DNA from: Utricularia gibba
Taxonomy: Eukaryota; Plantae; Magnoliophyta
Assembly: GCA_002189035.1 (NCBI GenBank)
Contig: NEEC01000002.1
Coordinates: forward strand, 1 to 64,000
Reading direction: 5' to 3'
Length of the DNA stretch: 64,000 nucleotides
Positions 1-64,000 of the stretch are shown here, in pieces; positions within the stretch are counted from its first letter, which is position 1, and each line of letters opens with the position of its first letter. The notes under the pieces are model-generated. The model was not told the DNA's origin. It was given only the letters and a program-made list of their open reading frames with translations, and did no database searches. Made by a program: the position numbers and the translations under genes.

Positions 1-24933: not shown

Positions 24934-25973
24934 TGATACCGCCAATTTGCACTCCAACTCGCTGCTATGGACCAGAAGGGGTAGGGGCTAAGGTATGCAC
25001 TCCTGCAGATCTCAAATATTTGTGACTGGCGAAAATGGTCTGAGAAGGAAGTCGTTATTACACACATGCCATTGATGACCAAACATGAAAAAGAGAGTAA
25101 AAACGATGGAAGGTTCGAAACCTCACCCGTTATTTTTGACGCAGTGCTGCGTGGTTTAGGTTGCTTCATTGGTGTAGCCGGCGGCGGCGCAAAAGTCTAA
25201 AAAAAAAAAAATGCCGCTGATGCGTTTCTCTAGTTGGGGCGCAATTTTGAGAAATGCTATCACCTAATGTTTTTCTTTTTTTTTTGGGTGGTTTGGTGTT
25301 AGAAGAAGATCCGGGCATTGATGGCGGGAGGTTAAATAAGTGATTTACTCGCTGTCTCGTCCCACGTTTTGACTGTAGCTATAGTCTCCCAAAGCATTTT
25401 CCACAGTCAAACTCACCTTCGATTAATTCTCTTCAGGTCAAGCTTTCGCCCTTGTCCCTCTATACACGCGGATTTCTTTCTCGGTTTTCCACAGCGTCCT
25501 TCTTGCTCTTAAAGGTGAATTACTGTTATCATCCTAAATCACATTAGATCTTCTGGTTCTTTTTTGCTTCGCGTTTTCCGTGGATTTCCTCCTCTTAACG
25601 GTAAATTCAAATGAATTTTGTTTTCGCTCGCAATTAGGGATGTCGGATTTTTTGTTGATGTCACTTTTGAAGATTCTCCTTCCCGAGTCATCCATGATGC
25701 CGTATACCGTCGAATCTGTTGGGAGTTACAATGATTGAAACACTTGAAAGATTTTTGTTTGACTGACCATGTTATGAATGCAGTAGCGTTACTTCTGTAA
25801 CTCTTCGAATTATTCAAGTGCCTTCAATGTTTGTCAAATTTCCCATATAAAGAAGCGCCTTCTGGATAAATGTATTTCTTTTTCAAGAAAATATTATGAA
25901 TCGTGGGGGATCATCTTCTGACAGTTTTTTTTTTTCATTTATGCTGCGGATGTTTTTAATCCAGCAGCAAATC

Positions 25974-27651
25974 ATGAGTTGCTTCGGCTGTTGTGATGAT
26001 GGTGACACACATAGGGCTCCTGGTAATCTATCCTATCAGACAAACTATTCTGCTGGTGAGCTATGCATATTTCTTGTCAGGTTTCTTTTCTTGTTAGGAT
26101 GTTTTTGTCTTCGTTAAGCTGAGCAGAGTGTGTATATAGGCAACCCTGCAGGTTATCGAGCCAAGGAGACGGTCCATGAGGATATGCAAGCTATTAACTT
26201 ACAGCCTATTGATGTTCCAGCGCTTTCAGTGGAGGAACTTAAGGATATAACAGATAATTTTGGCCAAGGTTCTTTGATTGGTGAGGGGTCCTATGGGAGG
26301 GTCTATCGTGGTACATTGAAAAGTGGACAGGATGCAGCAATAAAGAAGTTGGATTCTAGCAAGCAGCCAGATCAAGAATTTTTAACACAAGTTTGTCCGC
26401 GCCATTGCCTAAAAATCCTCTGATGATTGAATATTTCAAACCTACTTTGATGATTTTTCCTGACACCGTCTTTCAGGTATCTATGATGTCCCGGATAAGG
26501 TGTGAAAATGTAGTTCAGCTTCTTGGCTATTGTATTGACAGTGGTCTTCGAGTTTTGGCTTATGAGTTTGCTCCAAGAGGGTCTCTGCATGACATGCTGC
26601 ATGGTGGGTCTTTCTCTCTAGTTGGACCTCGGAAATGCTTTCCGTCCTAAATCTTTTTTGGGGAAGAAAATCAGAGTCAAATGTGTAGGCATGCCGGGGG
26701 ATATTGTATGCATAGATTGGTAATCTTTTTTGGGAATGCACAGGACGGAAAGGTGATAAAACCGCAACGCCAGGTCCTGCTTTATCATGGTCCCAAAGAG
26801 TTAAAATTGCTATTGGAGCTGCTAAAGGGCTGGAGTACTTGCATGAAAAGGCACAGCCCCCTAGAATTCATCGTGGCATCAAGTCAAGCAACATCTTACT
26901 TTTCGATGAGGATGTTGCTAAGATTGCAGATTTTGATCTGTCAAACCAAGCCCCCGACATGGCAGCACGACTTCATTCAACTCGTGTTCTTGGGACTTTT
27001 GGCTACCATGCCCCAGAGTATGCTATCCAATATTTTTTTTCATGGCTCTTATCTTTTAGGATAAGCAGTGAAATGTCATGCAGATAAGGTTCTCTTTTTT
27101 CTCTATAAATTGTTTGATTCTTCATTTTGGTCGCAGGTATGCAATGACAGGCCAACTAAGCTTAAAGAGTGATGTCTACAGCTTTGGCGTTGTGCTGCTA
27201 GAACTCTTGACCGGCCGTAAGCCAGTGGATCATACACTGCCGAGGGGACAGCAGAGCCTTGTAACATGGGTAAATAAATCAACCACTTTTGCAAAACGTT
27301 TTCTCTATTTCTTTCTAGCCAACGTTCTGAACAAAAGAGAGCAATTATTAGGCAACCCCTAAGCTGAGTGAGGACAAGGTAAAGCAGTGCGTGGATGCTA
27401 GACTCAATGGAAATTACCCTCCCAAGGCAGTTGCGAAGGCAAGCAGAATTTATTTTCGTTTCATATCGGAATAAGAATTAGGTATTTTTGACTGCGCATT
27501 ATGCATATTCTGAATTGGTTGAGACATAAAACAGATGGCTGCAGTTGCTGCTTTGTGTGTGCAATATGAGGCTGATTTTCGCCCCAACATCAGCATTATA
27601 GTGAATACACTGCAGCCTCTACTGAATACTCGGACCACCCCGCCCAGCTAA
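25974..27651 (+). CDS. PTI1/CARK-like receptor-like cytoplasmic kinase (RLCK-VIII) with the catalytic Asp replaced (HRG)
   Basis: MSCFGCC N-terminus, [55 protein letters not shown]; seven exons in frame; intron 27439-27534 is GC-AG. Confidence 0.92.
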
Positions 27652-28109
27652 ACGGCATTCCTACTTAAATGTAATGAACATGGGTGAAAGCAGAAGGCTG
27701 GCTCTTCAGGATATTCCGTGCGGTGTGATTTGTGTTCCTGCATATCTTTATTTACCCGTGGTGTTCGAAATTGAGCGCTCGTTCTTTAATGGACCATGGG
27801 GGACCAGGTGGAGTTGCCATATTTCATGTCTGTAAGGCATAGTGCCCTCTACATCATATCTCTTTCATTGAGCGATAAAAGATGTGAACCCCCACGAAAA
27901 CGCTTCATATTCATCAAATTTTATGTGCTCACTGCACTGAAGCCAACCCAACCACAGAATCAGTTGCGCCCATATTTATGGTTAAAAAACACAGTTGTGT
28001 CAGTCTCATGATGTTTCTACGTTCGGCTGTAGCCTGGCTGAGACTGAACAATGATTGAGCGAACTTCTTTGAGAACAAACGTTCACTATGGATATAGTGA
28101 AGCAGTCTT

Positions 28110-29862
28110 TCAATACAGTAACCTCCTTGTCGTCTGAGTAGGAGTCAATCCAGGGATACCCCAATATTTCGAGTATTAGGATTCCCTATCTATCATAACA
28201 TGTAATAATAAGAGAAGAAGAAAAAAAGTCACAGACCATGCAAGTAAAAAATTAAAACTTTGAAGATCATATTGATTTAGGGAAAATGGAAAGATGTAAA
28301 ATTTGGGATTCCAAAGTCGTACAGTCAAATAAAGTTGGGATCCACGAAAACTAAACTGGATCCAAAAGCCACAGAAGAAATATGACAACGTGTAGCTGAA
28401 TGCTATAAAAACGTCAGCATAAGAGACTGAGTGATTCACAATGGCTATTCGAGATTCTAATTTTGCTTTCAAACTATGAAGACATTCGCAAGCTTCCAGG
28501 AGTACTTTTATTTTTGCCCCGGTAGGACACGGTCTCATATGGTTTTTGGCAACTGACGTACCTGCCTATAGATTTCCCTCACAAGCTGATGCCTTTTTAA
28601 GGGAAAACAGCATAGTGTCCAAGTCATTCACGATACAACGCATTCGCTCTGTCTACAGTGAATTGGAATAAATAAAACACCAATTAGTAGAAATGGAATA
28701 TCAGAAGACACTACGGTGAAGCTAGCACACATCAAGATGGTTTGTGACTCCATTCCAATGGTCAACTATCCAATCATTCAAGTATGTCTAGTAGGGGAAC
28801 CCGGTTATAATATATAAAAAAAAAGAAAATTTACAGGATATAACCTGATGCCACCTTAACATTCTCATCAGCAATTGGCTCTGAAGCACCATTAACCACA
28901 TCAAACATTTCAACCCTTTTATTTCCAAGCGTGCTTATATAGCTTCACCACCAAATGAGAGAACATGCAACTACGTGAAAAGAGAAAACAAACCAAGAAG
29001 CAAAAATAAATAAAAAATAAAGATGAGAAGGATGTAGTTAGAGTAAAGAATTATCCGCATTCTAATTTAGAGTTATTCATCCAATAAATCAGCGACATCA
29101 GAAAACACAAAGATAGGGAAAATGAAATCATTTGTGTTTCATTATATGCATTCTCCTTGCTAACAAAAGAAATGGAGAAACAAACTTACGTTTTCCTTAA
29201 GCTAACATACGAATTCAACTCTTTGATCTGCACAAGAGAACTGCATCATGACGACGTAGAAGATAAAACAAGGTGCTGGTTAAGATGCATCTCCTACCCT
29301 TCGAGAGTTATGCCACAAAGAAATTAATCATATAATATTGACACAACTAAATATATCAAAACTCCAACAAGTCAATAGAAGGTTGCAACCCTAAGTCAAT
29401 TCATTGAACATTGTCCATTACCAGTGCTCTTAGGCGAAGGGGGTTTAACCAGCAAAACATATTTTCATACTCCAGAAACACTCCAAGCCCTTACTTCTTG
29501 GTAGGCTATGTTAATAATGCAGAATTATGAGAACTGCAGATATAATTGTTTTCTTTGAGAAACTCAAAAAGGAATAAGAAAGACGAGTTCATCGAGACAT
29601 TTCATCATAATAAAGGGACAAACCAATGTATGCACACACTAGATGAATCATTAATGAAAATTAAAATTTTTTGAACAAAATCTATTATCTTCTGGATCTC
29701 TGAGGAGCGCCGTTTCTTGATACACGCAACTACTTGAAAAAGCAATATTACAAGTTTTCAAGTTTTCCATAGAATCTTTTTCCTCATTTAGCAGCTTGTT
29801 AACCTCCGGAGGGTACCTAGTCTCCCTAGTCCCTAATTTCAGAATCGGAATCCTTGGTCAAT
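28110..29862 (-). pseudogene. NPSN (novel plant SNARE, NPSN13-like) pseudogene
   Basis: Remnant exons: PPEVNKLLNEEKDSM, IKELNSYVSLRKT, YISTLGNKRVEMFD...EPIADENVKVAS, TERMRCIVNDLDTMLFSLKKAS/QLVREIYRQ, IPGLTP...RRLLY. In-frame TAG at 29828-29826, several frameshifts, and a GA instead of GT donor at 29767. The first coding exons are not recognisable. Confidence 0.85.
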
Positions 29863-30876
29863 CTGCAAACTTTGACATCAGAATCCATCAAAGGTATCTA
29901 AATTACGAAAAAAAGAATAGGCTTTAGAAAATGGCATCTAAAGGAAGGAGTTAATCCTAAAAGAAACAAGCATATCATCAGTACCAACACCAAATCTGAG
30001 TCATGATTTCCCAGCACCGAGTCAGTGTAGAATCAAAAGGAAGAGGAATTCAGTAGAAGCGATAAGAGAGATCCACCAGTGAGACGTAATGCAAAACTAA
30101 ATCAGCTCGTTAAGAAATGTAAATCCTCACTTTAAGATGAAACAGAAACGGATGAACAATAGCGATAAAGAATTCCAATTAGCTAATCCACAGAAAAAGC
30201 ATAGGGAAGTATGTTGAAAAGTCATAGCAACCTCCCAGCCGGGCATCCCGTAGGTCGTCGCTTCTCCTTCCATATATAAGGATTGAGAAGAAAGCGGCGC
30301 CGGCAGAAGAAAAGATGTCGCTCACAGAACGGCGCATGAAAGAATTTGATGCAGTTGCCCCTCGCCAAAGACATAAGAAACAAACAACAGGATCCAACCA
30401 AGCGACAGCCCCTGTGAAGAAGAGGAATGCCGGAAAATGAGATCAGATATATCGAGGGAAAGCGAAGGCTGAGATTTGGAATTTGGCGGTCGGAGATACG
30501 AGGGAGGGAGGCAGGGAAGTGTCCGCGGACAGTACAATTTAATTATATTTTATTAAAGTGATTCTCGAAGAGTCGAAATTTTTCGTTGAAGTCGTGTTCA
30601 AAGTGTGCATTTAATAAGAATGCGCGACGTTTATTGGGATGCGTGGGCCCCTTCGTCTAGTCTAGTTTTTTTTCTTTTTCTTTTTTTGAATAATTTTGTT
30701 TGCCATAATGAGGAGGTTCGCCTGGTTCTGGTCTGGTGGCGAGAAGCTAGTTAGAGAGGCACGCCCGCCCGATGACATAGCGTCGCCGCCAGTTGCAGCG
30801 TTGCTAAAAATTCTCTCTGGGTCTTGAGTTGACTTACTACGCTGCGATTGCTTCACGTTGCCTTACCTGAACGTCA

Positions 30877-32352
30877 ATGGCGGCTGCAAAGAGGAGCGCT
30901 ATGTTGGGGCTTATGGAGGAAATCCACAAATGGGGCGCCATGAAGCCGAACGGCGTGACCCTTCGCTCTATGTTAGAATTCGGTGGCTCACCGCATCTCC
31001 TCCACTCCTCACACTTCCTTCACCATGAGCTGCCGATAAGGATCGCTCGCCGTGTTATCGAACTCGACTCCCTTCCTTACGGCTTGGATCGTAAATCCCC
31101 CGTCCTAAGGGTCGTACTCTCTCCTCTCTTTCGCTTTTCATTCATCCTAGTGAATGACTGGAGAATACTCTTGTGTTTCTAGGTGAAGGACTGGTACTTG
31201 GAATCTTTCCGTGACCTTAGATCCTTTCCTCTTGTTAAAGATGACGCTGACGAGCTGGAGTTCACACAGATGATTAAGCGCCTTAAAGTTAGAAGCAACA
31301 ACGTCGTACCCATGATGGCTCTGGGAGTACACCAGTTGAAGAAGGATCTGAATTGTATGCATGTCTATGAGGAATTGGGTGAAATTCACGAGTTTTTAGA
31401 TCGATTTTGTATATCTAGGATTGGGATTTGCATGCTCATTGGTAAGTGATCAAGTCCCCCTATCTCTCTCAACTTCATTAATATGCCGCTTTAATCTGTA
31501 TGTGTGTTGATTCACGGGAGCTCAGGGCAGCATCTGGCCTTGCACGATCCAAATCCGCCTCCTGATTCTGTAGGCTGTATTCATACAAAGATGTCACCTG
31601 TAGAGGTTGCAAAATGTGCTGCCGAAGATGCCCGTGCTATTTGCTTCCGTCACTATGGCACTTCACCCGACATTAGTATACACGGCAATCCTGGGTTCAC
31701 ATTTCCGTAAGTGACAATTTTGTTTTTCTTAGACAACAATCCCTTGTACCTCCGTGGCACACGCATTCTTTAATGGTCGCAGTTATGTATCTTCACACTT
31801 GCATTTGATGGTCTATGAATTGGTAAAGAATTCGCTGCGAGCTGTTCAAGAGAAATTCATGGACTCTGAAAAGGTTCCTCCTCCTGTCAACATAGTAGTA
31901 GCAGATGGACTGGAGGATGTCACCATAAAGGCTGGTTTTCGCTTTTCAAGCAGCTTCTGTTTTACACGTCTGTGTGATGGCATCTAATTACAAACCCTCC
32001 ATCTTTCATAGATATCTGATGAAGGCGGTGGCATACCTAGAAGCGGCCTTCCTAGACTCTTCACTTACCTCTACACTACAGCAAACAGCCCCCTGCATGA
32101 GCAGTCTGAATGTGATGTTGGAACATCACCAATCATGGCTGGATATGGGTTTGGCCTCCCTACAATACGCTTGTACGCAAGATATTTCGGTGGAGATCTG
32201 CAGATTATATCCATGGAAGGATACGGTAAATTCTTAGCCTATTGATAAATGGGCTCTGCATTTCGACAAGCGCTCATGTTTCTCCTGTTACAGGTACAGA
32301 TGCGTACCTTCACTTGTCCCGGCTGGGAGATGCACAGGAGCCACTTCCTTGA
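30877..32352 (+). CDS. PDK: Mitochondrial pyruvate dehydrogenase kinase (divergent)
   Basis: [23 protein letters not shown] (N box), [12 protein letters not shown] (G1), MAGYGFGLP (G2), [19 protein letters not shown]; six exons, with intron 31931-32011 requiring a GC donor. Confidence 0.92.
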
Positions 32353-32698
32353 TAACTAATGCTACTGAAAAACTAGCAAATCAAGGAAAAAAAACCTTCA
32401 TTTTCGTCCTACGCCAGAAGAAATATACTGCAGAATTACACTGCAAGGAATGTATTGTATAGATAAACTTATTCAGATCAACAGTGCATATAAAAACCCA
32501 ACTTCACATGGCTCGAAAACAAACAAGTGATCTAATTTTTACCATTAAGGCAGCTTTGAAGTGCTAGCAAAACCGAATGGATGACCAGTAAAATTACAAA
32601 AAGCATGCGAAGCACAGATCCTACGAAGATACGAGTGCAGCTGGTTCATTTCAAATCTTATATGGTGTCACGATGTAAAAGCTGAAGGTCCAGCAACT

Positions 32699-34009
32699 TC
32701 AGCGACTTCTCTTTTTTCCACGTTTCATTGGCTTTTTTACCTTCCACTTAGCCACCCCAGCAGGACGGTTCTTTTCTTCGATCTCTTGAACCTTGCGCTT
32801 CCTGCATATAGAAAACATGCAATGCTCAGCCACCATACCAATCATTGCTGAGTGTCATCATTGCTTAGACTGAACAGAAACTTTGAGACATTCTTTCCAC
32901 CTTACATACCTATATTCATAAAGCATACGATCAGAAAGCAGCTCATCGGCAAGTGTAGTTCTCCTCTCCTTCTTAGTAAGTCGGGCAGAGTAGAAGTCTG
33001 CTGCAGACTCTATGACAGTACCCACCTGAAAAATATCAAACTTGAAGGTTATTTTCTAAGAACATAAAACTAGAAAATTGTGGGTTAGTTTTTACCTGGA
33101 AATACTTCGGAAGCGCCTTCGACTTAGAATCTCCCTTCTTATAATGTCGTTTTGGATCTATGACGCTTCTCAACTGTAAAATGTATCAAGAAGACTTAGA
33201 ATTAACAGCCACAATAAATTAAATAAGCTGAGCTAACAAGCTTCACCATAACAAGAAATGCCAATACTCATTAAAAGGCCTTTCAAATATCAGACTGCCA
33301 TTTCAAGAACACCCACACGCATGAATGGCTAAAGGAAATGTCATCATCAAAATCATTGGACAGTGTTCAAATGTGCAAACCTTAATGACTCAGAAGTACT
33401 AAAATAATATATTCAAATATGTTTATCATCGGTTCGCGAACTTCCATGCATTAAACAAAAACAAAACTGAGTTTCCGTTGGTGCACAGAGAAAAGAAAAC
33501 TCTTTCAATGCAACGAAAGTTGTCACAAGAAGCACCAATGAACCATATTCATCCCTATTGAAAAAAACGGCCAGGTAACTGTTGCAACATAGAAATTTTC
33601 AATCTCTTAGCACGCGTATCAAGAGGACCTTCAAGAGCTCGAGATCTTTTTTCAGTTCGGGTGTGATCGTTTGGGCAGGCATATCAAACCTACAGCAAGA
33701 AAGCGTACTTTCAGGCTTTTAGCCGATCAAACCAATACTCAACACGCAAACAAAAACCAATACCCTGAACCCTAAAAAAGATTACCAATTCTTGCCGGAA
33801 GTGTCTTTGACTTGTTTCTTCATATATTTGTTCAGTTTCTTGGGTTCATTGGGGGGTAGAAACAGGCCTTCGACGAGCTCTGTACTAGGTCTATAAAGCA
33901 AAGAGTTTTCCCCTTTGCCAGCGGCACGATGGTTCTCCTTGGTGGGAGGAAAAAGGTCCAATTTCGGTTTCCAGAAAAGAAGCGTATTATCCTCCTTGCT
34001 CTCCGGCAT
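32699..34009 (-). CDS. Fcf2 pre-rRNA processing protein
   Basis: Five exons: ...KDTSGKNW|FDMPAQTITPELKKDLELLK|LRSVIDPKRHYKK...LPKYFQ|VGTVIESAADFYSARLTKKERRTTLADELL...|RKRKVQEIEEKN. The C-terminal end is slightly uncertain. Confidence 0.88.
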
Positions 34010-34793
34010 CGTTTGTAAACCAGAATTCTACCCAATTCCTGAATCCCGATGCCCCTATGACGACGAACGGAGAGTGGTGTCGGCTGTGCTCCGGCCCAGA
34101 ACTGGGGGTTCCGTGGATATATAGAAGCACATGGATATATAAATGTAATTGATAAAGGGTGAAATAGTAAATACCCCCAAAAGATTTTCTGTATACAGAT
34201 TACAGAATTGTGCCCTCAAATGCTGAAAAATTATAAAATGCCTATAAATTTTACGAAAATGTGCAAGTGGCCCATAGTGGGGTCCGTTCAGCAGCAATGC
34301 ATGATGGCCAAGGATTGCACCATACACTTGTGTCAATTTATACCCTTTCTTGGAATTAATTCTCTGTCGTAAAAGAAAACCTCATTTGAATAATAAAACT
34401 ACACCCATTTTATAAAATCTTCAACCCAGTCTTTTTACGTGTGACGAGCTATGTTAAACAAAATAGAGTCAGTGGTTAGTAATAATAATGATTATGTTGA
34501 CACATATTTTATTTAGGGACATCGTTCTTCTGGGGCGTGGTGCGAGATTGGCTACTCATGCCCCAAAACGTGACTGGACTCGACTGCCCTCGAGTTATTC
34601 TATTGCTCTTCATTTCCCTCTTTTTTTGGGGTATACGGCAGAGACTTACACCTCGGTGGGGCGCACATACGAAGTCTCTCTATTACCACCACCACCGCCC
34701 ACAACCCAAAACGCTGCTTCCATTCTCCAAAGTTGTACATACCGGAGGGGGGGGTTTGCTGCTTCTCCATAATCGGCGGTCGGCTTGTCTTCT

Positions 34794-34801
34794 AAACCCT
34801 A
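34794..34801 (+). promoter_or_regulatory. Telo-box (AAACCCTA) in the Fcf2/HUA2 divergent intergenic region
   Basis: Exact AAACCCTA 146 bp upstream of the HUA2 ATG. Confidence 0.4.
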
Positions 34802-34946
34802 GGGAAACTCCCGACGGGAAAATTAACTACAGCTGCCTATTGAGGGGGCGGGGCCTATCGTTTTTCCGTAGGGTTCTGATATCCGCACCATTGGGGATTT
34901 TATTTTTTCAGGGTCATAGGATTAAGGGGGTTAGGAATCTTGTAAC

Positions 34947-37900
34947 ATGGCTCCAGGCCGGAGGCGTGGAGCGAGGGGGTCTGGAACGAAGAGGGAATTA
35001 AGTTTGGGGATCTTGTGCTCGCCAAAGTCAAGGGTTTTCCTGCTTGGCCGGCAAGGGTATCTTTTTAGTTGCTTAAATTCAATTGTTTCAGTTTCCGTTT
35101 GTAATCGGCATTCTTTCAACCGATTTTTTCATGCGGACAATCTGTTCGTCTCATATTTTTTCATCTAGATGACCTGCAATTTTCGGAACATCATTCAGTT
35201 TCTCGTTTGGTTGTAGTTCTGAGAATCATTCAGTTTTATTTTATATTGTTTAAATCTGTGTGTGCCTTGATTATGTTATGTTCTGCTCAGTGCTATTGAA
35301 TTATGGGTCTAGAATCATTTTCATCTCTGTCTCCTGAGTATTGAGAGTGATAATCTTTCATGCATTGTGAAGTTAATATATAACCGTATACGTTTTTCCA
35401 TGGATGAAAGCTGAATTTTGTGGTTTTCTCTCCTGGGTTATCTTCGTTGCATATCTGATATCTCAAGTTATCTGATTGACCCAATGATCACCTCCTGTTG
35501 CATAATACCGTGAATAATTATTTTTCTCTAGATTAGTAGACCTGAAGACTGGGAGAAAACCCCCGATCCTAAAAAGCACTTTGTGTATTTCTTCGGAACA
35601 CAAGAAATGTAAGCAGTTCCACCCTTTCTATTCCACATAGGCTATCATTCCTGTCCCTGTTACACATTGTTTGACATGCTATGTCTTGCCTAAAAAGAAA
35701 AAAAATCTATATCCTACTTTGGGTTTACTCATTATATTTCTTTTGGTACTAGAATACTTGTATCCGTACAAGAACGATTAGATTGTTATAGATTTTGTTC
35801 TTATTTTCTTTTTTTCTCCAGAGGTTTTGTGGCCCCGGCAGACATTCAGGAATTCACCCATGAAGTTAAAAATAAGTTGTGTGATCGAGGCAAGGTTAAA
35901 ACTGCAAAATACTTTGACCAAGCGTTAAGGCAAATATGCGAGGAATTTGAGAAATTGCATCCTCCAAATTTGAGAAACGGGAGAAATTCTGGTTCTTCAC
36001 AGATTCCTGCGTCAGATGCAGATTCTGTTGATCAAGCAATGAATAAGGATAATGTAGTCGTTGAACAGAATGGAGGTGATGTTCAAGGACTAAACCTAGT
36101 TGAAGAAGTATCACAATCTATGGATCTGGCTTCTGCATTGGAAAATTCCTCCCAAAATCAATGTGTGGAGACAGAAGATTCTGATAAGAATGTGGATGGA
36201 TCTCCTGTTGATGCAGTAGGTGAAAAGAAGAATGGCCAGAAGTCTGTGATGGCCAAAAATAAAAAAGGGAAAACCAAAGGGGAAAAGAGCCGAAATATGA
36301 GTCCCACTGCTTCTGGGAAAATTTTGCGAAAAAAGGCTTCTCCTGCAAAATCTTATGCAAATGCTAGTAATGATAAAACTGAAGATAAGTTGGTGGCTGG
36401 TGATATTCGAGGGACTGCCAGTGAGGAGTATAAGGTCATGACGAGGAGGAAGATGAACTCAAAGGTTCCCAAATCAGATGATATAAAGGATCAAGTCCGC
36501 ATGAGCAGGGCTACAAATGCCGTTGATGAGAAAATGGCTAGCACAGATTCTAAAACCTCAATTTCTGTGAAACTCCATTTGTCGTCTGTGGAGACAAGTG
36601 CCTATGATTCGAAGGGTTCTATTAATGAAGGTAATCTCCCACCTGCGAAACGCCATCATCATGTAATGGAGGCAGCACCGAGTGCTGTTGAGAGTTCTGG
36701 TATGAAATCTGTGACATCAGCAGTGCCTAAAGTTAACCTAATGCATCCTGAGAAGGTTCAATCTCCAGTTTTTCAGTTGCCAAAAAAACGTAGGGCAGTA
36801 CGTTTGTGTGACACAGATGATGATGAATTACCTAAAACCCCAGTTCATGGAGGTTCAACAGGCAAAAGTATGTCTCAGGCATCAGATCCAAAACACAAAA
36901 AAGTTAGGCACCTTGAAAATTCTTCTCATCCTCATGTGGTCTCTAGAAAATCAGAAACTATTTCCTTTGGGGCAAGAGAACAGACCCGGTCTCGTGATGT
37001 TTTTAATCACCGATTATCCCCAGCTGGTCAGCGTGCTGCTGAGAAAAAGAGTAAAGAGTCATCAGTTTCAGTGATGCAGTTAGAAAAAAAAACCCCTGTA
37101 GATGCCAAAGAAGTTGTTTCTTCCAAGTTGTCTTCCCCTCAGTCCCTTGGAGTAACAATGCAATGTGAGGAACAGAAGATAAAAAGTTCTGATATGCCAC
37201 TTGATAATATTTCTCAAAAGGGGACTCCTGGAAAAGATGACAGTGGGCATGCAAAGAGCCAAGTACCAGCTTCGATTGATAACCAGTCTCACATTAAAAA
37301 GGATAGGCCATCTTATTTGAGTGATCCCATAATCTCATTAGGTGAAAGGTAACCTGCACAAATTTATCAGGATGGAATGATGATTTGAATTTATCTATGA
37401 TACCGTTTCTGACATTAGATCTTGTCCTTTCTCAGGTTTGGAGATCCCAAAGATGTCAAAACAAGGTATATGACTGGTTCACAAATATCAGACTCTGTCA
37501 TGTCCATGAAGCATTTAATTGCTGCAGCTCAGGAAAGAAAGAGACAAGCACGCACCCTGAACTCTTATGGATACCCATTTCTGTTATTCCCTGATCCTGA
37601 GATGGCCAGAAATAGCCCTAGCTCTTCACCTGCAATCCAAGCAACCGAGCCTGGGTGTATATCACAGCATAACATTCAAGGGCCCATTCCAGCATTTCCA
37701 GAATGTGATGTGCAGCAGTACTCATCCACTGATCAAAATGTTAATGAAGAGCTTGATGACAAGAGAATCAACTCAGGGAACCATGGTACGGGAAGTACTC
37801 TAAGTGGTGATACCGAGGCTTCAGTTGCGCGTGATGCTTTTGAAGGTATGATTGAGACTCTCTCAAGGACCAAGGAAAGTATTGGGCGTGCAACTCGTCA

Positions 37901-40900
37901 TGCAATTGATTGTGCCAAGTATGGGATTGCAAGTGAGGTAGGCAATTCGCATACACTATTATCTATGCTACCACTCTAAATGGATTTTATTTTCACACTC
38001 AATGAAACAATCTCATTTCGATGAAGCCATGTTCTTTTATAATTTTATTTTGTTCTGCTGAATCTCGGAAGCATGTAGACACTGCCAAATGTTTTCTATT
38101 GAGGTCGTTTGTAAATAAGTAGGCATGATGATCTAGTTGCTCGCTGGTTCAGTTTCATCCAAATCCCCTGTTCAGTTATGATTGATTCCTGTTGTCTAAT
38201 GATATCTGCTTGTCTGGGCATTTAGGCATAGGCGATGTGTATCAATGTTCAGTTTTGTGATCTCTGTCTTTCAACTGGGGCCGTCCTTTTTTCAGCCTCT
38301 TTGTGTGAATTGTAGATCCAACATATTCAACAGAACTTGTTGCTATTCTCTCTGCTGGATTTCATTAGTTTTGCGCTCTTCTCAGCAATCAAGCTCACAT
38401 AGGACTCAATTTCTCAGGTCTTAGAACTTCTCATTCGGAAATTGGAAAGTGAACCAAGTTTGCATCGGAAGGTGGACCTTTTCTTCCTAGTTGACTCAAT
38501 TACCCAGTGCTCTCATGGCCAAAGAGGTACTAGGTGTTCAGAATTTTCCATCACGTATTTATTACTGGAATTTATTTATCTTTACTCTCTGTGTCATTAT
38601 CAGCTGAATGGTCTCTGATACTAGTGCTTGCTCAATATATTACAGGCATTGCAGGGGAATCTTTCATTCCTGTAGTTAAGTCAGCATTACCTCGTCTTGT
38701 TGGAGCTGCTGCACCTTCTGGGACAGGTGCTAAGGAAAATCGCCGTCAGTGTCTTAAGGTCAGGGATAACAACTTACCTGCATAGCCTTTGCGTTTCTTT
38801 AAAATTGCTGAAAATCAGTCATTTAGGTATTACGCTGTGGCTTGAGAGAAAAATATTGCCCGAATCTGTTCTCCGTGCCTGCATTGATCAGATAGGACAA
38901 GTACAAGAAGATTCTTCTAATGGGCATTCTCAGAGGCGCCCCTCACGGTCTGAGCGTGCTATTGATGATCCTATCAGAGAAATGGAAGGCATTGTTGTTG
39001 ATGAGTATGGAAGGTATATGACTTCTTGTTGCCGAATTAAGTACAAATATGCCTCCATGGGGGCACTCAGTTCGATCATCTGATGTGTATTTTATTGTGA
39101 AATGTTTCAGCAATGCCACATTTCAGTTACCAGGTTTGTTGTCTGGTCATGCTTTTGAAGAAGATGAGGAGTATGAGCAATCTATACCAGCAATTGGCAT
39201 GGAAGTCGATGGTACACCCTCAAAAGACAGTCCCTCTACAAGCAAAGGTCATGGAAGTCATGCTTTAACTCCTAGTGAACGGCGGCATTGCATTCTAGAG
39301 GATGTTGATGGTGAGCTAGAAATGGAAGATGTATCTGGAAACCAACGGGATGAAAAAATTACTTCTACTGATGCTTCTGTCCTTGTTTCCGTGCCAAGTG
39401 CTGAGGACAATGTTAGATCAGGGTCTAGCAACTCATCTGATTCCGAATATTCTCCCAAGGGTCCTCCTCCTTTGCCATCTAATTCTCCTCCTCCTAGTCC
39501 TCCTCTGCCAACATCCCCACCTCCTGCTCTTTATTTACCGCTCTCACCACCACCTCTTCCAGCTTCATCACCCTCACCTCCACCTCCACTCCCACCTCCA
39601 CCGTGTGTGGCTAAAACAAACCCATTACCTGTAGTATCTCTCCCCCTCCTCTCCCAACTGTTAGTGCTCCTCACCCAACTAGGTGTACTCCACCTCTTGT
39701 GGCTCCACCTCCTCCATCCAGTGCACCCCCACTGGTACCTGCTCCTCCTTTTGAACCTTCTCCTTGGCCCCAGTTGCGTCCCAATTCTCTACCACCCATG
39801 CCATTTGGACCTCCAGCACAAGGGCTCCCACCACCAGTTGCTCCACCTTCACATGTTGGACATCCCCAACCAGGTGCTTCTCATATGCAAGTCATTTCCC
39901 AGCCAACATTTGGACATCCTCCAATTCGTCCCCAGCATATGCCTCAAAATCCTTCAGCATTATCTCATACCCCGCAGTTGGCTTATCAACCACCCCGATT
40001 ACCACATGAAATTGGTGGTTTCCCAGCTGTAAGTGTATTGCTAATTGATTCTCTTTTTCAGTTTCTTTTGACTATCAAATTTGTTTCCCTTCTTTTACAT
40101 TAAAAATTCTAAACTTTTGCTTCATCTTCAGGTAAATCAGTCGATGCATGACTCTTCCATGAGAAGTGAAGTAATGGCCCAGCAGCCATCATGCTTTCCT
40201 TCTTCTGGAATCAATGCTCCAGTAGAGCCAGTTGGATATCCTTCTCGGCCACATAGTGATGCGTACATGAATCCCCAAGTCCCAAAACAATGGCAACATT
40301 TCCCCCCTGGTGGCGTCAACTTTGCTCAAGGGCCTGTGCATCCCGAAGTTCGGCCTGTACGTGCGCCTGGTCATTTTTCATATCTCAACACTTCCCACTC
40401 AAGTCAACACCCTCGTCACTCATCAACAAACATCTCTGATGGGCCAAACAGCGGATGGATTCCGGGAGGACGACCACATTCAGGTCTGTAACCATCTCTT
40501 GAAAATCTGCATAGTGTTTTTTTTTCAACTTTCTATCAATTAGTAGCAAGCTAGGAGTTGTTTAAGCATATTGGTGATTCGTCTTATGAATTTATAGTCC
40601 ATTGAGTTTTTTATGTCACTACATGCTCTTAATTTCTTATTATTCATGAATAGATCCGCATTTTGGTGTGGCATTCTCACTGATGAAAAATGAAACCGGA
40701 GTATGAATTAGGCTAGCCCAGGGCAGCAGAGTGGCTCCATTACTTAACGTGGATTTACTCCCTTAATTGGATGATGTGTTAGAATCAAGCATTTTAACAT
40801 CATGTAATGTGAATTTTCTTTCTGGGGTGATTTGTTCATTTCTTTTCCCGTTTCTTTCTTTAATGTTTTTTTTTCCTTTATTCTTGTTTACCTCGTCATG

Positions 40901-41237
40901 CTGTTACTCTTTGCTTGCTCATTTCATGGGTACGCCTATGCATCCATGGTGATTGGGATGCCAAGATGAGTATCAAAAATCTTTAAGAGTTAACTGTTCT
41001 CTATTGAAGGGTACTTTGGACCTACATTTGAGAGGCCTCCAGCTTTTCATCATCTTGCCTCAAATACTTTGCCTTCGTCTAGCCAAATCCCAGGTATGTT
41101 TTGTATGTCAAAATATCTGTGATGACTAGTGTTTTTTGGTGTTCAAACAACTTAATAATATCTTGATTGCAGCCCATGGTGGTTCTGCGATGCCATACAG
41201 AGCAGATTCCTCAAGCATCAATTGGAGACCATCCTAG
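34947..41237 (+). CDS. HUA2: HUA2/HULK-family protein (PWWP, CID and Pro-rich domains) with two apparent 1-bp frameshifts
   Basis: MAPGRRRG...DLVLAKVKGFPAWPA (PWWP), SMKHLIAAAQ, ARDAFEGMIETLSRTKESIGRATRHAIDCAKYG, LFFLVDSITQCSH (CID), RRPSRSERAIDDPIREMEG, ...NWRPS*. Single-base deletions are needed at 35006-35009 and 39613-39616. Confidence 0.88.
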
Positions 41238-42889
41238 TGTTTCCTGCTGAGGTTTTTCAATTAAATACGCGAACCTTTGGCTTTTCACTTGTTTTTAGTC
41301 AGACGTCTTAGCGTTTGAGTGATTGAAGCCAATTATTTTGATGTAGTGATATTTTGATGTAAAAAATGCGTAGCCTCTTTTTTGGTTTTTTTAGCGAAGT
41401 CTCCTCGCATTGTTATCGCTGCCTCACCTCAGAATTGAAAATCCATACAAGTTAATGGGTGTAACCACAACACCTTCATCCAAGTCGTAAATGGTTACAA
41501 ATTTGCGAATCCAAACATCTGCCCATTCTCAATGGCAGTACTTGTATACCCTCTTGATAGTTTTGTAGTTGGAGAAAGAAGCCAGTGCCTATGATGTTAT
41601 CCAGCTGGCTGAAATACCTGAATACCTTAGTTGAATGCATGAATCCGGAGTTGCACTCAAAAACAGGATGTTTTTAGGAATGTTGATGAAAATGGATCGT
41701 TTTGTTTGCTTTTATGAAGAAATGAAATATGGAATGTTCGTCTGTGTATAGTGTTGATCATCTGATGAATTACTTGTACTCTGGTGGACGGTGGCTTACC
41801 CTGAAATGATTATTTGGGTTGCTATTTGCAGATTTTAGACGGCAGCTCAAAATGTCTGGGGCCGAAATGTGACTCCAAGAGTCATTGGATGATCATGGAT
41901 GCCCTTGGAGAACTGTAAACAGAATGTTTCATAACCAACAGATTTCTGGCGGGATCTTCTGGAAGTGTAAGCTCTTTCAGCCGCTCAAATAGATGCTTTG
42001 TAATCATGGCGCTAACTTAAAGTTTAGATTGCATTTTATGATCTGCTAACATTTTTGTTGTTGGAAAACCTCCTAAATTAAATTCGCTTTCCTTGGGTGG
42101 TATATAAATTATTTCTGTTTGGTGATAAGCTTTGGAGGCTTGAGATTTATATGTGTGAGTTTTTTGAGTGTAAATTTACACTGGGTCATTTAACTATTGT
42201 ATTGACGGTTGCTGAGATTCCGTTTTAAGATATCTGTTATATATTCAGTGTTGGCGAGATGGGTACATATGCATGATAAACAAAAAGGAACTACGGACGA
42301 TCTGTACATTTTGTTAGGGAAATCGTGGATGTTATTGCTCATGCTCGTGCCTCTTTCTCTGTTGCGACTGCTTCTGATCTTTTAAAATCTGGGGCCGTGA
42401 TGTGTATGCAATGACAACGCCCCATAAATTTGGGTAAAACTAGAATCTTTCTCCTTTTTTTTTTTTTTTACTATGTCTTGTTTACATTTGTTTGAGGACA
42501 AAACAACTTGTCTGATTTCGGGAAATTTCGAGCTTACATTTTTCTCTTCTTTTTGTAAACGCGGAATGAGATTCCATGTTTCACTTAACGTCGATTACAT
42601 TGCGACTCTTTTAGCAATTGGTAATTCAGGTGACGCTTTCTTTCCCAAGGGAGGGCGAAGGGATGGATCCGCCCGGTATATGATGAATGGATCCATCCAC
42701 CATCAGGCAAAGTTATCAAGTCGAATCGCTTCCCGTATTTATTCAGGAGAAGGTGACCCAATGATTAGGCCCCGAGATTGGATGCGTAGGCAGTGCCACA
42801 TATATCGATGTATCTGCCTGCAACCCTAGCGGCATTCTCGATTCGCTCTCAATCGATGATTCCTGGGTTTCATTTTGATTTCTGGGGAT

Positions 42890-44363
42890 ATGCAGAGAGG
42901 GAGAAGATCGCTTGGTGAGGATGCGCAGACGGTTGGATCGCCGCCGGCATCGTCTCCACCTTCAATTGCACTTCTTCCCGGTTTTGACGGCGGGGTTAAT
43001 TGCATTTTGCATCCTGTGTCCAGGTTCGATACCCTCGCCGGAGTTGCCATCATATACAGGCTTGAGGTCTGGGTTGTGCCGATTTTTTTGTCCGATGGTA
43101 TCCTTTGATTAGTTCATACCTAGGCATCTTGCCGGTAGATGCCATAACAGAAAAAAAAAAAAAAAAAATCTTGCCTTCCCTTTATTATGTTGGCATTTCT
43201 TGTTTCACCTAACCTTACGCAGCTTTTTCCCCCTCGTCCTCCTGCTGTAATCTCGCTGATGCGTCCTCAAATTCTTGTCAGGTGGCGGATGTTACGAGGT
43301 TGAACGGCTTGTCCTCCGATCTTCAAAAGTTTGCTCTAAGACTCTTCGAATACCTTCCCTGGGGAGGTGCTTTCGCCTGGCTTTTTATTCTAAAGTATAA
43401 ACGCAACTCTTCGGAAAAGTGCATTTTTATTCACAGAGATTGAATTCAGTTTTACGTATGTGGAGGATTGCGTGGTATGATATTTGGCGCATGAAACACT
43501 ATGGTCAGGTGGTGGTATTTTTTTGTCGCCAAATGTATTTCTGAGCGCATGAATTGTTCAATAACGATCCTTTTCTCTTGCATCAGGGATCGAAGTGTGA
43601 CCTTTAATGTCACTTGCAGGCGAAGCAGTGTTGGGAGGAGCCCTCCCAAGCGCCGTCTGAATGATACATTTCATTCACTTGCGTCACTGGGGTCAGCATT
43701 GCTTTTGGTGACGGAAGTTTCTCCAGAGATGAGCAGGTTGCAAGATTATTATGGGACTACGGAAGCACATAACAAAGCGGCCATGGAAGGGTTCCGAGCA
43801 ACACATCAGCTTCATGATGGACCAATTTCATCTCCTCCAGCACTCCCTAATTCGCCATCGCCCCGTAGTAGGAAATCGGAAAGTGTTGCTAAATAGCCTT
43901 GTGTCAGCTAATGTTAGCGTCCACGATCCTATTTTGTCACGTGGAGGTGAATGCAGTAGGGGCACTGATGAATGGACTCTGAAGCCGCTAAGAAGGCGAC
44001 AGAATGATTTTTCGACTTTCCCTGCCAGCAAGCTTATGGAGGAGGGAATCGGTGATGGCGGCAGCGGCAGCAGCAGCAGCAGCACCATACAGGAGGGTTG
44101 GCTCCAAGGCCAGCTACGTCTTCCAACCGAACAACTGTTGATGCCGAACTGGGACTCCCAAGCCCTACAACCGTGGTGTCGGGTGATACTCATGTGACGG
44201 ATACGATGAGCATTGCAAGGAAGTCATCAAGCACGCCAAGTCGGCAAGATGCAGATAGTGGAGCATTTTCTTCTATCTGGTTATCATCGAAATGGAGCTT
44301 AAAACCAGATTTTCAGGGTCTTCCTTCAGAGCGATCGGGAAGAAGAACAAAACAGCGTTGGAC
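42890..44363 (+). pseudogene. LysM-domain protein pseudogene (probable)
   Basis: HPVSRFDTLAGVAIIYRLE|VADVTRLNGLSSDLQKFAL, RKSSSTPSRQD, SSKWSLKPD and NKTALD lie in different frames; at least four frame changes (about 43338, 43890, 44090, 44330) and a stop at 43894-43896. Confidence 0.75.
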
Positions 44364-45012
44364 AAATCCACAAAAATTCCTTGCGGTCTCCCTGCCATGA
44401 GGGACAGACGGTTTAGTACTAAGAATGCTTCCGGTTGGTGATGCCGAAATTGCTTGTGGATGATATCGTGTGGAGTGGAGAGAACGCATGATTGTCAACA
44501 CATGCTTCATTTATTTAATTTGCGTCATCCGTGGTCATTCTTTGAGGCGACCGACGAACCAGAGCAGTTAGTGTTTACTGGCGCCCTCATTCTGTTCCTT
44601 CATTCATTACTCGTAATCCATGCATTTGCCACCGCTTGATCACTGTGCTGGGGTGGGTTTCCAATGGCACTTGTCGATAGTAAAGATGGACCGAATTGTG
44701 CAACATTTTCCGGTCGCACTTTGGATTAATCGAACCGTTTGCCTGTTGTGAGGAGGAATAATCATTTTATTTCGGTGCAAGCAGACCGGGAGAGGTGTGA
44801 ATGGGTGTAGTAGATTTATTGGTGGAAAACTTGACACCTCTTCCTCCCTAATCTTAGAGCCAGAGGTGCCCCAACCCCAACCCAATTGTTGAGATAAGAG
44901 CAGTAGACCGAGTAGAGAGGCGTTGCAGTTGCACCCGCCACAGCTTTTAGGGCCTCGCCACCGTGTTTGTATGATAGCATTGTTGCAGTAGTGTATACTG
45001 CAGTGCGATCGT

Positions 45013-47454
45013 ATGGCCGCTTCCTCTTCCATTCTTTCTGGCTTGCCGCTGCGGCTCCACGCCCGTCCCAACACCCGGCCCCACCGGCGCCTGCTTCCCC
45101 TTGCCACCGCTGCCCAGCCGTCACCTTCTAATGATAATCGACTCGCCATTTCCCGCCGCCGGGAGTTGATCGGTGCGGCCGCCGTTGCGTTGACAGCCAC
45201 TTCATTTTCACCCTTCGCGCGGGCGGCAGACGATGCACTCTCTGAGTGGGACAGAGTTTACCTCCCCATTGACCCTGGCGTTGTTCTCCTCGATATTGCT
45301 TTTGTTCCCGATGACCCCTCTCACGGTTCGCTCGACATTTTTCAGTTCTCTCGCTTTCTTTCCTCCTGCCTGCTCACCATTCGTATGCTAGGCTGGATAT
45401 TCTTCCAATGTTACTACTTACCTGCACATTGAAATATAGTCCCTGATTTTGTGGTTAGATTCGGGCGGTTCATCCGATGTCAGGCAACCAGAGATCTTAT
45501 GAACTTTGGTAACTTCATTCTGGTTGGTCTTTCAGGATTCTTGCTTGGTACTAGACAAACTATTTTGGAGACCAAAGATGGAGGGAGCTCCTGGGCTCCA
45601 CGCTCGATAGCTTCTGCAGAGGAGGAGGACTTCAATTATCGATTCAACTCCATAAGCTTCATAGGGAAGGAAGGTTGGATTATAGGTAAGCCAGCCATCC
45701 TGTTGTACACTGCGGATGCAGGTGAAAACTGGCTACGCATACCCCTCAGTGCTCAACTTCCTGGTGATATGGTAAAGCATTCCGAGTGGCTACTTTATGA
45801 CATGGAAAATTGTGTATCTATATTGTACCACATTGGTGTTATTTCAGGTTTATATAAAGGCTACTGGGGAAAAATCAGCTGAGATGGTGACTGATCAAGG
45901 TGCCATATATGTAACAGCAAATGGAGGCTACAACTGGAAGGCTGCTGTGCAAGAGACTGTTTCAGCGACATTAAACAGGTTATTTTCTTCTGGACATGTC
46001 ACGCCTTTATTGTAAAACGTTTGCATGCAAGTGTGTCCAGACTAAAGCCCTCCTGGGCACTAATGTTAAGCTTGTGGTTGCCTCATTGCTCCAAAAGATC
46101 ACCAGCGAAACTCATTAACTAGTCTTTTGTTCGTGTATTCATTTGTTTGTGTAAACCAAGTATTGTTCGTGTATTCATTTGTTTGTGCATCGACGACTGT
46201 TGCAGAACAGTATCTAGTGGTATCAGCGGTGCCAGCTACTATACAGGCACTTTTAGCAGCGTTAATCGCTCACCTGAAGGAAATTACGTTGCGGTTTCAA
46301 GTCGTGGTAACTTTTATATGACATGGGAACCAGGTCAGGTGAGGTTCTCCTGCGGGACTTGAAGTTTTATATATGTGTATTTTGATTTTTTAGGTGGTTT
46401 TATTTTCATTTGAAAAAAAAAGTGTTCATTTCTGTTTTTTTTTTTTTTTTTTTTTGTATCAGTAACACGGGTAAAATTACTGGAATTCCTTTATAAAAAG
46501 TCATGTTGATATTAACCTATATACAATATCCAGGCATTTTGGCAACCACATAATAGAGCTGTTGCAAGAAGAATACAAAACATGGGCTGGAGAGCAGATG
46601 GTGGTCTTTGGCTTTTGGTGCGTGGTGGGGGGCTTTATCTAAGCAAGGGCACAGGGGTAAGCCGGTTCCACCTCTGCACACGTGCTAGACATTGTGATTT
46701 ACTTTGTTCAAGTATGAGATCTGTAGAAAAACTTGGATGATCAATATATTCTTGGTTTAGTAAGGAAACTTACACTTGTCTAGTTCTTTTGTTATGTTGG
46801 ATATTATCATGTATACGACTTGTGTCCATGACCATTCACCATTTTTCCATCTTTGTTACTTTCACAGATAAGTGAAGATTTTGAGGAGGTTCCAGTTCAG
46901 AGTCGTGGATTTGGCATTCTGGATGTTGGATTCAGATCATCGGTATGTTTAAGCCTTGTAAGATTTGATTTCGCCTTTGCATTATAAGGAGCTCACGGAG
47001 CCATATCGAATCCGAACACTGGAAAAGTTACTAAAAGGTTCTTGTTTGATAAAATGTAATTCCTCGCAAATGCAACTCACAGGATGAGGCTTGGGCAGCT
47101 GGTGGCAGTGGTATTTTGCTGAAATCCAGAAACAGCGGAAAGTCCTGGACTCGTGACAAAGCTGCAGACAACATCGCTGCCAATCTGTACTCTGTAAAGT
47201 GAGTGTCAGAATCTAAGTTCCTTCTGTAAAAGAATAGTGAGGGTACCCAAAGTGTAAAGTGTTTCCATGATAGTGGGGAGTGGAGAAATGGCATGTAGGA
47301 GTAACACAGCATAAAGGCAACGGTATTTTTAAATGTATCCTTTTATTATTATTTTTCTTCTGAAGATGGTATTTGAATTGTTTTCAGGTTTATAAACGAG
47401 GGTCAAGGTTTCGTGCTAGGGAACGATGGAGTGCTGTTGAAGTATCTAGGCTGA
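45013..47454 (+). CDS. HCF136: Photosystem II assembly factor HCF136/Ycf48, 8 exons
   Basis: Bipartite Tat transit peptide (SRRELIG..AVA), [30 protein letters not shown]|FLLGTRQT...[15 protein letters not shown]; all exons in frame. Confidence 0.96.
46127..46187 (+). repeat. 25-bp perfect direct repeat with an 11-bp spacer in HCF136 intron 3
   Basis: TTGTTCGTGTATTCATTTGTTTGTG at 46127-46151 and 46163-46187. Confidence 0.9.
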
Positions 47455-48095
47455 CGTTGAATCACTAAAAAAACATTCTGGTAATGCTACAGATGAAGCC
47501 CCTTGTTGCCTGTGATAATGGGTAGCCATTGGAGTGAGTTTGATGGCGAATGAATGTGGTTACTGCAGAATCAACAGCTGCTGCCGACGAAACGAGTTTT
47601 GGTAACGCCTTTTTGCGTAAATCATTTACAAGTACATGTTTCTTTCGTCCTGTTACAAGCTTTCAACTATACGAATGAATTTCAATGTGATTCATCCCAC
47701 TATGGTGCAGTTGGTTGCAGAACGAGAAAAAAATTTAAAGGGTATTTTGATACAAATTAGTTCACCAGTTGGAGGTGTCACCATTCGTCGAACTGAATAA
47801 TTTTAGTGGGCAAAGTGAAACCAACAATGCGATGGAGGGGCTCGTTAACATTGAGCATCATTAAAAACAGAACGAGATTGAAAGACTCATCCGTCCAGCC
47901 CCATGGTTTAATATTCCTTGCGCTGCGCAGATAACTGATTTTCAGATTCTGGATTTAAGAAGTCAGTTATTTGATGGATCCAGTAAATAGAACAGTAATA
48001 CATGATCAAAAGCCAAATCAGTTATTTGATGAAACCCAAATCACAAACAGCTTCGAATTTGTCATGATTTCTCAGACACTGCAGAAAGAAGGTGC

Positions 48096-50225
48096 TTATC
48101 CACGGAGGGAGGGATACAGCGAGGTGGCTTTCACTTGCAAAGAATCCAGCAAGCTGTCAAAGCTCTTCTTGAAGGACTCCACCCCTTCTACCTCCAGCTG
48201 TGAGCCCACGAAGCTCCAGTCTATCCCCACCTTCGCTAGTGCATTGTAGATGCCTTCAGCTTCCGGCACGTTCGAGTCGATGGTTCGTCCCACAGTGCCA
48301 TGGTCCAGGAACGCTTGGAGTGCTTGATCCGGCATAGTGGAGACCTGTGATGCCAAAATTCATGTCAATCACACGGTGGGACGTTAGAATGGAAAACTTG
48401 GATGAACCCCACCCAGTTGAGTTGGAAGGTCCGATTATTAGGAAATAGAAAAAAAAAAAAAAAAAGAAGATGAGTGGCTCACAGTGTCTGGTCCAATGAG
48501 AGGAGCCACATAAAGAGTGTCTGGATAAGCAGGGTTCTTGACGCTAGTTGAGGCCCATAGAAGCCTCTGCTTTTTGGCTCCTTTCTTCACCAGAGCTTCC
48601 CATCTTGGTCCAGAGAATTTCTTCTGATAAAGCTGGTATGCAAGCACCGCTTGAGCATTTGCAGCCTGCCGCACAAAGACACACAGGCTTTTATTTCCAG
48701 GCTGACTTTAATGTTTGGATTCATTTATTTTAGTTACCTTTCCACGGAGATCAAGTGCCTCTGATGTCCCAATCTTCTCGAGCATCTTATCGACGAGGGT
48801 ATCAACACGACTAACAAAAAAAGAAGCCACACTTGTGACTCTGGAGAGGTCACTCAGCGCAGATGCCTCAAGACCATCCAGGTAAGCATCTATAACTGCT
48901 TCATATCTAGCAATTGAGAAGATCAGCTGCAAAGAGCGATAATTTGAACATCAGCACCACAGTCCAAGTTCATCAGTTTATAGAACAAGGCTGTGGATGG
49001 CTCTTCTGCTTCTTGTGAAGCAATTTACAGACCTACCTATATGAACTTTCTTTCAGTAGAAAGTCAAAAAGAACAGTCAAACCCCCATTTCTTAACAAAA
49101 AAAATTACGGCAATCATCTCACCGTGACATTAACACTAATCCCGTGAGCAATTACTTCCTTGATGGAAGGGATGCAAGGAAAAGTAGCTGGGATTTTGAT
49201 GTAGACGTTTGGACGATTCACCCATTTATGCAGCCACTTTGCAGCCTCTATGGTGTTTTCAGTATCATCTGCAAGTCTAGGAGAAACTTCTACTGAAACA
49301 TATCCATCTCCTCCATCAGTTTCATTGTAGATTGGCTCAAAAAGTTTGCATGCATCTTGAATATCTTTCACCACTAGTTCCCAGTACGCACTTTCAATGT
49401 CTTTTCCTGACTGCACAAGTTCCCTGCAATTGTGATTACAAGGCGGTGGAAGAATTAGCCTCTTCATATGACCCTCCCCTCTTTTTTAGGTTACGTTCCT
49501 ATTCCTCTTAATCATTTAACCCAGAGGGATATCATGGCCAAAAAATAAAGAATCTATAAGCGGCTCAACTGATATGAGCCCAGGATTCTACCTGAACTGA
49601 TCATTGTATGCGCTCGAAGTTGAAATAGCTTTCTGGAAAATCTGCATTTGTAAGAGTAAAACAAGAGTTCTTTAAATCTGGAACATCAACAAGCCGGAGC
49701 ATCGTATGAACCCATCTACGGAGATCCTTACCGCTGGGTTGCTAGTTACACCTCTGACTCCACTTTGAATCAATGGTATAAGATCAGTGACTGGTCGGCA
49801 TAGATTATCATACCACGGGCTTTGTCCTTCCTTGTTATACAGTTGATGAAGAGTGGTTTTCTTGTCGCCGCTTCCATTTCCGTGGTCGTTGGAGCATCTG
49901 ACACTAATCACCAAATTTACATTCAGGAAATTAAGTATAGTTTGCAGGCTTAGAGCGGTGTTCATAATTTCAAGTTAACAAACCATGTATGTTTCCAGGA
50001 TAACCTAGAGGAAACAGGATCCACAATGCCTAATCCGTGAACTTACATCAAAGAAGGCAAGACCAAACGAGCACCCATCTTGGAAAAAGAAAGGGGAATA
50101 TCAAAGGCAGCGACTTTTGGGCGAGGACGAACAGCAACGCAGGAGATGAGCGATCCGGCGCGAGGCTTGAATTCAGCAGCTACGAAAGCTGAACCTGAGA
50201 TCGATAGCTTGGAAACGGAAGCCAT
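48096..50225 (-). CDS. Plastid transaldolase, 7 exons
   Basis: [19 protein letters not shown]|[23 protein letters not shown] (catalytic Lys), [28 protein letters not shown]; ATG at 50225. Confidence 0.95.
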
Positions 50226-50619
50226 GGCAAATGTTTTCTCCTGTGGTGGGTGGAGAGAGGCGATACAGCCGAGGTGGTAGGAAAAACCGGAATCGCTGAA
50301 CGCCAACTCGGGGCCGGAGATGAAGAATAGTTTTAGGTGTAAGGTAATGACTTTTGCGAGTTGTTGGTGGCGTGAAGGGACGCGCAATTCAACTCAATAA
50401 AACCAAATTTCATGGGAATTTTCTATGCCGCGCGGCGACCAGTCAATACTCTCCCGAAGCATGTGATTGGTGAGGCAACTTTGTTTATGAGGAAGGAAAC
50501 AAAACTGGAATCAACTGAAACGATGGCGCTGTAGCAGTACATAATTCCGTTCATCGCTTCAAAAGTACTACTACTGCTACTACAGATATGACGTGAAGGA
50601 AGGATCCTCACGCTGGCGG

Positions 50620-52307
50620 CTACCAGGGCTTGTGATCCCCGTTTGGGCCAGCACTCCAGTTGAGAACACTCTCCCCTGGTTTCAGGAATACCGTATCGTC
50701 ATGCGGTAGCTTACGTGCGAGCCCGTTTAAGATTTGGTGGAACGCATCCCCTGGTTGAGCAGGCTGCGGGAAAAGCATGGCCTGTTTCATTGAAGGATTG
50801 GCCAGTAGCCTCTGCTTCCTCAGAATAACTTCAACCGGGATGGATGTGAGTATCGTGTCCAAGTACGGGACATCTTGCTCGGCGACATGGACCCCAATTT
50901 CTTCCCATGGTATTGCATCAGCAAATGGCAGTACGATGTCATCTGCTATGATCACTGGGAGACACCCAAAAATCACAGCTTCCACAAGTCTTGGACTCCA
51001 TGGCGCCCAACCTAAGGGGCATAAACAGAAAATGGCCCGCTGCATATCCTCGTAGTAGGTGGTTGGTCGGTCCGTCGAGATGTCAAACAGAGGATTGTTC
51101 TTGAAGTTCTCCCAAATTGATGCTCTTGCTCCTCTGCACATCAAGGAGATATGGTAAAAGAACCATCCATTATTCTGCGTTTAGCAGTGAAATCATTTCG
51201 AGAAAGCCAAGTACTAACCTTGCATAGTAACCACCTTCAGGGTCATTGTTCTCGTCATAAAAGAGACCTCGAAAGTACACAAATATGGATCGTGGGGTGT
51301 CGGGAGGAATCAAATGGGATTGCATTTTCTCCGGTGGTGCATACGGAGGTATTGTTATCGATCCCTTGTTCAAGCAAACATGGTTTCGTTGTCCAAAAGT
51401 CTGTACCAACGTTGCACGCTGAAGTAAAGGGAGAATGCCCCTTTTTATTGCTTTCTCTTCCTACACAAGAGAAGCAGCCCATGAGCCACAGCAGCTCAAG
51501 AATCCACAAGTTATGAGGGCGTAAAGCTTAGTCATACCTGATAATGAAAGCAGGCGCCAAAATCATGAGGAACAAGAAAGAAGTGATCACCACCCTCCGA
51601 TCTGTTCCAGTAACGCCATTGCATCGAAACAAGCTGTATGGCGCTTCTCATGATCCTAGGAGCTTTAAAAGGCAGTGGCAGTCCATTGGGTGCAAGATCG
51701 CAGGTCGTGTAAACAGGAATATAAAACCAATCGGCTTCATCGGGATTGAGGGTTCGAACAGGACTGGATAGCAGAAATTGGTGCATGAATATCTCAGCAG
51801 CAAACATGTGAGTTAGGCAGCGTGCGTCCTTCTGCAGGATTTTCTTATTGTATTTACTTGGAAGTTCATATACATACACTTTCAATCTTCCCACCGGGTT
51901 GTCCTCGAGGACATCACCAGCACTTCCTGCGTTATTTTACAGACAGAAATGTTGGTTTCAAGGTGCAAATCCTCAGCAACTTGCAGCACTCTTTATGACA
52001 GATGTGAACGGGCAAATTAGCTCCCATTCAAATTCTCAAGAAACAAACCAGATAACTCCAAATGATTGCATGATACTAATTACCATGACCCACAGCTAGA
52101 AATGAGGAGCCGAAAAACCAGAAAAAAACAGGCATTACAAAATGCGACTCTCAAAGCCGTCCTAAAAGACAGTAGTTTCCAACTAATACCTGAAATCCTT
52201 TCAGTACGTGCGGAGTTTTGATGAATAATCCCAGAAACATGAATAGCGCCCAGAAACAATGAAGGAATGATCAAGAGTAGGACAACCCGTGTGCAGAGCC
52301 GCATCAT
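50620..52307 (-). CDS. IRX10L: Xylan synthase IRX10/IRX10-L (GT47), 4 exons
   Basis: TERIS|GSAGDVLEDNPVGRLKVYVYELPSKYNKK...HDFGACFHYQ|EEKAI...GGYYAR|GARA...FCLCPLGWAPWSPRLVEAV...KPW*. I cannot distinguish IRX10 from IRX10-L without a tree. Confidence 0.93.
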
Positions 52308-52912
52308 TCCTCGTCTCAAAAACCAGCAAAACACATTCATTTCTTGGTTTGATGGAGAATCAATAAAATGGGCACTTTCAGAAGCGGTTGGAGAGTCACA
52401 TTTGGAAGTTGTTCGCGAGTTCCCTTCATGACTCCAATTCTTGCAATTAAAGGATCCAGTTAGATGCGGAAAGAAATCGTCATTTTCATGGCATTATCGA
52501 AGTATTTCATTTACCAGCCCACAGTATTCAATATTCAATATGCTCCAGAGTCCAGACCATCATACTTTCCAACGATGGCCAAAACGAAACCGCCCATGCA
52601 GTATGCTGCAAAAACGGACGTCTGGACGAAGAAAGAAACCTCCCTCCCTCTCACGGGATTTGGCAAAAAAGGAAACCTCTGGATGTCAGCATTATTACAT
52701 AAGCAGCCCCTAAATTTTCTCAAATTTCGATTTATGTAACTCTGCAACAAAAACAAAATCTTATTTGAAGACTACCAACAGCATCGACCCAACGGGAGGA
52801 AAAAGAATACGTTCATAACGACACCAGAATTATTAACAACAGTAAACTGAAGGATCAATCGAGCAGAGTAAACAACGTCTCCAGAAAGTTTGTTCAGGCA
52901 TTGCTAAGAGGA

Positions 52913-54130
52913 CTATCCTCCGATCAACAGTTTCTTCTCATCCAGGAAAGTGTAAGTAGGTACCTCCAGATTGTACGGGGCAGGCCCTTTGCGAATCCTG
53001 CCGGAGATGTCGTACCACCCACCAAAAACACCAGCATTTGGCAACGGGATGCAGCCAAGATGAGTGCAAACACCGACCACCACAGCCTCACAGCATCCTC
53101 CTGGGGATCTCCTAATGAGGAAACATCAATTCTGTTGGCCAACTTGATTTCATCTTCAGTTCGACTCCTAATGAACACTGGCTTCCCATGCCACTTCACT
53201 GTGACTGTTGACCCAGGCTCGATGCTCGACAGGTTCACTTCAAGGATACAAGAGCAAGGACATCCTTACTGGCAGATATGCTCAAAACGAACCTAAGTAT
53301 AAGGAGACGGGCCAATGATGCATACACAAAAGCGAGTTTGCTTGGATCAACAGCAAGGTAGCGCTACTGATTGTGCTCATCATAAACAATATTTGCACTG
53401 GGATTCTTCATAGCAGCAACTGTAGCAGGGATTCCTGGAATCCACCCTGCTTCGCGTTCCTGTGCTAACCCTGTTACTAGCCCTGGAGCAATAGTACCAG
53501 AACAAAACCTTAGAACAGTAAAATGAAAAAAAAAATTGATAAGGCAACATGAGTCTCTAACTCAAAAGGGAATCAAAGAAAGATGAAATAACGGGAAGCA
53601 AAAAGCATGGATCCCATAGCGAGAACTGTAATATGCTGGAACACATACTGCTGAATTCTCCAATAATACTGGACGCTTGCAAGAGGCAGTAGTCCATAAA
53701 CATTGAAAAAACGATAACTCTTTTATGCATCTGGAGGGCGGAATCCAAGCAGCCAAGCAAGCATCAGATCCCAAAAGGAAGCCCCGAAACGAGAGACGGA
53801 AACCACCCAGTAAAAAATCAGTGAAACCACATAAAGGAAAGCCAGTTCTCTATCACATTTTGATCAAGAGATCCATTTTTACTGACTCAGGAATAGATGG
53901 CAAGAGAAAAAAGGCCTTCTTCACGTATTCTACGCTTCAATCAAGAAAAGGGGTTTAAAAGATATACAGAAGAAACCCAGAGACCTCTGTGAGAATAGGA
54001 AACACGATTATCCGGAGAGAGAGCTCCATAGTGTCCGGCGCTAAAAGGGCTTGTGTAAATGAAAGCCGCAGAGGGAGCACTAGCAGAATTCCATGTGGGG
54101 AGGACGATCTCCGCCAGGTACCCTCAGCAT
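52913..54130 (-). pseudogene. Mitochondrial cytochrome bc1 Rieske Fe-S protein pseudogene
   Basis: MLRV.. exon 1 at 54130; IPATVAAMKNP..IVYDEHNQ*RY (TAG 53366-53364); [24 protein letters not shown]; [19 protein letters not shown] joined directly to [19 protein letters not shown]. The FCPCHGSH ligand box is missing and there are several frameshifts. Confidence 0.93.
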
Positions 54131-55062
54131 CTTCTAAACTTCAATCTGAATGATTTGCCAAAGTGCCAACAAAGTTGCCGGGGCTTTTGAGCGTCTCGAA
54201 CCCGGTGGATCGAAAATTTCTGCAATTTTCACGGAGGATTCCAGGCTTCGTATTCGCTCGAGGAGGAAAATTGCTCTTGGATTTTCTGTTCGGCCCATTT
54301 GAAATTGTTCTGGGCTTTTCGTGATTCCTAAAACAATATTATTTATCCGTATTTCAGTCGGACCCATATAGATCCGCAAGCCCCATCGATCCGTTTAACA
54401 TTGAATAATTGATGACGACTCACTGTTGCCGTTGGGATACTCGTCGAGAATCTCTTGCGTCATCGTCTCCTCGCCATTTCCCTTTTGTAGCTTTCGTTTG
54501 TTTTCATTTTCTTTTATTGGTACAGTTTTCTTTCGATGTTATGCCTTTGGATTCTACTCGGGTACTCTCGTGTCCGAGTCGATTATGTTGAGCGCTTACA
54601 CGTTTTTTTTTTTTTTGGAATGAATTCCTCACTGGATCTGTGAATGCGCTGATCAGCGAAAAGATAGAAAACTTGGGTCATTTTAGAGATTTCTTGAGTG
54701 CTTTCACTTGGTATAGCATCTACGTGGTTTATTATAAAGACCGTTCTGACTATAGAATTGGCTGCTGGCCGTAATTCTAGCTAGTAGGTTTGTTATCTTT
54801 GAACTGTATATATGATTACTGGTTCGTAAAATCAACAGAGCGTGCCTTGTACGGTTTTTTTCTTTTTTCTTTTTTTTTTACAGGAAAGATGGAAAGGTTT
54901 TATTGCATGAACTCGATATATTCATCATTTCTTACACACTATTTGGGCTGCTGATTCACATCCATGGTGTGTTTTTTTGGTTTTCAGACTTGATCTGAGT
55001 AGTACTTGGCGCTGGTCTGCTGCGATTATTGTGCCCCATCACCTTTGATCACTGGTGTAAGA

Positions 55063-56997
55063 ATGGAAAATCAAGATGCGACTGCTGAAGAGTTTGAAGT
55101 AAGTAGCAAGCCTACTATACAGCCTGAAGAAACTGATAGCTGGGAGAATTTCAAGGATGGCGACATAATGCAACAAAAGTATGCTATCCAAGCTGAGGAA
55201 GCCGCGAAAATTCCATTCATTGGCGACAAGGTGATCATGAAGGAAGAGATTTTGTCTGGGGCATTTGTCTCTGTTCATTAACATTATAATCTTTTTCATA
55301 CAAAACTTCCATGGCTTCAGGGGGTTCTTTTTTAATCTTTTATCCATTTATCGTAAGTAATCATGTTCCTTTCTCTGTTTCCATATTGACATCAGAATGT
55401 CTGGTTTTCTCCTTCAATCTATCTTGCTATGGGATATTTTAGGAGCCTCTGTCATCATTAGAAGCTGAATACAAGTTGGGAAACCCTGTATTTGTAACAA
55501 AGATCAAGGTCTGTTTTCTTATTAAATAATCCACCTGTTTTAAGTTTTCCCCGTGTGGCTATTGATTTTTGATATGCATTTAGGCTCTAGCACAGCAATA
55601 TGATTCCATCAGGAGAACCAGGGGAGATGGGAATTGTTTCTTTCGAGGCTTCATGTTTGCATACCTTGTACGTCTTCTTGAGTATCTAGAGATTCTTCAT
55701 CATGGTTTCTCCTTTTCAGCTGGGATCATGGTCTCTAAAAATTAGTAAGTTCCCTGCTCAGGAGCACATCCTCATAACACAAGATCGTGCAGAATTTGAT
55801 CGCGTCAAATTCAATGTGGAGCAATGTAGAAGAACACTTCTCGATTTGGGCTATGCAGAATTTACTTTTGAAGATTTTTTCTCGGTATGGATTATTTATC
55901 TCCCAAACTATCCTTCCCATGTTTCAATCAGATTGCTAATCCTGCTTGTATGGGCAACTTCGTTCATCGGTGCATAATGTTCTGGGAGTTTATGTCTTAC
56001 CATTCAACAAATGTTATCAGCTTGTCATGAGAGATGCTACATCGATTGACTTGCTGCTCACTCTGTGGTAGTAGCTATGCTGAGATGCACAATTACTACA
56101 TTACCTGACCATAATAAATCTCTTCATAATTTTAGGGAAGCTTTATTTTACAATTGATTTTTATATTCACTCGGTTCACTTTTAGCCTACTTTGTTTTCA
56201 GTTTTTCCTTGAACAACTTGAGATTGTCCTTGGGACTGGTGATTCCATAAGGTTTATTAACTGACATTTATTTCCCTTTGTAGTTGACCTTCGTCCTTGC
56301 TTATCCAGTGGCAACACGCTAACGCTTGTATTCTATGTACAGTCATGATGAGCTCGTGAAAAGATGCAGAGATCATTCAGTATCTGACTACGGTAAGTGG
56401 GGGTTATCATAGATCTTGTGCTTACTCACGTTCTTGTTCCTTACCAACGTCCATTAAACGGGAGCTTTTGGTCAGTGGTAATGTTCTTCAGGTTTATTAC
56501 ATCTGGCGAAATAAGAAAGCGCACAGAGTTTTATGAACCATTTGTTCAAGGTTTAACAAATTCCTCAGTGGACCAGGTAAATTCTCTAAACCTTAAAGCA
56601 TTATGTTAGTTACCCAGCTCTTCGTTCATGTCTGTTGATGCATTAGGATCCACGATGCCTGCGATTTATAAAACACTTTGCACAACAAAATCTAATTGCT
56701 CCATGACCTCCCTCCTCCTGTGTCTTTTTTTGTTTGGAAAAGTTCTGCAAGTCCTCTGTGGAGCCAATGGGAGAAGAGAGTGATCACGTGCACATCACAG
56801 CCTTGTCCGATGCATTGGGTGTGCCAATTCGAGTAGTATATCTTGACCGAAGTTGTGATGACAGAGGCAATGCGATAGTTAACCACCATGACTTTACCCC
56901 CGCCCAAAGCAATGTCACTGATGCGTCTGAGCCGCTCAAGCCATTCATAAACTTGCTGTATCGTCCCGGCCACTATGATATTCTGTACCCAAAATGA
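55063..56997 (+). CDS. OTU1: Otubain-like deubiquitinase (OTU1/OTUB1), 8 coding exons
   Basis: RRTRGDGNCFFRGFMFAYL (catalytic Cys), EPMGEESDHVHITALS, LYRPGHYDILYPK* (catalytic His); all exons in frame. Confidence 0.95.
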
Positions 56998-57203
56998 GCG
57001 TAAGCCATAAACTTGGGGTGGCTTCTTCTCGTATGTTGAACAATGTATCGTCTAATCTGACCCTTACAACAGCCTCTACGTTATGTACTCGAGGAAGAAT
57101 AATCTCCGCAGAGTGCATATTTCGAGGTTTGATTCCAGACATTTTGCTACTTGTTCACTACATACGTGAAGTTAGAAATCCAGGAGGTTGACTTCTTCAT
57201 TCA

Positions 57204-58278
57204 TCATTTGAGTAGTGGACCCTGAAGTACAAGATGTTGGAGTGCTATGGAGTAGTTGGCAGATTCCCCGCTGGTATCATCATCATCCTTGGGAAAATAT
57301 CTCTTGAGTATGTATGATCCGTATTCACCCCCTTCTGTACAACATACTGTACACATCAGCACTTGCTGCTAAATGGATCAAATCTGGAAAGAAACAGGGG
57401 AGATGAAAAAAAGCCCACCGTTGATGCAGTAAATACTCGAGACCCATCTCTTGTAAATGTACAGCAGCCTTGGCGAGTCACCGTTGTGAGTGTCTGACAG
57501 AAGAAGTTCACAGGGGCCTTTCTCCCTGTGAATAACAATGGATTGAGAAAAAAGAAAAAAAAAAAAAAAAAGGTATCCAAAGATGAGCACATGCATACTT
57601 GGCATGGTGAATGGCGTTGTGACAAAGTGATAGAACACGGGTCATTGCCATGTCTCTTCCTCTAGGGTTGTTGTACCTCTCCTGGCATTTCCTTCAAGAA
57701 ATCAGAATGGGAAGTTTGAGCTCTATGATCTGAGTGAACGGATGATATGAAGAAAAGATTCTTACTTGTCGTGAAAATGATCCACGAAATCATCAATGAT
57801 GATTAGTTTCGGCATATTATCATGCAGGTGGAATGCAGCGAAGTACTTCTTGATTCCTTCATCATCCTCTACATATCTTCAGGTAAATTGGACCAAATAT
57901 CTCAGAGACGCTGCATCTCTAAAATATGAAGATATATGTGGTTGCTTACTTCATTTGAATCCGCTGGAAAATCTCCGAAGATGGAGCAACACCCTGGGAA
58001 AGGAGGGGAGGGTTCATTTCTAGCCTCCGTTTATTGCAAAGGATCACTATAGCGCCATTTCCTTCGGGCCCAGAATTGAATGCGAATTGGAAGAGCAACG
58101 AGGTTTTACCACTTCAAACAAAAACTTCGGAAATCAGCTAAGTAAAATCAAATGAAAGGAAGTTAAGTAGATAGGAGGATCAGTACGAGGAAGGCGGCCC
58201 CGAGAGAAGAACAATTGGCTTCGCCTTAACCGGAAGCTCGTGATTTGTCGCCTGCCTGAAAAAAAATCTCTCCACCAT
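57204..58278 (-). CDS. SWSAP1-like RecA/RAD51-paralog P-loop protein, 6 exons, 231 aa
   Basis: Exons 58278-58187, 58111-57950, 57876-57766, 57691-57599, 57525-57419 and 57334-57204 (696 nt, all GT-AG). Walker A PIVLLSGPPSSGKTSLLFQFA and Walker B-like PKLIIIDDF. The gene model is secure; the SWSAP1 assignment is from recalled similarity. Confidence 0.8.
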
Positions 58279-58382
58279 TTGCTTCCCGGATTTTGTGATT
58301 ATCAGTTTTTCGCGCACTAACTCTTTATTTGGTCGTCCGTCGCTGTGCGGTTACCCATTTGAAGCTGCTGCAATAGTAGTCA

Positions 58383-60644
58383 ATGGGGAGTCTGCAATTA
58401 ATCAGCTCGAGTATCTCGCAAGCTTCGCTTCTCCACTCAAGAACAGCGAACTACGCTCAAAACCCATCTTGGGCATCTCTCAAGACTAAAAGATTCTCTC
58501 TCAAAATCTCTGGTGGACAGCAGAGCGGAGAGCTCGCAAATGTGCATTTGGTTTATCTTTGCAAACAGAATAAACTTGAGGACGCCCATGAATTCCTTTT
58601 GGAAATGGACAGGAATCAGATTCATATTTCCCCTCAATCTTACGTACAATTCCTCAAAGCATGCTCGCGGTTAAAATCCGTGAATATCGGGAAGTTGGTG
58701 CGCCGCAGGTTGAAGAATCTGCCGGGCTTTCCAGTTCATCATCTTATCCAAATGTTTTGCGAATGTGGTTGCCTATCGGATGCTCAGGAGGTGTTCGATG
58801 AAATGACTGAAAGAACTCTGACATCCGGGGCAATACTTATTTCAGCATATGCAGACAGAGGGATGACTTTGGAGGCTTTGGAAACTTTTCAGAAAGTTTT
58901 GGATTCAAATTGTAGGCTGAAAGCTTCTGTTTTTCTTTGCGTCTTGAAGTCTTTTGTTGGTTCCTCCCATCTGGAGGTTGGGAAACAGATCCATTGTCAA
59001 GTTATTAAGGCTGGATTCACAAACAGTGTTGTCATGGGCACTGCAATATGTAATATGTACGCTAAATGCAGGCATTTGGAGTTCGCTGAGATGTATTTTA
59101 GTCGGATGCTTGAAAAGAATACTGTCTCTTGGACAACAATGATGGTTGGCTATACACTAGCCGATCGGCACGAGGATGCATTGAGATGCTTGCTTAGGAT
59201 GGTAGTTCAAAATTTTGATTTGGACGAGTTTGTGTTTTCAATTAGTTTGAAGGCTTGTGCAGCTCTGTCTGATCACAGGATGGGAAAGCAAATTCATGGG
59301 TGGATTGTGAAGCTTGGAATGGAAGCTGAAGTTTCCGTTGGCACACCTCTTGTAGACTTTTACGTTAAATCTCAAGATATGGAATCTGCTTGTAGAACAT
59401 TTGAGAAGATAAGTGAACCAAATGATGTATCTTGGAGTGCTATATTAAGTGGCTACTCGCAATTAGGTGAATTCGAAAAGTGTGCAAAATTTTTCAAGCG
59501 GTTGAGGATTGAAGGTGCTCTCTTAAACGAGTGCATGTTCACCAGTATTTTTCAGCTATGTTCGGCATTCACAGACCTCAGTTTTGGTTCTCAAGCTCAT
59601 GGAGATGCCATAAAAAGAGCGCTGGTTTCACGGCCTCGTGGAGAGAGTGCCATGATCACTATGTACGCAAAATGTGGAAGATTAGACTACGCTCTTCAAA
59701 TGTTTCATTCAATTGACGAACCTGACACAGTTGCTTGGACTGCTATCGTTTGCGCTTTTGCTTATCATGGTAATGCACTTGAAGCTCTAAAATTTTACAA
59801 AGAAATGCAAGCTTCAGGGGTCAGGGCGAATGCGGTTACATTTGTGGCAGTTCTTACTGCTTGTAGCCATGCTGGTCTAGTTCAAGAAGCAAGGCAGTGC
59901 TTGGAAACAATGAGCAGTGAATATGGTGTAGAGCCAAATCTAGACCACTACAATTGCATGGTTGATGTATATTCCCGGGCTGGCTTGTTGGAACAGGCAC
60001 TTCACTTGATAAAGACCATGCCATTCGAACCAGACGCAATGAGTTGGAAAAGCTTACTCGGAGGATGTACCATCCACAAGGATAATAATATTGGGAAAGA
60101 TGCTGCTGAGAAGCTACTTCACCTTGATCCCCAAGACACAGCTGCTTATATTCTCCTGTTCAATTTGCATGCTTCATCTGGGAACTGGGAAGAAGCTGGT
60201 CGCGTCAGGAAGCTTATGGTTGAGAGGGAGTTGAGTAAAGAGGTTGGGTGTAGCTGGATCACTGTAAAAGGAAAGATTCACCGTTTCGTTGTTGGCGATC
60301 GACACCATGATCAGACGGAGGAGATTTACTCAAAGCTTGAAGAACTAAACTTTTCCAGCAAAGGAAATGAGCTTCTGACTGACGATGACAGTGTATCAAA
60401 CATTGCGATTGCGAGAAGAGAGCAATCCCTCGTCCACAGTGAGAGGCTTGCGATTGCATTTGGGCTCATCTCAACGCAAGCCAACTGCCCAATCTTGGTG
60501 TTCAAGAATCTGAGGGCCTGCAGAGACTGCCATGAATTTTGCAAATACGTGTCGATGGCTACTGGGAGAACAATCGTTGTTAGAGATTCGAATCGATTTC
60601 ATCACTTTACTTCCGGGGATTGTTCCTGTGGGGACTATTGGTGA
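58383..60644 (+). CDS. RARE1: PLS-class PPR-DYW plastid editing factor, RARE1-like
   Basis: Intronless, 753 aa; N-terminal PSWASLK and NVHLVYLCKQNKLEDAHEFL, EPNDVSWSAILSGY, HSERLAIAFG...CRDCH...CSCGDYW match recalled RARE1. Confidence 0.8.
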   Translation: MGSLQLISSSISQASLLHSRTANYAQNPSWASLKTKRFSLKISGGQQSGELANVHLVYLCKQNKLEDAHEFLLEMDRNQIHISPQSYVQFLKACSRLKSVNIGKLVRRRLKNLPGFPVHHLIQMFCECGCLSDAQEVFDEMTERTLTSGAILISAYADRGMTLEALETFQKVLDSNCRLKASVFLCVLKSFVGSSHLEVGKQIHCQVIKAGFTNSVVMGTAICNMYAKCRHLEFAEMYFSRMLEKNTVSWTTMMVGYTLADRHEDALRCLLRMVVQNFDLDEFVFSISLKACAALSDHRMGKQIHGWIVKLGMEAEVSVGTPLVDFYVKSQDMESACRTFEKISEPNDVSWSAILSGYSQLGEFEKCAKFFKRLRIEGALLNECMFTSIFQLCSAFTDLSFGSQAHGDAIKRALVSRPRGESAMITMYAKCGRLDYALQMFHSIDEPDTVAWTAIVCAFAYHGNALEALKFYKEMQASGVRANAVTFVAVLTACSHAGLVQEARQCLETMSSEYGVEPNLDHYNCMVDVYSRAGLLEQALHLIKTMPFEPDAMSWKSLLGGCTIHKDNNIGKDAAEKLLHLDPQDTAAYILLFNLHASSGNWEEAGRVRKLMVERELSKEVGCSWITVKGKIHRFVVGDRHHDQTEEIYSKLEELNFSSKGNELLTDDDSVSNIAIARREQSLVHSERLAIAFGLISTQANCPILVFKNLRACRDCHEFCKYVSMATGRTIVVRDSNRFHHFTSGDCSCGDYW

Positions 60645-61150
60645 TACTTGTAAGTGCCCAGATAAATGAAAAGGATTAGTATATTCCAACCACCAATCAC
60701 TGAATCATTGTTGCATCGCAATTTAAGCACACAACATCAAACCAGCTGAGCTTCATCTTCAGGTGAGGTCGGTTAGTGGTGCCACATCACCCAAAATCTA
60801 AACCACTACCGACTTAGAGAAGTGTTCCGATAGAGGCTTGCCTCTCCAAAAAGGCCTTGGAAGGCACCAATACCTCTCTGGCTGCGAAAATGGTGCTCAG
60901 GGAAAGCCCCTTGGAAGGTGGCGAAGGAGACGATGTTATGTACGGTACGCCCCTGTCGACCCCCGCCCGCCTGAAAGCTACACTGAAATGCTCCGGCATC
61001 TTTGATCCATTTCCTTGTCAACAAAGAAAACCTTCTTCATTCCAATGGAGGAGCGGACACCAAACGTTCTTCAGTCCAGAACATGTTGGCGTGCTGTGTG
61101 CCCACCAGAGCATTCCCTTGGCTTTTCGTCCGTCTCTTCAACAAAAGCCA

Positions 61151-63649
61151 TCACCAGTAATCATTACAAGAGCAAGCGCCGTCGTGGATGTGATGGAACC
61201 TGTTTATATCCCTCACGATTATTTCCCTGTCCACGATCCTAGATGCGAACTTCATTGCAACATGGCAGTCCGCACAAATACGGAGATTCTTAATTATGTG
61301 GATGGGGCTTCCAGGTGGCAGTCTGAGAATGGCAAAAGCTAAAGCTATTCTTTCGCTATGTTGCCACAACAGAGGAGCCTTGTCATCTTCTTCCACGTCA
61401 AGCAACACAGTGGCATTGTTAGGAGTATAACCTGCTGCTCTGGTTTTAAGGTTGAGCCATTCGAGCATGCCACGAATTAACTTGATGTCTTGGTGCGAGT
61501 CATCTCCAACGGCAAAATAATGAACAATACCCTGGTTTTCCACCCAACTAAGTCCCGGTTCCTTCTTCACACGTTCCTTCTTCATTCTTTTGCGGACAAC
61601 AGCTACCTTATCAAATTTCTTCGCTGTGGCATATATGTTAGACAGTAGCACATAAGTGGATTCATCTTGAGTATCTAACTCAAGCACACGATCAGCTGCA
61701 AACGTACCAAGCTCAACATTGTTATGCGCAGCACAAGCCCCGAGTAGAGCACGCCACAGCATGAGACTTGGCTCTTCAGGAATTTCTTCTATTAACTGAA
61801 CAGCCTTGTCAAGATGCCCCAATCTCCCAAATAAGGATACCATGCAAGTGTAGTGTTCCATGCAAGGCTTAATGCCAAAATCCTCTCTCATGGACGTGAA
61901 ATAATATTGCCCTTGATCTAAAAATCCTGTGTTGCTGCAAGCTGAGAGCACAGCAACAAAGGTCAAGTGGTTCGGAATAACATCAGATTTCTGCATATTT
62001 TCAAACATTTCCAAAGCCTCAGCACCAAGACCATGCATTGAGTAGGCAGACACTATCGAGTTCCATGAAACAACATCTCTCTCGTTCATTGTATTGAAAA
62101 TATTTCGAGCTTCCTTGATTCGTCCGCACTTTGCATACATGTCCACAAGCGCATTGCTCACAGCCCCATCATCATCATATGATTCCTTGATAGTCATTGT
62201 ATGTATTTGAACACCAGCTTCCAAGGCAGCCAAACTTGCAGAAGCACGAAGTAAGCTTGAATATGTTACTTCGGTTGGCCTGACTTGATCTTGTTGCATT
62301 GCGATGAACAGTCCAAAGGCACTCTCAGCTTCTCCTAGCTGAACGTATCCAACTAGCATTGTGTTCCACGAGACCTCATTTTTGTTTCTCGAATGCAAAA
62401 AGAGGTTAGCTGAAGCTTCCATTTTCCCACACTTAGCATACACATCCATCAGAGCATTAAAGGAAAATACATTCAAGTCGAGACCCGCTTTTACCATGTG
62501 GCAGTGTACTTGTGTCCCCAATTGCAGGTTACTCATGGTAGCGCAAGCTTGAAGCACACTAGCTAAAGTGAACTGGTTGGGGCGCACTAATGCATTCAGC
62601 ATGCCATGGAACATACCCAAAGCCTCCTCGCAATGATTGCTTTGTGAGTATCTTGCGATCATAAAACTCCAAGGAACAACATCGTCCTTTGGAATCTCTT
62701 CAAAGACACTCCTAGCATCCTCAAGGTTCCCGATACTGGTGTACAAGTCAAGCAAAGAAACGCCTACATATGGATCCACTTCATAACAAGCCTTTAGAAT
62801 ACAGCCGTGAATACTCATTCCCAAGCCATCATATTCGAGTCCAATGCAAGCCTTAATCACGCTTGCAAAGGTAAAGTTATTGGGCAGGTATCCTTCCCTC
62901 CTCATTTGACTGAAGAGTTCCAATGCCTCTTTGAAGCAACCATTCTCAGCATGACTGGCCACCAACCCAGTCCAGCAAACCATGTCCTTCCCAACGACCC
63001 CTTTGAAAACTTCCATCGCAGAGGATAGAGACCCAGAAACCGAATACGCATCAATCAGAGCTGTACCAACATAGGAGTCAGAATCATGACCAAGCTTATG
63101 GACACAAGCATGTATGCTACAAACCAGTCCCCTCCAATCCAAGGTGATAATCAACTTTAAAATAGTGGTAAAAACAAAGGGATTCAGCTCGATACCCTCT
63201 CTGTGCAACCTGCGGATCAAGTCAACAGCTTTACCGTATTCTTCAAAATTCATATACCCCTGGATCATAGTAACAAATGAGACGACGTTTCTCTCCAGCA
63301 TTTCGTCGAACAGCGTAGCACCTTCCAACAAACGCCCCGTTTTCGTGTAGAGATTTAATAAAATGTTCCAAGAAAACAAGTCCAAACAGTTTCCCCTCTT
63401 CAGAATATTGCAATGGATGCTTTCTCCTCCAACGGGGTGGCCGTTCTTTATGCAATCTTGCAGCATTTCCGCGCATAGCCTGGAATCGAGTGTGTAGCTT
63501 AATGAGGATAGTTCTTGCTTGCTCGCCCCTTGCTGCAGCCGTCCAATAGAAGAGAAACGATGGTGCAAAAAAGAGAGGGCGTAGTTGGGAGAACGCTGCG
63601 CTGCCAACCTCCATTGCTGTAGGAGTCTCCCGCCTCTTGGGACAACCAT
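61151..63649 (-). CDS. PLS-class PPR-DYW protein (PCMP-H type, probably mitochondrial)
   Basis: Intronless; ATG at 63649 (the track start is a TTG); PLS repeats, E/E+ domain (KKEPGLSW), HSERIALAF...CADCH...CSCNDYW. Confidence 0.93.
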   Translation of the reverse strand: MVVPRGGRLLQQWRLAAQRSPNYALSFLHHRFSSIGRLQQGASKQELSSLSYTLDSRLCAEMLQDCIKNGHPVGGESIHCNILKRGNCLDLFSWNILLNLYTKTGRLLEGATLFDEMLERNVVSFVTMIQGYMNFEEYGKAVDLIRRLHREGIELNPFVFTTILKLIITLDWRGLVCSIHACVHKLGHDSDSYVGTALIDAYSVSGSLSSAMEVFKGVVGKDMVCWTGLVASHAENGCFKEALELFSQMRREGYLPNNFTFASVIKACIGLEYDGLGMSIHGCILKACYEVDPYVGVSLLDLYTSIGNLEDARSVFEEIPKDDVVPWSFMIARYSQSNHCEEALGMFHGMLNALVRPNQFTLASVLQACATMSNLQLGTQVHCHMVKAGLDLNVFSFNALMDVYAKCGKMEASANLFLHSRNKNEVSWNTMLVGYVQLGEAESAFGLFIAMQQDQVRPTEVTYSSLLRASASLAALEAGVQIHTMTIKESYDDDGAVSNALVDMYAKCGRIKEARNIFNTMNERDVVSWNSIVSAYSMHGLGAEALEMFENMQKSDVIPNHLTFVAVLSACSNTGFLDQGQYYFTSMREDFGIKPCMEHYTCMVSLFGRLGHLDKAVQLIEEIPEEPSLMLWRALLGACAAHNNVELGTFAADRVLELDTQDESTYVLLSNIYATAKKFDKVAVVRKRMKKERVKKEPGLSWVENQGIVHYFAVGDDSHQDIKLIRGMLEWLNLKTRAAGYTPNNATVLLDVEEDDKAPLLWQHSERIALAFAILRLPPGSPIHIIKNLRICADCHVAMKFASRIVDREIIVRDINRFHHIHDGACSCNDYW

Positions 63650-64000
63650 CCGTTGCCCCAACTTCAAGGCCAAACAAAAACACCGTTGGATGGCAAAACG
63701 GGTGTGTTGCTAATGGGCCGAGAGTGAAGCCCCGGCCCGATCTCCCCTGTCTGCAGTGACAGGCGCAGCTCATGTTTTCTTGGTATATTACTTCTTAATT
63801 TGGATCCACTTTTTATGATTTTCTTACCAAAAGAAAAAAAATGGAAAAAAAGCGACGCGAAGATATTTTTGGCCAGGGAAATGACAAGTACAACGGCATA
63901 TGCTGCATCAGCTCCCGGTCAACGAGGATTAGCTAAAACGCACCCCCTGACCACGGAGCGTGCGCCGCCGTGGCTTGGCGTGCAGAACGAGCGAGAGAGA

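What the first reader, a model, noticed from the sequence alone, without database searches (positions are those of the whole stretch)
57204..58278. Hidden plant homolog of SWSAP1 (Shu complex RAD51 mediator)
Seen: six short exons, almost entirely absent from the ORF track, splice by GT-AG into an intact 231-aa protein: MVERFFF...PIVLLSGPPSSGKTSLLFQFAFNSGPEGNGAIVILCNKRRLE...IFQRIQMKYVEDDEGIKKYFAAFHLHDNMPKLIIIDDF...LLLSDTH...YKRWVSSIY. Knowledge: human SWSAP1 is of similar length and, as I recall it, reads PPLLLLGTPGSGKTALLFAAA...GPVLFL...LQKIRFQY...APSLLLLDGL. It partners the SWIM protein SWS1, whose Arabidopsis counterpart is SSN2. Inference: this is the plant SWSAP1, implying a complete SWS1(SSN2)-SWSAP1 Shu complex in plant homologous recombination. 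I know of no functional description of such a subunit in plants.
Basis: partly seen in the sequence, partly recalled or inferred. Interest (0 to 1): 0.75.

Follow-up and report, generated by a model that had tools for sequence, protein, structure and literature searches.

The report
Plant SWSAP1-like RAD51 paralog gene
This is a real, spliced and expressed plant gene for a small RAD51-like ATPase. It is found across green plants, labelled "uncharacterized" in public records, and is probably the plant counterpart of the animal DNA-repair factor SWSAP1.

Summary
On the minus strand, six GT-AG exons (58278-57204) join into an intact 231-codon reading frame. All five junctions appear in spliced contigs from three public studies. 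The joined protein aligns end to end with annotated plant proteins (70% identity to Paulownia).

The gene is not hidden in general. More than 400 orthologues exist, from angiosperms to moss, Chara and Chlorella. Nearly all are named "uncharacterized protein", and none is named after RAD51 or SWSAP1. No Pfam family passes threshold.

An AlphaFold model of the closest orthologue is confident (pLDDT 86.5). It matches Rad51, XRCC2, XRCC3 and RAD51D best (Z 16-17).

The specific link to SWSAP1 rests on three things:
- Size and architecture are the same.
- The published human landmarks (K18, F23xxA26, PLQSMP 44-49, D96) occur in the same order and spacing in the plant protein.
- A language-model search with only the motif-free C-terminal half returned the chordate C19orf39 (= SWSAP1) cluster as second nearest of 7.7 million.

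I could not obtain an animal SWSAP1 or a plant SWS1/SSN2 sequence. No direct alignment and no complex prediction were therefore possible.

Verdict: certainly a RAD51-paralog-like gene, probably (about 0.7) the plant SWSAP1. Partnership with SSN2 is inferred only.

The parts
58187..58278 (-). Exon 1: start codon at 58278-58276 and residues 1-31 (phase 2 end). Carries strand beta-1 and the first half of Walker A.
   Evidence: The junction 58187/58111 is seen in contigs of X1 and X2.
57950..58111 (-). Exon 2: GKTS of Walker A, the FQFA motif and the RLEMNPP motif.
   Evidence: The junction 57950/57876 is seen in X3. phmmer with this exon alone found 47 cluster representatives.
57766..57876 (-). 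Exon 3: includes the Walker B-like strand KLIIIDDF.
   Evidence: The junction 57766/57691 is seen in X1, X2 and X3.
57599..57691 (-). Exon 4: the CQERYNNPRGRD segment and the start of the long helix. The acceptor is at 57691, not 57661.
   Evidence: Joint 57690/57765 in three runs. Orthologues carry the same CQERY..RGRD segment.
57419..57525 (-). Exon 5: strand LLLSD, the GDSPRLL loop and YKRW.
   Evidence: Joints 57524/57598 and 57334/57419.
57204..57334 (-). Exon 6: the C-terminal beta-hairpins, with the stop codon at 57206-57204.
   Evidence: The joint 57334/57419 in X1 and X2 excludes the alternative acceptor at 57383 and intron read-through as the main form.
58102..58200 (-). Walker A, G27-P-P-S-S-G-K33-T34, split by intron 1.
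   Evidence: G27, P28, G32, K33, T34 and S35 are invariant in the family.
58081..58092 (-). FxxA motif, F38-Q-F-A41, five residues after the Walker A lysine. Human SWSAP1 has the same offset (K18, F23, A26).
   Evidence: Human positions come from PMC6440994 and PMC12167799.
58006..58026 (-). R60-L-E-M-N-P65-P66. The family consensus is RRRLExKPP with an invariant PP. It sits where human SWSAP1 has its conserved PLQSMP (44-49).
   Evidence: PMC6440994.
57789..57803 (-). Walker B-like I110-I-I-D113-D114. D113 is invariant. It lies 80 residues after K33; in human SWSAP1, K18 to D96 is 78.
   Evidence: PMC12167799.
58279..58382 (.). A 104-bp gap to the divergent DYW-type PPR gene, which probably acts as a shared promoter. 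Spliced contigs extend the 5' UTR of the minus-strand gene to at least 58349. An E2F-like TTTCGCGC site lies at 58308-58315 (+).

Best explanation
The locus encodes a 231-aa protein that consists only of a RecA/RAD51-type ATPase core, with no N-terminal helical domain. It belongs to a single-copy-like family conserved across green plants and green algae. The family is most likely the plant counterpart of animal SWSAP1, the non-canonical sixth RAD51 paralog of the Shu complex. By analogy with human SWS1-SWSAP1, it would bind ATP through K33 and hydrolyse it with the help of D113. It would pair with the SWIM-domain protein SWS1 (SSN2 in Arabidopsis), bind single-stranded DNA and the ends of RAD51 filaments, and stabilise or remodel those filaments, possibly against the FIGL1 anti-recombinase. 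Shown here: the gene model and its splicing, family conservation, the RAD51-like fold, intact Walker motifs, and the co-linear SWSAP1 landmarks. Inferred: orthology to SWSAP1, all partners, and the role in homologous recombination.
For: Gene and expression: there are six GT-AG exons and an intact frame. All five junctions occur in spliced contigs from three studies.

Family: phmmer with exon 2 gave 47 representatives. Full-length orthologues of about 235 aa gave 406-407 hits. They include moss, Chara, Chlorella and Coccomyxa. The window protein keeps 13 of 13 invariant columns.

Fold: the AlphaFold2 model of orthologue P0086 has pLDDT 86.5 and pTM 0.86. Foldseek's top hits are RAD51, XRCC2, DMC1 and RadA at E about 5e-10. 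VIA-align gives Rad51 Z 17.4, XRCC2 17.2, RAD51C-XRCC3 16.9 and RAD51D 16.5, above RecA, KaiC and DnaB at 14-15. The nearest non-plant Atlas folds are archaeal RadB at TM 0.7.

SWSAP1-specific evidence:
- Human SWSAP1 is 229 aa, with K18, F23xxA26, PLQSMP 44-49 and D96. The plant protein is 231 aa, with K33, F38xxA41, RLEMNP 60-65 and D113. The spacings are 5 against 5, 27 against 28, and 78 against 80.
- The whole-protein feature search placed a chordate cluster at rank 6, among the plant clusters, with score 0.95 and 218 of 256 shared features. That cluster has no Rad51 Pfam hit. The XRCC2 cluster scored only 0.84.
- The C-terminal half alone, which has no Walker motifs, returned the chordate 'C19orf39 (Fragment)' cluster as second nearest of 7.7 million. 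C19orf39 is SWSAP1.
- Like SWSAP1, the family does not reach the Pfam Rad51 model.
Against: No animal SWSAP1 sequence was available from any tool, so no pairwise, profile-profile or reciprocal search was run. The C19orf39 hit scores 0.78, below the tool's 0.9 reliability line, and the tool is not calibrated for parts of proteins. The rank-6 chordate cluster is not named SWSAP1. The landmark comparison uses only five published positions. The PLQSMP equivalent is similar, not identical (consensus RLESKP, window RLEMNP). Structural ranking does not separate SWSAP1-like proteins from other RAD51 paralogs, and no SWSAP1 structure appeared in the PDB searches. No interaction was tested. No Brassicales member appears among the 240 listed hits, although Arabidopsis has SSN2. 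An SSN2 partner of this kind is therefore not shown for Arabidopsis.
Confidence: 0.7

Rival explanations
1. A green-lineage RAD51/RadB-like paralog that is not orthologous to SWSAP1. It would be either an independent offshoot of XRCC2, RAD51D or an archaeal-type RadB. It may still act in recombination, but with other partners.
For: The structural scores for Rad51, XRCC2, XRCC3 and RAD51D are tied within one Z unit. The nearest non-plant Atlas folds are archaeal RadB. No direct alignment to SWSAP1 was made. Arabidopsis SSN2 is listed genetically alongside RAD51D as a suppressor of sni1, so plant SWS1 could instead use canonical paralogs.
Against: The feature searches point to chordate clusters, including C19orf39/SWSAP1, and not to XRCC2 (0.84) or RadB. 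The FxxA and xLExxP landmarks sit at the SWSAP1 positions. No member hits Pfam Rad51, which XRCC2 and RadB clusters do.
Confidence: 0.2
2. A RecA-fold P-loop NTPase with a role outside recombination, for example a KaiC/FlaH-like or Elongator Elp4-6-like assembly factor.
For: FlaH, KaiC, DnaB and Elp456 match at Z 14-15. Pfam gives only weak generic P-loop hits such as AAA_25, nSTAND_NTPase5, KaiC and DnaB_C. There are no functional data.
Against: Eukaryotic RAD51-family chains rank first in both structure searches. The canonical Walker A is invariant, which from general knowledge is not the case in Elp4-6. The feature-search hits are to SWSAP1 and XRCC2-type clusters.
Confidence: 0.07
3. A chance ORF mosaic or an expressed pseudogene.
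For: The exons are short, and some unspliced contigs exist (X4, and X1 record 2).
Against: Five junctions are confirmed in three studies. The protein is 70% identical end to end with an annotated orthologue. All invariant residues are kept.
Confidence: 0.01

Closest known systems
Human/mouse SWSAP1 (C19orf39), the RAD51-paralog subunit of the SWS1-SWSAP1(-SPIDR) Shu complex
   Same: It has nearly the same length (229 against 231 aa) and is also a core-only RecA fold. It has a Walker A lysine followed five residues later by FxxA, a conserved xL(Q/E)xxP motif about 22-23 residues further on, and a Walker B aspartate 78-80 residues after the lysine. Neither reaches the Pfam Rad51 model. The C-terminal half of the plant protein is nearest in feature space to the chordate C19orf39 cluster.
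   Different: The plant protein has a 15-residue N-terminal extension and a shorter tail after Walker B. The PLQSMP motif is only similar. No sequence alignment, no SWS1, RAD51 or FIGL1 binding and no ATPase activity were tested here.
XRCC2 and the other canonical RAD51 paralogs (BCDX2 and CX3 complexes)
   Same: These are the best structural matches after Rad51 itself: 8faz_X at Z 17.2 with 209 residues aligned, and TM 0.63 both ways. XRCC2 is also core-only.
   Different: Sequence identity is 11-16%. The plant family does not hit Pfam Rad51, whereas 86% of the XRCC2 cluster does. From general knowledge, plants already have their own XRCC2, RAD51B, RAD51C, RAD51D and XRCC3 (PMC8162660).
Yeast Shu complex subunits Psy3 and Csm2
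   Same: They are RAD51-like structural paralogs that partner a SWIM protein (Shu2). Psy3 matches the model at Z 11.0.
   Different: The match is much weaker than to Rad51 or XRCC2. [quoted passage not shown]
Archaeal RadB
   Same: About 230 aa and core-only RecA fold. It is the nearest non-plant fold in the ESM Atlas, at TM 0.69-0.73.
   Different: RadB clusters all carry the Pfam Rad51, RecA_N and KaiC models, and the plant family carries none above threshold. RadB is not a Shu-type partner.

Membership tests
RecA/RAD51 superfamily | RecA-type alpha/beta ATPase core fold | tested here: met
   The model of orthologue P0086 has pLDDT 86.5. Foldseek gives RAD51, XRCC2 and DMC1 at E about 5e-10. 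VIA-align gives Z 16-17 over 190-210 residues.
RecA/RAD51 superfamily | Walker A GxxxxGK[TS] and Walker B hhhhD | tested here: met
   The window protein has GPPSSGKT at 27-34 and IIIDD at 110-114. G27, G32, K33, T34 and D113 are invariant in 20 diverse members.
RecA/RAD51 superfamily | Match to Pfam Rad51 (PF08423) or RecA models above threshold | tested here: not met
   The six exons and ten full-length members gave only sub-threshold generic P-loop hits, and Rad51 was not listed at E up to 1. The PDB profile search matched only the P-loop of RecA.
SWSAP1 (Shu-complex RAD51 paralog) | Core-only protein of about 229 aa without the RAD51 N-terminal domain | tested here: met
   The protein is 231 aa. 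The model starts its first strand at residue 22 and is a single domain. Human SWSAP1 is 229 aa.
SWSAP1 (Shu-complex RAD51 paralog) | FxxA RAD51-binding motif directly after Walker A (human K18, F23, A26) | tested here: met
   The plant protein has K33, F38 and A41, the same offsets. F38 and A41 are conserved in at least 90% of members. Whether it binds RAD51 was not tested.
SWSAP1 (Shu-complex RAD51 paralog) | Conserved PLQSMP motif downstream of FxxA (human 44-49) | tested here: inconclusive
   The plant consensus is RLExKP with an invariant PP, and the window has RLEMNP at 60-65. It sits one residue further from FxxA than in human SWSAP1. L and P match and Q aligns with E; the rest differs.
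SWSAP1 (Shu-complex RAD51 paralog) | Significant sequence or profile similarity to animal SWSAP1 | not testable with these tools
   No tool returned an animal SWSAP1 sequence, and no such chain turned up in the PDB searches. There are only feature-level leads: a chordate cluster at 0.95 and the C19orf39 cluster at 0.78 for the C-terminal half.
SWSAP1 (Shu-complex RAD51 paralog) | Stable complex with the SWIM-domain protein SWS1 (plant SSN2) | not tested
SWSAP1 (Shu-complex RAD51 paralog) | DNA-stimulated ATPase activity, and binding to RAD51 and to FIGNL1/FIGL1 | not testable with these tools
   This needs biochemistry. The human data are in PMC12167799 and PMC6440994.
XRCC2 | Membership of the Pfam Rad51 family and orthology to animal XRCC2 | tested here: not met
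   There is no PF08423 hit. The XRCC2 cluster is at only rank 30 with score 0.84 in feature space. The structural match is tied with other paralogs.

The most novel reading that the evidence does not exclude
Green plants and green algae have an unrecognised sixth RAD51 paralog that is the true orthologue of SWSAP1. It would form a plant Shu complex with SWS1/SSN2, and perhaps with a SPIDR-like protein, and would protect RAD51/DMC1 filaments from FIGL1. It may have been lost or strongly diverged in Brassicaceae, which would explain why Arabidopsis genetics never found it.
Probability: 0.45. Interest if true: 0.75.

Novelty: new member of a known kind. Interest (0 to 1): 0.62.

Why it matters
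[quoted passage not shown] I found no paper in the held library that links SWSAP1 to a plant gene. In mammals, SWSAP1 stabilises RAD51 filaments, counteracts the anti-recombinase FIGNL1, and is needed for meiosis. In plants, FIGL1 limits crossovers and is a breeding target. A conserved plant SWSAP1 would therefore give a concrete, testable candidate for a FIGL1 antagonist and for the missing partner of SWS1/SSN2. It would also allow hundreds of 'uncharacterized' or misnamed gene records to be corrected.

Tried and rejected
- **First gene model.** An exon-4 acceptor at 57661 gave 221 aa. Spliced contigs and orthologues rejected it in favour of 57691.
- **Alternative 3' ends.** An acceptor at 57383 and read-through of intron 5 are not the main form.
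- **Pfam on single exons.** Nothing was found.
- **PDB by sequence.** Exon 2 alone gave noise: designed beta-trefoils. The family profile gave only a P-loop-level match, with the RecA score inflated by concatenated chains.
- **Obtaining an animal SWSAP1 sequence.** This was not achievable. The word-indexed search lists only the best 120 hits, and all of those are plant proteins. The key papers by Liu 2011 and Godin 2015 are not held.
- **Listing human variants** to map more residues. They are not given in the text.
- **One broad paper search** was uninformative.
- **Origin of the MMETSP members.** This stayed unresolved.
- **Joined CDS.** It was built and compared only inside scripts, from window.fa. 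It was never sent to a search or fold tool. Database searches used single exons by reference, and the structure was predicted for orthologue P0086, not for the window protein.

Full report
**Observation**

The region lies between two plant genes. One is an otubain-type peptidase gene on the plus strand, whose last exon ends at 56997. The other is a DYW-type PPR gene on the plus strand, at 58383-60644.

My first version used an acceptor at 57661 for exon 4 and gave 221 codons.

Laying Logan contigs of four public runs on 56950-58450 showed five joints: 58187/58111, 57950/57876, 57765/57690, 57598/57524 and 57419/57334. All five have CT..AC ends on the plus strand, which is GT..AG on the minus strand. 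They were seen in runs from three studies.

The third joint moves the exon-4 acceptor to 57691. With it, the six exons are:

| Exon | Coordinates (minus strand) |
|---|---|
| 1 | 58278-58187 |
| 2 | 58111-57950 |
| 3 | 57876-57766 |
| 4 | 57691-57599 |
| 5 | 57525-57419 |
| 6 | 57334-57204 |

These add up to 696 nt, an open frame of 231 codons.

The runs are only guessed to be RNA. Contigs that lack five GT-AG introns can hardly be anything else. Some unspliced contigs also exist.

**How the searches were run**

The joined CDS existed only inside scripts that read window.fa. Database searches used single exons by reference.

**What family it is**

Single exons hit no Pfam model.

phmmer with exon 2 (53 aa) against 1.84 billion representatives found 47 proteins. 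Several are full-length proteins of 230-260 aa. In a local BLAST, the joined model aligns from its first to its last residues with them.

A search with one of these, Beta vulgaris P0035, found 406 proteins. A second search with cacao P0056 found 407. Nearly all are named 'uncharacterized' or 'hypothetical protein'. A few carry names that look like P-loop-driven misannotations: tRNA dimethylallyltransferase, AAA ATPase, NPR3 and AGD3-like. None is named after RAD51 or SWSAP1.

The family reaches beyond flowering plants. It occurs in the moss Ceratodon, in Chara, Chlorella and Coccomyxa, and in marine eukaryote transcriptomes.

The closest relatives of the window protein are from Lamiales. Paulownia is 70% identical, without gaps over residues 1-226. 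The window therefore probably comes from that order or near it.

In a 20-sequence alignment (A1), 13 columns are invariant and 26 more are at least 90% conserved. The window protein keeps 13 and 23 of these. So this is a functional gene under constraint. It is 'hidden' only from an ORF scan, not from genome annotators.

**Fold**

Pfam gives only sub-threshold generic P-loop hits (AAA_25, nSTAND_NTPase5, AAA_16, KaiC, DnaB_C) for ten full-length members. The Rad51 model never appears.

A profile search of PDB sequences matched only the P-loop of RecA.

AlphaFold2 on the Paulownia orthologue with alignment A1 gave a confident single-domain model, with pLDDT 86.5 and pTM 0.86.

- **Foldseek against the PDB.** It ranks RAD51, XRCC2, DMC1, RadA and the new BCDX2/CX3 complexes first, at E about 5e-10 and TM about 0.6.
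- **VIA-align 2 against 48,161 representatives.** This independent search gives yeast Rad51 Z 17.4, XRCC2 17.2, RAD51C-XRCC3 16.9, RAD51D 16.5 and DMC1 16.3. Bacterial RadA/Sms, FlaH, RecA, KaiC and DnaB follow at 14-15.7, and yeast Psy3 is at 11.0.
- **ESM Atlas fold search.** The nearest non-plant folds are archaeal RadB, at TM about 0.7.

The protein is therefore a core-only member of the RecA/RAD51 fold, with invariant Walker A (GPPxxGKTS) and Walker B (hhhhD113). It is too divergent for the Pfam Rad51 model.

**Is it SWSAP1?**

I could not get an animal SWSAP1 sequence from any tool. The direct test, an alignment or profile comparison, is missing. Three indirect lines bear on the question.

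*1. Published landmarks.* Human SWSAP1 is 229 aa. Its Walker A lysine is K18 and its Walker B aspartate is D96 (PMC12167799). Its RAD51-binding FxxA motif is F23..A26, and a second conserved motif, PLQSMP, lies at 44-49 (PMC6440994).

The window protein is 231 aa with K33, F38-Q-F-A41, R-L-E-M-N-P at 60-65 (family consensus RLExKPP, PP invariant) and D113.

| Spacing | Human | Plant |
|---|---|---|
| Walker A lysine to FxxA phenylalanine | 5 | 5 |
| Walker A lysine to the leucine of the second motif | 27 | 28 |
| Walker A lysine to the Walker B aspartate | 78 | 80 |

The plant protein is simply 15 residues longer at the N-terminus. As I recall the canonical paralogs, they carry GKTQ followed by other residues here. 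That recollection was not tested.

*2. Whole-protein feature search.* A protein-language-model search of the ESM Atlas with a whole orthologue placed a chordate cluster at rank 6, among the plant clusters. Its score is 0.95, with 218 of 256 features shared. It carries the same weak Pfam hits as the plant family and no Rad51 model. The XRCC2 cluster scored 0.84.

*3. C-terminal half alone.* The same search with only residues 116-234, which contain no Walker motif, returned two clusters above the display cut-off. One is an arthropod hypothetical protein (0.80). The other is 'Uncharacterized protein C19orf39 (Fragment)' from chordates (0.78). C19orf39 is the former name of SWSAP1 (bioRxiv 10.1101/507632).

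The tool warns that scores under 0.9 are leads only, and that parts of proteins were not calibrated. Still, picking the one family proposed in advance out of 7.7 million clusters, with the half that lacks the generic motifs, is unlikely to be chance.

Together these make specific kinship with SWSAP1 probable. I put it at about 0.7, but it is not proven.

**Mechanism**

By analogy with the human complex, the protein would pair with the SWIM protein SWS1 and bind ATP (K33) and single-stranded DNA. It would bind and stabilise RAD51 filament ends, and ATP hydrolysis (D113) would drive remodelling (PMC12167799). It may also shield RAD51 from FIGL1 (PMC6440994). All of this is inference, and nothing about partners was tested.

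An E2F-like TTTCGCGC site lies in the 104-bp gap shared with the PPR gene. There are 8 such sites in the 64 kb on both strands. It fits a replication or repair gene but is weak evidence.

SSN2 is described in the literature as a SWIM-domain protein recovered together with RAD51D, BRCA2A and others as suppressors of sni1 (PMC5793187).

Among the 240 listed hits of two searches there is no Brassicales member. Monocots and basal angiosperms are listed at 62-67% identity, and Brassicaceae genomes are abundant in public data. Only 120 of about 400 hits are shown per search, so this does not prove loss. It does leave open that Arabidopsis lacks the gene or has a very divergent copy. That would also explain the lack of any functional description.

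I did not test it.

**Novelty and verdict**

No paper in the held library links SWSAP1 or a Shu-complex RAD51 paralog to a plant gene. A 2021 paper states that Shu proteins had not been identified in plants. I could not check classification databases such as PANTHER or InterPro, which may already group these proteins.

I rate this as a new member of a known kind. It is a real, conserved, expressed, RAD51-paralog-like gene and the probable plant SWSAP1. Interest is 0.62, because it would make the plant Shu complex and the antagonism of FIGL1 directly testable.

Noticed in passing
window 56734-57334: The otubain-type gene (Peptidase_C65, E 4.5e-30) ends at 56997 on the plus strand, only about 200 bp from the stop of the minus-strand gene at 57204. 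Spliced contig X2 record 8 runs from the SWSAP1-like exons across this gap and on beyond 56950. The two convergent genes therefore probably have overlapping 3' UTRs, or the assembler merged them.
   Followed up: partly
window 58279-58382: Only 104 bp separate the start codon of the minus-strand gene from the start of a 753-aa DYW-type PPR editing-factor gene (58383-60644, +). This looks like a bidirectional promoter. It holds an E2F-like TTTCGCGC at 58308-58315, one of 8 such sites in the 64 kb on both strands.
   Followed up: partly
window 57541-57581: A long A/T homopolymer-rich run lies inside intron 4. The reads tool skipped it as a repeat, and contigs seem to be cut there.
   Followed up: no
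window 57316-57540: Contigs that retain intron 5 (X1 record 2, X4 record 15, X3 record 12) coexist with the spliced form. They could be pre-mRNA, DNA carry-over or an intron-retention isoform. Retention would end the protein early, at ...SSIYCINGGLFFISPVSFQI.
   Followed up: partly
orthologues P0069, P0112, P0113, P0119, P0154, P0051, P0207: Public records name some family members 'tRNA dimethylallyltransferase', 'Regulatory protein NPR3' or 'ADP-ribosylation factor GTPase-activating protein AGD3-like'. These are probably misannotations that spread from a P-loop match or from neighbouring genes.
   Followed up: no
hit lists: No Brassicales or Brassicaceae protein is among the 240 listed family members, although monocots, magnoliids and Nelumbo are listed. 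The family may have been lost or strongly diverged in the Arabidopsis lineage.
   Followed up: partly
window 57063-58342: Runs X1 and X4 differ from the window at eleven single bases, including 58248 T>C and 58261 A>G in exon 1, and at one single-base deletion at 58116 in intron 1. These are likely differences between accessions of the same species.
   Followed up: no
P0002: A 6128-residue protein scored 67.8 bits against exon 2, yet no single stretch passed. It probably sums many weak P-loop-like repeats, as the concatenated RecA chains did.
   Followed up: no
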